Source: Opitutales bacterium (lineage in GTDB: Bacteria; Verrucomicrobiota; Verrucomicrobiia; Opitutales; UBA2987). Taken from it: a stretch of 60,172 nucleotides of DNA. Positions 1 to 60,172 of the stretch are shown here, piece by piece. The position numbers and the translations under genes were made by a program. The stretch spans positions 1-60,172 of the forward strand of contig JAJFLV010000021.1 of NCBI GenBank assembly GCA_021772535.1. The letters run 5' to 3'. The notes below the pieces were generated by a model. It saw only the letters and a program-made list of their open reading frames with translations. It was not told the DNA's origin and did no database searches. How positions within the stretch are numbered: position 1 is the first letter of the stretch; the number at the start of each line of letters is the position of its first letter.

Positions 1-106
1 CAAGGCGCAGTTCGTAAATCAGCGCGGGAGCGTAGTTCCCTACGTGACCAAGCGGTTTGCGGGCTGCAACGCAGCTATTCGCGCTTGTCGGATTTAGGCT
101 TCTTAA
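1..106. repeat. Right part of a REP/MITE-like structured repeat, truncated by the window edge
   Basis: CAAGGCGCA (1-9) and CAACGCAG (67-74) flank a long hairpin (gcagttcgtaaatc/ggtttgcgggctgc, inner cgtag-ttcc-ctacg). The same flanking motifs occur in the modules of the MITE at 15311-15588. Ends in ggcttctTAA. Confidence 0.6.
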
Positions 107-207
107 GGGCATTTTCGTATCCTCACATTCAGTGGCGGCCAGATTTGACCAGTTCTGCATCATAACTCTTTCATTACAAAATATTGTTCAACCGCCCTTA
201 AGAAGCC
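97..207. repeat. Perfect 14-bp inverted repeat GGCTTCTTAAGGGC / GCCCTTAAGAAGCC, probably junctions of adjacent MITE-like ends
   Basis: 97-110 is the exact reverse complement of 194-207; TTAA lies at the centre of each arm. Confidence 0.6.
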
Positions 208-334
208 GTTTGAAACTGTGGGGTTTACACCGCACTATCATGCCCGACGGTTCTTGAAAAAGGTTCCCAAGTATCCTACCTTGAACCTCAACCACCGGGA
301 TTTAGGTGTCCAATATTTGTCCAGGAAGTATCCT

Positions 335-1729
335 ATGAAAACAATCGCTTTTTTCCTCCTGAGTTTCCTTCTGTTTTTCTACAACCTCCAAGGGGCTTCG
401 AGCCACCCGGGATTTAAGGCCACCGTTGAGGTGGAGGAGGAGGTTTATAGCTTTGTCCCCCCTGACAACGGCACCAACCCGCTCTGGTGTTATGGAAATA
501 CCTGCATCGTACGCCACGGTGAGGACGTATTTGTCAGCGGGGTGGAAACCATGGAGGGAATTCCACCTTACAACAACACCCGCTGGCTCCTTTTCAAAAG
601 AGGCCAGGACGGTTGGAATTTGGTTCAAAAGGACGAAAAGGACCTCACCCGTGAACCCTCGCCCCTGACTGTGTTTCCCGACGGGCGAATTTTCCTCTCA
701 GCCAACCCCACACTTGAACCAGGGAAAGAAGGGGGAAGCTCGGCAGAGCCTCGGTTGCTGCGTTTTTCAGCCTCCGACATTGAAGCTCCCTACAAAACGA
801 TTGTGCCGGTATGGAATACAGAATTTGGATTCAGGGAACATACCTATCGCAGTTTCGTGACCGATCGCAACAAAGGTGACATGATATTGTTTCAAAACGA
901 AAGTGATGATGATAACCTGGCTATTTGGACCTACCGAAACGCCAAGGGCGATTGGTCTCATCAGGGAATTTTGCCTTACCCCTGGGGGCCTGATTATGAG
1001 GAGCCTCAGACCATCCGCGTCTGTTACCCGGCAGTGCAGTTGCGGGAACGGCAAGTCCACTTTTTCGGCGTTAGCGACATCGTGGAACCGAACCTTGCCT
1101 GGCGCGAATACAAACGCGAGTTGACGGGCCGCAAGTGGGATTATGACTTCCGCCGAATGTTTTACACTTGGTCGGAAGATATAACGGAGGGCAAATTCAA
1201 ACCGTGGGTGGAAGTGGCCAGCCGGGAGGAGACCTGCGGCTGGCTCTTCCCTGCGGATATCTGGGTCGCCCGAGACAACCGGGCCCATGTGCTCTGGTCG
1301 GAACGTGCCATCGACGAGAGACTGAGGGAGAAATTTTTCCCGGAAGCCAAACAATCCCATGCCCTCAATTACGCCATTTTGGATAATGGGGAAGTGGTTT
1401 TCCGAAAGCCGGTCATGATGGTTCAGGAAGGAGAATCTGAAATCGTCCCCAGAGCAGGAAGGTTTCACATAACCCCAGACGAGAGGATTTTTGTTTTCTA
1501 CTCACTGGGACCCCAGAATGCCGAGTGGGGGAAACCCGGAACAGAAAATCGCATGGTCGAAGTTAAAGATGGGGGCAAATTTTCGAAACCGGTCATTTTG
1601 GAAATGAAATCACCTTTGCAACGATTTTTCACAGCCACTCCGCGAAGCGGTTCACCTCCTTCACAAACGCTGGATGTTTTAGGCTTGGACGGCAATACAA
1701 TGCGTTATGCTCGCATCAGAATCGAGTAA
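335..1729 (+). CDS. Secreted hypothetical protein, probably beta-rich/propeller-like; paralogue of the N-terminal part of 1796..4363
   Basis: ATG at 335 after aggaag; signal peptide MKTIAFFLLSFLLFFYNLQGA; long blocks identical to the downstream ORF. The ORF track extends it to 218. Confidence 0.8.
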   Translation: MKTIAFFLLSFLLFFYNLQGASSHPGFKATVEVEEEVYSFVPPDNGTNPLWCYGNTCIVRHGEDVFVSGVETMEGIPPYNNTRWLLFKRGQDGWNLVQKDEKDLTREPSPLTVFPDGRIFLSANPTLEPGKEGGSSAEPRLLRFSASDIEAPYKTIVPVWNTEFGFREHTYRSFVTDRNKGDMILFQNESDDDNLAIWTYRNAKGDWSHQGILPYPWGPDYEEPQTIRVCYPAVQLRERQVHFFGVSDIVEPNLAWREYKRELTGRKWDYDFRRMFYTWSEDITEGKFKPWVEVASREETCGWLFPADIWVARDNRAHVLWSERAIDERLREKFFPEAKQSHALNYAILDNGEVVFRKPVMMVQEGESEIVPRAGRFHITPDERIFVFYSLGPQNAEWGKPGTENRMVEVKDGGKFSKPVILEMKSPLQRFFTATPRSGSPPSQTLDVLGLDGNTMRYARIRIE

Positions 1730-1795
1730 AATGAGTCAACGAGACCTGGGTTCGTCGTTTAATATTTCAATCTTCAATCAGGAGGGCTTTAATCC

Positions 1796-4363
1796 GTGAG
1801 AACAATAGCATTCTTCATCATTGGATTATGCCTTATCTACTTCCGCGCCAGTGGAGCTTCGCGACAACCCGGGTTTCAGGCCACTGTTGAAGTAGAGGAG
1901 GAGGTTTACAGTTTTGTCCTCCCCAACAACGGCTCCAATCCGCTCTGGTGTTACGGAAATACCTGCATCGTCCGCCATGGCGAGGAAGTATTCATTAGCG
2001 GGATGGAAACCCTGGAAGGAATTCCACCCGACAACAATACCCGCTGGCTTCTTTTCAAACGGGACGAGAATGGCTGGAAGCTCGTTCACAAGGATGAGAA
2101 AGACCTCACCCGCGAACCCACGCCTCTGACCATATTGCCAAACGGCCAAATTTTTCTCTCCGCCAATCCGACTTTGGAACCGGGAAAAGAAGCGACAGGG
2201 CCATTCGGGAGAAGCCGGGCCGAGCCTCGCCTGCTTCAATTTTCGGTCTCCGAATTTGAGGCTCCCTACAAAACCATTGTGCCGGTGTGGCATAAAAAAT
2301 TCGGGTTCCGGGAAACTACCTATCGCAGTTTCGTGGCCGACAGTGCCGGCAACGACATGATTTTGATTCAAAATGAAAGTGATAAGGAAAACATGGCCGT
2401 TTGGACCTACCGGAATGCCAACGGCGATTGGTCCCACCAAGGAAATTTGCCTTATCCATGGGGGTCGGATTACGAGGAACCCCAGTCCATCCGTGTCTGC
2501 TACCCTGCGGTTCAGTTGCGGGAGCGAGAGGTTCACTTTTTCGGAGTCAGCGACATCATCGAACCGAATCCGGCCTGGCGTGACTTTAAATATCAATTGA
2601 CCAATCGAAAATGGGATTACGACTTTCGGCGCATGTTTTATACCTGGTCGGACGATATAACCATGGGCCAATTCAACCCCTGGGTGGAAATTGCAAGCAG
2701 GGAGAAAACCTGTGGCTGGCTCTTCCCGGCTGATCTTTGGGTCGCCCGCAACGGCCTCGTTCATCTGCTCTGGACGGAACGCGCCCTTGACGAACGCCTG
2801 CGGGAGAAATTCTTTCCCGATGCCAAACAGTCCCATGCCCTCAATTATGCGGTTCTGGATGATGGCGAGGTAGTTTTCAGGGCACCGGTAATGCAGGTCG
2901 AGGAAGGAGAGTCGGAATTCGTTCCCGCCTCCGGCAGATTTCACATAACACCCGATGAGAGAATGTTCATTTTCTATTCCATCGCACCCAAAGATGCTGG
3001 GTGGGAAGTCCAGGCGGTCGAAAATCGCATGATCGAGGTCAAAGACAACGGCGCTTTTTCCGAACCGGTCGTTTTGGATATGAAGACTCCCCTGCAACGA
3101 TTTTTTACGGCAACCCCCCGAGGCGGCTCGCCTCCCTCGCAAACGCTTGATGTTCTCGGAATGGTAGGTGATACAATGAGATATGCGCGGATCAGGATCG
3201 AGGATTTAAAAGAAAGGAATACGATAATGGAACCGAATATGATCGGCGCTTACGGCCCTTGGGCCGCCGGGTTGGCCAAAGACCCCCCAAATCTCTCTTT
3301 CCGCCACCCAAAATTCCAGGATGTGGAAAAATGGCGGCCCATCGCTCGCCAAAGAATGGCGGAACTCCTGGCCCAGGCGGACAGTGGAGGCATTCCCGAA
3401 GTTACCGTGCATGAGCAATACATTTACGACGGCTTGCACTGCGAGTTGCTCTCATGGCAGCTTCCTTACGGCCCTCGCACCGAAGCCATCTTTTTAAAAC
3501 CAGCCGGGGCCAAGGGCCCGTTGCCGGGGGTGTTGGCCCTGCATGATCACTCCGGCAACAAATATTTCGGCAAAAGGAAAGTAGCTCGAACCGCGGATGA
3601 TCGGCACCCAATGATGGAAAAACACCACCAAAAAATGTATGAAGGCCGACCGTGGGCCAATGCTTTGGCCAAACGCGGCTATGCCGTCCTGGTGCCCGAT
3701 ATCTTCCCCTTTGGCAGCCGAAGGGTTATGCTGGAAGATGTGCCTATAAAAATACGGGATGGAATTACCGCTCCCGATTCGGAGGACGAGGAGTTTATCG
3801 AAGCCTACAATAGTTGGGCCAAGGACCATGAATCGATCCTGGCCAAGTCGCTGTTCTCTGCCGGGACGACCTGGCCGGCAACCTTCCTGGCAGACGATCA
3901 GAGAGCCCTCGATGTCCTCTGCGCCCGTCAGGATGTGGACGCGGATCGCGTTGGTTGCGGTGGACTTTCCGGAGGCGGCATGCAAACGGTTTTTCTCGGC
4001 GGCATGGACCCCAGAATCAAGGTAGCGGTTTGCGTCGGACTGATGTCCACCTGGCGCGACTTTTTGCTCAATCGTTCCCATAACCATACCTGGATGGCCT
4101 ATGTCCCCAAACTTCCCCACGATCTTGATTTTCCAGAGATACTGGGATTGCGGACACCGCTGCCCACCCTGGTTCTAAACAACACGGAAGACCCGTTATT
4201 CACCCTGCCTGAAATGCAGCGGGCGGACAGAATATTAGCGGAGGTTTACAGCAAAGCGGGCGCCCCGGACAACTACCGATGTTCCTTTCATTCCGGTGGA
4301 CATAAATTCGATCAATCCATGCAGGAAGAAGCCTTTGCCTGGTTCGACCGCTGGTTGCAGTAA
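1796..4363 (+). CDS. Secreted paralogue domain fused to a C-terminal alpha/beta hydrolase (dienelactone hydrolase/acetyl xylan esterase-like)
   Basis: GTG start with AGGAGG at 1780-1785; signal peptide; hydrolase motifs LPGVLALHDH, GLSGGG (nucleophile elbow), EDPLF and GGHKF. Confidence 0.85.
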   Translation: MRTIAFFIIGLCLIYFRASGASRQPGFQATVEVEEEVYSFVLPNNGSNPLWCYGNTCIVRHGEEVFISGMETLEGIPPDNNTRWLLFKRDENGWKLVHKDEKDLTREPTPLTILPNGQIFLSANPTLEPGKEATGPFGRSRAEPRLLQFSVSEFEAPYKTIVPVWHKKFGFRETTYRSFVADSAGNDMILIQNESDKENMAVWTYRNANGDWSHQGNLPYPWGSDYEEPQSIRVCYPAVQLREREVHFFGVSDIIEPNPAWRDFKYQLTNRKWDYDFRRMFYTWSDDITMGQFNPWVEIASREKTCGWLFPADLWVARNGLVHLLWTERALDERLREKFFPDAKQSHALNYAVLDDGEVVFRAPVMQVEEGESEFVPASGRFHITPDERMFIFYSIAPKDAGWEVQAVENRMIEVKDNGAFSEPVVLDMKTPLQRFFTATPRGGSPPSQTLDVLGMVGDTMRYARIRIEDLKERNTIMEPNMIGAYGPWAAGLAKDPPNLSFRHPKFQDVEKWRPIARQRMAELLAQADSGGIPEVTVHEQYIYDGLHCELLSWQLPYGPRTEAIFLKPAGAKGPLPGVLALHDHSGNKYFGKRKVARTADDRHPMMEKHHQKMYEGRPWANALAKRGYAVLVPDIFPFGSRRVMLEDVPIKIRDGITAPDSEDEEFIEAYNSWAKDHESILAKSLFSAGTTWPATFLADDQRALDVLCARQDVDADRVGCGGLSGGGMQTVFLGGMDPRIKVAVCVGLMSTWRDFLLNRSHNHTWMAYVPKLPHDLDFPEILGLRTPLPTLVLNNTEDPLFTLPEMQRADRILAEVYSKAGAPDNYRCSFHSGGHKFDQSMQEEAFAWFDRWLQ

Positions 4364-4408
4364 TAACCGTTGTATCTGCAAATACCCATCGATTAAATCT
4401 GTATTTGG

Positions 4409-5083
4409 TTACTCTTCGGGTATGCTCGAAGTAAGGAAAATAGATTCGAAATTTGTTTTTGAGAAAGCATCCACGTCCGACAGCGGGCCAAAGAGCGTGG
4501 CCACAAACAGAATCTTGTCCACCTTGAGAAAATATTCGTAATATTTGGTCACGACATCCGATTCTGGATCGGGGTCGGCAATGGTGTAAACGAGCCTGAG
4601 ATTTACCTGCCCCAAGGGCATGGTAGCCTGACCTTCCGGCAGGTATTCGTCATCGTCGTTAAGCCACTCAAGCTGAACTTTCGGGTCGACCCTGAGCGAC
4701 TCGAGATAACCGCGGATGGACTTCGGTTCGATATCGGGGAGAAACTCTTTTTCACCGTAAAGAGAAAAAGCAAATTGAATTTTCTGGTTTCCCCGGAATC
4801 TGTAGATGATGGAATACTGAGAATTGTTAAACCGCGTCCAGGACATGGGATTGTCCATGAAAATATTGAAAGCACCTCCCTCCAGATAGTATTCCTGGAC
4901 CTCCTCGCCATCCCCCTCAACGGTCTTGAGGACAGGTTTCAAAGGCGGCCTGGGGGAGTCCGGCTTTTCATAAATAGGCCCCTTGTAGGGTGCCAGGGTT
5001 ACTTGGGCAACCAATTCTCCACCACCAATAATGATGATTTGGGCTGCCGCCAATACCATATAAATCGATTGAAAGAGTTTCAT
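4409..5083 (-). CDS. Exported hypothetical protein
   Basis: 224-aa ORF with a signal-peptide-like N-terminus; co-oriented with and downstream of the pilin trio. Confidence 0.7.
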   Translation of the reverse strand: MKLFQSIYMVLAAAQIIIIGGGELVAQVTLAPYKGPIYEKPDSPRPPLKPVLKTVEGDGEEVQEYYLEGGAFNIFMDNPMSWTRFNNSQYSIIYRFRGNQKIQFAFSLYGEKEFLPDIEPKSIRGYLESLRVDPKVQLEWLNDDDEYLPEGQATMPLGQVNLRLVYTIADPDPESDVVTKYYEYFLKVDKILFVATLFGPLSDVDAFSKTNFESIFLTSSIPEE

Positions 5084-5225
5084 GATTTCTGATCGAAGAT
5101 GATTGTCGTTTAGATTAATACAAGGCCAGAATTAGGAGGAGAAGTCGAATCCATCAAATCAATTTTGCAGATCCGCAAGAACCGTTTGTGTTGGGAAATA
5201 GTAATATGACCTTGTCACCCGGAAA

Positions 5226-7538
5226 TTATGGACCAGTCCACAAACTATTGATGGCCGTTGTGTATTCCGCTTCTGTCAAATCCTTGAAGGCGGTCCGCCG
5301 GAAGGTGCGGGCGTTGGGCGAACCCGGCGGGTAATTGCCGTCTCGGAAATTCTGGCTGAACCCAAAATTACGGGATGGCCAGCGGTAATAATGGGTGTAA
5401 TTGGAGGGCCTCGTCCCGGGATGCACTTCGCTCTGAAACAATGATACAAGCGAGCCGCGAATGGTCAGGGTTTTCCCGCTCCAGTATTCGATGAAGCGTG
5501 GAAAGTTATGCAGCCCCCCGCTGCTCGAGCCGTCGTCGCCCGGAGCGCCCTGGGGAACGGTGGGAGCAAGGCCGGTCAGGATGGCTGCCGAGATTTCCGT
5601 GCTGTAGGTGGGGCGGTTGCTGGAAGAGACCGAACCATCGGCGCTTCGCTGGCGCCCTCTCCCGGATTCACCGTAGCGGCTTGATAGCACCGTAAAAGTG
5701 TCTGCCACCAGTGCCGCCGGAGGCTCGTTGGCACTATCGAGGGCAACCGAATTGGCTCCGGTGCCGTTGGCGTTAAAATGCCCCATTGAATAAAGCGGGT
5801 TGTTGGTCGCCAGTGTCCAGCCGCGTTCCGCCACAAAATTGGTATTGGTGAGGTAGGGATCGGGTATTTGCTTGGCGTTAATCGTCATGAGGGCGACATT
5901 CACGTCATTTCCCTTCACAATCTTGTCCACCCGCCCCCCGGAATTGGCTACCGTCGGGAATTCCACATAGGTGACCCCGTTCCACCATTTTTCCGGCTTG
6001 TAGGTGGAGCCGCCGGTCCCGGCCGGGTCCCAGTCGGCCGCGTCGTTATCCTCAACAGCGTCTTTCAGTTTACCCACGTTGATGGCAAGTATATCGAGGG
6101 CCTTATCCTGGCGGTGGTCAAACATCCCGCCAATGGGTCTTCCGGAGCTGTTCTTTTGATAATCGTCCACTGTCGCCGTGTCGGAGGAGGAAATGCTCGA
6201 TAAACTGCTATTGGGCGCCCCAAAGACGCCGTCTGGAATTTTCAGCTCTATACGTACCGGCGTGCCGTCCGCGGCCAGCACCGGAGCGCTTGTCGGATCG
6301 TCCGGATTGGTCCGCTGATAACGGTAGGCTTTCACCGTGTAGGAATTGGGCACATAGGAGCCCGCAGCAACTGGGGGGGCGCTATTAGCGGGAATGCCCA
6401 CCCGGCCGTTTCCCGTGACAGAGACGATGAGACCGGCTTTGTAGGCGAATTTTTGTTTGCGGACGGCATCGTCCTTGTAGTCCACATGCGCCGTGGGGAG
6501 AACCGGCTCGATGACGGAATAGGCGTGATTTTCAAGTTCGTTGACCCCAGTGGTGTAGGGATTATCGGGCACATAGTCGTCAATCCCCAGCGGATTGAGG
6601 GTGTGTACCTGGTGGGCGCTATCCTGGGCCATGCCGTCCCATCGCTGCACCGATTTTTCCCGCCATTCGGCGTCTCTATGGTCCAGCCAGGAGGAATAGG
6701 AGCTTGTCGAGCCGCCGTTGTACATGTTCCGGCTGGTTCCTCCGGAGTCCTTGATATAGACGGGTCCGGTTTTTGTGGTGATGCCTCTTTTCTTTTCTCC
6801 ATGCATGATGCGCCCGGCCGAGGAAACGCCCTCCGTGAGGTTCAACGGGCCCGATGAATTGGCCTCCATCCAGATATCGGTATTGGAATGGATGGGGCCG
6901 CTGATGGTCATGGTTGAGCCGGAATGCATCTCCAGGTCCATGTTATAAAAAACGGCGTGCCCGAAAAGAGGCGCATCGCGAACCTGCAGTCGCTGCATCG
7001 TATAGGCGGTCAAATCGCCGCCGAAACCGGAGGGTTCGGCGGTGGCTTTGCCGAAAACCTCTATTTCCCGCACAAATACCCGCTTGCCTTTCATCGGGTC
7101 AAGGTCGTTGACTGGATCGGCAGGGTCGATATAGCGCCATTCACCGGGAGGCACCACACCGCCCGTCAGAATCGTGTCGGAAGAGTTGGTCGATATTTCG
7201 CTGTCGGCATAAAAACTTGAATAAGCGGTAGGCTGCTTCAAAGGCCGCGTTTGCAGTTCATTGATGGGAAAACTCGTTTGGCCCACAAATCGCGCAATGA
7301 GTTCGGCGAAACCGTATTCCACAATCGACTCGGAAGCATTTTTGGCCTGCACCCGCAAGACATGCCGAATATTCAGCCGTTTTTCCGTCACACTCCAATT
7401 GAGAGTGACTCCTGCAACGAGCAGAAGGCCCGTCCCTATCATCATGACCGTCATCAGGGCGGAACCTTTCTTCCGCCGGTTATTTCTCCCATCTGATAAT
7501 TTCAGATCCTCTTTTTTGCCAATCTTCAACCAATTCAT
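5226..7538 (-). CDS. Large PilX-like type IV minor pilin/pseudopilin with a big C-terminal domain
   Basis: Basic leader followed by KKG|SALMTVMMIGTGLLLV (no Glu5, as in PilX/GspK); C-terminal GGLHNFPRFIEYW...GSLVSLF motif. Confidence 0.75.
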   Translation of the reverse strand: MNWLKIGKKEDLKLSDGRNNRRKKGSALMTVMMIGTGLLLVAGVTLNWSVTEKRLNIRHVLRVQAKNASESIVEYGFAELIARFVGQTSFPINELQTRPLKQPTAYSSFYADSEISTNSSDTILTGGVVPPGEWRYIDPADPVNDLDPMKGKRVFVREIEVFGKATAEPSGFGGDLTAYTMQRLQVRDAPLFGHAVFYNMDLEMHSGSTMTISGPIHSNTDIWMEANSSGPLNLTEGVSSAGRIMHGEKKRGITTKTGPVYIKDSGGTSRNMYNGGSTSSYSSWLDHRDAEWREKSVQRWDGMAQDSAHQVHTLNPLGIDDYVPDNPYTTGVNELENHAYSVIEPVLPTAHVDYKDDAVRKQKFAYKAGLIVSVTGNGRVGIPANSAPPVAAGSYVPNSYTVKAYRYQRTNPDDPTSAPVLAADGTPVRIELKIPDGVFGAPNSSLSSISSSDTATVDDYQKNSSGRPIGGMFDHRQDKALDILAINVGKLKDAVEDNDAADWDPAGTGGSTYKPEKWWNGVTYVEFPTVANSGGRVDKIVKGNDVNVALMTINAKQIPDPYLTNTNFVAERGWTLATNNPLYSMGHFNANGTGANSVALDSANEPPAALVADTFTVLSSRYGESGRGRQRSADGSVSSSNRPTYSTEISAAILTGLAPTVPQGAPGDDGSSSGGLHNFPRFIEYWSGKTLTIRGSLVSLFQSEVHPGTRPSNYTHYYRWPSRNFGFSQNFRDGNYPPGSPNARTFRRTAFKDLTEAEYTTAINSLWTGP

Positions 7539-7611
7539 AATATTTCCAGCCCTCTTTTTCTTTAACTCCTTGAACGGGTAAGTTTAATAATTTTAGTTAT
7601 GTATGGCTTTT

Positions 7612-8310
7612 TCAGCCGCGCGGCGAAATTGTGAAATTATAGGTGTCGGTGACCCTCTTGGCCACGTTGCCATGGTAGATTTGGCCGTTCACCATGATGC
7701 TGCGGTCGCGGAAATTGTAAAACAGCCGCCCGTTGGCCAGCCCGCGGGACAGCTCGATGACTTCCTGGAAGATAGGCTCAAAGCTGACGGACGGAATCAG
7801 TTGCTCCACTTTCAGGTTTTGCGAGGATGCCGGGACCGTCATGTCGAATTTCCTGACCGGACCGGTGTTGGTCGTTTCCGCAGTTTCGTCGATGGAACGG
7901 TAGTACCCAACAAGCCTGACAATGGGGGCCGGGGTTGTGTCGGCCGGGTTCGGATCCGTCCCATAAAAAATAAGCACCAGCAAATCGCCCGATTCCCCAT
8001 CGTGCTTGCGGTAATCCTCGTAGGTATTTCCCACCGGGGGATGCCGAAAAGTTCCGTAAAAATCTTCGTAAAGCGTGAAATGGTTCGCATCCCTGGCATT
8101 ATCCGTCATCTCGTTGGTCAACTCGCGGATATTGGCGTTGATTCTGAGTTTGCCCCCGGTAGTAAACATCAACAGCGTCGAATCCATGTAAAACCGGGTC
8201 AAGCCAAGCATCACCAGACCCATCACCGTCATCGTGATGAGCAACTCGGGAAGGGTCATGCCCAGACCCTTTTTTGGCAGATTTCGCTTCATGACAATTT
8301 TTCTTTCCAT
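7612..8310 (-). CDS. PilW-like prepilin (N-terminal cleavage/methylation motif)
   Basis: KKGLG|MTLPELLITMTVMGLVML class III signal with Glu5. Confidence 0.8.
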   Translation of the reverse strand: MERKIVMKRNLPKKGLGMTLPELLITMTVMGLVMLGLTRFYMDSTLLMFTTGGKLRINANIRELTNEMTDNARDANHFTLYEDFYGTFRHPPVGNTYEDYRKHDGESGDLLVLIFYGTDPNPADTTPAPIVRLVGYYRSIDETAETTNTGPVRKFDMTVPASSQNLKVEQLIPSVSFEPIFQEVIELSRGLANGRLFYNFRDRSIMVNGQIYHGNVAKRVTDTYNFTISPRG

Positions 8311-8335
8311 AACACAAATGATTCAGAATAAACGG

Positions 8336-8908
8336 CTAAAAGGTCGGAACAAACGATTTAACCAGGCGCACGGTACCGTCCCTCAACTCCGGGGAACCTT
8401 TTTCCGGACTCAAGAATTGGTATTCCAGGGTTATCTCAAGCGCCCGCAAAGGATTGGCGCCGGTATCGAGATCGACCACCGTTGGCCGTATCAGGTAACT
8501 CATGGTCACCGGGCTCGGGTTGGCCGATTCCGGATTGCGGATATCGATGACCACTTTCTTGGAATTGGACGCATGCTCTTTTTGGGAATTTATGTAGATG
8601 GGGTCGTCGATTTCGATTCCAGCCCCTGTGGTCGAGGTAATGGCGGAAATGCTTTTGGTCGGCAATGGGATTGAATTGTCGCCAACGCTATCCAGCACGA
8701 CATTGTATTCCATGCTTTTAATCTGCTCCAGATAGCCTTGGGTGATGGTCAAAGCGGTGTTCCCGTAGATGTTGGCCTCGGCAATTCGACGCGACAGTAA
8801 AACTGATGACAGGATCGTCACCGCCAAAACGGAAAATATGGTCATCGCAATCATCACCTCGATGAGGCTCATACCCTTTGATCTCTGTAGGCTGCAAAAA
8901 CTTTTCAT
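8336..8908 (-). CDS. PilV-like prepilin (N-terminal cleavage/methylation motif)
   Basis: RSKG|MSLIEVMIAMTIFSVLAV class III signal with Glu5. Confidence 0.8.
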   Translation of the reverse strand: MKSFCSLQRSKGMSLIEVMIAMTIFSVLAVTILSSVLLSRRIAEANIYGNTALTITQGYLEQIKSMEYNVVLDSVGDNSIPLPTKSISAITSTTGAGIEIDDPIYINSQKEHASNSKKVVIDIRNPESANPSPVTMSYLIRPTVVDLDTGANPLRALEITLEYQFLSPEKGSPELRDGTVRLVKSFVPTF

Positions 8909-9361
8909 AACACTGAGCGAATTGGGGAATTGACGCCGCCAAACACAATTACGTCGGGGGGATATTTGGAATAAACGGCACGCAATTTTCTTTACTAATT
9001 CATTGAGGGGGAGGTCGGCTCATAAAGAATATACTAACCAACTTAATGTCCGATTAGGATAAATATTTTTCAGAAAAAATCAATCCTTTTCTTCTTCCCA
9101 CCGCAATGTTGAAATAAATTACACAAATGGGAAACCATCCATTCCGAATTTCAGAAAAATTGATTTTCATTTATTATCTGTTGTCTATCAGTTGATTATA
9201 AATGTGACTAGGCGGTTCACTACAAACGGGTTAAGGTATTCCTCCCATTTCAAAAATAAGGGAAAGCCCCCACACTCGACTCTACCAATCGTCAATTCAC
9301 GTTTATGTTATTCCGAAACCGCAACAGGTTGAAATTCGACTGGTGAATCTTTAGCCCGCAA

Positions 9362-10063
9362 TTATTCGACAAGGTTTTCCAGCCTCCCCAACCCATCGAC
9401 GCGGATGCTGATTCGATCGCCCGACTGTAAAGTAAATTCGTTTCCCGGAACGATCCCGGCCCCCATCAACAGGTAAGCCTCGTTCGGGAACACATTGTCG
9501 CGAAAGAGAAAGTCTGCTAATTCCTCGAACGACCGTTTCATCTGGCTGAGGCGCGTCTTTCCCTGAAAAGCGATTTCCTCCTTTCGCTCGATTATAAGTT
9601 CGATGCCCGTATTTGCACCAAGGGAATCCATAACCGTCAAACAGGATCTCAGGGCACAGCATTTCCTGCAGACCTTGGCCTGCGGCAGGTAGGGGGGATT
9701 GCCCCCCACGATGTCCCGCGAACTCAAGTCATTACTGATGGTATAGCCGAAGATCCCCCATGCGCGTTCACCGCCAGGGCTGCTTCCGGCTCCGGCACAT
9801 GCTTCACGGGAACGCAAATAAGTGAAACCGGCAGCCCGGATTTCCTGGTTTTCCATCGGTGCATGAAGCTCCATCAATTCAACCGGCACATCCCGGTTCA
9901 CCGCTTCAATTTCTCCAATGTTTTCTTCCAACCACCGGGCGAGGTTTTCTTCTCTGAGAGGGCGTCCAAAAGGTGGAAATGTGTCAGCCAGTCTGTAAAT
10001 CCTGATCATGGTAATGTTTAAGAGGGCGTCTAAGACCCCATCCCATGAGTCGGGAAGAAACAA
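9362..10063 (-). pseudogene. Degenerate fumarylacetoacetate hydrolase family gene (2-keto-3-deoxy-pentonate dehydratase-like); frame open but core missing
   Basis: QEIRAAGFTYLRSREA joins within ~15 aa to GYTISNDLSSRDI. The PELFFK...PEPEL segment I expect between them is absent, and RDIEGENPLY reads RDIVGGNPPY. Confidence 0.6.
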
Positions 10064-10133
10064 TTGCCAAAGCAGGTTAAAAGAGGTAGACTATGGTTTT
10101 AGACAATTATAATGCCTCAATCCATTTGAAACC

Positions 10134-11084
10134 ATGAAAATCCCGGCTCTTTTCTGCATTTGCTTAATTCTCTTTCCGGGTTTACTGCTTGGGGACCAAT
10201 CTGCCAGGGTTTTTCCGACCGCTGTCTATGGGACATACAAAAAGGAAAAAATTCCCGTTTTTGGTGTCGAAGGTCAATACGCGCTGTCAAAGCAAAAGGG
10301 GAAAACCGTAAAACTGCTGCCCAAACACCTGACCATTGAAAGAAGCGATTATTACAATCCGGGATTTGTTGAAATAACGAACGCCGATTTTGAAAGCTCT
10401 TATGAGGGGGTTTACTCCCTCGATTCCACCATCGCGATTTCGGGCACCAAGTCCACTTTCGAGGGTCACTACAAAGCCAGAATGAAGGTCGAAGGCAGCA
10501 TCGAAAACATCTACGTGATAGCTTATTGTCTTCCCAGTTCGGCCCTCCAAATGGACGAGCTCTCCGCCGAGCGAATCAACCTCACATTTAAAAACCTTGG
10601 CTCCTTAAAAAATCAAGACGAAGTCGATTTAATTATCGATGTAAATTTCATGCCCGATTTCTTTGCCGTCGGCGACGAATTTGTTCTCATTCCGATATTT
10701 TACTCAAACGGATACGAGATTAGGAGCAACCTCAGTTCTGAAATATATTCCTATTTCCGTAAACAGGAAGAGATCTACCACAGCCAGCTGCTCGCCGAAT
10801 ACCTGAGAAATAACACAGGAAACACACTCAAACACACACCATTCATCAGATTCCTGCCCTACCTCCCCCCAGCCGTCTTTAAAAGACAAGGCTCCATCGA
10901 CACTGCCGCAGTCCTCACCATAGACAAATCAGGCAAAGTGCGCAAAGTTGACCTCGACCTTGAGGATATGGACCCAGAAGCGGCAACCTGTTTAACCGGC
11001 GGCCTCAAGGACTGGCTCTTCCTCCCCCCTCTCAAAGAAGGAACCCCCCACCCCTTCCGCATCAAAGTCCCCCTCAAATACTGA
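10134..11084 (+). CDS. Exported protein with a TonB C-terminal-like domain
   Basis: Signal peptide; C-terminal LTIDKSGKV...LKDWLFLPPLKEGTP...IKVPL resembles TonB_C. Confidence 0.6.
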   Translation: MKIPALFCICLILFPGLLLGDQSARVFPTAVYGTYKKEKIPVFGVEGQYALSKQKGKTVKLLPKHLTIERSDYYNPGFVEITNADFESSYEGVYSLDSTIAISGTKSTFEGHYKARMKVEGSIENIYVIAYCLPSSALQMDELSAERINLTFKNLGSLKNQDEVDLIIDVNFMPDFFAVGDEFVLIPIFYSNGYEIRSNLSSEIYSYFRKQEEIYHSQLLAEYLRNNTGNTLKHTPFIRFLPYLPPAVFKRQGSIDTAAVLTIDKSGKVRKVDLDLEDMDPEAATCLTGGLKDWLFLPPLKEGTPHPFRIKVPLKY

Positions 11085-11234
11085 GGTAAAAGGTGCTTCT
11101 GACATTTTTGTTGAATGGCCAATACTCAGGATGCATAGTGTCGGATCGTTTCGGATTTCAGTGTTTTTTGAGGTCTGACACCTGAATCTCTAATCCGCAA
11201 TCGCCATAAAAGTTAAAGTGCTCCCTAGAGAGCA

Positions 11235-12122
11235 TTAATGCCGATAAACATAACTTCCTCGGAGGAATAGGTGGTGTTGGCCATGGAGGCGGATGGCTTC
11301 GTAGTTGATGAGGGGATTGTTTTGGGGAGTGAAGTATTGCTCATGTGAAAGGTCGAATAATCCGGACCGAGGATTGCCCGCCGAGTTGTAGCGCCCGCCA
11401 AAGTGTCCGGCGTAAGTGAGGCGGCATTCGTCCAGGAGTTTGTCCTTGGCCAGGGCCGCGATGAGCCTTCCACCTGCCGTCACGTCGAGAAAGCGGATGT
11501 CCATTTCTTTCCTTAAATAACGCATGACTTCCCGGTAATCGAGAGTGGCGCCGCCAAATGTCTTCAGGCGGGTATTGCCTTCCTCCATAGGATGAAAGCC
11601 CTCACTAGAGGCTTTTCCGGCACTTCTCAGAACAGTTTCCCGGCCATGCTTGGTTGTGAGGATCACAGTGAAAAAACGGTCGTCGTTGAACATGGGGTGG
11701 CGCATGTCGAAATCCCCGGTAGCGGTAATGACCAGATTGATGGGATAAGGACCGGATTTTTTGAGAACCTTTTGCCGGTATTCCATCAGATCCTTATAAA
11801 CCGGAATCCACTTAATCTCCGGTTCAGCCCGGATGATCCGGCCGGTGCCCAGAACCGCATCGGCATAGAGCCAGCCGGCATTGAGGAGCCGCCAATCGGC
11901 CTCACTGCCGGAGTTTTCGATATGGGTTAATGCAACGGTATCCCCGGCCAGGGCTGCCTGCTCCTGAAAACTGGTTACCCCATCGAGTGTGGCCACCGAC
12001 ATGGTCCAGGTATAGGGCCGCTCCTCTGGGGCTTTAATTCCGTCGAGAGAGTAAAAGGTCTTGATCTCCTCCAGGGGAATGAACTCATTGCTGAATTCGG
12101 CCAAACGGGGTTGAATATTCAT
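11235..12122 (-). CDS. RibD C-terminal (pyrimidine reductase/DHFR-fold) family protein
   Basis: RPYTWTMSVATLDG, ADAVLGTG, LDVTAGGRLI and LLDECRLT motifs. Start moved from 12224 to the ATG at 12122 to leave room for a divergent promoter. Confidence 0.75.
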   Translation of the reverse strand: MNIQPRLAEFSNEFIPLEEIKTFYSLDGIKAPEERPYTWTMSVATLDGVTSFQEQAALAGDTVALTHIENSGSEADWRLLNAGWLYADAVLGTGRIIRAEPEIKWIPVYKDLMEYRQKVLKKSGPYPINLVITATGDFDMRHPMFNDDRFFTVILTTKHGRETVLRSAGKASSEGFHPMEEGNTRLKTFGGATLDYREVMRYLRKEMDIRFLDVTAGGRLIAALAKDKLLDECRLTYAGHFGGRYNSAGNPRSGLFDLSHEQYFTPQNNPLINYEAIRLHGQHHLFLRGSYVYRH

Positions 12123-12226
12123 CGCTTTGAGGTTGATGGAATGATCAAACAAGCAGTCTTCCCGGTCATTAACGAGAATTATTTGAGTTTGCCACACATC
12201 CACCGAGAATCTACTGAAGTTCAAAC

Positions 12227-13297
12227 ATGACCAGCGCTAATCGATCTCTAAAAGATAACATTCCAACAAAATCTCTCTCCTTTGCCATTATTCCGTGGTT
12301 TTTGGCAGGTATTCTTTCTACAACTTTATTGGCGTCTGAAACAGACCAAAATATGGAACCCGGGAACGATAAAGAGAAGAAATCCGAGCAAAGGGTGCGT
12401 GTAACCAAAGAAGATTTGGTCAAACATTACGACCTCTCCAATCCGCAGATTGACCTTGAAGAAATGCTGGCCCCCGGCGTACCCAAGGACGGTATCCATT
12501 TCCTGACCAACCCAAAACGGATCAAAGTGAGCGGGGCGGATTACCCCCAGCCTGGGGAGCGTGTGGCCGTGGTCGAATTCAACGGCCAGGCGGTGGCTTA
12601 CCCGCTCGGAATTCTCAATTTTCACGAGGTGGCCAATGACACTGTGGGGGGCGTTCCCGTGGCCGTAACCTACTGCCCTCTGTGTGACTCGGTAGCCGTG
12701 CTGGACCGGCGATTACGAACAACCGATGAATCGGGCCGGGAAAAGGAAATCGTCCTTGAGTTCGGCATTTCCGGGTTTCTCTACAACTCCAACATGGTCC
12801 TCTACGACCAAACTTCGATGGGCCTGTGGTCGCAGGTCTATTTGAAGGCCTTTACGGGAAAATTCTCCGGGGAGTCTCTCGAATATCTACCGGTTCGCTT
12901 GATGCGGTTCGGGACCTTTCAAAAGGATTACCCCAAAGGCGAGGTTCTCAGCACCGATACCGGTTTCGATGAACCCTATGAAAAGAATCCCTATGCCGAA
13001 TATTTGAAAAATAACAAAGTTTTCCGCGACCACGACTTTGGCTACAAAAAAAATTTACCGGCAAAAACCCTGGGACTAGGCCTCAAGGTTGGCAATTACA
13101 GCGCATTTGTGACCGCCGAGAGGGCCCGCCAAGGCCCGGTTACAGTAGAAACTCCCGGGGGACCGGCAATTGTCATCGCTGACGATGCCGGGGTCTTGCT
13201 CAAATCAGGTCCTGCCGGAACCCGGGCCCTGCAAACCTTTTATCACAGTTGGTCAGCCTTCCACCCCGGGACGGAAGTTATCAGCGTCCAAAAATAA
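12227..13297 (+). CDS. DUF3179 family protein
   Basis: GVPKDGI, AYPLGILNFHEVAND, VTYCPLCDS, FGISGFLYNSNMVLYD and C-terminal WSAFHP motifs. Confidence 0.85.
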   Translation: MTSANRSLKDNIPTKSLSFAIIPWFLAGILSTTLLASETDQNMEPGNDKEKKSEQRVRVTKEDLVKHYDLSNPQIDLEEMLAPGVPKDGIHFLTNPKRIKVSGADYPQPGERVAVVEFNGQAVAYPLGILNFHEVANDTVGGVPVAVTYCPLCDSVAVLDRRLRTTDESGREKEIVLEFGISGFLYNSNMVLYDQTSMGLWSQVYLKAFTGKFSGESLEYLPVRLMRFGTFQKDYPKGEVLSTDTGFDEPYEKNPYAEYLKNNKVFRDHDFGYKKNLPAKTLGLGLKVGNYSAFVTAERARQGPVTVETPGGPAIVIADDAGVLLKSGPAGTRALQTFYHSWSAFHPGTEVISVQK

Positions 13298-13409
13298 AAC
13301 GGCCACCGATAACGAAATTTACTGGCAACTATCGATTTTACTAATAATCGAACGGTTTTCTTTAAAATCTCGGCGGTAAGTACAATATATAGTAATTGTT
13401 ACCTAACCG

Positions 13410-14780
13410 TTGATTATGATTTCAAAAAACTTCTCCTCCGCGGCCGCCACAGCAACCGCTGCCCTCATTGCGTGCCTCCTGTTAACTCTGCACACCTTTG
13501 CCGATCGGCCAAAATTTCAGGTCCTACGATTTAATGAGGACTGGTCCAAACTGGCCGAACCAGAAAAAACGGACTCTTTTGACAGCCTCAAGTATATTGA
13601 GTTGGATGCTGAAGGAAACAACTGGCTGAGCATTGGCGGGCAGTTGCGCGAAAGGGTGGAAGCCTGGTCCGGGTTCGCCTTCCGGGACAACGACGAGGTC
13701 TTCAACCTGCACCGGATTTTTCTCCATGGGGATCTGCATTTAGGTCCAAACATGCGCGTTTTCGGTGAATTCATTAACGCCCTCTCCACCAATCGTGATC
13801 TTCCCGGAGGACGCCGCGGACTCGATGTTGATTCAGCTGACCTGCTCAATGCCTTCATCGATTTCAACCTGCCTCTGAATGATGCCAACCTGACACTGCG
13901 GATAGGGCGGCAGGAGTTTCTATTCGGAAAACAGCGGCTTATAAGTCCCCTGCCCTGGGCCAACACAATGCGCCGGTGGGATGCCATTAATGGAATCCTG
14001 ACCACGAAAAATTGGAAAATACAGGCCTTTGCTTCAAAATTCGTTCCGGTTGACAAATATGATTTCAACGAAAACGACGACAACAACGTCCTTTTCGGAG
14101 TTTATGGTACCTTTAGGAAATCTCTCGATATCTATTATCTAGGGCGCGATCGGGACTCCATAGACAGCATCCGCCACACCATCGGCGCACGCTACTTCGG
14201 CAAAACCTCTGCCGGATTCGATTACGATGTGGAGGCCGCTTATCAGTTTGGCGAAGTGGGCTCCGCCGACGTCAACGCCATCATGGTGGGGAGCCAATTC
14301 GGTTATGGCTGGACGGATAACCAATGGAAACCGCGTCTGTGGCTGGGTTTCGATTACGGCAGCGGTGACAGCGACCCTGGAGACGGAGAAGTTGAAACCT
14401 TCGATCAGCTATTTCCTCTCGGTCATGCCTACCTGGGATATATCGATATCGTGGGCCGGCAGAACATCATCGATTTCAGCCAGGGAATTGACCTCAAACC
14501 GGCCAAAAAGATCGGTTTCAAAATCGCCAATCATTTCTTCTGGAGAGCGGAGTCTGCTGATGCTTTTTATAATGCGGGGGGTGGCGTTGTCCGTCCAGGA
14601 GGGGCTGGCAATGAAAATTCCATAGGAAGCGAAATCGATTTTACGGCCACATATTCGATTAATGCCCACACCTCTTTATTATTAGGCTACAGTCATTTTT
14701 TTGCAGGAGATTTTGTTGAACAAAGCGGCGCTGCCAACGATACCGACTTCTTCTACACCCAACTTTTATTCAGATTCTGA
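13410..14780 (+). CDS. Alginate export (AlgE-like) outer-membrane porin family protein
   Basis: Signal peptide; RFNEDWS...LKYI, LRIGRQEF.FG.QRLI, SGDSDPGDG..TFDQLFP motifs; ends in aromatic residue F. Confidence 0.85.
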   Translation: MIMISKNFSSAAATATAALIACLLLTLHTFADRPKFQVLRFNEDWSKLAEPEKTDSFDSLKYIELDAEGNNWLSIGGQLRERVEAWSGFAFRDNDEVFNLHRIFLHGDLHLGPNMRVFGEFINALSTNRDLPGGRRGLDVDSADLLNAFIDFNLPLNDANLTLRIGRQEFLFGKQRLISPLPWANTMRRWDAINGILTTKNWKIQAFASKFVPVDKYDFNENDDNNVLFGVYGTFRKSLDIYYLGRDRDSIDSIRHTIGARYFGKTSAGFDYDVEAAYQFGEVGSADVNAIMVGSQFGYGWTDNQWKPRLWLGFDYGSGDSDPGDGEVETFDQLFPLGHAYLGYIDIVGRQNIIDFSQGIDLKPAKKIGFKIANHFFWRAESADAFYNAGGGVVRPGGAGNENSIGSEIDFTATYSINAHTSLLLGYSHFFAGDFVEQSGAANDTDFFYTQLLFRF

Positions 14781-14805
14781 AGAGAATTCAGGGTGGTTGT
14801 GGACC

Positions 14806-15170
14806 CTACGCGCTTCTAACAGGCAGCAGCCGTTTTTCCCAGTTCGCTTCCTTAAAACCGGCCAGCCCGAATCTTTCCGCTAATAAAAAGGGCCGCTTGA
14901 TCAGCATGCCATTGGTTTGCAGCAAAGCCAACGAATCGTCAACGGACATGTTGGGCAGGCGATCCTTCAATTTCATACCCCGATAGAGCAAACCGGAGGT
15001 ATTGAAAATTTTTGCACCTCCCCCTCATAGGAATCCAGCATAAACCGCAATTCTTCCAGAGTAGGAGGAGTTTCCTTAATGGGTAGATCGGTGTATTCCA
15101 GGCCGTGACGATCCAGCCATTGCAAAGCCCGACGGCAAGTGCTGCATTTGTCGTAAACGTAAATCTTCAT
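14806..15170 (-). pseudogene. ArsC/Spx (YffB-like) family protein split by a 1-nt frameshift near 15005-15013
   Basis: The N-terminal part has YDKCSTCRRALQWL and the C-terminal part NGMLIKRPFL. Adding one base in CAAAAATTTTC restores ...FNTSGLLYR. Confidence 0.75.
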
Positions 15171-15310
15171 TCGTTAAAAACGTATCGTAAATGTAGCAGT
15201 AGGAAACAATCTTTTTAGAACCTATCTTAATATTCCCTTTTCAATCACTACGAAATTCTTTTGTATGCAAAAGGCTGGATTTTTGGGAGATAGACGGATC
15301 TCCACAATAT

Positions 15311-15588
15311 TAGAACCTATCTCAAAATCGATGATGTTGATGCAGAGAGCAATTATGCGCTTGGAGCAAGGCGCACCGGGGCTTGCCGGGCTGGAAGCCC
15401 TGCTGCCCCGGCGGAACGCCGCTCAAACACATAATTGCCTCTGTCCAAAGGATTTGTGCGGCACGGTAGCACCTGCTGCGTTGGTTTGCGCTCGAGGGGC
15501 TTATAGCCCATCTGGGCGCAAAGCCGCCTGGCATCTGCCACCGTGGCGTTACAAACATCATTCATCTGCGAATTTGAGATAGGTTCTA
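15311..15588. mobile_element. MITE, 278 bp, non-autonomous, with two inverted internal hairpin modules
   Basis: TAGAACCTATCTCAAA (15311-15326) and TTTGAGATAGGTTCTA (15573-15588) are perfect reverse complements bounded by TA; no credible ORF; extensive internal palindromes. Confidence 0.85.
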
Positions 15589-15611
15589 CTTTCTGTTTTC
15601 AACCTGATGGC

Positions 15612-16874
15612 ATGTCTGAAAATTTAACCAAGACCGCTTCGGCTCCCTTCCATGTGATGACCAAGCCAATTGGTCCACGCTGCAATATCGATTGCAAATA
15701 TTGCTTTTACCTCGAAAAGGAGAAGCTTTTCCCCCGGGGGGAAAATTCGCGGATGCCCAAGGACGTACTCGAAAATTATGTGCGACAGTACATCGAGGCC
15801 CAACCTGGGAAAGAGGTTACCTTCGCCTGGCAGGGAGGCGAGCCAACCCTTATGGGGGTGGATTTCTTTCGCCAAGCGGTAGCCTTTCAAAAAAAACATG
15901 GTAATGGGAAAAAAATCGCCAATTCATTCCAGACCAATGCCACCCTGCTTAATGACGAATGGTGCCGGTTCTTGAGGGATAACGACTTTCTTGTCGGCAT
16001 CAGCATCGACGGTCCTCGGGAACTCCACGACGCCCACCGGGTGGACCGCAAACAAAATTCCACCTTCGACCGCGTCATGCGTGGTATCGGCTTGTGCCGC
16101 AAGCATGGCGTGCAATTCAATACCCTCACCTGTGTCACTCGCCGCAATTCGAAAAAGCCCCTCGAAGTTTACCAATTTTTACGCAAAATCGGATCCCGAT
16201 ACCTCCAGTTCATTCCCATTGTGGAAAGAAAACCCGATGATACCGCCGCTTTGCTGAACCTTACCCTGGCGACTCCCCCCGAAGCGGAGGATGAAAGTGA
16301 TAAATTCAGCCCGGTTACCCCCTGGAGCGTGCTACCCAAGGACTACGGAAAATTTCTCGTAAACATTTTCGACCACTGGGTGCGCAACCATGTCGGCGGC
16401 ACCTATGTCCAGATCTTTGATGTGGCCCTCGGTAACTGGATGGACATGGGCGGCAGCCTTTGTATTTTCAGCGAACACTGTGGCCGAGCCCTTGCCATTG
16501 AACACAACGGCGACCTCTATGCCTGCGACCATTATGTTTACCCCCAATACCTGCAAGGCAATATCCGAGATAAAAGCATTGCGGAAATGGTCGATTCTCC
16601 GGTCATGAAAAAATTTGGCCGTGACAAATCAGACACCCTGCCCGCCTACTGCCGCCGCTGTGATTACCGCTTCGCATGCCACGGAGAGTGTCCCAAACAC
16701 CGCTTCATGAAAACCCCTGATGGCGAATACGGCCTCAACTACCTCTGCCCTGCCTACAAAAAGTTTTTCAGTCACATCGACCCCTATATGAAAACTATGT
16801 GCGATCTGCTCAGGAATCAACAGGCGCCCGCCTCCATTATGGGAATGCTCAAAAAGGGGCTCGTCCGGGTCTAA
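15612..16874 (+). CDS. aslB: Anaerobic sulfatase maturase (AslB/AnSME), radical SAM/SPASM protein
   Basis: FHVMTKP, CNIDCKYC, WQGGEPTL, SIDGP and SPASM cysteines (ACDH, CRRC, GECPK, YLC). ATG at 15612 chosen because the longer track start lies inside the MITE. Confidence 0.9.
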   Translation: MSENLTKTASAPFHVMTKPIGPRCNIDCKYCFYLEKEKLFPRGENSRMPKDVLENYVRQYIEAQPGKEVTFAWQGGEPTLMGVDFFRQAVAFQKKHGNGKKIANSFQTNATLLNDEWCRFLRDNDFLVGISIDGPRELHDAHRVDRKQNSTFDRVMRGIGLCRKHGVQFNTLTCVTRRNSKKPLEVYQFLRKIGSRYLQFIPIVERKPDDTAALLNLTLATPPEAEDESDKFSPVTPWSVLPKDYGKFLVNIFDHWVRNHVGGTYVQIFDVALGNWMDMGGSLCIFSEHCGRALAIEHNGDLYACDHYVYPQYLQGNIRDKSIAEMVDSPVMKKFGRDKSDTLPAYCRRCDYRFACHGECPKHRFMKTPDGEYGLNYLCPAYKKFFSHIDPYMKTMCDLLRNQQAPASIMGMLKKGLVRV

Positions 16875-16918
16875 CGTAATCTTGGGAATAAGTTTTTCTC
16901 ATAAGGGTAACTTAGTCA

Positions 16919-16947
16919 TTGCCCTGAACTTGGGGCTATCCCAATTT
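16919..16947 (+). promoter_or_regulatory. Putative sigma70-type promoter of the dUTPase gene, possibly leaderless
   Basis: TTGCCC, 17 bp, CAATTT, then 6 nt to ATG 16954; no Shine-Dalgarno. Confidence 0.35.
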
Positions 16948-16953
16948 TGACTT

Positions 16954-17325
16954 ATGGACAAGTTCGACGAAATTTTCGAGATGCAAAAAGCGCTCAACGC
17001 CCGCATTGGTGTCCACACCGATGAATTAAGCGACGAGGAGAAAGCGAAATGGATTCTCAATTACACGCGGGCGATGGAGCAGGAACTGGCCGAACTTGTT
17101 GATTCGGTGCCCTGGAAGTGGTGGGCCAAATACCAAAAATTCGATGAACAAAACGCTCGGGTGGAAGTGGTGGACCTTTTTCACTTCCTCATCTCACTGG
17201 CCCAGGTGCTGGGCATGAGCGCCGAGGATGTTCACCGGGCCTACCTGGAGAAAAACAAGGTCAATCACCAGAGACAGGAGAGCGGTTACGAGGAAAAAGA
17301 CCTAGAGGACTCCCGCCATATTTGA
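16954..17325 (+). CDS. Dimeric all-alpha dUTPase family NTP pyrophosphatase
   Basis: ELAELVDSVPWKWW, EVVDLFHF and KNKVNHQRQESGY motifs. Confidence 0.85.
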   Translation: MDKFDEIFEMQKALNARIGVHTDELSDEEKAKWILNYTRAMEQELAELVDSVPWKWWAKYQKFDEQNARVEVVDLFHFLISLAQVLGMSAEDVHRAYLEKNKVNHQRQESGYEEKDLEDSRHI

Positions 17326-17345
17326 TTGAGGGCCAGGCCTCATTA

Positions 17346-17723
17346 TTAATTTCCCTCCCCCTCTTTGGGAGTCCCCGAATACTGTTTCCCTTCACTCGCA
17401 TCTTCCATGCTTTTTAACTGACTCTCAAGGCCGATGGCCTGCTCCAGAGGAAGCACGAATGCGATGCCGGTGCCGGGCTCGTGAAATTTACCCTCCTTGG
17501 AAATCGCTTTCAGGATGGGGCCAACCAGGCTCTCCTCAACAATAAACAGGACGACATCGGTGGGGGCCTCGAGGGTGAGACCAAAAAAGGATTTGGCCTC
17601 GTGTATGCCGACCCCTCGGGCATTGATGATGGTGGCGCCGGTGGCGCCTGCTGCCTTGGCCCCATCGACAATGCTGTCCGTCAGGTCTGTTTTTACCATG
17701 GAGATTATGAACTTTAATTTCAT
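17346..17723 (-). CDS. PII-like signal transduction protein
   Basis: GATGATIINARGVG and PGTGIAFVLPLEQAIG motifs; short T-loop. Confidence 0.9.
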   Translation of the reverse strand: MKLKFIISMVKTDLTDSIVDGAKAAGATGATIINARGVGIHEAKSFFGLTLEAPTDVVLFIVEESLVGPILKAISKEGKFHEPGTGIAFVLPLEQAIGLESQLKSMEDASEGKQYSGTPKEGEGN

Positions 17724-17749
17724 TTCGATCCTTTCTTAAATTGCCCAGG

Positions 17750-18520
17750 CTAGGTTCGCCTTTGGTCCAACCAATGAGCGCATTGAATATAAGCCAAAAC
17801 GGTAATAATGGGAAAAACGCTGGCAAAGGCCACCAGGCCGAACCCGTCCAGGGCCACATTGCGCCCTGGTATGGTGCTGGAAAGCCCCAACCCCAGAGCG
17901 GCCACCAATGGCACGGTTACAGTCGAGGTGGTGACTCCACCTGTATCATAGGCCAATGGGATTATGTATCGTGGTGCAAATATGGTTTGCAATATGACGA
18001 TGAAATAGCCGGCAGCGAAGTAGATCAAAAGAGGAGTGCCTGTAATGATCCGAAAGATGCCCAGAATTATTCCTCCCGCAACCCCCACGGCCACGGCAAT
18101 CCTCAGTCCCCATTGCTTTATGCTTCCGCGGGATACCTCCTCAGCCTTCATGGCCACGGCCATAAGGGCGGGTTCGGCAATTGTTGTAGAGAAGCCGATC
18201 AGGCCACCAAAAAGGTAAATCCAGCCATAGGCCCACCAGACAGGTTCAGCGGTATTAGATTTTGAACCGAAAATAAAAGCGGGGGCGGACAATTGCTCTG
18301 CCATCATTTTGCCCACCGGAAAAAGTGCTTTATCGAGCCCGATGAGAAACAGGGCCAAACCCAGAATGCAGAATAAAAATCCAAACGCCACACGCTTCTT
18401 ATGGAGAATGGGTTGGCGCAGAATCAGTAATTGAAAAAATAAAATAAGCACAATGACGGGAAACACATCCCTGCCGGTTGAAAGGATGATTTTCCCTGTT
18501 TCAGTGAATTCGTTACCCAT
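17750..18520 (-). CDS. DUF1538 family membrane protein
   Basis: [11 protein letters not shown] and [18 protein letters not shown] motifs; multiple TM helices. Confidence 0.9.
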   Translation of the reverse strand: MGNEFTETGKIILSTGRDVFPVIVLILFFQLLILRQPILHKKRVAFGFLFCILGLALFLIGLDKALFPVGKMMAEQLSAPAFIFGSKSNTAEPVWWAYGWIYLFGGLIGFSTTIAEPALMAVAMKAEEVSRGSIKQWGLRIAVAVGVAGGIILGIFRIITGTPLLIYFAAGYFIVILQTIFAPRYIIPLAYDTGGVTTSTVTVPLVAALGLGLSSTIPGRNVALDGFGLVAFASVFPIITVLAYIQCAHWLDQRRT

Positions 18521-18531
18521 GGTGAGGCCGG

Positions 18532-19266
18532 TTACCGGTCAAATAGAATAATACCGAAAGCCAAAACAAATATTATTGGGAGAAGAGAAGCCAGTGCAAT
18601 CAGGCCAAACCCATGCAGAAGAGGGTTCCGGTGGCGAATCGTTGTAGCCAGGCCAACCCCGAAAGCCGTAACCAGCGGAACCGTAACTGTCGATGTGGTG
18701 ACCCCACCGGAATCGTAGGCAATCCCAATGATTTCATTGGGGGCCAAAAAGGTCATTAGGATAACGATCCCATAACCCCCGATGATCAGATAATGCAAGG
18801 GCCAGCCCAGCAAAATCCGTAAAATACCTAAACCGACCGCCAGTCCTACAGCCACTGCAACGGTAAGCCGGATTCCCATTGCATATTCAGTTTGTCCCTC
18901 GATGCTCCTTGTTATTAACCCGGCCTCTGCAGCAACCTCTGCCGCTTCTCCACTAATGGCAATGAGTGCTGGTTCGGCTATCGTGGTCGAGAATCCGAGG
19001 AAAAACCCGAAAGTCATTAGCCAAAACACGCTCCCTTTACGGGCAAATGCTCCCGCCATGCTTTCTCCGATGGGAAAGAGCCCCATTTCGAGTCCTTCCA
19101 AAAACAAGCCCAGCCCAATTGCCACCATGACAACCCCGAACAACACTTGTCCCAAATGCGGAACCGGTTGCTGCAAAATGAAAACTTGAAAAAAAACAAT
19201 TACCAGGATTATGGGCGCCAAATCTCTCAAGATCTTCTTGGCCTTTTTCCAAATCAAACTGCCCAT
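18532..19266 (-). CDS. DUF1538 family membrane protein (paralogue)
   Basis: [11 protein letters not shown] and [18 protein letters not shown] motifs. Confidence 0.9.
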
Positions 19267-19504
19267 ATTCGTTATTTAGCTACCTGGATATTAGCTATCT
19301 TTCAATAAGTTTAATCGATTTCAGTTTTTTTGGGAACTGAATTGTCATAATTATCCTTGATTCAAAGTGACATTGTGGGCTGCTTTCCGACCGTACCTTC
19401 CTTGTTTTCCAAAAAATAGACCTGACTCCCTAAAGTATTATGAGACAGAGCCGAATTATCTACCCAGTAAGTTCCGCTCTAATTGAAATAAATAAGCAAA
19501 AACG

Positions 19505-19551
19505 GTAAAACTAAAACAGGGTGGGCCCGTTTTACTGGAACCCACCCTGTT
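19505..19551 (-). terminator. Rho-independent terminator
   Basis: Minus strand reads AACAGGGTGGG-ttccagtaaaacggg-CCCACCCTGTT followed by TTAGTTTT (11-bp perfect stem, 19515-19525/19541-19551). Confidence 0.75.
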
Positions 19552-19705
19552 CGTAGCAGTAGTGGTAATAACCACTTTAGGCCGTAGTTACCACCACGCG
19601 TGGTTTTCCCCGGCCTCCCATAATGGGAGGCCGCAGGAAATTTGCTTTCTACCCCCCCGGTAGAAATTTATTTTCCGCACCCCATGCGTAGTAAATTTGT
19701 CCTCT
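19505..19705 (-). ncRNA. Candidate structured small RNA or cis-regulatory leader, family not recognised
   Basis: Four to five consecutive hairpins, the first three each opened by AAAUUU; ends in a GC-rich stem plus U-tract; several stems close with G-U only on the minus strand; TTGACG upstream. Confidence 0.6.
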
Positions 19706-19708
19706 CCT

Positions 19709-19736
19709 AAATTCATTGGAAATTTTTAAACGTCAA
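19709..19736 (-). promoter_or_regulatory. Putative promoter of the candidate RNA
   Basis: TTGACG (19736-19731), 16 bp, GAATTT (19714-19709). The -35 is good and the -10 is weak. Confidence 0.35.
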
Positions 19737-19952
19737 CTTTTTTCCTGATCGATTACTTGATATTGAATGAGTATTAATCTTTATAAACAACATAGGTCTT
19801 ATACCCCATAATGCAACCCATAAATACCTGATTTCAGTTAATAAAGTGTAAATTTATTATTTTATAAGCCGCTATAGAACAAATACATTCGTAATTTTAA
19901 AACTATTGTTACAACATTGTAAAATATTTATGAATTATAAAATTTTTAATAT

Positions 19953-19992
19953 TCATTTCCCCAAAATCGCACCTCTTTTTTTGGGAAAATGA
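19953..19992. terminator. Inverted repeat downstream of glgA, possible terminator
   Basis: tcatttccccaaaa / ttttgggaaaatga, 14-bp arms with one mismatch (a U-G pair on the minus strand). Confidence 0.4.
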
Positions 19993-20064
19993 CGGGTGCT
20001 TGCAATCAACAGTCTTACTATTGGCAAAAGAGGGATAATTGTAAATTTATTTAAAAATCCGCAA

Positions 20065-21531
20065 CTAACCCGCTTGTTTACGCGTCTCAACGGCCCAGCG
20101 ATATATATTTTCATAGGTAGCCGATGGGTTCTTCCAGGAAAAGTCTTTCCTCATTCCATTTAACTGTAATCGTCTATACTCCTTCGGTTGATCTCTATAA
20201 AGGATGGCTGCCCTCTCAATGGCCGATCCAAGATCTTCAGGGGTAGCATCAGCAAACAGCAAGCCGGTGGCATCCCTCTTCCCTTTTCCATAAGGATCGA
20301 TGGTGTCGATTAAACCACCGGTTGAGCGTGCCACTGGCGGCGTGCCGTACCTCATGGCATACATTTGACTAAGACCACAGGGCTCGAACCGGCTTGGCAT
20401 AACAAAGAAATCCGAGCCGCCATAAATCAAATGAGCCAGTTGGTCGCTGAATCCAATTTGCACCCCTACCCTGCCCTTAAAACGCTCCCCCAATTGTTTG
20501 AATCGCTCTTCAAGTTCCTTTTCTCCAGTGCCCAGCAAGGCGATTTGCCCGTCTGTTGTCTCCATTATGGCGGCCACCGCTTCGGCCAGCAAATCCAATC
20601 CCTTCTGTTGGTAGAGACGGGAAACCACACCGAATAGTGGAATCTCGGCCTTAATCTCCAAACCCAACTCTTTTTGTAATTCAGCCTTGCAAAGGCCCTT
20701 GCCCTTGCGATTGGAAATAGAATAGGTGGCCGGCAGCAAAGGATCGCTTTGGGGGTTCCAAACGCTCGTATCGATGCCATTTATTTCTCCAATCAGGTCG
20801 CCCGCCCTGAGTTTCAGTATATGATGCAAACCGTGACCGTTGTCCGGTTTGAGGATTTCACGGGCATATTCGGGACTTACAGTGGTGATCTTGGTGGCAT
20901 TGTAGATTCCCCCCTTTAGAAAGTTCACGTGCCCCATCGCCTCCAGACAATCCGGCCGGTAAACGGAGGCGGGAAGCTGGGCATACTCAATGCTCGAATA
21001 GGGGAAATGTCCCTGATGCTGCAAATTATGGATGGTCAGAATGCTGGCCGCTTTACCTAATGGCTCATAGAAATCATTGGCATTCAAATAAACCGGGACC
21101 AGGGCTGTCGGCCAGTCGTGACAATGAATAACATCGGGAATCCAGCCCAGATAATAGCACAGGTTAAGGGCTGCTCGCGATAGAAAAATGAACCGCCGGT
21201 CATTGTCCTGAGGTCCCCGGCTGGAGTTTCCGTAAACATCGGGGCGGTCGTAAAATTCGTTAAATTCAAGAAAATAGGTCTCCACCTCCGAACCGGGCAA
21301 GCGACTCTCCCAAATCCGGCACTGAAGGTTTTCCCGACCTAGATTAACGGTTAACGGAATATTATAAGGTATCCATTTGCCAATTTTCTTGATACCGGAG
21401 TAGAGAGGGCATACCAGCCTGACTTCATGCCCCATCCCGGCTAGTTCCTTCGATAGCGCTCCAACTACATCGGCCAGCCCCCCCACCTTGATTAGGGGCG
21501 CCACCTCGGAGGCTATCATGAAAATTTTCAT
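20065..21531 (-). CDS. glgA: Glycogen synthase
   Basis: ASEVAPLIKVGGLADV, HCHDW, TIHNLQHQG and PSRFEPCGL motifs. Confidence 0.95.
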   Translation of the reverse strand: MKIFMIASEVAPLIKVGGLADVVGALSKELAGMGHEVRLVCPLYSGIKKIGKWIPYNIPLTVNLGRENLQCRIWESRLPGSEVETYFLEFNEFYDRPDVYGNSSRGPQDNDRRFIFLSRAALNLCYYLGWIPDVIHCHDWPTALVPVYLNANDFYEPLGKAASILTIHNLQHQGHFPYSSIEYAQLPASVYRPDCLEAMGHVNFLKGGIYNATKITTVSPEYAREILKPDNGHGLHHILKLRAGDLIGEINGIDTSVWNPQSDPLLPATYSISNRKGKGLCKAELQKELGLEIKAEIPLFGVVSRLYQQKGLDLLAEAVAAIMETTDGQIALLGTGEKELEERFKQLGERFKGRVGVQIGFSDQLAHLIYGGSDFFVMPSRFEPCGLSQMYAMRYGTPPVARSTGGLIDTIDPYGKGKRDATGLLFADATPEDLGSAIERAAILYRDQPKEYRRLQLNGMRKDFSWKNPSATYENIYRWAVETRKQAG

Positions 21532-21713
21532 GGCATAAAATGATTGAAAGTAAGAAAAAAGACTTCATTCCTTTAGCGAAAAGCATTTTTTGAGACCAAA
21601 GGATAAAGGAATAAAGGCTAAAATGCTCGCATTCCTAATAAGGTCAAGACTAGCGATAACGCGTTGCTGCCGTAGCAATCTCTAGAAGGCTTATCGGTCA
21701 AATAGGGCGCGTT

Positions 21714-22313
21714 CTAAGTGGATTTGTGTTTTGCCGTGAATAATCTTCCCATGCGCATTATTTGCAATACCGCCAGGGGAGCGAAAAAATAGACTGTTTG
21801 CACCGCTCCCGCTTTTTCCTGTAGCGCCTGGTGGAACAGGATGAGAATAGCGGCCACGTAAGCCAGGCGGTGGAGCCATTTCCATTTTTTCCCTCCAAGC
21901 ATGCGAACCATTCTATTGGTGCTGGTTACAGCCAGGATTAAAAGCAGAAAGAAAGCACTCAGACCCAACAAAACGAAGGGTTTTTCGATATCCTCAAAAA
22001 ACGCAGTGAATCCTCCCGTATAAACGAGGTAAAACCCCAGGTGAATCAGGGCGAAGAAAAATGAGCTGACTCCAATCAGCCGCCGATGGCGGTTGAGATC
22101 CCGTGCCAATTCAAATTTCGGGAAAAGAATCTTGAACGGGCTTAATGAGAGCACCCCGATGAATAACAAAGTGGCGGTCTTGCCATAATACTCGAGTAGG
22201 TATTTGGCAGGATCGGCCAAAACGGAGGCTTCTGCTCTGATCAATGGGTAAGCAGGATACAATCCCGCCAATAGGACCACGGTCCAAATTAACAGCTTTA
22301 TCAAAAAACGCAT
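21714..22313 (-). CDS. msrQ: Protein-methionine-sulfoxide reductase heme-binding subunit
   Basis: RRLIGV...H, LAVTS and WKWLHRLAY...H motifs; downstream of msrP. Confidence 0.9.
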   Translation of the reverse strand: MRFLIKLLIWTVVLLAGLYPAYPLIRAEASVLADPAKYLLEYYGKTATLLFIGVLSLSPFKILFPKFELARDLNRHRRLIGVSSFFFALIHLGFYLVYTGGFTAFFEDIEKPFVLLGLSAFFLLLILAVTSTNRMVRMLGGKKWKWLHRLAYVAAILILFHQALQEKAGAVQTVYFFAPLAVLQIMRMGRLFTAKHKST

Positions 22314-22393
22314 AAATACTCTCTCCCCCCGGTTCTGCCCTAGGTACGATTAAGACTCGGGAAACCAATCTCAATTGCTCTAAGGAAGGGGCA

Positions 22394-23353
22394 TCAGTAA
22401 TGCAAACGAAGGTTCAACCCCTTATATAAGTGTGCGACCTCCTTTTCATATCCATTGAATGGGAGAGTTGGCTGCCGGGCAAAAAATCCGCCTCCAATGA
22501 TTCGCTCCGAAGCCTGCGACCAACGCGGGTGGTCCACCTCAGGGTTCACATTGGCATAGAACCCATATTCCTGCGGGGCAAGTAATTGCCAGGTATTGCG
22601 GGGCCGGTTGCGGGTAAACTCAATCTTAACAATCGATTTGATGCTTTTGAATCCATACTTCCAGGGCACGACCAGGCGGATGGGGGCGCCGTTCTGGTTA
22701 GGCAGCGGTTTGCCGTAAACGCCGGTGGCCAGGATAGCGAGATCATTGTTAGCCTCCTCAATTGTGAGGGATTCCACATAGGGCCAATCGATGTTACGCC
22801 CTCTCTGACCGGGAGCGGACTTTGGGTCGAGAAAGGTGGTAAATTTAATATAACGGGCGTTCTTGTCAGGCTGGGCCAGTTCAATCAGTTTTTTTAAGGG
22901 AAAACCATCCCAGGGAACTACCATTGACCAGGCCTCTACGCACCTGAAGCGATAAATTCGCTCCTCCACGCCTCCAACTTTTTTTATCAAACCGTTGACA
23001 TCGATTTTAAAAGGATTCTCCACCAAACCACCGATCTGAATCGACCAGGGTTCGGTTTCCCATCCCTCATTGGCCAGCTTCTTGACTTCTCCCTTGTCGG
23101 TACTGAATTCATAAAAATTGTTATAGCTGGTGACATAATCGAAGTCGGTTGACTTTAAACCCGCTCCGTCGAATTTCGGATTGAGTTTCGCCGGAAATCC
23201 CGCCGTAGCGCCAGCCAGTCCTTGCGGCAAGAGAGCGGATCCAGCCAACCCCAGGCCCAACTTTCTTAAAAATCTTCTTCGATTGTAAAAGGCCTCCTCC
23301 GGGGTAACCGTGGAGGCGGGCATTTGCCAGCTTTGAGGAATTTTGATCAGCAT
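22394..23353 (-). CDS. msrP: Protein-methionine-sulfoxide reductase catalytic subunit (molybdoenzyme)
   Basis: Tat motif RRRFL; YNNFYEF, RFRCVEAWS, VVPWKYGFKSIKSI and HPRWSQASER motifs. Confidence 0.95.
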   Translation of the reverse strand: MLIKIPQSWQMPASTVTPEEAFYNRRRFLRKLGLGLAGSALLPQGLAGATAGFPAKLNPKFDGAGLKSTDFDYVTSYNNFYEFSTDKGEVKKLANEGWETEPWSIQIGGLVENPFKIDVNGLIKKVGGVEERIYRFRCVEAWSMVVPWDGFPLKKLIELAQPDKNARYIKFTTFLDPKSAPGQRGRNIDWPYVESLTIEEANNDLAILATGVYGKPLPNQNGAPIRLVVPWKYGFKSIKSIVKIEFTRNRPRNTWQLLAPQEYGFYANVNPEVDHPRWSQASERIIGGGFFARQPTLPFNGYEKEVAHLYKGLNLRLHY

Positions 23354-23475
23354 CAGTTATAGTATGAGACGAACCAACAGCCGAATCCTTCCCGCAATAA
23401 TCTCAAAAATTGTGACTGGAAAAAAGAGAGGTCAGCCAAATCGCTTTCTCCTCGGCTTCTCCAAAATGGAGAAAT

Positions 23476-24093
23476 TCAAGTTCCGTAGAGGCGGTCGCCG
23501 AAATCCCCCAGACCGGGAAGGATGTACTTTTTGTCGTTCAACTCGCGATCCAGGGAAGCGGTGTAGATGATGAGGTTGGGGAACTTATCCCGAAGCACTT
23601 TGACTCCCTCGGGAGCTGCCACAATATTGAGGAAATATACATCGGTGGCTCCCTGGTCGTAAACCATTCGGATCACTTGTTCCGCCGAGCCGCCCGTGGC
23701 CAGCATTGGGTCGACTACCAGCACCCGCCGATTTTTCAGGGGTGGCAGTTTGCAATAATAACTGTGCGCCTCTGCCGTTTCCTCATCACGTTCCATACCA
23801 ATGAAACCGACCGCCACCGACGGTAGAAGATCGACGATCGTATCCACCATACTCATTCCGGCCCGTACAATGGCCACCACCACCACCGTTACAGCCAATT
23901 TCCGGCATTGGGTTGTTTCCAGAGGCGTTTTTATTTCAACCGGCTCGGTGGGCAGATCCCGTGTCGCCTCCATTACTAATAGGGAGGTGACTTGCCGGCT
24001 AAGGTTGCGGAATTGGGCCGATCCGGTATTTTCATCCCTTAACAAGCTAAGGATATGACCGGCCACAGGATGGTTCAATACATGTAAGGACAT
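23476..24093 (-). CDS. upp: Uracil phosphoribosyltransferase
   Basis: IVRAG, VVDPMLATGGS and YILPGLGDFGDRLYGT motifs. Confidence 0.95.
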   Translation of the reverse strand: MSLHVLNHPVAGHILSLLRDENTGSAQFRNLSRQVTSLLVMEATRDLPTEPVEIKTPLETTQCRKLAVTVVVVAIVRAGMSMVDTIVDLLPSVAVGFIGMERDEETAEAHSYYCKLPPLKNRRVLVVDPMLATGGSAEQVIRMVYDQGATDVYFLNIVAAPEGVKVLRDKFPNLIIYTASLDRELNDKKYILPGLGDFGDRLYGT

Positions 24094-24247
24094 AGGATTC
24101 AGGTCAGGCGGTGAAAACCAAAAATTACTTGCCGGTGCGGGACCATTGCAAGTAAAACCCGTTCCGAATTTGCTAAACTCTCAGGCGGGCAATATTACCG
24201 GTCGAAATCGCTATTAAATTCAAACGCAAATAAAATCTTTGGATGTT

Positions 24248-25195
24248 ATGAATAATCCTGTAGTCATCGTAGGCAGTTACAATCAGGACCTCACCTGGTA
24301 TTGTTCGGAATTTCCTCAGCCGGGAGAAACCATATTCGGCTCATTCGTCACGGGACCTGGCGGCAAAGGTTCCAATCAAGCCGTTGCTGCCGTGCGAACG
24401 GGCGTAGGCACAACCTTTGTTGGAGCGGTCGGCAAGGATGTCTTCGGAGATGGTGTAAAAGTTTTTTACGACTTGGAGGGCCTCGAGTATCAACTCATGG
24501 AATATGATGACATTCCAACCGGCAATGCCGGTATTTTTGTTTCATCAAGCGGTGAAAATGAAATCATCGTAGCTCTGGGGGCCAACCTCGCTTTTAAATC
24601 AAAGGATGTCCGCGAGGAGACGCTTTCGCACGCCCAAATCGTCGTTTGCCAAAACGAGATCGATTTGGACACCACCCGACAGGTTCTTCGCCGGGCCCGC
24701 AGCTTGGGAGCGACCACGGTTCTCAATCCGGCACCCATGATTCCGGGTTTTCGTTCCGAATACCTCAAAGATGTGGACATTCTCATTCCTAACGAAACGG
24801 AGTTCGCCGAACTCATCAAAGCAACCCGTCCGGAAGCCCTGGGCAGTTTTCAATCGGCAGATATCCGGGATATGGATGAAGACGAGTTGCAAAAGCTTTG
24901 CCGAAGCGCCGAGGTGCCGACCGTTATTCTTACTCTCGGGAGCAAGGGCTGTTTTGTTTCCACCGCCGACAGCTACAGGACCATACCCGGATGCCGAGGC
25001 ATTGAAGTTGTGGACACTACCGGTGCCGGAGACGCCTTTGTCGGAGGTTTTGCCTCGGGAATGGTCCAGTTCGACAAGAATATTTATAAAGCCGCCTCCT
25101 ATGCCAACGCGGTTGCGGCTCTCTCCGTAACCCAACCCGGTACCGCCCCCTCCATGCCTCATAAAGAGGAGATTGAAAACTTTATCAATCGCTAA
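24248..25195 (+). CDS. rbsK: Ribokinase (PfkB family)
   Basis: VVGSYNQD-like start, PGGKGSNQAVA, PNETE and DTTGAGDAF motifs. Confidence 0.9.
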   Translation: MNNPVVIVGSYNQDLTWYCSEFPQPGETIFGSFVTGPGGKGSNQAVAAVRTGVGTTFVGAVGKDVFGDGVKVFYDLEGLEYQLMEYDDIPTGNAGIFVSSSGENEIIVALGANLAFKSKDVREETLSHAQIVVCQNEIDLDTTRQVLRRARSLGATTVLNPAPMIPGFRSEYLKDVDILIPNETEFAELIKATRPEALGSFQSADIRDMDEDELQKLCRSAEVPTVILTLGSKGCFVSTADSYRTIPGCRGIEVVDTTGAGDAFVGGFASGMVQFDKNIYKAASYANAVAALSVTQPGTAPSMPHKEEIENFINR

Positions 25196-25238
25196 CCGCC
25201 ACGTTGTTTCCTTCAAAAGAATGGGGAGATTTTGTACA

Positions 25239-25267
25239 TTTACTCCCGGCAAGAACTGGTTTATATT
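25239..25267 (+). promoter_or_regulatory. Putative sigma70 promoter of hicBA, leaderless geometry
   Basis: TTTACT, 17 bp, TATATT, then 6 nt to ATG 25274. Confidence 0.5.
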
Positions 25268-25273
25268 CAATAA

Positions 25274-25477
25274 ATGAAATTTAAAGTAGTCGTGCACACG
25301 GCGGAAGAAGGTGGATTCTGGGCTGAAGTTCCAGCTGTTCCCGGATGTGTCTCCCAAGGTGAGAACATGGAAGATCTGCTAGCGAACATCCAGGAAGCGA
25401 TTGAAGGGTGCCTTTCAATCGATGTGCAAGACCCAAGTGAAGACGATTCCTCTCAAATTGTTGAAGTCGCCCTGTGA
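25274..25477 (+). CDS. hicB: HicB family antitoxin, short form without a DNA-binding domain
   Basis: EEGGFWAEVPAVPGCVSQGE...NIQEAIEG motif. Confidence 0.9.
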   Translation: MKFKVVVHTAEEGGFWAEVPAVPGCVSQGENMEDLLANIQEAIEGCLSIDVQDPSEDDSSQIVEVAL

Positions 25478-25680
25478 AGCAAATTTCGGGCAAGGAGTTT
25501 GCGAAGGTCCTTGAGATAAAGGGTTGGGTGCTTCTGAGAATACGAGGAAGCCACCATATTTATACAAAACCAAATCGAATTGAAAGAATTTCACTGCCAA
25601 TCCACGGAAACAAACCTTTAAAGCGGGGTTTGCTCCACACGCTCATGAAAATGGCAGATGTTGATGAATCAGAATTATAA
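25474..25680 (+). CDS. hicA: HicA family toxin (mRNA interferase)
   Basis: GW..LRIRGSHHIY...PIHGNKPLKRGLL; GTGA overlap with hicB. Confidence 0.9.
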   Translation: MKQISGKEFAKVLEIKGWVLLRIRGSHHIYTKPNRIERISLPIHGNKPLKRGLLHTLMKMADVDESEL

Positions 25681-25819
25681 TCTTTGGTAATATAAATTTG
25701 CCTTTCAGGAAAGACTGCGTTCGATACTTTTCACAAAAAACAGTTGTATTCCTCGTTTTCTCCCAAATAGGACTCAATAACGTATTTCCTGTTATTTTTT
25801 TGTTTAAAGAAGCTACAAC

Positions 25820-26297
25820 GTGTTTGATCTTCCCAGGCCCCCTCGGACAATTGAAACGGAGAGGCTAAGGCTTTGTTTTGAATCCGTTCGCCCCGGTGAC
25901 AAGAACCGGGGATTTGTTCCTTTTTATCATTTTCATATCCAAAATTTGGTGGGGGAAAAGGTGGGACATATTAATTTCCGTGTGGGCGACACCGAGCATG
26001 TGCGAAACTGTGCCGGGCATATCGGCTATGTAATCCTTGAACAATTCCGGGGGGGGGAGGTTTGCCTATCATGCCTGTTGTGCACTTTCGGAATTCATTT
26101 CCTCTATTTACCATTCGGTCCTAATTACCACCGATCCCAACAACCATGCATCGATAAAGACCATTGAAAGACTCGGATGCCGGTTTCTTGATGAAGTGCC
26201 GGTCTCGCCCCATGAACCTCAATTTGCTCAAGGTTCACGAATCAAGAGAAGGTACCGATGGCATCTCAACGATTCCGTAACGCCAAGGAAAAGTTAA
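25820..26297 (+). pseudogene. GNAT acetyltransferase frameshifted at a G9 tract (26049-26057)
   Basis: The N-terminal part GHIGYVILEQFRG and the C-terminal part RFAYHAC...ITTDPNNHASIKTIERLG join in frame if the tract is G8. Confidence 0.8.
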
Positions 26298-26368
26298 CCT
26301 ATGGAAACCTCCTGATTTGGAGTTGATAATTTTTATTGTTAGCACCATCAGGTAAGGATAAAGCTCAA

Positions 26369-27073
26369 ATGCGGTTCATCGACAACTTCAAGGTCATCTT
26401 GTTGGACATGGGAAACACCTTCATGTTTGAGTGTGACCGGTTTGGTAAAAACGAGGGTTATTTCGAGACTTATGCAAATCTAGGGGGTAGCAATCTCAAG
26501 TGGAATCAGATTGAAGAAATTATTGATAACACTTTCTCCTCAATGCTTGAAGCATCACGCAATCCCGATTGTGTTGAGCATTTTGCATCTGTTGCCGAAT
26601 TCCTCCGCAAGGCAACTGATGGAATGAATATATCTTCTGAGGATACAAAGCTATTGGAAACGGTTTTTGCCCTTCATGAGGTTGGTCGAATTCCCAAGAG
26701 CAGCGCTAATGCTCTCCACAAACTCCGTCAAACACATCCGCTCGGCCTGGTCTCAAACATCTGGTCAAAACCCGAAGTGTTTGAGTCTGAACTCAGGCGA
26801 GCCGGTGTGCTTGATTTGTTTGAAGTGTTCATTTGGTCTTCAGATTACAGTGTTATCAAGCCGTCTCCTCGACTTTTCCAATTGGCAATAGATTATTTTA
26901 GTCTGCCGCCGAACCAAATGGTTTACATCGGAGACCATCCCATACGCGATGTCGCCGGAGCAAAGTCCCTTGGTATGAGCGCTGTTTGGATCCGAAATAA
27001 CGAAAAACCTTGGACGCCGGATTACCCAAGACCGGACCTGATTGTTGACGATTTGTCCGAGGTGCTTGATTGA
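26369..27073 (+). CDS. HAD-superfamily hydrolase
   Basis: LLDMGNT, LVSN, KPSP and YIGDHPIRDVAGA motifs. Confidence 0.85.
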   Translation: MRFIDNFKVILLDMGNTFMFECDRFGKNEGYFETYANLGGSNLKWNQIEEIIDNTFSSMLEASRNPDCVEHFASVAEFLRKATDGMNISSEDTKLLETVFALHEVGRIPKSSANALHKLRQTHPLGLVSNIWSKPEVFESELRRAGVLDLFEVFIWSSDYSVIKPSPRLFQLAIDYFSLPPNQMVYIGDHPIRDVAGAKSLGMSAVWIRNNEKPWTPDYPRPDLIVDDLSEVLD

Positions 27074-27131
27074 TTTCGTTGGAAATGCTCCTATTAACAA
27101 AATCCATTGTCTCATAACTCAAAGGACTCCT

Positions 27132-28580
27132 ATGAAACAAAAATGTTTAATAACGACTCTCGCGCTTGCGGGCCTTTGTATCACTTCTATGCCTCAATTG
27201 CGAGCTGGTGATAGCAAGAAAGAAGAGGCCATAGCAATAATTGAAAGCCAAAGGGATGCGCTCATTGATTTAAGCGACCGGATATGGACCTATGCGGAAA
27301 CAGCGTTGAAAGAAACCAAATCCTCCAAAGCGCTGGCCGATTATGCCGAGCAGCAGGGATTCGAGGTCGAGCGCGGTGTGGCCGGTATGCCGACCGCCTT
27401 CATGGCCAGTTATGGCAAAGGTTCGCCAATTATCGGAATCATGGGCGAATACGATGCTCTACCCGGTCTTTCGCAAAAACCGACTTCGGTTAAGGAAGCG
27501 CATGAACCGGGTGCCGCCGGTCATGGCTGCGGGCACAATCTTTTCGGCGCAGGGAGCCTGGGTGCGGCCATCGGTATCAAGGAACTGATCGAAGCCGGGA
27601 AATTGACAGGGACGATCCGTTTTTACGGCACACCGGCGGAAGAATCCGTGGGGGGCAAAATCTATATGGTCCGGGAGGGACTTTTCGACGATCTCGATGT
27701 CTGCCTTTCCTGGCATCCCAACTCTAAAATCAAGGCGGATGTGCAAAGCTCGCAGGCACTGGTTGATTTCATTGTCGAATTTCATGGCAAGGCTTCACAT
27801 GCCGCTTTCGATCCATGGAATGGTCGCAGCGCCGTCGATGGGCTTGAACTTTTTACCGACGGTTTGAATATGCTGCGGGAACATGTAAAACCCTCGGTTC
27901 GCATGCACTACGCGATTGTGAATGGCGGCGATGTGCCAAATGTGGTGCCGGAGTATGCCAAACTGTGGTGCTGGGTTCGCGATTCCAAACGCGATGGCGT
28001 GGAAACTGTTCTTAATCGCGTGCGTGATATCGCCAAAGGCGCCGGATTGATGGCAGGAGTGGAATCCAAACTGTCAATTATTTCCGGTGACTACGAAATG
28101 CTCGTCAATATAACGGGTGAAAAGCTAATTTATAAAAACCTGCAATGGCTCGGACCGATTGAATACTCAGAAGAGGAGCAGGAATTTGCGCGAACCATTC
28201 AACGGGCTGTCGGCATTGAAGAAACCGGCCTGAATGGCGAGGTTCAACCCATGGAAAAACCCAAGGAGGACCCGCCCGGAGGTTCGACCGATGTGGGCGA
28301 TGTTAGCTGGGTGGTACCGACCCTGCAACTAGAGGTAACCACAGCCCCCGAAAATTCGCCCTGGCACGCCTGGCCGGTAGTGGCCTGTGGCGGAAATTCA
28401 ATCGGCCAAAAGGGAATGATTTATGCAGCCAAGGCCCTGGCTATCTCAATGGTCGATTTATTTGAAAATGAGGAAGCCCGCCAAGCCATCAAAGCGGAAT
28501 TCAATGAAAAAAGAGGAGACCACGTTTACCAGCCCTATATCCCGGATGGCCCACCGCCTTTGCCCGAGACATCACATTGA
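27132..28580 (+). CDS. M20 family amidohydrolase (AbgB-like) with a signal peptide
   Basis: GEYDALPG, GHGCGHNL, GTPAEE, WHP and GSTDVGDVSW motifs; aaagga ribosome-binding site before ATG 27132. Confidence 0.85.
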   Translation: MKQKCLITTLALAGLCITSMPQLRAGDSKKEEAIAIIESQRDALIDLSDRIWTYAETALKETKSSKALADYAEQQGFEVERGVAGMPTAFMASYGKGSPIIGIMGEYDALPGLSQKPTSVKEAHEPGAAGHGCGHNLFGAGSLGAAIGIKELIEAGKLTGTIRFYGTPAEESVGGKIYMVREGLFDDLDVCLSWHPNSKIKADVQSSQALVDFIVEFHGKASHAAFDPWNGRSAVDGLELFTDGLNMLREHVKPSVRMHYAIVNGGDVPNVVPEYAKLWCWVRDSKRDGVETVLNRVRDIAKGAGLMAGVESKLSIISGDYEMLVNITGEKLIYKNLQWLGPIEYSEEEQEFARTIQRAVGIEETGLNGEVQPMEKPKEDPPGGSTDVGDVSWVVPTLQLEVTTAPENSPWHAWPVVACGGNSIGQKGMIYAAKALAISMVDLFENEEARQAIKAEFNEKRGDHVYQPYIPDGPPPLPETSH

Positions 28581-28611
28581 CTAATCGTTTATTCAGAACC
28601 GAAAACAGGAT

Positions 28612-28752
28612 TTATTCCTTAACCTCTCTTAATCGCTTAGCGTGATTTATCATAACGTTTTTCGTCCAGGTTTCGCCCCTGTCATTGGAGCGGTCCATTT
28701 TCCAGGTAAAGCCATCCTTCCGGATATCGGTGAAGGTAATTTTATCTAGAAC
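28612..28752 (-). pseudogene. 3' remnant of a beta-strand-rich protein (DUF1579-like), truncated at a MITE-like end
   Basis: Manual translation gives VLDKITFTDIRKDGFTWKMDRSNDRGETWTKNVMINHAKRLREVKE*, with an in-frame stop immediately upstream and no start codon at its 5' end. Confidence 0.55.
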
Positions 28753-28803
28753 TTATCTCTTTACCCATTTTGATAATCTTGATTTATAAATGCTGATTCT
28801 TTC

Positions 28804-29460
28804 GTGAAAAGCCGATTTGCAGAATATTTTAATCACGATGAAGATGCGTCAGAATATGACGTTGAAGTGCGGAACGAATTCAATCCAATCCGGACCGGCT
28901 ACGGTGAAACCCTGGCCTGGGTTGCCCAGAAAGCCCAAGTCTCCCCAAAAGATTCCGTTTTGGATCTCGGTTGCGGAACCGGCAATACCTCCGCCCTGTT
29001 GTCGAAAACGGCTGGGCTGGTTTGCGTAGACGTCTCCCTTAAAATGATGGAATTAGCCAAACTCAAGTTGGCCGCAATTGAAAATCTAACTTTTATTCAA
29101 TCCGATCTGCTGGAGTTTTTTGATCGGAATAAACTAAAATTTGACCGTATCGTCAGCACTTATGCGATCCATCATTTGACGGAGAATGAGAAAGCTCTCC
29201 TGTTCAAGGAGATTTACAAATGCCTGGCCCCCGGCGGAAGAGCAGTGTTTGGGGACTTGATGTTTCAGAATGACCATGAGAAAGAAAAGGTAGTCCAGTC
29301 TCTATTGAAGAAGGGTCACAAGGAAGGTGTTGCCGATATCAAAGACGAATTTTTCTGGGATCTGGATAATGCCTTGAATCAATTGGAAAAGTTAGGATTT
29401 CTTACAGTGGTAAAACGGTTTTCCGAGCTTTCCTGGGGTTTGGCGGCAATAAAAATATAA
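28804..29460 (+). CDS. Class I SAM-dependent methyltransferase
   Basis: VLDLGCGTG, FDRIVSTYAIHHL and LAPGG motifs. Confidence 0.9.
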   Translation: MKSRFAEYFNHDEDASEYDVEVRNEFNPIRTGYGETLAWVAQKAQVSPKDSVLDLGCGTGNTSALLSKTAGLVCVDVSLKMMELAKLKLAAIENLTFIQSDLLEFFDRNKLKFDRIVSTYAIHHLTENEKALLFKEIYKCLAPGGRAVFGDLMFQNDHEKEKVVQSLLKKGHKEGVADIKDEFFWDLDNALNQLEKLGFLTVVKRFSELSWGLAAIKI

Positions 29461-29465
29461 ATACC

Positions 29466-29912
29466 ATGAACAAAATTATTCACCTCAAAGCCAATCTGAA
29501 TTGTTCTCCACAATACGCCTTTGCTTGTTTTACGGAGGAAACTTTACTGCAGAAATGGTTATGCTTGAAGGCGGAAGTGGATACTGAGGTCGGAGGTCGT
29601 TATTTTCTGTTTTGGGAACCGGATGATCGCGAAAACAACAGCACTCTGGGTTGCCGCATTACCGCTCTGGAAGAACCGAATCTTCTTTCCTTTGAATGGA
29701 GGGGACCAAAACAATTTAAACATTTCGCCAACCAGGCTGATCCGCTTACTCATGTTGCGGTGTTTCTCCTGCCTGTTGGTAAAGGCATGGACATCCATTT
29801 ATTGCATACGGGCTGGAGAGAATCCCCTCAATGGGAGGAGCATCGCCTTTGGCAGGAAAACGCCTGGAAATTCGCCTTTAAAGCCCTTCAGCAAAGGGTT
29901 GCCCAAACTTGA
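29466..29912 (+). CDS. SRPBCC/AHSA1 ligand-binding domain protein
   Basis: FT...LQKW, VGGRY, ITALEEPNLLSFEW and LLHTGW motifs. Confidence 0.85.
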   Translation: MNKIIHLKANLNCSPQYAFACFTEETLLQKWLCLKAEVDTEVGGRYFLFWEPDDRENNSTLGCRITALEEPNLLSFEWRGPKQFKHFANQADPLTHVAVFLLPVGKGMDIHLLHTGWRESPQWEEHRLWQENAWKFAFKALQQRVAQT

Positions 29913-29928
29913 AATAGTCTTCTCGGGT

Positions 29929-31518
29929 TTATAGCTCCACCAGGTGAATTTTCTCGATGGCAGGATGAGAAGCGAGTTCTTCCAAGGTTTCTTTGGAAGG
30001 TAAATTATCCATTTGCAATACAGTGAGGGCCAGCCCACCCAATGTATTGCGGCTTAAGGACATGCTGGCGATGTTGACGGAATCCTTCCCCAATAAGGTC
30101 CCCACCATCCCGACGATTCCCGGCTCGTCCTTATTTTCAAAAATGAGGAGTTTGCCCTCCAGTCTCGACTCTACTTCCCGCCGATTGATGCCCACAATAC
30201 GCGGTGAATGCCGTTTCCCCACCAATGTTCCTTGAACGCTGGAAACCTTTTTTTCGGCCCCGATCGCCTCCACTCGCACCAGCTCTGTGTAATCCCGCTC
30301 GCTGTCCGACTGGGTAACAATAACCTTGATGCCCAACCGTTTCATGTAATGGGGGGCATTGACCTCGTTTACTCTTTCACCGCTTATGTTTCGCAAATAC
30401 CCGCTCTGAATACATCTTGAGAGCGGCAACGTATCTAAATTGATTATTTTTCCCCAATAAGTGATTCTGATCTTTTGAACGTGCGGTTCGACGATTTGCT
30501 GTAGCACCATGCCCAGCTTTTCCCCCAGTTCAAGATAGGGTTTGAGGATTTTCAAAGTTCCCAATTCGACCGACGGCATATTGAGAGCATTACTGATGAT
30601 CCCCTTTTTCAAAAGATTCGTCACCCCGCGCGCTGCTTCCATGCCAACGCTCCGTTGTGCCTCGATAGTGGATGCGCCCAAATGAGGCGTCAAAACCAGA
30701 CCCGGCTGTTTCCTTAGCTCGCTTTCCAGCGGAACCGGCTCTTGTTCAAAAACGTCAAGGCCGGCCGCAGAGATTTTACCGCTGCGCAGCGCTGCCATTA
30801 AATCCGCCTCCACCACGATTCCGCCCCTGGCACAATTGATTATGCGTACCCCATCTTTCATTCTGGATATGGCCTCAGCATCGATCAAACCGCGAGATGT
30901 GTCTGTCAAAGGCATGTGGACGGTGATGAAATCCGATCGCTCCAGCAATACCTCAAAGTCTACCGATTCTACTTCGAGTGCCTGCCCCCGTTCAGGTGTC
31001 AGGTAGGGATCGTATGTAATAACGGTCATTCCAAAAGACTGTGCCCGTTTGGCTACTCCGCTGCCAACACGTCCCAGGCCGAGTATGCCGACAGTCTTGC
31101 CAAAAAGCTCCCTCCCGAAAAATTTCTGCCTCTCCCACTGCCCCTTCCGCATGGAAGCATCCGCCTGGGTAATGGGACGGGCGGAGCAAAGCATATGGGT
31201 AAATGTCAGTTCCGCGGTCGCGTTGGTGTTGCCGCTGGGGGCATTCATTACCACAATGCCGCGTTGAGTGGCTGCTTCCAGGTCCACGTTATCCACCCCA
31301 ACACCTGCCCTGGCGATAACTTGCAGTGATTTAGCGGCATCAATGATTTCCGCCGTAATTTTTGTATCGCTACGTACGATGATTGCCGCCACATCGGCCA
31401 CCAGCTTTTTCAATTGAACCGGATCGGAACCGAAAGCTTCCATTATTTCGAATTCCGGCTGCTGGTTTAAATATTCGATTCCCGCATCGGAAATTTGGTC
31501 CGCGATTAATATTTTCAT
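29929..31518 (-). CDS. serA: D-3-phosphoglycerate dehydrogenase
   Basis: RAGVGVDNVD, GLGRVG, INCARGG and TPHLGAST motifs; C-terminal ACT domain. Confidence 0.93.
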   Translation of the reverse strand: MKILIADQISDAGIEYLNQQPEFEIMEAFGSDPVQLKKLVADVAAIIVRSDTKITAEIIDAAKSLQVIARAGVGVDNVDLEAATQRGIVVMNAPSGNTNATAELTFTHMLCSARPITQADASMRKGQWERQKFFGRELFGKTVGILGLGRVGSGVAKRAQSFGMTVITYDPYLTPERGQALEVESVDFEVLLERSDFITVHMPLTDTSRGLIDAEAISRMKDGVRIINCARGGIVVEADLMAALRSGKISAAGLDVFEQEPVPLESELRKQPGLVLTPHLGASTIEAQRSVGMEAARGVTNLLKKGIISNALNMPSVELGTLKILKPYLELGEKLGMVLQQIVEPHVQKIRITYWGKIINLDTLPLSRCIQSGYLRNISGERVNEVNAPHYMKRLGIKVIVTQSDSERDYTELVRVEAIGAEKKVSSVQGTLVGKRHSPRIVGINRREVESRLEGKLLIFENKDEPGIVGMVGTLLGKDSVNIASMSLSRNTLGGLALTVLQMDNLPSKETLEELASHPAIEKIHLVEL

Positions 31519-31630
31519 TTGTCCTTAGTTGCAAAGATTACTTCTGCTATTCTTATAGGAGTACCGCATCGAAAGGTAGATTTTGGTCATTGGTTTTTAA
31601 TGACGGTATCTGCATAGTAGTAGCTCAAGT

Positions 31631-33184
31631 CTAATATGAGATTGATTCGATTTCAACATCGAGATTTCCCATCAATCTCATAAAAGGCAGAGTCATGTCG
31701 AAAAGGCTGTTTTCATCCAGCGAACCGGTGTAAAAGGCAATTCTGGTAGGTGAAGTTTCACTTTCCCCAAGTGCTGCATCGAAATCGACCCAGTATCCAT
31801 TCAGGTAAAACTGCGTCCACATGTGAAAACCGAGAATGTTCTCCTTGCCTTGAAATTCGGGCAAATAGGCCAGGCCGACAGCGATCCGTGAAGGCAGGTT
31901 CCGTATCCGACCCAAGGCGGCCAAAAAGACGGCATGCTCGGTGCAATCGCCGACCGGATTGATGGCTACTTCGCTGGCAGTGGCAAAACCCACCGAAAGC
32001 GACTTTTGGGAAATATAACGACTGGCAAATTTCCTCAATAAATCTGCCTCTTCGATGGGCTCAGTGGATTGACCGGCAGCTTTGGAAGCTAAGACGATTA
32101 ATTTTTCATCCTCAATATTAATATTCGCATTGCCGGTTAAAAAGTCCGAAAAATTCTCACCCTCCGCTCCTCCGCCGGGACTTCCCTTCAATGCTTCGTG
32201 ATTAGCTTGAGTGACTTTTATTAGGGCGCCTTCCAGATCGGAACTCACAATGTTTTGAGAATAACTTGCGGGCCAAAAAAACGGACTCTCCAACTGTTTC
32301 TTGAATTTTATGGCAAAGGTGACCGCTTTCGCGTCTTGAGGAATTTTTTCCGGCAAATCGAGGAGGCTAAATCCAAACAGATCGGCGGGAACAAAATTCG
32401 CCAACGCAGAGGATTCATCGGAATTGTAAAGAGTCAGCGCCATTCCTCCCATAGGAAATAAGGTTTTCAGCGCCCTCCCCTCCTCATCCAGCCATGATAT
32501 GCTTTCAAAGTAACCACTACCGAGATCCATGGTCGTGGTTACTTTTCTTCCTTCGGAAAACTCACCCTTTTTTATCAGGGGTTCCATTTTTCCCACGGCG
32601 ATAACGGTCTGGACCGGTCCATCAAGCCGGATTTCGGGGTTGAACAAGGGTAGTTGGTACTGGGTGCCCGCTTCAAATCCGTGCTGGATGGTTTCCCTCG
32701 TTAAGCCCCAGAACAATAGCGCCCCCTTGCTCCAGGGATACTCCGATGTCTGAAGATTTCCGGCCTGAGAGGTTTTTACCTGGAGAAAGTCTCCCTTTAT
32801 CTCTCCATCAATGGTTACGGGCAGGCTGCCCATGAGCATTTTTATCTGAAAAAAGAGGGGCTCACCGGAAACAGTTTCCACAGTTTTCTGCTCCGATTCC
32901 AGCGATACTTCGACGGGGCCTCGACTCAACCGCATAGACATCAGATTGCTGGAAAAAATACGCCCCCCCTTGCGGCTGAAGGTACTTCGCGAATAGCCGA
33001 TCTTGCTCTCCCCCAGAAAAACCTCCTGCCAGTCTTCCCAAAATATTCCCTTCGGAGGATCGTTCATATCGATTTCGGTTAATCCGGCAGCAGATAAATT
33101 CTCTGAATCGGCAGCCAGAATACCTGAAACGATGAACAATACCCCCAAAAAGGATCTTGAGCGAATTGACCTCAAATTTTTCAA
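31631..33184 (-). CDS. Exported transglutaminase-like (Cys-His-Asp) domain protein
   Basis: Signal/TM N-terminus; GDCTEHAV, FHMW and WVDFD motifs. Confidence 0.85.
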   Translation of the reverse strand: MKNLRSIRSRSFLGVLFIVSGILAADSENLSAAGLTEIDMNDPPKGIFWEDWQEVFLGESKIGYSRSTFSRKGGRIFSSNLMSMRLSRGPVEVSLESEQKTVETVSGEPLFFQIKMLMGSLPVTIDGEIKGDFLQVKTSQAGNLQTSEYPWSKGALLFWGLTRETIQHGFEAGTQYQLPLFNPEIRLDGPVQTVIAVGKMEPLIKKGEFSEGRKVTTTMDLGSGYFESISWLDEEGRALKTLFPMGGMALTLYNSDESSALANFVPADLFGFSLLDLPEKIPQDAKAVTFAIKFKKQLESPFFWPASYSQNIVSSDLEGALIKVTQANHEALKGSPGGGAEGENFSDFLTGNANINIEDEKLIVLASKAAGQSTEPIEEADLLRKFASRYISQKSLSVGFATASEVAINPVGDCTEHAVFLAALGRIRNLPSRIAVGLAYLPEFQGKENILGFHMWTQFYLNGYWVDFDAALGESETSPTRIAFYTGSLDENSLFDMTLPFMRLMGNLDVEIESISY

Positions 33185-33311
33185 GCCGATAAGCTAATCC
33201 AGAAGGGATAGAAGGGCAAAACAAATCCAATATGGGTTCTGCTTGCTCCGGTATACGATTCGGATTGATAATTCCGTCCTTAGTTAGTTGATACTTTATT
33301 GGAAGGAAACT

Positions 33312-34700
33312 ATGAAAAAACACTATGAATTTATTGTGATCGGCGGGGGAAGCGCCGGATATGCTGCAGCCAGCACTTACGGCAAGGGACGCAACGAAGT
33401 GGCTGTGGTCGACAGTTCAGCAGAGCTTGGCGGTTTATGTATTTTGCGCGGCTGCATGCCGTCGAAAACCCTCCTTTACATTGCCGATGTGCTTCATCAT
33501 GCCCGCCATGGCGCCAAATTCGGGTTGGAGATTCCGTCCGCCAAAGCTGATATGGCCGCAGTCCATGAGCGCAAGAAAAGAATCATCGGAGAGTTCGCCG
33601 ATTACCGGGCCGGGCAACTGCAAAGCGGAAAATTCGAGCTTTACCGCCATTCCGCCCGTTTTGTAGATGATAAAACCATCCTCTTGGACGATGGATCAGA
33701 ACTGACTGCTGACGCTTTTCTCGTCTCGACGGGTTCAGTGGTGAATTTCCCTCCCCTTGCGGGACTGAAAGAGGATTCAGCCATCATCAGCGACAATGTC
33801 CTTGATCTTGATCACCTGCCGGAATCGGTCATAGTGTTGGGCGGTGGAGTGGTTGCCTGCGAATTAGCCCAGTTTCTCAATCGAATGGGCTCCAAAGTTA
33901 TCCAAATTCAACGCAACCCCATGATTCTCAAAGAGGGTTCACCGGAGGCGGCTCGGGTTGTCATGCAGGCATTTCGGGACGAGGGCATCGAGTTGCATAC
34001 CGGCACCAAAATAACCAAAATCGAGAAAACAGGAGACCGGTTTCAGGTAGCTTTTCAAGCCAATGGTCAGGAAGTCACCCGAGAGGCAACCTATTTGTTC
34101 AACGCCATGGGCCGCAAACCGAATACGGCAAACCTGGGGCTGGACCACGCCAGGGTGGAACTGCTTCCCAGCGGTCACCTCAAAACCAATTCCTTTCAGC
34201 AGTCAACAAATCCTCGAATATATGCCGCCGGAGACTGCGCTGGTCCGCACGAAATTGTGCATGTAGCTATTATGCAGGGAGAGGTTGCAGCCCGCCATGC
34301 CGCCGGGCTGAACCCGGAACCGGTCAATTACGATCACCTGACCAAAGTAATTTTTACCGACCCCCAGGTGGCCGCGACGGGGATAACGGAAACTGATTTA
34401 AAGGCCAGCAATGTCCCTTTTCTGAGTGCTGATTATCCTTTCAACGACCACGGAAAATCGATCCTTATGGAAGCCAAATACGGTTATGTAAAAGTTTGGG
34501 CCGATCAATCGAATGGAACAGTGCTGGGAGCCGAATGTGTGGGCAAAGATGCTGGTGAACTCATCCACTCAATGACGGTGGCAGTAGCCTTAAAGGCCAA
34601 TGTGTTCGACCTCTTGAAAGCCCACTGGTACCACCCCACCCTGTCGGAAATCTGGACCTACCCGCTCGAGGAAATCGCAGAGGAATTGAAACCAGGATAA
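33312..34700 (+). CDS. Class I pyridine nucleotide-disulfide oxidoreductase (dihydrolipoamide dehydrogenase-like)
   Basis: VIGGGSAG, GGLCILRGCMPSK, YAAGD and HPTLSE motifs; no MerA C-terminal Cys pair. Confidence 0.88.
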   Translation: MKKHYEFIVIGGGSAGYAAASTYGKGRNEVAVVDSSAELGGLCILRGCMPSKTLLYIADVLHHARHGAKFGLEIPSAKADMAAVHERKKRIIGEFADYRAGQLQSGKFELYRHSARFVDDKTILLDDGSELTADAFLVSTGSVVNFPPLAGLKEDSAIISDNVLDLDHLPESVIVLGGGVVACELAQFLNRMGSKVIQIQRNPMILKEGSPEAARVVMQAFRDEGIELHTGTKITKIEKTGDRFQVAFQANGQEVTREATYLFNAMGRKPNTANLGLDHARVELLPSGHLKTNSFQQSTNPRIYAAGDCAGPHEIVHVAIMQGEVAARHAAGLNPEPVNYDHLTKVIFTDPQVAATGITETDLKASNVPFLSADYPFNDHGKSILMEAKYGYVKVWADQSNGTVLGAECVGKDAGELIHSMTVAVALKANVFDLLKAHWYHPTLSEIWTYPLEEIAEELKPG

Positions 34701-35423
34701 CTAACCTGCGGCGATTAATTCACCCAAATCGATTTTTCCCTCATAAAGAGCCCGGCCAATAATAACCCCCTCGAGGTTTCGATGGACTTGGGACATGGAT
34801 TGAAATTTCTGCACGTCGTGAGGGTCCGCCACTCCACCTGAGGCAATTATTCGTGCCGGGACATTTTCCAGCATTTCCCTCTGGGCCGTAAAATTGGGTC
34901 CGGTCAACATGCCGTCTTTGGCAATATCGGTATAGATGATGGTATCCACACCCAGGGATGTGACCTGCCGAGCCAAGTCGAGAGCAGTCCACTCGGCGGC
35001 ATCAACCCAACCTCGCAAGGCCACTTTACCTCTCAGAGCATCGATGCCGACTGCGATTCGGGAGCCAAATCGTTCCACCATTGATTCCAGGAATTCACTG
35101 TCTTCCACCGCTGAGGTGCCGAGAACCACCCTGGCCACCCCGCATTGAAAAGCCTGCTCGATATCTTCAATTTGCCGTAATCCTCCACCCATCTGAATTT
35201 TAAGCCCGGTGGAGGAAATTTTTTTAAGCGCGGACCAGTTTTGCGGGTGGCCGGTAAAGGCGCCATCCAGATCAACCACATGTATCCATTCCGCTCCGGC
35301 ATCTTTCCAAAGTCGCGCCGGAACCAATGGATCTTCGTAATAAACCGTTTCTTTGTCGGCTCTGCCCTGCTCAAGACGAACTACTCGCCCTTGGCGCAAA
35401 TCGATAGCTGGATATATGTTCAA
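34701..35423 (-). CDS. hisA: ProFAR isomerase
   Basis: IYPAIDL, HVVDLDGA, GGGLR, YTDIAKDG and IASGG motifs. Confidence 0.95.
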   Translation of the reverse strand: MNIYPAIDLRQGRVVRLEQGRADKETVYYEDPLVPARLWKDAGAEWIHVVDLDGAFTGHPQNWSALKKISSTGLKIQMGGGLRQIEDIEQAFQCGVARVVLGTSAVEDSEFLESMVERFGSRIAVGIDALRGKVALRGWVDAAEWTALDLARQVTSLGVDTIIYTDIAKDGMLTGPNFTAQREMLENVPARIIASGGVADPHDVQKFQSMSQVHRNLEGVIIGRALYEGKIDLGELIAAG

Positions 35424-35592
35424 AATTCCGAACTTATTATGGTTTATGACAATACCTAAGCAATCGACTGTAAATCTGCACTGCCTTCGGGTTTAACAAT
35501 AACGATGAAGAAAATTTGTAGAAATAAGAAAAAGTTTTGCTTAAATCCCAAAAAATGTATGCCCTGTGGTCGATGACAACAGTTTAATTCAC

Positions 35593-36666
35593 ATGCCGAA
35601 AAAGAAAAACCTGGCGCCACCAAAATTTTTAGTCGACCTGCTTGATGCTCGTTCTCCATCCGGTTATGAAGGGGAAGCGCAAGCAGTCGTCGACAGTTAC
35701 ATCAAACCCATTGCCGAAGAATATGAAAAGGATAACCTCGGCAATCGCATAGCCACCATAAACCCTAAAGGCAGTCCGGTCCTCATGCTGGCGGGTCATA
35801 TGGATGAGTTGGGTTTGCAAATTCGTTACGTAGGCAGGAACGGTTTTCTTTATTTCGATACAATCGGAGGTCACGACAAGATAATGATTTCCGGCCGCAG
35901 GGTGGACATTCTGACAAAGAAGGGAATCGTCAAAGGGGTAACGGGAAAACGAGCCCTTCACCTGATGACGCCGGAAGACCGTAAAAAAGTGCCTGAACTG
36001 CACAAAATGTGGATCGACATCGGGGCAAAGGACAAGAAAGAAGCTCTCAATTACGTGCAAATCGGTGACTCAGCGGTCTATGACCAGAGTTTCGAGCTAA
36101 TACGAGGCAATATCGGTGTGGCCAGAGCTTTTGACAACAAGGCAGGAGCTTATGTGGTCAATGAAGCGCTTCGGCGGTTGGCCAAAGTTAAGCAACTTCG
36201 TTCCAAGGTAGTGGCAGTCTCCACCGCTCAGGAGGAGATCGGCACTCGCGGGGCTATCGCGGCTGCCTATGCGGTCAACCCGCAGTTTGCCATCGCGGTG
36301 GACGTAAGCCATGCCACCGACCATCCTGATTGCGACAACCGAAAATATGGGGAAACAAAGCTGGGAGGGGGCCCCATTCTAACCCGCGGAGCCAACATCA
36401 ATCCGGTAATTTTCAAGTTGTTGATCGAGTGTGCGGAAAAGGAAAAAATACCCTATCAGGTGGAAGCGGAACCGAGGCCTACGGGGACCGACGGCCGGGC
36501 CATTCAGATTGGCCGGGCAGGGGTAGCCACAGCCGTAATTTCTATCCCTTTACGCTATATGCACACTCCCAGTGAAGTTGTAAACCTGGAGGATATTGAA
36601 AACTGCGTCCGGCTGATTGTAGCCTTTGCCAAGTCACTGAAAAAGGACAGCCATGGCCGTTGGTAG
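35593..36666 (+). CDS. M42 family metallopeptidase
   Basis: SPSGYE, AGHMDE, AFDNK, QEEIG, GTDG and RYMHT motifs. Confidence 0.9.
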   Translation: MPKKKNLAPPKFLVDLLDARSPSGYEGEAQAVVDSYIKPIAEEYEKDNLGNRIATINPKGSPVLMLAGHMDELGLQIRYVGRNGFLYFDTIGGHDKIMISGRRVDILTKKGIVKGVTGKRALHLMTPEDRKKVPELHKMWIDIGAKDKKEALNYVQIGDSAVYDQSFELIRGNIGVARAFDNKAGAYVVNEALRRLAKVKQLRSKVVAVSTAQEEIGTRGAIAAAYAVNPQFAIAVDVSHATDHPDCDNRKYGETKLGGGPILTRGANINPVIFKLLIECAEKEKIPYQVEAEPRPTGTDGRAIQIGRAGVATAVISIPLRYMHTPSEVVNLEDIENCVRLIVAFAKSLKKDSHGRW

Positions 36667-36705
36667 CGCCGGAAGTTGAGGAAGATCCGGGAAAAAAACG
36701 CAAAT

Positions 36706-38001
36706 TCAGGCGGCGTCTTTGCCCGCTTTTTTGACAATTTTACTCAGTTTGGGCTGGCGTTTGCCCTCTACCACCGCCCTCGAAATAGCCACTTCAGTAA
36801 CTTCATCAAGATTGGGAATATCATACATTAGGTCGAGCATCAGCCTTTCCATAATAGATCGTAAGGCTCGCGCTCCTGTTTTGAGCTCCATTGCTTCCTC
36901 GGCCACAGCCCGCAAGGCGTCCTTTGTAAAATTGAGTCGCACCCCCTCCATGGCGAATAATTTTCCGTATTGCTTGACCAAGGCGTTCCTGGTGTTGAGG
37001 AGGATTTTTTCAAGATCCTCGATGCGGAGTTCATTGAGAATGGTAATCACCGGCAGACGCCCGATAAACTCCGGGATCATGCCGAATTTTATCAGATCCG
37101 CCGGAGCAATTCGCTTCATCATGGCGCTGTCCCGCTTATCCTGGTGCTCTTGTTCGCGGGCCGAGTTGTAGCCGAGAATCTTTACCCCCACCCTTTGGCG
37201 AATCAGGTTCTCCAAACCCACAAAGGCGCCGCCGCAAATAAAGAGAATATTGCTGGTGTTAACCTGGATGTATTCCTGATTGGGATGCTTGCGGCCTCCT
37301 TGCGGGGGAACGTTGCAGGTGGTACCCTCGAGAATTTTTAACAACGCTTGCTGGACCCCCTCTCCGGAAACATCGCGGGTTATGGAAACATTGTCCGTTT
37401 TGCGGCCGATTTTGTCTATTTCGTCCACATAAATAATGCCGCACTCTGCTTTTTTGACATCGTAATTAGCTGCCTGCAAAAGCCTCAAAACAATATTTTC
37501 GACATCCTCGCCCACATAACCGGCCTCAGTCAGTGTGGTGGCATCGGCAATGGCAAAAGGCACCTCAAGCAATTTGGCCAACGTTCTCGCCAACAAGGTT
37601 TTACCGCTGCCGGTCGGTCCAACAAGCAGTATGTTGCTCTTTTCAATCTCAACCTCCTCAAACTCCTGCCTCGGCCCGCTTATGATCATGCCGGGAACCG
37701 GGTTTTCCGCCATAAGCCTTTTGTAATGGTTGTAAACAGCCACCGCGAGCACCTTCTTGGCTTGGTCCTGGCCAATTATATAGTCGTCCAGAGATTTCTT
37801 GATTTCGGAGGGTTTGACCAGTTTGAAGGCGGTCTCCGCATTCCCTTCCGGGGATCGGAGCTCCCGATCGATGATCGTTTTACAGACTGAAACGCACGAA
37901 TCGCAGATATAAACCCCGGCCGGTCCGGCAATCATTTTGCGAACTTCGTTCTGCGATTTCCCGCAGAAGGAACAGAAGGTCATTTTTGCGGATCGGGCCA
38001 T
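36706..38001 (-). CDS. clpX: ATP-dependent Clp protease ATP-binding subunit
   Basis: CSFCGK zinc finger, [13 protein letters not shown] and GARALR motifs. Confidence 0.97.
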
Positions 38002-38013
38002 AAAAGATTAATG

Positions 38014-38634
38014 TCAGGCGCTCTTCTTCTTCGGAATCCGATCTTTTTTAAATTCGATTACGTGATCCACGATTCCGTAGTCCTTGGCCTCGCTGGCCGT
38101 CATGTAATAATCGCGATCCGAATCGCTTTCGATCTGGGCAATATCCTTACCCGTGTGTTCAGCCAGGATTTCATTGATAATACGTTTCCACCGCAGGATT
38201 TCTCTGGCCGCAATGGAAATGTCGGAGGTCTGACCGGTGGCGCCCCCTGTGGGCTGGTGAATCATTACCCGGCTGTGCGGAAGGGCGCTGCGCTTGCCCG
38301 GAGTTCCGGAGGACAGCAGAACCGTGCTCATGCTGGCAGCTTGCCCAATGCAGGTTGTGGCCACATCGCAGGATAGAAAATTTATGGTGTCATAAACGGC
38401 CATACCGTCGGTCACACTGCCCCCGGGCGAATTTATGTAAACGTTGATGTCTTTTTTAGGATCCTCCATCTCCAGAAATAGAAGCTGGGCGATCACGCCA
38501 TTGGCCACATAATCGTCGATCGGGGTTCCGATAAAAATGATCCGGTCTTTCAGCAACCGGCTGTAAATGTTCCATTCTCTCTCGGTGCGGCCATCGTGTT
38601 CAACGACGCTAGGTATGGGAAGGTAATAGCTCAA
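38014..38634 (-). CDS. clpP: ATP-dependent Clp protease proteolytic subunit
   Basis: YINSPGG, AASM, MIHQP and DRD motifs; TTG start. Confidence 0.95.
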
Positions 38635-38790
38635 TCGTGTTTCTCCTCTTTGAATTTAATCTTAAAAAATATTTAATCCCGGCAATTGAAGCAAGAGAAT
38701 TTACTGACCCACTCTATCGGGGACGGTAAATGCAATTTTCTCCAGACTTGCTAATGTAACAAGAAATATGACGTGACAATCGTTCAAACC

Positions 38791-40107
38791 TTAATCGGAT
38801 TTTTCCTTCATGATGGATTGTTTCACCAGCCAATCGAGGGTTTTGTCAGTTAATACGGATCGTTGCAAAGCCTGCAGGCGAGCCGGATCTTTTTCGATTT
38901 CCTTGACATACTCCTTGGGCTCGGTGCGAGTGGCCATTGCCTGTGACAGGATGGCCTTTTGCATGTCCTCTTGTTCTATCGAAATTTTCTCCTCGGCGGC
39001 AATACGCGAAAGCAGAATATCCGTTTTCACGCGCCGGGCGGCGGTACGACGAGAGTTATCGTAGATTTCCTCCTTATGTTTTTCAAATTCGCTCTCCGGC
39101 ACTCCGCGATCCATATTTTGCCTCATGATTTGCGACATGGCCTGATTAGTCTCCTGCTCAAGAGCGCTTTCCGGCAGCGGAAACTCAACCCGTGCGTGAA
39201 TTTCCTCAATAATTTGCTGACGCTGGGCCTGTCGGTTGCCGTATTTTTTCCGATTCTGCAAATCCTCAAAAACCTGATCTTTAAGTACCTCGAGGCTTTC
39301 TATTTTCAGACTTTCCAGAAACTTTTTATCCAGTTCCGGCAGTATGCGGGTACGCACTTCGTGAACTTCAAAGCGGTAGAGAGCTTTCTTTCCTGACAAT
39401 TCAGGCACCTTGAAATCCCCAGGAAAATCCATTTCAGCCTCCTTTTTCTCCCCAGCGCTCATTCCCACCAGGCTTTCAACGACCACGGGAACCCCCATTT
39501 CCTGCTCGGTCGCGCCGGCTTCCTCCCAAGTATTCTCCTGTTTCCCCCAAATGGGTTTGTCGGGGATTATTTCGGCAATCGGGGCGCCATCGATCTCTCC
39601 TTCGTAGGATACCTTGACAAAATCCCCCTTGGCCGCCGCTCGATCGACTATCTCGAACTGGGAACGCTGCTTACGAATCTCCTCAATGGCAGTCTCGATC
39701 TCCTCATCGGAGACATCTTCTGATTCGATCACAGTGGGTATCCCTTTATACTCAGGAAGATTGAATTCGGGATTGATATCGACGGTAAAGGTAACCTGGC
39801 CTTCCTGGCCGGCATCAAATTCCCCGCCATCCATATCAATGAGGCCATAGATATCCATATCCGCTTCCTTGGCAGCCACTTCATAAGCGCCGGCGATTAA
39901 TTTTCGCTTCAACTCTGCCCCCAATTCCTTCGCATATCGAGACCGAATAACCTGCGGAGGAGCTTTGCCGGGGCGAAATCCCGGAAGTCTTGCCTGCTTG
40001 ATCAATTCTTTAAGGATAGAGTTTTCTTCCTTTAAGATCTCCTCCGGGGAGACGGAGACGATAAGTTTTTTGCGGGTCTCATTGACCTCTTCGATTGTAA
40101 CATTCAC
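38791..40107 (-). CDS. tig: Trigger factor
   Basis: PGFRPGKAP signature; canonical tig-clpP-clpX order. Confidence 0.93.
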   Translation of the reverse strand: MNVTIEEVNETRKKLIVSVSPEEILKEENSILKELIKQARLPGFRPGKAPPQVIRSRYAKELGAELKRKLIAGAYEVAAKEADMDIYGLIDMDGGEFDAGQEGQVTFTVDINPEFNLPEYKGIPTVIESEDVSDEEIETAIEEIRKQRSQFEIVDRAAAKGDFVKVSYEGEIDGAPIAEIIPDKPIWGKQENTWEEAGATEQEMGVPVVVESLVGMSAGEKKEAEMDFPGDFKVPELSGKKALYRFEVHEVRTRILPELDKKFLESLKIESLEVLKDQVFEDLQNRKKYGNRQAQRQQIIEEIHARVEFPLPESALEQETNQAMSQIMRQNMDRGVPESEFEKHKEEIYDNSRRTAARRVKTDILLSRIAAEEKISIEQEDMQKAILSQAMATRTEPKEYVKEIEKDPARLQALQRSVLTDKTLDWLVKQSIMKEKSD

Positions 40108-40176
40108 CTTGGATGCCTGCTGTTGCGCTTGTGGAAATGAAAAAAAGGGGCAATAAACACAAAAGCCAACAAGTGG

Positions 40177-42354
40177 TCAATGTCTGAATTTGGCGGATTT
40201 CCACAACGAAAACGGTTCGTAGGAAAAGCGCACCTCATTTAAGCCGGGCTCGACCGCAACCGCTTTAAACGTTCCGAATAATTTGGAGATGGGAACCTCC
40301 ATCCCGTTGACATAGGCCTTCCAGTCAGGATCCCAATTATCAATAAAGCTGACATAGACCGACTGATTACTTTGAAGGTTGAATTTGAGGATATCTCCAT
40401 CGTAGTGAAGCGGTTCGATTTTGAGACCTTCCGAGGATTCCACATGTTCGGAATCAGCCAGGAAATCCTTCATCGTGGGATGATCCAGCCGCTCGGAGAC
40501 AAAAAGGAGCTTAGGGCTCGAGATACCCATCAACTTGTTGAAATAGGGCTCTAATTCCGCATTTTTGACCTCACTGAAATCATCGAAAACCCTGCCGTAA
40601 AACTCCAGGTAATCGCTAAAATACCATGTATCGATAACGCCGACATTGAAATGCGGAAACTTCAAGGTGTAATAACTGCGAATCCGTGGAATGTAAAAAG
40701 CGGCCGGAATGAATTTGGCAAAATGAGGAGTTGATTTCCTGCTACTGTAAACATTGGAGTAAATCCACTGTTTCGCCCCACCGGTAAAGGACAATTCCAC
40801 AAAAACTGCCACCGCCAAAAGACAAACTAGAGCAGAAGGAGCTAATCGGGAAGTGAAAAGCCCTGGCCTTTTTCCGGACAAAAACACAATTCCTGCCAGC
40901 AGAAGGCAGGCTGCCAGGTTCATGGCCAGAAATCGCCACTCCGTTCCTTTCAGGTGGTCAAACATCTTAATCCAGTAAGGATCGAATTTTTCATTATTGT
41001 AGAGCAACAACTGAATACTTCCGAAAAAAACGGCCGATTCAAAGAGAACTTTCAATAGGCGAAGGCGAATCCTGCCTTGGCCATTGCGACCGCTTTGCCG
41101 GGAGAAAACTAATCTCTCAAAATAAAGAAATGCCCTGCCCATTGCGAGAGCCAGCAATGGAACGAGAATGATGTTTAAACGGCCCCAGACTCGTAAACTG
41201 TCAAAACCGGGAAACCAATTATAAAGCAAATCAAAGAGGTAGGAAATTCTTCCATAGGTAATATAGGAAATTACCGAAAACCAGGCCAATCCAATAACGA
41301 CAAAAAGCCAATCAGACCGCATTCTTTTTCGATTCAGAAATATCGACACCCCGAATATGACGAGCAAAAAGAACCCCGTAAAACCGAAATAATACCAGCC
41401 ATCGGCTTGGGCCGAGGGGGGGAATATCAATGCCCCCAGGGTGTCCATACCGTCAAAATGAAAAGCGGTTGCAAATCCATAGTTTTTCCCTCCCCGGCTG
41501 GTCGTTCGTTCAAAAAGTTGAAACATTTTCGTGTAGTAGGGAAGGCAGAGGAGTGAAGCGACCGCCGCCGGCAGGAAACACGTAGTCAGAAATCGTAAAT
41601 TGGAAACCGGTGGTGGTTTTGTGCTGAAGTGGAGCGCATCCCGTGTCTTCCCAAAGAGCAGCAAGACAACATAGGGAGGAATGAGAAAAAGACAGTAGTA
41701 ACTGTAGTAGGGATATCCGGCGGTCAGTTGCATTATACAGGCGGCAAATAGAATCAGTCCGGTTTCACGGCTATTTTTGGCTTCCCGGGCGCGAGCAATT
41801 CCATACAGAATCCAGGGAATCCAGGCCGCTGCATGAATAGCGTTGGGAAACCGCAGGATATCCCCAATTTTAAAGCTGATAGAAAATACCAAGGCAGCAA
41901 AAAGAGCCCCTCGACGAGAGGGTAGAATCCGCCCCAGCCAAAAATAGAGCCCCAAACCGAAAAGAGCAGCGCCGAACACGGAAAATATTTGATGATCGAA
42001 TACAGAATACCCTCCGAATATCTTGTAAATGAGGATCAGGGGAACATTCAACGGATAAAAAACCTGGTTAAATGGATTGGAGTAGAAGGGAAAGCCAGCT
42101 CCCTCTCCCGGCGACCAAAGCGGAAAGTGACCCTGGGCCATCAATTCCAGAAAGTAGGCTTTGTGAACATAATAGAGAACGTAAAAATCGTTGTCGATGG
42201 CAACCGGACTATTGGGCGAGAGAAAGGATCGAAAAAACAGAAACGGCCAAAGAAAAACCAGCGCCCCGCAACCGAAACCCAAGAGTCGGACAGTTGAAAT
42301 CCGTTGGCCGAAGGAAGCCTGTAGTCGCTCAAATACCCTAGGAAACGGCTTCAT
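40177..42354 (-). CDS. YfhO-like multi-pass membrane protein (GT-C glycosyltransferase candidate)
   Basis: GHFPLWSP..G.PF...P..VFYP N-terminal motif, many TM helices, C-terminal DPDWKAYVNG...V.F.YEP domain. Confidence 0.75.
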   Translation of the reverse strand: MKPFPRVFERLQASFGQRISTVRLLGFGCGALVFLWPFLFFRSFLSPNSPVAIDNDFYVLYYVHKAYFLELMAQGHFPLWSPGEGAGFPFYSNPFNQVFYPLNVPLILIYKIFGGYSVFDHQIFSVFGAALFGLGLYFWLGRILPSRRGALFAALVFSISFKIGDILRFPNAIHAAAWIPWILYGIARAREAKNSRETGLILFAACIMQLTAGYPYYSYYCLFLIPPYVVLLLFGKTRDALHFSTKPPPVSNLRFLTTCFLPAAVASLLCLPYYTKMFQLFERTTSRGGKNYGFATAFHFDGMDTLGALIFPPSAQADGWYYFGFTGFFLLVIFGVSIFLNRKRMRSDWLFVVIGLAWFSVISYITYGRISYLFDLLYNWFPGFDSLRVWGRLNIILVPLLALAMGRAFLYFERLVFSRQSGRNGQGRIRLRLLKVLFESAVFFGSIQLLLYNNEKFDPYWIKMFDHLKGTEWRFLAMNLAACLLLAGIVFLSGKRPGLFTSRLAPSALVCLLAVAVFVELSFTGGAKQWIYSNVYSSRKSTPHFAKFIPAAFYIPRIRSYYTLKFPHFNVGVIDTWYFSDYLEFYGRVFDDFSEVKNAELEPYFNKLMGISSPKLLFVSERLDHPTMKDFLADSEHVESSEGLKIEPLHYDGDILKFNLQSNQSVYVSFIDNWDPDWKAYVNGMEVPISKLFGTFKAVAVEPGLNEVRFSYEPFSLWKSAKFRH

Positions 42355-43867
42355 TTTTTCCTTCGGTGTTTTGCAAAATTCGTCTTTGTGAAGACTCCCG
42401 GGTAACCTTCAGCAAATCGTTAACGGTGGGTAAAGCTTTGGCCCGAACGAATATCTGGTAGGAGAACATTCCCCTGCTCAGCTTTATAAATAAATGGTTC
42501 AGGGCGAGCAGGCTCCGGCTCAGGATATTATTCCCCAGGGCCTTTGGAAAGGGGGCCGGAATTCCTCGCAAATCGACAATTTCATAACCGCTTTGCCGAA
42601 GCAGGTCTTTCAAGGAACTTTGAGTCAAAAGACGACGGTGAGTAAGGTCCAGAATGCCTGATTTGCCGTATTGAAACTCTCCCAGAAGGAGGCGGAACCG
42701 GATAATAAAAAATGCTACGTTGGGAACCGTGATAATGATTGTGGTTTTCCCCTTGTTAGGAATGGCTTCACGAAGGCGATCAAGAAAATTTTCGGGGCTC
42801 GAGAGGTGCTCTATGATATCCAGCAATAAAATATAATCTTCCTCCTCCACCGGAAGATCGAGAGATTCGCAATCGAGATCTCCGGGAGTGAATTTATCGA
42901 CGTTTGCAAGGTCTTCAAGTTGATGCCGGTCAACACCGTGTACATAGCACTCCTTTTTTTTAAGTTCCCGGGCCAAAAGTCCTTGTCCGCAGCCCAGATC
43001 AAGAATTCGGGAACCGTTGGGGATCGCCTCGATAACCAGAGTGTGGGAGGAGACATAACCCAACTTGAGGTCGTAGGCTTCCTGTGGCCCAAGCACGTCG
43101 AAGACCTTGCGATAGCGAATGCCCATCCCATGCAATCGGCTGGCGATGGTCGTCAGGACCACATCGCGAGCATATTTCAAGCCGTTGACGTAGCAAATTT
43201 CATCACCGTAATAGGTGGGTATGGGAATTTCCCTGATGACAAATTTTTTCAAAAGGAACTGGATGATGATTTCGGAATCGAAATGGAAATCGTTGGTATT
43301 GCTTTGAAACGGAACCTGGGCCAAGGCTTTGACCGAATAGATCCGGTATCCGGAATGAAATTCACTGAGATTAGACCCCAACAGCCAGTTTTGCACCTTG
43401 GTCAATATCCGGTTTCCGACAAGTTTGTAAAGCGGCATCCCCCCCTTGAGTGCATTACCGGGTTTTGACATTCGGCTGCCGAAAACGGCATCGCATTGCC
43501 CCTCGAGAACCGGCACGGACAATTCCTCCAGCATTTCCGGGGCGTATTGACCATCGCCGTGAAGAAGGGCCACCGCATCGAAATCGTGGTCGATGGCATA
43601 TTGATACCCCAGTTTCTGGTTGCCGCCATAACCTTGGTTGACTGGATTGTAAAGGACTTCGATGTCCAGACCGGGATTATGGTCTTTAAATGCCAGGCCC
43701 TGGGCAAAAGTGTGGTCCTTGGAGGAATCGTCGATGATAAGAATACGGTAATTGTATTTTTTTAGGCTTTCGGGGATGCGGCGCAAAGTGTTCGTCAGAG
43801 TGCTTTCAGCGTTGTAAGCCACGATAAAAACCAGGAGGGATTTGCCCAATCCATTTTCAGATGTCAT
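42338..43867 (-). CDS. Bifunctional GT2 glycosyltransferase (polyprenol-P-sugar synthase-like) / class I methyltransferase
   Basis: IDDSSKD, NQGYGGNQK, LLHGDGQY and FHSGYR in the GT2 part; ILDLGCGQG and DIIEHL in the methyltransferase part. Confidence 0.88.
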   Translation of the reverse strand: MTSENGLGKSLLVFIVAYNAESTLTNTLRRIPESLKKYNYRILIIDDSSKDHTFAQGLAFKDHNPGLDIEVLYNPVNQGYGGNQKLGYQYAIDHDFDAVALLHGDGQYAPEMLEELSVPVLEGQCDAVFGSRMSKPGNALKGGMPLYKLVGNRILTKVQNWLLGSNLSEFHSGYRIYSVKALAQVPFQSNTNDFHFDSEIIIQFLLKKFVIREIPIPTYYGDEICYVNGLKYARDVVLTTIASRLHGMGIRYRKVFDVLGPQEAYDLKLGYVSSHTLVIEAIPNGSRILDLGCGQGLLARELKKKECYVHGVDRHQLEDLANVDKFTPGDLDCESLDLPVEEEDYILLLDIIEHLSSPENFLDRLREAIPNKGKTTIIITVPNVAFFIIRFRLLLGEFQYGKSGILDLTHRRLLTQSSLKDLLRQSGYEIVDLRGIPAPFPKALGNNILSRSLLALNHLFIKLSRGMFSYQIFVRAKALPTVNDLLKVTRESSQRRILQNTEGKNEAVS

Positions 43868-43892
43868 AACTGTATGGATTTACTAAAACGGG

Positions 43893-46118
43893 TTACCGTT
43901 TTTCGATTTCACCCTCGTATTTGAGTATAAGAGTGCAGTCGCCCGGCAGTATGAGCTCAAGGGAATAGGGTTGACCATGGAATGGGATGTTATCGGTCTG
44001 CAAACCACCCAGGTTGCCCGCCCCTTGTCCGCCATAAACCTCTGCATCCGAATTGATGACTTCCCTCCAGAAACCTGCCCAGGGCACACCGACTCGATAA
44101 GGCGCTCGCTCCACGGGAGTGAAGTGGCCAATAACGGCCAGGGTATCTTCCGGTTTTTCATTCCGGCGCACAAACGAAATTACCGAACTTTCAGCATCGT
44201 CGTATGAAATCCATTCAAAACCGTCGGGATCGTTGTCAGTCTCATAAAGAACCGGTGAGGCTCGATAGAGGGTGTTCAAGTCGCGCACGATCAACTGCAC
44301 TCCTTCATGGTCCTTAAATTGAAGCAGATGCCAATCGAGGCTATTGTCGTAATGCCACTCTCTGGACTGGCCGAAATCGCTGCCCATAAAAAGTATCTTT
44401 TTTCCCGGCCAGGCCCACATCAATGTGTAAAGAGCCCGCAGGTTACAGGCTTTCTCGGTCATGGATGAGGCTGCCATCTTCATAATCATGGAACCCTTCC
44501 CGTGGACCACCTCGTCATGGGAAAAAACCTGCACAAAATTTTCGCTGAATTGGTAAACCATCCCGAAAGTGAGGTTATGCTGGTGCCATTTTCGATGAAT
44601 CGGGTCTTTTGAAAAATATTCGCAAGTGTCGTTCATCCAACCCATATTCCACTTAAAATCGAATCCCAACCCCTCCTCCGAGGCTGGCCGGGTCACTCCG
44701 GGCCAGGAGGTGGATTCCTCCGCAATCATAAGAACACCAGGGTAATATTGATGTACCAATTCGTTGGTTTTCCGTAAAAACCGAACCGCTTCAATATTTT
44801 CCCGGCCCCCGTATTGGTTGGGGATCCACTCCCCTTCCTCCCGGGAATAATCGAGATAAAGCATGGATGCGACGGCATCGACCCGCAGACCGTCAATATG
44901 GTAGCGGTCCAACCAGGACAGGGCGCTGGCAGTAAGGAATCCGCGCACTTCGTGGCGACCATAATTAAAGACCAGGGTGCCCCATTCGCGGTGAAGACCC
45001 TGCCGGGGGTCGGCATGCTCGAAAAGCTGCGTGCCGTCAAATTCGGCCAACGCGAAATGGTCCACCGGAAAATGCCCCGGCACCCAATCGACAATGATAC
45101 CGATCCCGTTGCGGTGTAAAGCATTCACTAGGTAAATAAAGTCATCCGGATCGCCGAAACGATGGGTGGGAGCAAAAAATCCGGTTACCTGATAACCCCA
45201 GGAACCATCGAAAGGATGCTCCGAAAGAGGCAAAAACTCGACATGGGTATAGCCCATGTCCTTAAGATAATCTACCAGATCCGAAGCCATTTCCCTGTAG
45301 CTGAAAGGCCGGTTGCCGTCCTCTACAACCCGTTTCCATGACCCGGGATGAATTTCGTAAATGCTGATTGGCATCTTTTTCCAGTCGGTTCGGGCGCGGG
45401 CCTCGATCCACCCTGCGTCATTCCAGCAATCGGTTTTAACCTCGTGAATAATGGAGGCATTATGCGGAGGCGCCTCGAAATAAATGCCGAACGGATCCAC
45501 CTTGAGACGAACAAACCCATCGGTGCCTAAAATCTCGAATTTATATTTCTGCCCCGCCACCAGACCGGGGATGAAGATTTCCCAAATACCGCTCGTTCCC
45601 AAGGGACGCATGGGATGGTAGCGCCCATCCCAATTGTTAAAATTACCGACAACAGAAAGCCTTTTGGCATTGGGAGCCCAAACAGCAAAGGACACCCCCT
45701 TTACACCCTCAATCTCCCTCGGATGGGCGCCTAGTTTTTTATATATCCGGTGCTCATTGCCCTCGTTGAACAAATAGGTGTCCTGCTCGCTCAAACTTGG
45801 CAAAAAACTGTAGGGATCGTAAAACTGCCGGATTTCGCTGTTGCCCCGTTCGATTCGCAAGCGATAGCGGAAAACCTGGTTTCGATTGCCGATCAGTCCC
45901 TCAAAAAACCCTTCGGGTGAAATTTTTTCCAGACGGTATCGTTTCTCCGGGACGCTTTCATAATCGATCACCTCGCAACTTGCCGCATCGAGAATCAATG
46001 CCCGCACAATGAGCCTTTTCTTCCCCTTGTGGGTACACGGATGCATCCCCAGAAGACTGTGGGGATGCCCGTGCTGGGCTTTCAAAAGAGCCTCAAGTTC
46101 GGCCGGATCGATTATCAC
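43893..46118 (-). CDS. glgB: 1,4-alpha-glucan branching enzyme
   Basis: FAVWAPNA, YEIHPGSW, SWGYQ, GLRVDAVASM, IAEES and SHDEVVHGK motifs. Confidence 0.96.
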   Translation of the reverse strand: MIIDPAELEALLKAQHGHPHSLLGMHPCTHKGKKRLIVRALILDAASCEVIDYESVPEKRYRLEKISPEGFFEGLIGNRNQVFRYRLRIERGNSEIRQFYDPYSFLPSLSEQDTYLFNEGNEHRIYKKLGAHPREIEGVKGVSFAVWAPNAKRLSVVGNFNNWDGRYHPMRPLGTSGIWEIFIPGLVAGQKYKFEILGTDGFVRLKVDPFGIYFEAPPHNASIIHEVKTDCWNDAGWIEARARTDWKKMPISIYEIHPGSWKRVVEDGNRPFSYREMASDLVDYLKDMGYTHVEFLPLSEHPFDGSWGYQVTGFFAPTHRFGDPDDFIYLVNALHRNGIGIIVDWVPGHFPVDHFALAEFDGTQLFEHADPRQGLHREWGTLVFNYGRHEVRGFLTASALSWLDRYHIDGLRVDAVASMLYLDYSREEGEWIPNQYGGRENIEAVRFLRKTNELVHQYYPGVLMIAEESTSWPGVTRPASEEGLGFDFKWNMGWMNDTCEYFSKDPIHRKWHQHNLTFGMVYQFSENFVQVFSHDEVVHGKGSMIMKMAASSMTEKACNLRALYTLMWAWPGKKILFMGSDFGQSREWHYDNSLDWHLLQFKDHEGVQLIVRDLNTLYRASPVLYETDNDPDGFEWISYDDAESSVISFVRRNEKPEDTLAVIGHFTPVERAPYRVGVPWAGFWREVINSDAEVYGGQGAGNLGGLQTDNIPFHGQPYSLELILPGDCTLILKYEGEIEKR

Positions 46119-46237
46119 TTAGCTGCTTGCTATTTAATTGCTTCAGTTATTAAAAGCGCCCTTATTAACCAGAAATGTCGCTCTCTGCCAAGCTGGAATA
46201 GTTTCGGATGTCCCTGTCGGCAGAGTCATCCGGTAAT

Positions 46238-46543
46238 TCAACTCCTGCGGATACGCTGTATTATATCTGGAATAATAAAACAGAATTTCAAGAAACACAA
46301 AATCCAGATACCCCAGGAAAGGTAAACCAGGTACCTTGGGGCAAGATTCATTCCGCCAAGTAAAATCATTGAAATTGCCATGGCCTGCCCGGTCAGACTC
46401 ATTGCCAATTCCATCACCCATCTGGGAATGCGGCGGGACAGGGCGCCTTCAGCCTTAAAGTCCCGGAGAAAGTAGGAAAAAAGAAATACTACACCCGAAA
46501 ATACCCCGAGGATAATCAGAAACGCGGCCAGCTTATAATTCAT
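46238..46543 (-). CDS. Small membrane protein, ~3 TM, hypothetical
   Basis: Hydrophobic ORF; start uncertain (46579 or 46543). Confidence 0.5.
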   Translation of the reverse strand: MNYKLAAFLIILGVFSGVVFLFSYFLRDFKAEGALSRRIPRWVMELAMSLTGQAMAISMILLGGMNLAPRYLVYLSWGIWILCFLKFCFIIPDIIQRIRRS

Positions 46544-46711
46544 GCTCGACATGGACAGTGACAATTTGAGCATGCCCATGAAGCTAGGTCAATCATGCCC
46601 ATTGGAGATTTTCGCAGCAATATCAAAAGGAAATTCATACAAAGGATTGATTTCCCTAACCTGTTAATATATTGTTGCTCAAAATTCTCATCTCCCCTAA
46701 GTAATTTTCCC

Positions 46712-47053
46712 GTGAAGATAATAAAAGAACAACAGGATGGTCTCAAAATCCTCATTCTGGACGGCAGGCTTGACGCAATAAATGTAGAAGTGGTGGAAAA
46801 GACGGTTAAAGAGGCGCAAGCTGAAAAAGGGAGCAAAGTCCTGCTGGATATAAGTAAAATGTCCTATATCAGTAGTATCGGGCTGCGTGTTTTCCTGATG
46901 TCGGCCAAAAAGGCGGAAGCGGATGGCGGTAGGTTCGCCCTTTGTTCACCCTCCAGCAATGTTCAGTTGACTTTAGAAATTGCCGGTTTTGTTAAAATCC
47001 TCAATATTTACAATTCGCGTTCGGAAGCAGTTGAATCTTTTTCCGGAAATTAG
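46712..47053 (+). CDS. STAS domain anti-sigma factor antagonist (RsbV/SpoIIAA-like)
   Basis: GRLDA and LDISKMSYISSIGLR (phosphorylatable Ser) motifs; GTG start at 46712 inferred. Confidence 0.9.
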   Translation: MKIIKEQQDGLKILILDGRLDAINVEVVEKTVKEAQAEKGSKVLLDISKMSYISSIGLRVFLMSAKKAEADGGRFALCSPSSNVQLTLEIAGFVKILNIYNSRSEAVESFSGN

Positions 47054-47067
47054 ATTGAGCGATAGTT

Positions 47068-47502
47068 TCAGTCTTCCAATTTGGAAGACTTTGTCTTCAA
47101 TAGGTTTTTTTCAAGGATCAGGACATTGAATACCCCCTCCCGACGGTATTTGATCTGATCCATAAATTTTTTCAAGATATGAATTCCAAGCCCTCCGATG
47201 GAACGATCGGCCAGCGACGAATCCAATTCCCGCCGTGCGCTGTATTTCAGAGGATCGAAGGGAATGCCATCATCGCGCACTACAGCAACCAGGAAATCTT
47301 CGGCCTTGGTTAAATCCAGGTCTATGCCGTGCTCTCTCCTATCCTTATAGCCATAGGAAACTATATTGGTTAGGATTTCCTCCAGGCAAAGGTTGACGGC
47401 ATAGCGCACATCTTCGCCGATATCATTAGTTTCAAAAAAACATTCCAAATCCTCTCGCAACGAATCTAGCTCAGATAGTTTATTCTTGTAGCTTCGTTTC
47501 AT
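47068..47502 (-). CDS. RsbW/SpoIIAB-like serine kinase (anti-sigma factor)
   Basis: LEEILTNIVSYG, DDGIPFDP and GGLGIHI motifs. Confidence 0.9.
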   Translation of the reverse strand: MKRSYKNKLSELDSLREDLECFFETNDIGEDVRYAVNLCLEEILTNIVSYGYKDRREHGIDLDLTKAEDFLVAVVRDDGIPFDPLKYSARRELDSSLADRSIGGLGIHILKKFMDQIKYRREGVFNVLILEKNLLKTKSSKLED

Positions 47503-47545
47503 TGATCGATTATCCCCATCGATTGATCATAATTTACTTCTGGCG

Positions 47546-49348
47546 CTAGAAAAATCGAATTTCAAGCAAGGAAAAATCGTCATCAAAGTTGTTACGGCCT
47601 TGCACCTTTTGAGCAAATGGAACCATGGAGGCAACTTTGTTTCCGGCTTGAGAGTCAAGTATTGAGTTTGGGTTCGCCAATTCGTCCGCAAACTCGTCGA
47701 TAGTCATGAGACCCCTGCCATCGGCGTATTCCAATTCATAAACACCGTCGCTGAATAGATAAAGCCGGCTACCGGGCGCCACCCGGGTTACGGCCGATTC
47801 AAAAGTCATGCCGGAGATACCGCCCACTACCATGCCAGCGGTTTTCAGCATCTTGATAGGCCTTTCCTCCACAGATGGATTGCCCACAAGAATGGCAGGA
47901 GGATGTCCCCCGCTGGAATAGGCCATTTCCCTGCGCTCCCTGTCATAAACGCCATACCAAATAGTGAAATACATCTGGTTGTGCTTTTCCATCTCAAAGG
48001 CCTCGTTGAGGCCCTCGAGTACCGCCTTGGGGTCCGTGAAATTAATGCCGTCGAGAGACTGGGATCGCAAAACATTGATCGCCGAGACAGAGAGCAGCGC
48101 TGCGCCTACACCGTGCCCGCAGACGTCGATCAAGTAGGCCGCAAATCGATTTTCATCGATCCAGTGATAGCCAAAAGAATCTCCTCCAAGTTGAGTGGAG
48201 GGAATGAACACCCAATCCGTGGCCAAAACCGGAGTGTTGAGTTTCTCGGGTAAAAGTGAGATAACATATTTATTGGCCTCCTCGAGTTCCGTCTTGAGGG
48301 TATTCTGGCTGGCCAGGAGAGCTTGGTAGGCCTCGTCTCGCTCTTTCAGCATCACACGTTCGCGATCCCGCAGATTTTTTCTTTCAAGACATGCGCTGAT
48401 CCGGGCGTTCAGGAGGACTGGATTGAACGGTTTCATCAAATAATCCGCAGCCCCCATTTCAATACAACGCACCACACCATCGAGTTCGTCCAGGGCAGAA
48501 ATCATGAGTACCGGAATATGTCGCAGTTCTCTATCTGCTTTCATTTGTCTGAGGACCTCGAATCCATTCACTTCCGGCATAATCACGTCGAGTAATATGA
48601 GATCGAACCGCTCCATACGGACTTTCTCGAGGGCCTGAAGTCCATTAACTGCCGAGGTTACTTTATAACCCTTTTTTTCGAGCCGGCGGGAAAGCAAATT
48701 GCGATTCAAGGCATTATCATCGACAACGAGAATGGAATTTTTTTTACCGTTATCGCTATTGGTAAAAGGCGGACTGGAGGCGGGAATCTCAATAGGATTT
48801 ATCTTCGGATCGGGCTTAATATTGGAATTTTTCGTTTCTTCGGGACTACCGGCTTCCGTTATTGGGATTACACGATCAATGGAGGAAAGAAATTTTTTGG
48901 CTTTTTCATGGATAAGTTGCAGATCCTCGACGAGTTGTTTTCCCTCTTCCTCAGCATCTTCAAGTAGCATTTCACTATAACCCATAATGCCATTGATAGG
49001 GTTTCGCAGTTCGTGCCGAAGATGGGAGCCATAGTCGTTCCAGCCATCGCGTTCGATCAATATTCCGGCCTGGTCGGGATCAAGCAGGTTAAGAATATTT
49101 TGGAAAAGCAGATTGCTCGCGTTTTTAATGAGAATGATATCGGGAGTAAACTCTTTCAAATCGAGATCTTCCACTTTTTTCAGCAGTCGTTCGATAATCT
49201 CACCTATGACCCCTGCCGGCCCACGCAAATCGCTCTGCATTTGTTTTATCAATCCGGATTGAACCGAATCGAACTTAAACTCCGAATTCAGGGGCGTTGA
49301 GGCGGCGACCTGCTTGCCCGTTCTTTTTTCAGGGGTCAATTCGCTCAT
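47546..49348 (-). CDS. DHp(HisKA)-REC-PP2C (SpoIIE/RsbU-like) phosphatase
   Basis: HELRNP, LVVDD...LLDVIMP, LGGD, DVCGHG, FSDGVYE and DDFS motifs; no HATPase domain. Confidence 0.9.
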   Translation of the reverse strand: MSELTPEKRTGKQVAASTPLNSEFKFDSVQSGLIKQMQSDLRGPAGVIGEIIERLLKKVEDLDLKEFTPDIILIKNASNLLFQNILNLLDPDQAGILIERDGWNDYGSHLRHELRNPINGIMGYSEMLLEDAEEEGKQLVEDLQLIHEKAKKFLSSIDRVIPITEAGSPEETKNSNIKPDPKINPIEIPASSPPFTNSDNGKKNSILVVDDNALNRNLLSRRLEKKGYKVTSAVNGLQALEKVRMERFDLILLDVIMPEVNGFEVLRQMKADRELRHIPVLMISALDELDGVVRCIEMGAADYLMKPFNPVLLNARISACLERKNLRDRERVMLKERDEAYQALLASQNTLKTELEEANKYVISLLPEKLNTPVLATDWVFIPSTQLGGDSFGYHWIDENRFAAYLIDVCGHGVGAALLSVSAINVLRSQSLDGINFTDPKAVLEGLNEAFEMEKHNQMYFTIWYGVYDRERREMAYSSGGHPPAILVGNPSVEERPIKMLKTAGMVVGGISGMTFESAVTRVAPGSRLYLFSDGVYELEYADGRGLMTIDEFADELANPNSILDSQAGNKVASMVPFAQKVQGRNNFDDDFSLLEIRFF

Positions 49349-49728
49349 GAATCCTGCTCTGAATTCAGGAGGGCGTTAATTTTCCCCAATAGCCGAGCCA
49401 GGTCAACGGGCTTGGTGTCAAAATCGTCACAACCGATTTCCCTCGCTTTTTTACGGTCGCTGGACATGGCATGCGCAGTCAACGCGATGATCGGAATGCC
49501 GCAAGTCCTTGGGTCTGCTTTGATTTCCTGTGTTGCAGTCCACCCATCCTTGACTGGCAAACTGATATCCATCAGGATTAAATCCGGTCTTTCAGCCACT
49601 GCCGCATCGACTCCCTGCTGGCCATCGATAGCCATAATTACTTTGAAACCTTTCCTTTGGAGACGACGGGAAAGCATATCGCGATTCAATTCGTTATCTT
49701 CAACAAGGAGGATTTTTGGCTCAGTCAT
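49345..49728 (-). CDS. Single-domain response regulator (DivK-like)
   Basis: LLVEDN, LILMD, ALTAHAM and TKP motifs. Confidence 0.92.
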   Translation of the reverse strand: MTEPKILLVEDNELNRDMLSRRLQRKGFKVIMAIDGQQGVDAAVAERPDLILMDISLPVKDGWTATQEIKADPRTCGIPIIALTAHAMSSDRKKAREIGCDDFDTKPVDLARLLGKINALLNSEQDS

Positions 49729-49804
49729 GGTTATTCAGTAAATTCTTTTAGAACGATCAATTAACGGTTAGTCGGGTGACGAGGATGCATTGACTTTAAC
49801 TGGA

Positions 49805-52228
49805 TTATTTTTTGGCCTCCACTAAGTTTTGCACAATGGTAAGCAATTCATTCTTGTTAAAGGAACCCTTCTGCAAGATTTTGTTCACATTGCTGTTCAG
49901 TCGCGATAAGTCTTTCTCCGTTAATTCCTTAGCGGTTACTACTATGATGGGAATTTGAATATTCCGCTCATCCTTTCGCATTATTTCAATAAAAGAGAAG
50001 CCATCCATTTCGGGCATCATGATATCAAGAAGAATAAGGTCCGGTAAATATTCCTCAAGCCGGTCAAGACCTATTCGCCCGTTTTCAGCTTCCGTTACCA
50101 GCCAGCCCTCTTTCTCCAGCATCCTCCCCATTACCTCCCGGGCCGCCTCATCGTCCTCCACCATTAAGACCTGCCCTTTCTTTTCCACTGGTTTATACTT
50201 GTAAAGTATTTCCACCAGGCGTTCCCGTTCAACCGGCTTGGTCAGGTAATCGGCCGCACCCAGCATAAAACCCATTTCCTGCTCTTCCGTCATGGTAAGC
50301 ATGATAACGGGAATGTCGGATAATTCTGGATCCGATTTTAATGCTGTTAAAACGGACCATCCGTCGATTCCCGGCATGACAACATCAAGGGTGATCACGT
50401 CCGGAAGCAACTCTTTGGCCAGTTGCAATCCTATATCGCCGGTCGGCGATCCGATTACCTTGAAACCTGCCCGGCTTAATATACGGTCCAGAAGGTTTCG
50501 GGAAGAGCTATCGTCGTCTATGCATAAAACCGTGCCGACATAAGTCTTTTGGTCATCAAATTTTTCTATGCTGTCGAAGACCGCTTTTTGCAGTTCCTCT
50601 CTTTTATGCTTGGCCTCCGCAATGGTTTCCCCGAACTTGGTTACCTCGACATGGACGGGTATTCTAACCGTGAAAGTAGTTCCCTCATCCAATGTGCTCT
50701 CAACCTCAATATGACCTTTCATCAACTCGCAAAACCGCTGGGTAATGGCTAGTCCAAGCCCCGTTCCGCCATATTTACGCGTGGTTTGCGAATCGGCCTG
50801 GATAAACGGCTGAAAAATCTTTTCCACCTGCTCAGGACTTAAACCGATTCCGGTATCTTCGACACTGAAATTAATCCACTCCCCTTCATCCGGTCTAAAC
50901 CGGCGGCAGGCTCTCAGGATGATCGTACCTTCGTGGGTAAATTTGCTCGCATTGGAAAGCAGGTTGAAAAGGATTTGCCTCAACTTTGTCATGTCGCCAT
51001 GGCAAGAGCCCAGGTCCTCAGAGAAATCCGTTTCCAGTTTATTGGAATTTTTTTCCACCAACGGATGCACGGTAGTCACTACATCCTTGAGCATCGGTTC
51101 GATTGCAAAGTCCTCCAGGTAAAGATCCAGCTTCCCGGCCTCAATTTTTGATATATCGAGAACATCGTTGATAAGGCCGAGCAATTGTTTGCCCGAAGAA
51201 TGAATTTTGCTGAGGTCGGGAATCAATTGGTCCAGCCCTTGGTCTTCAGCCTCCTCAATGAGCATTTCGCTGTAGCCGATAGTGGCATTGAGAGGCGTAC
51301 GCAACTCGTGGCTCATATTGGCCAGAAATGCACTCTTGGCCTGGCTGGCCTCCTCGGCTTGTTCCTTGGCCGCAATAAGTTCCTGATTCTGGGCGTTGAG
51401 CCGTTCCTGGCCCTGTTTGATTTCTTCCGCCATATGGTTAAAACTGGTTCCCAGATCGCCAATTTCATCACTCCTTCGTAAATCGGTACGGTGATTTATA
51501 TCGCCGGAGCCCAACCGCTTGTGAGCCACTACCAGTGTCTTGATCGGGGAAACCAGTGACCGGGCGAAAAAAGCCGCCAAAATGCCTGCCAGCAAAGCGC
51601 TGATAACCGTACCCGCAATTATCGAAGTTAATTTTTCACGAAGCGTGGTATAAAAAAAACCCACGGAGCGGTCCGCCTGTAAAATTCCTACAATAACTCC
51701 CGTCGAATCATAAATGGGTGCGCTGGCGGATATCCATAGTCCTTCCTCATCTTCATAAAGCCCGGTCGAGGAAGAATTTCCTCCAAGAGAGCTCAATTGG
51801 TGAGGTTGGGCTGGATACCGGTTGCCCACAAAAAATTCACCCATTTCATTTCGATCCGTCATAACCACGAATTCCAGGTCGTTGGTCTTCTCAAAATCCC
51901 AGGCGGAACGTAATGTGTAAATAGGGCTGCCTTTACCCCCAAGATCGTTGTGGTTTTTTATCTTTACGAGCTTGTCGCGTATGATTTCAAACTCCTCCGG
52001 GGCGGCAAGTTCCCGATTTTCATCAAGGTAAATGAATTGATGAATATCCCCGTCAATGAGCGGAGCGGCCGAGTTGACAATGGCCAGGAGTTCATTGGCC
52101 AACATTTTTTCCAGCTCTTTCTTGCTTTGATTCATGACAAAGTAGGCGGACAGACCCACCGATATCACGATCAAAAAGATCGAGAAGAACAACAGACGAA
52201 GGTAAAAGCTGATTCGGGGCATAAACAA
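49805..52228 (-). CDS. Hybrid sensor histidine kinase (periplasmic sensor, HAMP, HisKA, HATPase, two REC)
   Basis: Two TM helices; [30 protein letters not shown] and GGTGLGL motifs; two receiver domains. Confidence 0.93.
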
Positions 52229-52240
52229 AAAATAGGGGTA

Positions 52241-53116
52241 TTAATAGGAGAAACTTGCGGCTAAACTGACAATCGTCTTATCGCCGGTATTGAGACCGTC
52301 GATTGTTCGGGCCAAAGTGAATGAATAGTACCTACCTGATTTACCAGCCCAACCAAAAGTAAAATCGAGGTTGTGTGCGATTTCCTTTAACTCGGGAAAC
52401 CGTGATGCTGTGAATCCCGGTCCACCGATATCCAAACCGGATACCGACCGTCTGAGCCGGTAACTCAGACTGAGGTCCAAACGCTGGCCAAACCTCCGGA
52501 AAATACCGGAGGTTACGAAATATTCTTCGGGAACATTTTTGTTGCGCCACAAATAACCTACCTCTCCGATGGCTCCGAAGCCTTTCGGAAATGTCTTTCC
52601 AAACAAAAGAGATCCCGAGAAACCGGAGGCCCCGTCCCCCACGGCGGAGGGAAAACCGACCTCGTAGTTGCCCTCGATCACACCACCCAGACGAAGCGCG
52701 ATAGAGGGCATCCATTCCCGACCCTGGCTGAACTCATCGACCAATTTCCAGCGCAGCCCAATCAATGTATCCATCAGGCCGTCCTCCGTACGCCCTTTAT
52801 CTGTTGTTCGCACATAGCCCAAGCGCAGATCAAGAGCGATGTTTGACCTCAGTCCATAGTCTAAAAAGATGCCTGCAGTATGCTGATCGATCCGCTCCGG
52901 GTAATCCATTTTTTGACCCGCCCCGTAAAATTCGTCAAATGTTTCAAAGGTATAGGACAGAGCCACTTCCCATCGAGAGGGTTCCGGCAGCCAGGCCGAT
53001 TGCCCTCTAACCATAACGTTGCCCATCGGCAGGAGTAAAATAATCAATCGCAACAGGTTAAATCTTCCACCCTTTGCGCAGAAAAAATTCGGGTTAATTA
53101 CTTTTATCATCTGCAA
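52241..53116 (-). CDS. Putative outer-membrane beta-barrel protein
   Basis: Signal-like region before AWLP; alternating hydrophobic strands; GLMDTLIGLRW; terminal FSY. Confidence 0.65.
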   Translation of the reverse strand: MQMIKVINPNFFCAKGGRFNLLRLIILLLPMGNVMVRGQSAWLPEPSRWEVALSYTFETFDEFYGAGQKMDYPERIDQHTAGIFLDYGLRSNIALDLRLGYVRTTDKGRTEDGLMDTLIGLRWKLVDEFSQGREWMPSIALRLGGVIEGNYEVGFPSAVGDGASGFSGSLLFGKTFPKGFGAIGEVGYLWRNKNVPEEYFVTSGIFRRFGQRLDLSLSYRLRRSVSGLDIGGPGFTASRFPELKEIAHNLDFTFGWAGKSGRYYSFTLARTIDGLNTGDKTIVSLAASFSY

Positions 53117-53471
53117 TTTTAATTTTGTACCGAATTTCCAGAAAGTAGATCAAAGCGGTCATTTGCTCTTCATCCAATTTTCCCGCCAGGGAGGACAGGT
53201 CGATTTTACTTTGGACTGTTCTGGGCAGCCGTTTCTGATATTGGAGGAGTAGTTGATTTTGCTCGTCCCTGAGCGATGGTAAATCCTTTGTCGCCACTTT
53301 GCCCGCATAGACGGATTTCCCAAGATGATAAAGTTCCGGTTTAATTTGCCGGGGAGGTCGCGGACCGCCGCCGATATAGCTGCCCGATGCTGCCAAATCA
53401 ACAACTGACAGGAAAAATACGGATCCGTATGCCAACAGCATCCGTACCATCAATCTTGATAAACACTCCAT
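53094..53471 (-). CDS. Small exported hypothetical protein
   Basis: Signal peptide ending DLAA|SGSY; overlaps the start of the barrel ORF; start uncertain (53471 or 53450). Confidence 0.65.
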   Translation of the reverse strand: MECLSRLMVRMLLAYGSVFFLSVVDLAASGSYIGGGPRPPRQIKPELYHLGKSVYAGKVATKDLPSLRDEQNQLLLQYQKRLPRTVQSKIDLSSLAGKLDEEQMTALIYFLEIRYKIKIADDKSN

Positions 53472-53726
53472 AACCGCTAATTTAAAAACCGGAGCCCATC
53501 CCCCGCTTTTGGGCATGCCTGTTGTTCCGATTGACAATAAACATGCCCAAATCGCCTCGTTTTGGCAATAATTTATTCAAACGGTTTTGGGGACAAATTT
53601 TTACGGTTCTTCGCAATTCTTGTGGCATGCCCTGCTGGCCAGTCCTGAAACCCGACATTTTTCTCCCGCGCTATCCTTCCAAAAGTATGGCAAGGCAATT
53701 TTTCAGTTTGCCCCAAAATTTAACTT

Positions 53727-55838
53727 GTGCCCAAAAATGTCCGTCTGCATAGTCCGAACTCCGTGTTTTCGGGATTAAATTTTACCAATCTAGCCTTACT
53801 ATTCACGGTCGCTCAAGCCCCGGATCAACCTCCTCAACTAAGTTCCGACCAGGCCATCGTCTTCGACAGTGCGGCCCAGAGTACCATAGCTCGGGGCAAT
53901 GCCACCCTGACACACCAAGGGTTGACTGTGATAGCGGATGAAATTCGTTACTTCGCCCCCCAAAACAAAGCCAACGCAGAGGGAAATACCCGCCTGCATT
54001 ACGGAAATTTCCGGCTCGTCGGCCAGGGTCTGGTTTATGAGGTGGACAGCAAACGGACAACCTCGGAATCCTTCCGCTTGGGCGCCCCGCCCCTCTTTGC
54101 CGAAGGAAACGGTTTCAGTGGGACAAGGGACAAGATCACGGTCGAAAAGGTGATCCTGCATTTTGGGGAACCTTCCCCGGTCGGTCTCAACATCAAAGCG
54201 GACAAAGCCAACGTCTATCCGGAAGATCGGGTCGAGGCTGAAAATGTCACCTTCCGCATTGGGAAATTTCGTATTTTCAAACTGCCGCACTACCGCCAGA
54301 GCGTGGATACCCTGGCTATCTTGCTCTCCGCCAAACTGGGATACCGGGACAACCTGGGAGCCTATTTCCGCTCCAACAGCCTCTTCCCTGTGAGCGAAAA
54401 TTTGAGGGCCGGGGCCGTCCTTGATACCTACACAAAGCGGGGTCTCTTGGTCGGTCCAGCTCTTGAATGGCGATTGGAGAGACCGGACAACCGGGCCGTT
54501 TTTCAATTGGAGAGCGGTTATATAAACGATAGCGGCGATCGTGGCCGCGACCTCCAGGGCCAACCAGTAGATAAGGATCGTTATTTTCTAGCCCTTCATC
54601 ATCAGCAAGAGGTTGGTGGGCAATTGTCGATAAACGCCCTCCTCAACGCCTGGAGCGATTCCGAGATATTACGGGATTTTCGGCCTGACCAATTTCGTCA
54701 CAACCAGCAGCCCGATAATTTTGTGGAAACCGTCTACCGGGGAGAAAACTTTTTCCTGACGGGATTCGTCCGTTTCGCCCCCAACGACTTTCAAAACATA
54801 CAGGAAAGGCTACCGGAAATCCGTTTCGATTGGATGCCCTCGCAAATCTTTCAATCCGATTTTTATCAAAGTTTTAGCGCCTCCTATGTTCGGCTGGAGG
54901 AAGAAACGATAAATCTGATGCCAGAGCTTGAAAGCGACCGTCTTGATTTCTTTTACACCCTTTACAAGCCTATTGAGATCCGCAAATGGCTGCACTTGTT
55001 ACCCGTGGCCAGCACCCGGCTGACCCACTACGCCGATACCCTGGGCAGCGGTGATTCATTTACCAGGGTTATGGGCGAATTTGGCCTCGACGTTGAAATG
55101 AAAGCCCACGCAACCTGGGAATATCAGAACGAGCGCTGGGGAATTGATGGGCTGCGTCACCTCGTCAAACCGGTGGCGCGCTGGCGCTACCTTCCTGGGG
55201 GCAACAATGGTAACACGGAAATTATTCCCATCGACCGCGAAGTGTTCAGCACCAGCCTGCCCCCGGTCAGCCTGGCCAACATCCGCAATATTGACGACCT
55301 GACGGATCTCCATGTTCTTCGCCTGGGAGTCGAAAACCTGCTTCAGACCAGGGATGGCGATTACGGTTCCCGAAACCTGGTGGAGCTGAACTTTTATCAG
55401 GATATTCTTTTTTCGGCCAATCCAGGGGAGGACGAATGGTCGAATTTTTTTACTCAATTGAATATCCAACCAATCGATTGGTTCAGTTTCGGTCTCTACA
55501 ACAAGATGAATACCGAGCAACTCACTTCGGAGGAGACCCGCACCCGATTTAGGCTCAGTGATGGCGATATTTGGGTATTATCCCTTGAGACCGATAGTCT
55601 GCAGCGGCAAATTAACCAGTACGATATTGATTTCTTCTACAAGTTCAACGAGCGTTGGGCTTTTCGCAGCCGTTGGAGAATTGATACCCGGCGGGATGAC
55701 TTGACGGAGCAAATATATGCCATCCGCCACCGAATCGCCAATACCTGGGATATCGAATACCAGCTTGTTTTCCATGAAGGAAGTTCCCGCGAAGACGGTT
55801 TTAACTTTAATATCCGTGTCAGCTTGCTAAGTTTCTAG
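53727..55838 (+). CDS. lptD: LPS-assembly protein LptD-like
   Basis: N-terminal OstA-like beta-jellyroll (ARGNATL...ADEIRY), ERLPE motif, long barrel ending in F. Confidence 0.7.
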   Translation: MPKNVRLHSPNSVFSGLNFTNLALLFTVAQAPDQPPQLSSDQAIVFDSAAQSTIARGNATLTHQGLTVIADEIRYFAPQNKANAEGNTRLHYGNFRLVGQGLVYEVDSKRTTSESFRLGAPPLFAEGNGFSGTRDKITVEKVILHFGEPSPVGLNIKADKANVYPEDRVEAENVTFRIGKFRIFKLPHYRQSVDTLAILLSAKLGYRDNLGAYFRSNSLFPVSENLRAGAVLDTYTKRGLLVGPALEWRLERPDNRAVFQLESGYINDSGDRGRDLQGQPVDKDRYFLALHHQQEVGGQLSINALLNAWSDSEILRDFRPDQFRHNQQPDNFVETVYRGENFFLTGFVRFAPNDFQNIQERLPEIRFDWMPSQIFQSDFYQSFSASYVRLEEETINLMPELESDRLDFFYTLYKPIEIRKWLHLLPVASTRLTHYADTLGSGDSFTRVMGEFGLDVEMKAHATWEYQNERWGIDGLRHLVKPVARWRYLPGGNNGNTEIIPIDREVFSTSLPPVSLANIRNIDDLTDLHVLRLGVENLLQTRDGDYGSRNLVELNFYQDILFSANPGEDEWSNFFTQLNIQPIDWFSFGLYNKMNTEQLTSEETRTRFRLSDGDIWVLSLETDSLQRQINQYDIDFFYKFNERWAFRSRWRIDTRRDDLTEQIYAIRHRIANTWDIEYQLVFHEGSSREDGFNFNIRVSLLSF

Positions 55839-55893
55839 GATCTGCCTGCTAATAACCGAAACAACAGAGTTAGAGTAGAAAATAAGACTAACC

Positions 55894-56721
55894 ATGCCGC
55901 CCGCCGCCGAAGCCTTTATTCAGCCACTGGAACATCCGGTGAAACTGCCTCTATTCGAGGGCCCTCTGGATTTGCTTCTATACCTCATCCGTAAAAACGA
56001 GATCGAGATTTATGATATTCCGATCCAGACCGTTACACGGCAGTATATTAAAATCCTCAATCAAATGGAGAAGCTCAGCCTGGAGGTAGCGGGAGAATTT
56101 TTTGTCATGGCGGCAACTCTGATGCATATTAAAAGTCGCATGTTGCTGCCCCAAAACGAGCAGGTGACCGAAGGTGCGCTGGAGGAGGAAGAAGAAGCCG
56201 ATCCCCGCTGGGAACTGGTCCAACAACTGTTGGAATACAAGAAATTCAAGGAAGCCGCCTTTAAAATTGGTGACCTTATGGCTGAGGCGCAAAAATTTCT
56301 GCCCCGCCAAGGTAAACCCTCCAAAGAAGAAAAACTACCCCGCGACCTCCTGCCGACGGACAAAATCGAGGTTTGGAACGTTTTTAACCAGGTGCTCCGG
56401 CGACTGTCCGATAAAATCATCATTGGTGAAATTCATGGTGAGGTGGTCACGGTGTCCGACCGAATGGAAGACCTCCTGGCTATCCTGCAAAAACGTCGAG
56501 AATTTCGCTTTACCAGCTTGTTCACTGAAGGGGAGCACAGTATCAATTTCCTGGTCTCCACCCTGTTGGCCGTCCTTGAGTTGGTGCGATTGAGAAAAAT
56601 GAACATTGAGCAGCAAGGGGACTTCGAGGATCTCCTTTGCACCGCTTGCGAGGAACCGGAGACCATGGTCGTTGTCGATCAGGTACCGGAGGAATCGACC
56701 CAAAACAGTGGATCCGAATAA
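55894..56721 (+). CDS. scpA: Segregation and condensation protein A
   Basis: FEGPLDLLLYLI, EFFVMAATL.IKSRMLLP and DPR.ELV..LLEYKKFK motifs. Confidence 0.93.
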   Translation: MPPAAEAFIQPLEHPVKLPLFEGPLDLLLYLIRKNEIEIYDIPIQTVTRQYIKILNQMEKLSLEVAGEFFVMAATLMHIKSRMLLPQNEQVTEGALEEEEEADPRWELVQQLLEYKKFKEAAFKIGDLMAEAQKFLPRQGKPSKEEKLPRDLLPTDKIEVWNVFNQVLRRLSDKIIIGEIHGEVVTVSDRMEDLLAILQKRREFRFTSLFTEGEHSINFLVSTLLAVLELVRLRKMNIEQQGDFEDLLCTACEEPETMVVVDQVPEESTQNSGSE

Positions 56722-56764
56722 TTCCGTCTTGATATTTTTTCGAAAACCAACACTTCTGCAATTC

Positions 56765-57013
56765 GTGAAAAATAATTCGCCAAAACCGGATAGCCATCTT
56801 TTGGGGATCGGCCTTGACCATAAGGACGGGCATAAACGCATTACCACTGCGGAAAAATTTTCCATTGTAGGAGGCTCGGAAGAAACTCACGAACGCATGA
56901 CGGAGACCGTCGTGAAGACTTTCGAAAACCTCAAGGATCGCGGTAAGGAGCTGAAAGATGTCGAACCTAAAGAACTGGCAGAGATATTGGCCAAAAATGT
57001 GCCGAAATCCTGA
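56765..57013 (+). CDS. Small conserved-looking hypothetical protein
   Basis: LLGIGLDHKDGHKRIT...GGSEETHERM, which I recall from PVC-group bacteria; GTG start inferred. Confidence 0.7.
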   Translation: MKNNSPKPDSHLLGIGLDHKDGHKRITTAEKFSIVGGSEETHERMTETVVKTFENLKDRGKELKDVEPKELAEILAKNVPKS

Positions 57014-57076
57014 GAAAAAGACTTCATTTATCCACTCCTTGACTTGCCCAACAATCCTGCAAATGTCCTCAACATC

Positions 57077-57403
57077 ATGTCTGAAAAAATGCTCGATCTA
57101 AATACGGAAACTTTCGATAACGCCATAACGAGTTCGCAGACTCCGGTTTTGGTGGACTTCTGGGCACAATGGTGCGGACCATGCAAGCAAATGGCGCCCA
57201 TCCTGGAAGAACTGGCCAAGGAAATGACCGGGCAGCTTCAGGTAGCCAAGGTCGATATCGACCAGAATTTCGATCTGGCCAAACAATTCGGTATCCAATC
57301 GATTCCCACCTTGGTATTATTCAAGGAAGGGAAAGCGGTCGAACAAATCGTCGGTTTACGCGGCAAAGAGGACTTGCAGGGGAAAATCTCCCCTCACCTG
57401 TAA
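57077..57403 (+). CDS. trxA: Thioredoxin
   Basis: LVDFWAQWCGPCK and SIPTL motifs. Confidence 0.95.
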   Translation: MSEKMLDLNTETFDNAITSSQTPVLVDFWAQWCGPCKQMAPILEELAKEMTGQLQVAKVDIDQNFDLAKQFGIQSIPTLVLFKEGKAVEQIVGLRGKEDLQGKISPHL

Positions 57404-57475
57404 TATTCTGGTTCCCTCTGAAGAGGCTCGGCTTATTCATCAGTTACAGGCATTTGGCCGGATAAATTTATTTCA

Positions 57476-57697
57476 CTACAATCGGTTGTAACCCCGTTTC
57501 CCTCCCTCGCGTTCCCATTTCAATGCGGCCTCACGAGTAGTGCGTCGGCCAACCTGCCGAATTTTGACACCAGGTAAAATAATTTGATGCTCGGCCTCCC
57601 GGCTCAATAGATCATTTGTAATGCCCCGATGAATAGATCTTCGCCCCTTCATGAGGTGATATTTGTAAGTGTCCCGATTTTCCATGTTTAAATCCAT
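57476..57697 (-). CDS. Small basic protein with a minimal GIY-YIG-like pattern
   Basis: TYKY...HRGITNDL.SREAEH...A.KWE pattern. Confidence 0.55.
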   Translation of the reverse strand: MDLNMENRDTYKYHLMKGRRSIHRGITNDLLSREAEHQIILPGVKIRQVGRRTTREAALKWEREGGKRGYNRL

Positions 57698-57999
57698 TCT
57701 TATATTTTGTTTTATCTCTAATTTAAATATATTACACGCTTCTTACATTGTCAATTATGTTAAATTAATTTTATTGTATTTGTATGCTATTGAATATCAA
57801 TATATTACCTAATAAATTCATTATCTTTATAAAATTTTACGTAAAGAATATAGTCAAATTAATTTCGGATACACTTCTCTTACAGCAAGAATTAAAAATA
57901 TATTTGTTAATATTCACCTCTTGTTGGGGCAAGCTTCCCGTATTTTGAAAGTCGAAAAAAATTCCTGAATTAGTTTTTGAATCGATCTGCCCAGGCCGT

Positions 58000-59133
58000 T
58001 CACGGACTTTTCTTTAATTGATTCCACCGTTCTACATCCATCTCGGTTCCATCCGGCAATATTGCCTCCAAAACATTCTCCGCATCGCGAAGCTGGTCTA
58101 TCTCAATTTTAGCGTCACTTAAATCTGCGCGAAAAAGATTAACGTTGTTAATGGTTGCGTCTTGAAAGATTGCTTCGGTCAAATCGGCAACTGAGAGATT
58201 TGCGTCTATTAAGTTAGCTTCGCTCATATCGGCTTGGTGAAGAATTGCATAACGTAAATCGGTTCTCTCCAGTTGTGCTTCCCGCATCGAAGAATTGGAT
58301 AAGTCCGCGTATTGTAAGTCGGTTTCCTGAAAAATGGCTTCATCGAGGACCGCATGGCGCAAATCGACGCCATTCATGGAAAGACCTCCGAGGTCTGCCC
58401 CAGCCAAAGACGCCTGGGTCAAATCTGCCCCCTCAAGGGAGATGATGGGATTGATTTTAGCAAGTAACCTCGACTCTTGAAGGAAACGCAGAAGAATGCC
58501 TTTTCTGGTTCCATCCAGGCTTCGCAATGCCGCGAAAGTGTGGGCTTGCGCAACGGCCCTTTCCGGGGAATCGATTGGCGATTCTTTCAATTTTTCTTTC
58601 AGAACCAAATCTGTCAGACGCTCCAGGTAAGCCCGTAATGCCTCTTCTCTGGAACGATCAGCGGCAAGATCACGTTCATGCTGTGCGCGTTTGGCGAATG
58701 ACCGTGCTTCTCTTCCCAAAAAGACGCTGAGGCCGACTACTATTAAGGGAATTAAAAGAGGAATTAAAATATTCTCTAACCAATCCCAAAGCGTTTTGTC
58801 CTTGAAGCCGAGATAGTCCCAAAAAAGCGATATGGCTGTATCTATCTTTTCGCTTCCAGCAAATCTATTTGAAGTTTTATTTTCCCCATCCGAGGCCACA
58901 GGTATCGTATCCAATGTTTCCACCGAAGTGGAAATTCCGGAACTGAAGCTAATTATTGGAAAGCCAAGGACCACTATTGACAGAAGCCCCAAATTTGAAG
59001 CATGGGTTACTTTGTGCCGGAATTTGACGATCAAAATAAGGACAGATCCGAACATCACGGATTCAAAAATAGTGAATATCAAATTTTTGACAAGTTCTAA
59101 TCGAAAAAATCGGGACCCTGAGCCAATTAGCAA
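58000..59133 (-). CDS. Membrane-anchored pentapeptide repeat protein
   Basis: TM segments, KTLWDWL motif, C-terminal A(D/N)L repeats. Confidence 0.88.
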   Translation of the reverse strand: MLIGSGSRFFRLELVKNLIFTIFESVMFGSVLILIVKFRHKVTHASNLGLLSIVVLGFPIISFSSGISTSVETLDTIPVASDGENKTSNRFAGSEKIDTAISLFWDYLGFKDKTLWDWLENILIPLLIPLIVVGLSVFLGREARSFAKRAQHERDLAADRSREEALRAYLERLTDLVLKEKLKESPIDSPERAVAQAHTFAALRSLDGTRKGILLRFLQESRLLAKINPIISLEGADLTQASLAGADLGGLSMNGVDLRHAVLDEAIFQETDLQYADLSNSSMREAQLERTDLRYAILHQADMSEANLIDANLSVADLTEAIFQDATINNVNLFRADLSDAKIEIDQLRDAENVLEAILPDGTEMDVERWNQLKKSP

Positions 59134-59170
59134 AGGAGATAACCTATGGTCATTCTATTGGAGCCCATCC

Positions 59171-59503
59171 CTACCTTGCGCAGTTGATACAAAGAATGGC
59201 ATCCGGTTGGGCCTCTAATCGAGCTTCCGCGATCTCTTTTCTGCAAAAGGGGCAAATTCCATAGGTTTCCTTATCAATACGCACCAAAGCGTTTTGCAAA
59301 TTTTGCAATTCGGATTTCAAGCGGCGTTTGGCGTTGAGCGCCATTTGCTGCATCTGCATCGAATCCAAACGCGACAGGCGTCCGATGGCGACATCTGGAG
59401 CGATGGGTTCAGTGTCAGCATCCTCTGCACTTAGCTTGTTATTAATCTCCTCAACTCTTGTTCCGATGAGAGACCTGAACTTTTCCAACCTATCCTTGTT
59501 CAT
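59171..59503 (-). CDS. TraR/DksA C4-type zinc finger protein
   Basis: YGICPFCRKEI..RL...P....CINC motif. Confidence 0.88.
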   Translation of the reverse strand: MNKDRLEKFRSLIGTRVEEINNKLSAEDADTEPIAPDVAIGRLSRLDSMQMQQMALNAKRRLKSELQNLQNALVRIDKETYGICPFCRKEIAEARLEAQPDAILCINCAR

Positions 59504-59533
59504 TGAGATTCATGATTTTACAGTTCGAAGAAG

Positions 59534-60013
59534 CTATACCCAAAATCCCACATGGATTTTGCCCGCTTCTTCCTCCAGTGCCGGCCCGATTACTTCAATC
59601 CGCGCTGCTCCTTGAGCTAATATTTCGCGGCAATGCACATGCAGGCTGGGATTTTCCGGATGGTTGCCGATGATTTCATACAATTTTTCGATACCCAAAG
59701 CAAACACTACTCGGCGTACACCTCCCCAAAAGATAGCCCCGGAGCACATGGGACAAGGTTCGGCGCTGGTATAAAAGGTGTAACCCATAATTTGCTCCTT
59801 GCTAAATTCTTTCGATGCTTTGCGCATAAGATTCGTTTCGGCATGCCCCGTGCAATCGCTCTCAGTCACCACCGTATTTTCCGCTTCCAGCAGAATATTT
59901 CCCTCCCCATCTACCAGAATTGCGCCGAACGGATGATTTCCGTTTTCCCTTGACCGGAGGGCTACCTCGATTGCCGCACGGAGAAATTTTTCATCAGCAA
60001 AGCTTAAATCCAT
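59534..60013 (-). CDS. Zn-dependent nucleoside/guanine deaminase (CDA fold)
   Basis: PFGAILV, HAE and EPCPMC motifs. Confidence 0.88.
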   Translation of the reverse strand: MDLSFADEKFLRAAIEVALRSRENGNHPFGAILVDGEGNILLEAENTVVTESDCTGHAETNLMRKASKEFSKEQIMGYTFYTSAEPCPMCSGAIFWGGVRRVVFALGIEKLYEIIGNHPENPSLHVHCREILAQGAARIEVIGPALEEEAGKIHVGFWV

Positions 60014-60037
60014 AATCCTGGAATATCGAAGTACGGA

Positions 60038-60172
60038 TTATAAGCCAACCGGGATGCTGAAGATCGATCCGTCATTGAATCTCTGGAAAAAACGACTACC
60101 GGGGGTATTGTCTGCAAAGGTGAAAATCCAATCCGGGTTGTCTCCGAAAAGAAAAAACCAGCGATAAGTGAC
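60038..60172 (-). CDS. 3' end of a gene running in from the window edge (partial)
   Basis: Open frame VTYRWFFLFGDNPDWIFTFADNTPGSRFFQRFNDGSIFSIPVGL*. Confidence 0.55.
   Translation of the reverse strand, partial: VTYRWFFLFGDNPDWIFTFADNTPGSRFFQRFNDGSIFSIPVGL

Follow-up and report, generated by a model that had tools for sequence, protein, structure and literature searches.

The closest described systems to the locus presented here are stand-alone bacterial small RNAs (sRNAs) that end at their own intrinsic terminator and whose genes are found next to or behind a metabolic gene. The element shares with them the intergenic position, following a coding gene that is read in the same direction, the non-coding character, the narrow phylogenetic range, and a build of several hairpins in which a conserved and largely unpaired stretch precedes a U-tailed terminator. 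It differs from them: with an estimated length of about 300-390 nt it is longer than most of these sRNAs, and its host is one in which neither Hfq nor ProQ was found. sRNAs associated with the 3' end of a gene may possess their own promoter, as in the DapZ/MicL type. In contrast to this type, the conserved promoter-like site of the element is located after the stop codon and not inside the gene. CsrB and RsmZ resemble the element in their multi-hairpin build, their G-rich loops and the thematic link to a glycogen gene, CsrA being a regulator of the glg genes in E. coli. However, the element is devoid of their repeated A(N)GGA loop motif and gave no Rfam match. 6S RNA (RF00013) is alike in being about 190 nt long, structured and without an ORF, but it forms one long hairpin with a central bubble, while the element is a row of separate hairpins. 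A true 6S RNA was detected elsewhere in the genome (C146:914-1097, 63.2 bits). In the part of the literature that was accessible, no report on regulatory RNAs in Verrucomicrobia was found.

A structured element on the minus strand

The element was noticed in a window of 60,172 nt, by which we mean the whole stretch of DNA that was analysed. In the following, G000 denotes the genome of the window, G001 and G003 two genomes of the same genus, G008 a genome of a different genus of the family, and X4 a diverged homologue on a Logan contig. The parts of the unit and the upstream gene are listed in the order in which the minus strand is read; pairing in P1 to P4 was taken from the RNAfold centroid.

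20065-21531, minus strand: glgA, glycogen/starch synthase of 488 aa (Pfam Glyco_transf_5, E 1.3e-76)
19894-19945, minus strand: promoter-like region (box A) with the direct repeat TTTACAA-N4-T(A/T)ACAAT at 19905-19923 (7+4+7)
19836-19852, minus strand: box B, TTTACAyTTwATTAACy, conserved in G000, G001 and G003
19791-19810, minus strand: small 5' hairpin U(A/G)GG(G)-loop-(C)CCUA, stem kept in G000, G001, G003, G008 and X4
19767-19783, minus strand: unstructured conserved block UAAAGnUnAAUACnCAU (G000, G001, G003)
19669-19766, minus strand: variable linker, contains TTGACG (19731-19736), the start of a 42-codon ORF, and P1
19676-19688, minus strand: P1 hairpin, 5 bp, loop GGG
19646-19666, minus strand: P2 hairpin UUUCUACC-GGGGG-GGUAGAAA, 8 bp
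19605-19640, minus strand: P3 hairpin, 16 bp with one bulge, loop UUA
19562-19597, minus strand: P4 hairpin, 14 bp with three G-U pairs, 8-nt loop
19549-19562, minus strand: linker CUACUGCUACGAAC, invariant in G000, G001 and G003, no difference listed in X4
19505-19549, minus strand: intrinsic terminator, hairpin at 19517-19549 followed by UUUUAGUUUU

The original prediction had placed a GC-rich island in an AT-rich spacer of about 800 bp. Indeed, the spacer between glgA and DUF1538 measures 798 bp, and the GC content amounts to 0.49-0.52 over 19500-19700 versus 0.16-0.29 over 19700-19950. Using RNAfold, the minus strand of 19505-19736 was found to form five separate hairpins, the last one an intrinsic terminator, in full agreement with the proposed hairpin series. 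Its minimum free energy of -95.3 kcal/mol was compared to 200 dinucleotide shuffles (mean -65.3, sd 4.7; z -6.43), none of which was as stable. The plus-strand fold (-81.3 kcal/mol, z -5.69) was 14 kcal/mol weaker. Six to nine G-U pairs were counted in the minus-strand fold. In G000, A-C mismatches are absent from all four conserved helices, where G-U pairs do occur, and a U-tract after the last hairpin exists on the minus strand only. Because of the G-U pairs and the U-tract the minus strand is fixed as the RNA strand, the former having already been used as an argument in the original prediction.

The word CUAC occurs five times in the element, as had been counted before (shuffle mean 0.8), and AAAUUU four times (shuffle mean 0.3); neither count was reached by any of 2,000 dinucleotide shuffles. 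G-runs were not enriched compared to 2,000 such shuffles. The UUUC of the AAAUUUC words constitutes the base of the P2 and P3 stems, where it is paired with GAAA. The earlier view of repeated AAAUUU-stem-loop units found no support, as G001 and G003 have a single AAAUUU each and do not share P1. The loops (GGG in P1, GGGGG in P2, UUA in P3 and the 8-mer GGCCUAAA in P4) have no motif in common.

Comparison with known RNA families and repeats

Searching the 60-kb window with the covariance models of Rfam 15 yielded no match at gathering score, as expected from the original statement that no known RNA class was recognised, and ARAGORN found no tRNA or tmRNA there. A permissive Rfam search of 19300-20100 produced noise only (best match 21.4 bits versus a cut-off of 60), and the corresponding loci of G001, G003 and G008 were without any match at E<=0.5. 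The best sub-threshold match inside the element was RF02837 anti-hemB (20.4 bits versus a gathering score of 49.5, E 0.032). It is alike in having two hairpins followed by a U-run, which aligned to P3 and P2 of the plus strand. The match is on the opposite strand and absent from the homologous loci; it was dismissed as a chance match to generic hairpins.

In BLAST searches of its own 3.9-Mb assembly the element was found to be single-copy, with all other matches at or below 28 nt (E>=0.003). With only one full-length copy, a REP, MITE or other dispersed repeat was rejected. Paralogous 3' modules were discarded as well, since among the 10 GCTACGAAC sites of the genome only the element's own is followed by a terminator.

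Homologues and architecture of the unit

A BLAST search of 41 genomes including G000 revealed two carriers of the same genus, namely G001 (78% over 158 nt, E 8e-28) and G003, where the match is broken into two pieces separated by 1.6 kb. In addition, 151 genomes of the order were searched with R1, a covariance model built from P2-P5. This model recovered G000, G001 and both halves in G003, plus a new site in G008 (26.9 bits, genome-wide E 8e-4) about 400 nt downstream of the G008 glgA on the same strand. Because of this position the G008 site is not regarded as a chance match. In the family sample, defined as nine genomes of one Opitutales family, the RNA is located downstream of glgA in four, i.e. 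G000, G001, G003 and G008, so that the search for homologues proposed at the outset resulted in a conserved element. The locus is further present in Logan contigs of four public runs, all DNA and from one study. Record 7 of X4, a contig of 1735 nt, represents a fifth, diverged homologue, which matches the window at 19512-19670 with 19 differences and at 19766-19852 with 12 differences.

The comparison of these sequences revealed an AU-rich 5' half, a variable linker and a GC-rich 3' half comprising P2, P3, P4 and the terminator. Within the 5' half, box B represents the upstream limit of the X4 homology, where the match ends at 19852; it may act at the DNA level, as second promoter or operator, or at the RNA level. 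The loop of the small 5' hairpin is different in all five sequences, and the X4 changes at 19797, 19798, 19800 and 19802 all fall within it. RNAalifold paired columns 94-97 with 106-109, including one A-U to G-U change, and predicted almost no common structure for the 5' domain as a whole (-4.9 kcal/mol). The variable linker shows 58% identity between G000 and G001, the level of unrelated flanks. In X4, 104 other letters are found in place of 95 nt (19671-19765). P1 lies within this replaced stretch and was not recovered in the G001 fold.

Stem and loop of P2 are invariant in G000, G001 and G003, except that the length of the loop varies by one G. None of the 7 compared pairs ever varies, and the differences listed for X4 leave P2 untouched. 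P4 carries a 3x3 internal loop in G001. The linker CUACUGCUACGAAC is unpaired apart from four pairs in the G000 centroid (GCUA with UAGU past the U-tract), which cannot form in G001. The terminator is retained with compensatory changes in G001, G003 and G008; one compensatory pair was found within the genus (C-G, U-A, U-G), and, as read from the aligned sequences, both partners of several pairs are different in G008 compared to G000. G008 has the 5' hairpin, a P4-like hairpin, the linker core GCUACGAA and the terminator in common with the other genomes, while P2 and P3 are missing. The hairpin at the P4 position of G008 is an unrelated one of 8 bp.

Conservation reaches 19852, perhaps 19923, which is about 120-190 nt upstream of the start reported originally. 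The X4 homology spans 341 nt, and in G008 the homologue is bracketed by two MITE-like unit copies with 365 nt between them. Because of these conserved upstream blocks, the X4 span and the G008 brackets, the unit is estimated to be roughly 300-390 nt long, and the approximately 200 nt given initially probably fall short of its true length.

Selection and pattern of change

Between G000 and G001 the identity amounts to 79% for P2-P5 and 67% for the 5' domain, compared to 53-58% (the baseline of the gapped aligner) for the post-glgA spacer, the variable linker and the DNA after the terminator. The 168 four-fold sites of glgA are 39% identical and saturated. Because P2-P5 exceeds both the saturated glgA sites and the flanks, the element is considered to be kept by selection. 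The region 19505-19736 is a real, strand-specific, structured element under selection.

Of 142 pair cells (G000, G001 and the two G003 pieces) 95.1% were standard, versus 44-59% in slid controls. Four pairs changed on both sides among G000, G001 and G003, versus 0-1 in slid controls. The covariation score of 0.080 was compared to 0.061 in shuffles and was reached by 46 of 500 column shuffles of the 3-4 rows. We are aware that covariation with three to five sequences, three of them from one genus, is statistically non-significant.

Most compensatory changes are carried by P3, where three pairs changed on both sides among G000, G001 and G003 (C-G, U-A, U-G series). A C-G pair of P3 has become A-U in X4 by a double change (19633 G>T, 19611 C>A); a second double change, at 19629 and 19615, resulted in a U-U mismatch, and P3 of G003 contains two A-A mismatches. 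One-sided changes in P4 keep the pairing (A-U to G-U; U-G to U-A or C-G), and those at 19586 and 19588 in X4 pair only as minus-strand RNA. The loops of P3, P4 and the 5' hairpin change freely in X4. Within the genus, no variation was seen in P2, in the linker CUACUGCUACGAAC or in most of the terminator. This invariance is uninformative on structure; for P2 and the linker it points to sequence-specific recognition, and CUACUGCUACGAAC with its core GCUACGAA is a candidate recognition or seed site.

The glgA neighbourhood and the candidate promoter

In every genome that carries the RNA (G000, G001, G003 and G008) glgA is located immediately upstream on the same strand. The downstream gene is not constant among the homologues, and a leader or riboswitch of that gene was rejected on this ground. 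The first large downstream ORF is DUF1538 in G000, where two DUF1538 genes follow, and is on the opposite strand in G001 and G003, while the G008 downstream sequence resembles the gene after glgA in G005 and G007, two further genomes of the family.

Sequence conservation among G000, G001 and G003 starts at box A, which allows two overlapping sigma-70-type readings, TTTACA-N18-TAAAAT or TTCATA-N18-(TG)T-AACAAT. The promoter scan reported TTTACA/18/TAAAAT at 19923-19894 on the minus strand of G000, and equivalent sites are TTAGCA/18/TACAAT in G001 and TTAACA/18/TACAAT in G003. Promoter-like sites were not more frequent than in shuffles, and no clear promoter was seen in G008. The region near 19894-19945 is most likely the promoter, if judged from its conservation and position, and stays putative. 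The TTGACG put forward originally as promoter is present at 19731-19736, and was found not conserved in G001 or G003. A sigma-54 reading of GG...TTGC words was ruled out by spacing. The boxes resemble PhoP/PhoB-type tandem repeats; a PstS-type gene was not found in G000. Eight box B-like sites (TTTACA-N5-TT(A/T)AC) exist in the genome, several of them in ORF-poor DNA. None of the eight is a known RNA, and box B was dropped as a regulon marker.

The constant neighbour raises the question of whether the element is transcribed together with glgA. It would then be a long structured 3' UTR of the glgA mRNA, a cis element which ends or stabilises the transcript and has no promoter of its own, and from which an sRNA may be cut. 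The location directly downstream on the same strand in two genera fits such a UTR, as does the similar distance of about 550 nt from the glgA stop to the terminator end in G000, G001 and G008. The hairpin that follows the glgA stop in G000 lacks a U-tract, and no minus-strand terminator was detected by the scan ahead of the element. Furthermore, hairpins are known to shield 3' ends against exonucleases. We nevertheless consider the UTR unlikely. The first approximately 130 nt after the stop are not conserved (53%, the value of unrelated flanks), and conservation begins only at the promoter-like motif. In G001, glgA and box A are separated by a terminator-like hairpin, and in G008 a MITE-like unit plus a terminator-like hairpin separate glgA from the RNA, the 13-mer of the arms of this MITE-like unit being found in about 1185 copies in the G008 genome. 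Because of these terminator-like hairpins a separate promoter is favoured. In addition, glgA occurs without the element in G005, G006 and G007, and the letter-for-letter invariance of P2 and the linker exceeds what a stabiliser needs.

Potential protein partners and targets

In the family sample Hfq (PF17209) was found in none of the nine genomes, and G000, which is 90% complete, gave no match for ProQ (PF04352) or CsrA (PF02599). The element had been viewed originally as perhaps a protein sponge; a sponge for one of these known proteins found no support in this outcome. CsrA was detected in two of the nine genomes, G001 and G002, and not found in G003 and G008. Since it is present in G002 and not found in G000, G003 and G008, CsrA does not track the RNA.

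Still, G000 encodes an RRM_1 protein (G000:C138:8613-8825), a kind of protein characteristic of bacteria that lack Hfq, which would be a possible partner if the element acted as a protein-binding decoy by CsrB/RsmZ-like titration. Such a decoy, whose closeness to glgA recalls the Csr system, would be in agreement with the multi-hairpin build, the repeated AAAUUU and CUAC in G000, the invariant P2 with its G-only loop, and the RRM_1 protein in a genome in which Hfq and ProQ were not found. GGA-containing words, which would fit as well, occur in all four genomes (G000, G001, G003 and G008, read from the sequence), where they are confined to the non-conserved linker. A decoy is distinctly improbable in our view, as neither the repeated words nor P1 are conserved, the loops do not share a motif, and the CsrA distribution does not follow the RNA. 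Instead of an array a single hairpin is invariant, and even this one is missing in G008 together with P3.

The preferred reading, an RNA that base-pairs in trans, directs attention to possible mRNA targets. Complements to the invariant linker were 9-12-mers only, at chance level. The neatest one, at +10 to +19 of a gene for a repeat-rich protein on C151 (probably secreted, RCC1-like by eye), has no link to the locus and was rejected. RNAduplex on whole sequences returned meaningless long duplexes and was discarded.

Absence in relatives and mobile elements

All absences described here refer to the genomes and loci searched, i.e. to samples and exact-word scans. glgA was found in eight of the nine family genomes. 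G002 (81% complete) showed neither a glgA match nor the RNA, and in G005, G006 and G007 the glgA locus is devoid of the element. G004 gave no covariance-model match anywhere; about 100 nt behind its glgA an ORF for a DDE transposase is located. R1 detected no further homologue in the rest of the 151-genome sample of the order. Five weak matches in other families (E 0.009-0.09) had no glgA in the surrounding loci and were treated as noise. With the iterated model R2 no homologue was found in 150 further genomes of the class, and neither R1 nor R2 found the RNA at the 80 glgA loci listed from other species, the closest relatives not being among them. Among the GTDB species genomes, the P2 pattern matched only G001 and G003, plus four chance hairpins, and the GCUACGAA-plus-terminator pattern had 11 matches, the real ones being only G001, G003 and G008. 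In JGI metagenomes the invariant linker 20-mer gave no match, and none of three matches to the P2 pattern was confirmed by the model.

In G003 the RNA is split by an insertion sequence within the P4 loop, which encodes a 456-aa DDE_Tnp_1_4 transposase (E 2.8e-165) and possesses terminal inverted repeats and a 4-bp duplication. As the RNA is split there and missing beside glgA in relatives, it is dispensable in nature. Insertion sequences that interrupt or adjoin the locus (G003, G004), the MITE-like units around it in G008 and the patchy distribution in four of nine family genomes might be taken as signs of an element that acts at the DNA level or decays, be it a mobile-element remnant, a favoured site of IS insertion or a group of palindromes bound by proteins. 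We consider this very improbable for an element in single copy, with the same neighbour gene in two genera and 79% identity where neutral sites are saturated; moreover, its G-U pairs and U-tract are strand-specific, unlike DNA palindromes.

Coding potential

The original prediction saw no credible ORF. This was confirmed insofar as no frame is conserved and the region is non-coding, yet a 42-codon ORF at 19588-19716 on the minus strand, without a Pfam match, had been overlooked. An ATG-started ORF of 41-42 codons is common to G000 and G003 and ends at TGGTGGTAA in both, but about 25 nt between two indels are read in different frames. In G001 there is no ATG, and the frame stops six codons too soon, following an insertion of 1 nt. 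A 15-codon ORF with its ATG within 19817-19821 is also common to G000 and G003 and is interrupted by two stops in G001. Neither ORF exists in G008, and no Shine-Dalgarno sequence precedes either ATG. Despite the ORFs shared by G000 and G003, a small protein is highly improbable, as start and frame are not kept in G001 and G003, the ORFs are absent in G008, there is neither a Shine-Dalgarno sequence nor a Pfam match, and the 42-codon ORF lies inside very stable hairpins.

Proposed function and significance

Overall, the locus looks like a candidate for a previously undescribed regulatory RNA gene downstream of glgA. We tentatively favour, as a reading somewhat short of probable, a gene for a non-coding, lineage-specific regulatory RNA (about 300-390 nt) which is found in one Opitutales family of the Verrucomicrobiota and would act by base-pairing in trans. 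From the originally proposed stand-alone sRNA the structure, the non-coding character and the own terminator were retained, while its 5' end and promoter we infer from the conserved box A. Transcription would proceed from the minus strand, starting from an own promoter downstream of glgA, most likely in the box A region, and stopping at the intrinsic terminator (19505-19549). The contact surfaces may be P2, including its G-only loop, and GCUACGAA before the terminator, both of which are kept letter for letter. The most likely mode of action would be trans base-pairing with mRNAs that requires neither Hfq nor ProQ. A link with carbon storage is suggested by the constant position beside glgA.

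The RNA family is narrow, comprising two genera and four to five sequences, and represents a good candidate rather than a discovery. G003 with its IS-split RNA offers a natural knock-out. As a long shot, the RNA may be the first riboregulator of carbon storage in Verrucomicrobia that functions without Hfq, ProQ and CsrA, with the P2 G-loop and GCUACGAA capturing an RRM-type protein or acting on mRNAs of glycogen metabolism. If true, it would be an independently arisen functional analogue of the Csr system. As a conserved RNA beside glgA under purifying selection, the element provides an entry point to RNA-based regulation in Verrucomicrobia.

Genomic surroundings of the RNA in related bacteria

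In the genome G003, which belongs to the same genus as the window's own genome G000, the loop of hairpin P4 is interrupted by an IS, and G003 thus represents a natural disruption of the RNA. The element encodes a 456-aa DDE_Tnp_1_4 transposase; inverted repeats lie at its termini, and 4 bp of the target sequence are duplicated. In G004, from the same family, a transposase ORF starts approximately 100 nt past the glgA stop and encodes at least 589 aa, being open at the end of the stretch; an RNA homologue was not found in this genome. In the genus of G006, also of this family, the place after glgA is, as read from the sequence, taken by a putative gene for an RNA-binding protein, the same place that is held by the RNA in the window's genus. 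In the window, a 7-bp hairpin without a U-tract behind it, a possible end point of the glgA transcript, was observed past glgA.

Features after glgA (L, fetched locus stretches; C, contigs)
L037:3407-4973 = G003:C13:241406-242972, IS in the P4 loop
L053:235-2001 (G004:C28), DDE_Tnp_1 transposase ORF
L054:~1300-1660 (G006), putative RRM-type, glycine-rich RNA-binding protein gene
Window 19960-19990, minus strand, hairpin CCCAAAA...UUUUGGG, ~75 nt past the glgA stop

The RNA homologue in G008, a genome of another genus, is bracketed by two palindromic REP/MITE-like units of ~97 nt:
L055:210-306 = G008:C1:258209-258305, copy 1
L055:672-768 = G008:C1:258671-258767, copy 2
The inverted arms of the unit consist of one 13-mer and lie 71 nt apart. 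With at most 1 mismatch, this 13-mer occurs ~1185 times in the 8.3-Mb genome (580 forward, 605 reverse), while the reversed 13-mer used as control gave 1 and 4 matches.

Sequence variation and promoter-like elements

Window position 19536 is T, versus C in the contigs of the public DNA runs X1, X2 and X4 and at the aligned position of G001 and G003, both of the same genus. On the RNA strand, this position lies in the terminator loop and reads A in the window and G in the other sequences.

The 6S RNA gene of G000 is preceded by a promoter-like TTGACG-N17-CATTAT, which suggests that ordinary sigma-70 promoters are in use by the organism:
G000:C146:914-1097, 6S RNA, 63.2 bits

Tandem TTTACA-N5-TT(A/T)AC repeats resembling box B, the motif at window 19836-19852 (minus strand), were detected on six further G000 contigs:
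C5:26696, three copies with an 11-bp period
C131:2815
C211:12443
C241:33848
C199:978
C82:486
The C131 and C211 sites share a stretch ~40-60 nt downstream, identical at 13 of 14 positions. Several sites are without an ORF of at least 60 aa within 450 nt, and none of these six sites matched an Rfam family. A single regulator could use these sites as operators; alternatively, they could be promoters from which other, as yet unannotated RNAs are transcribed.
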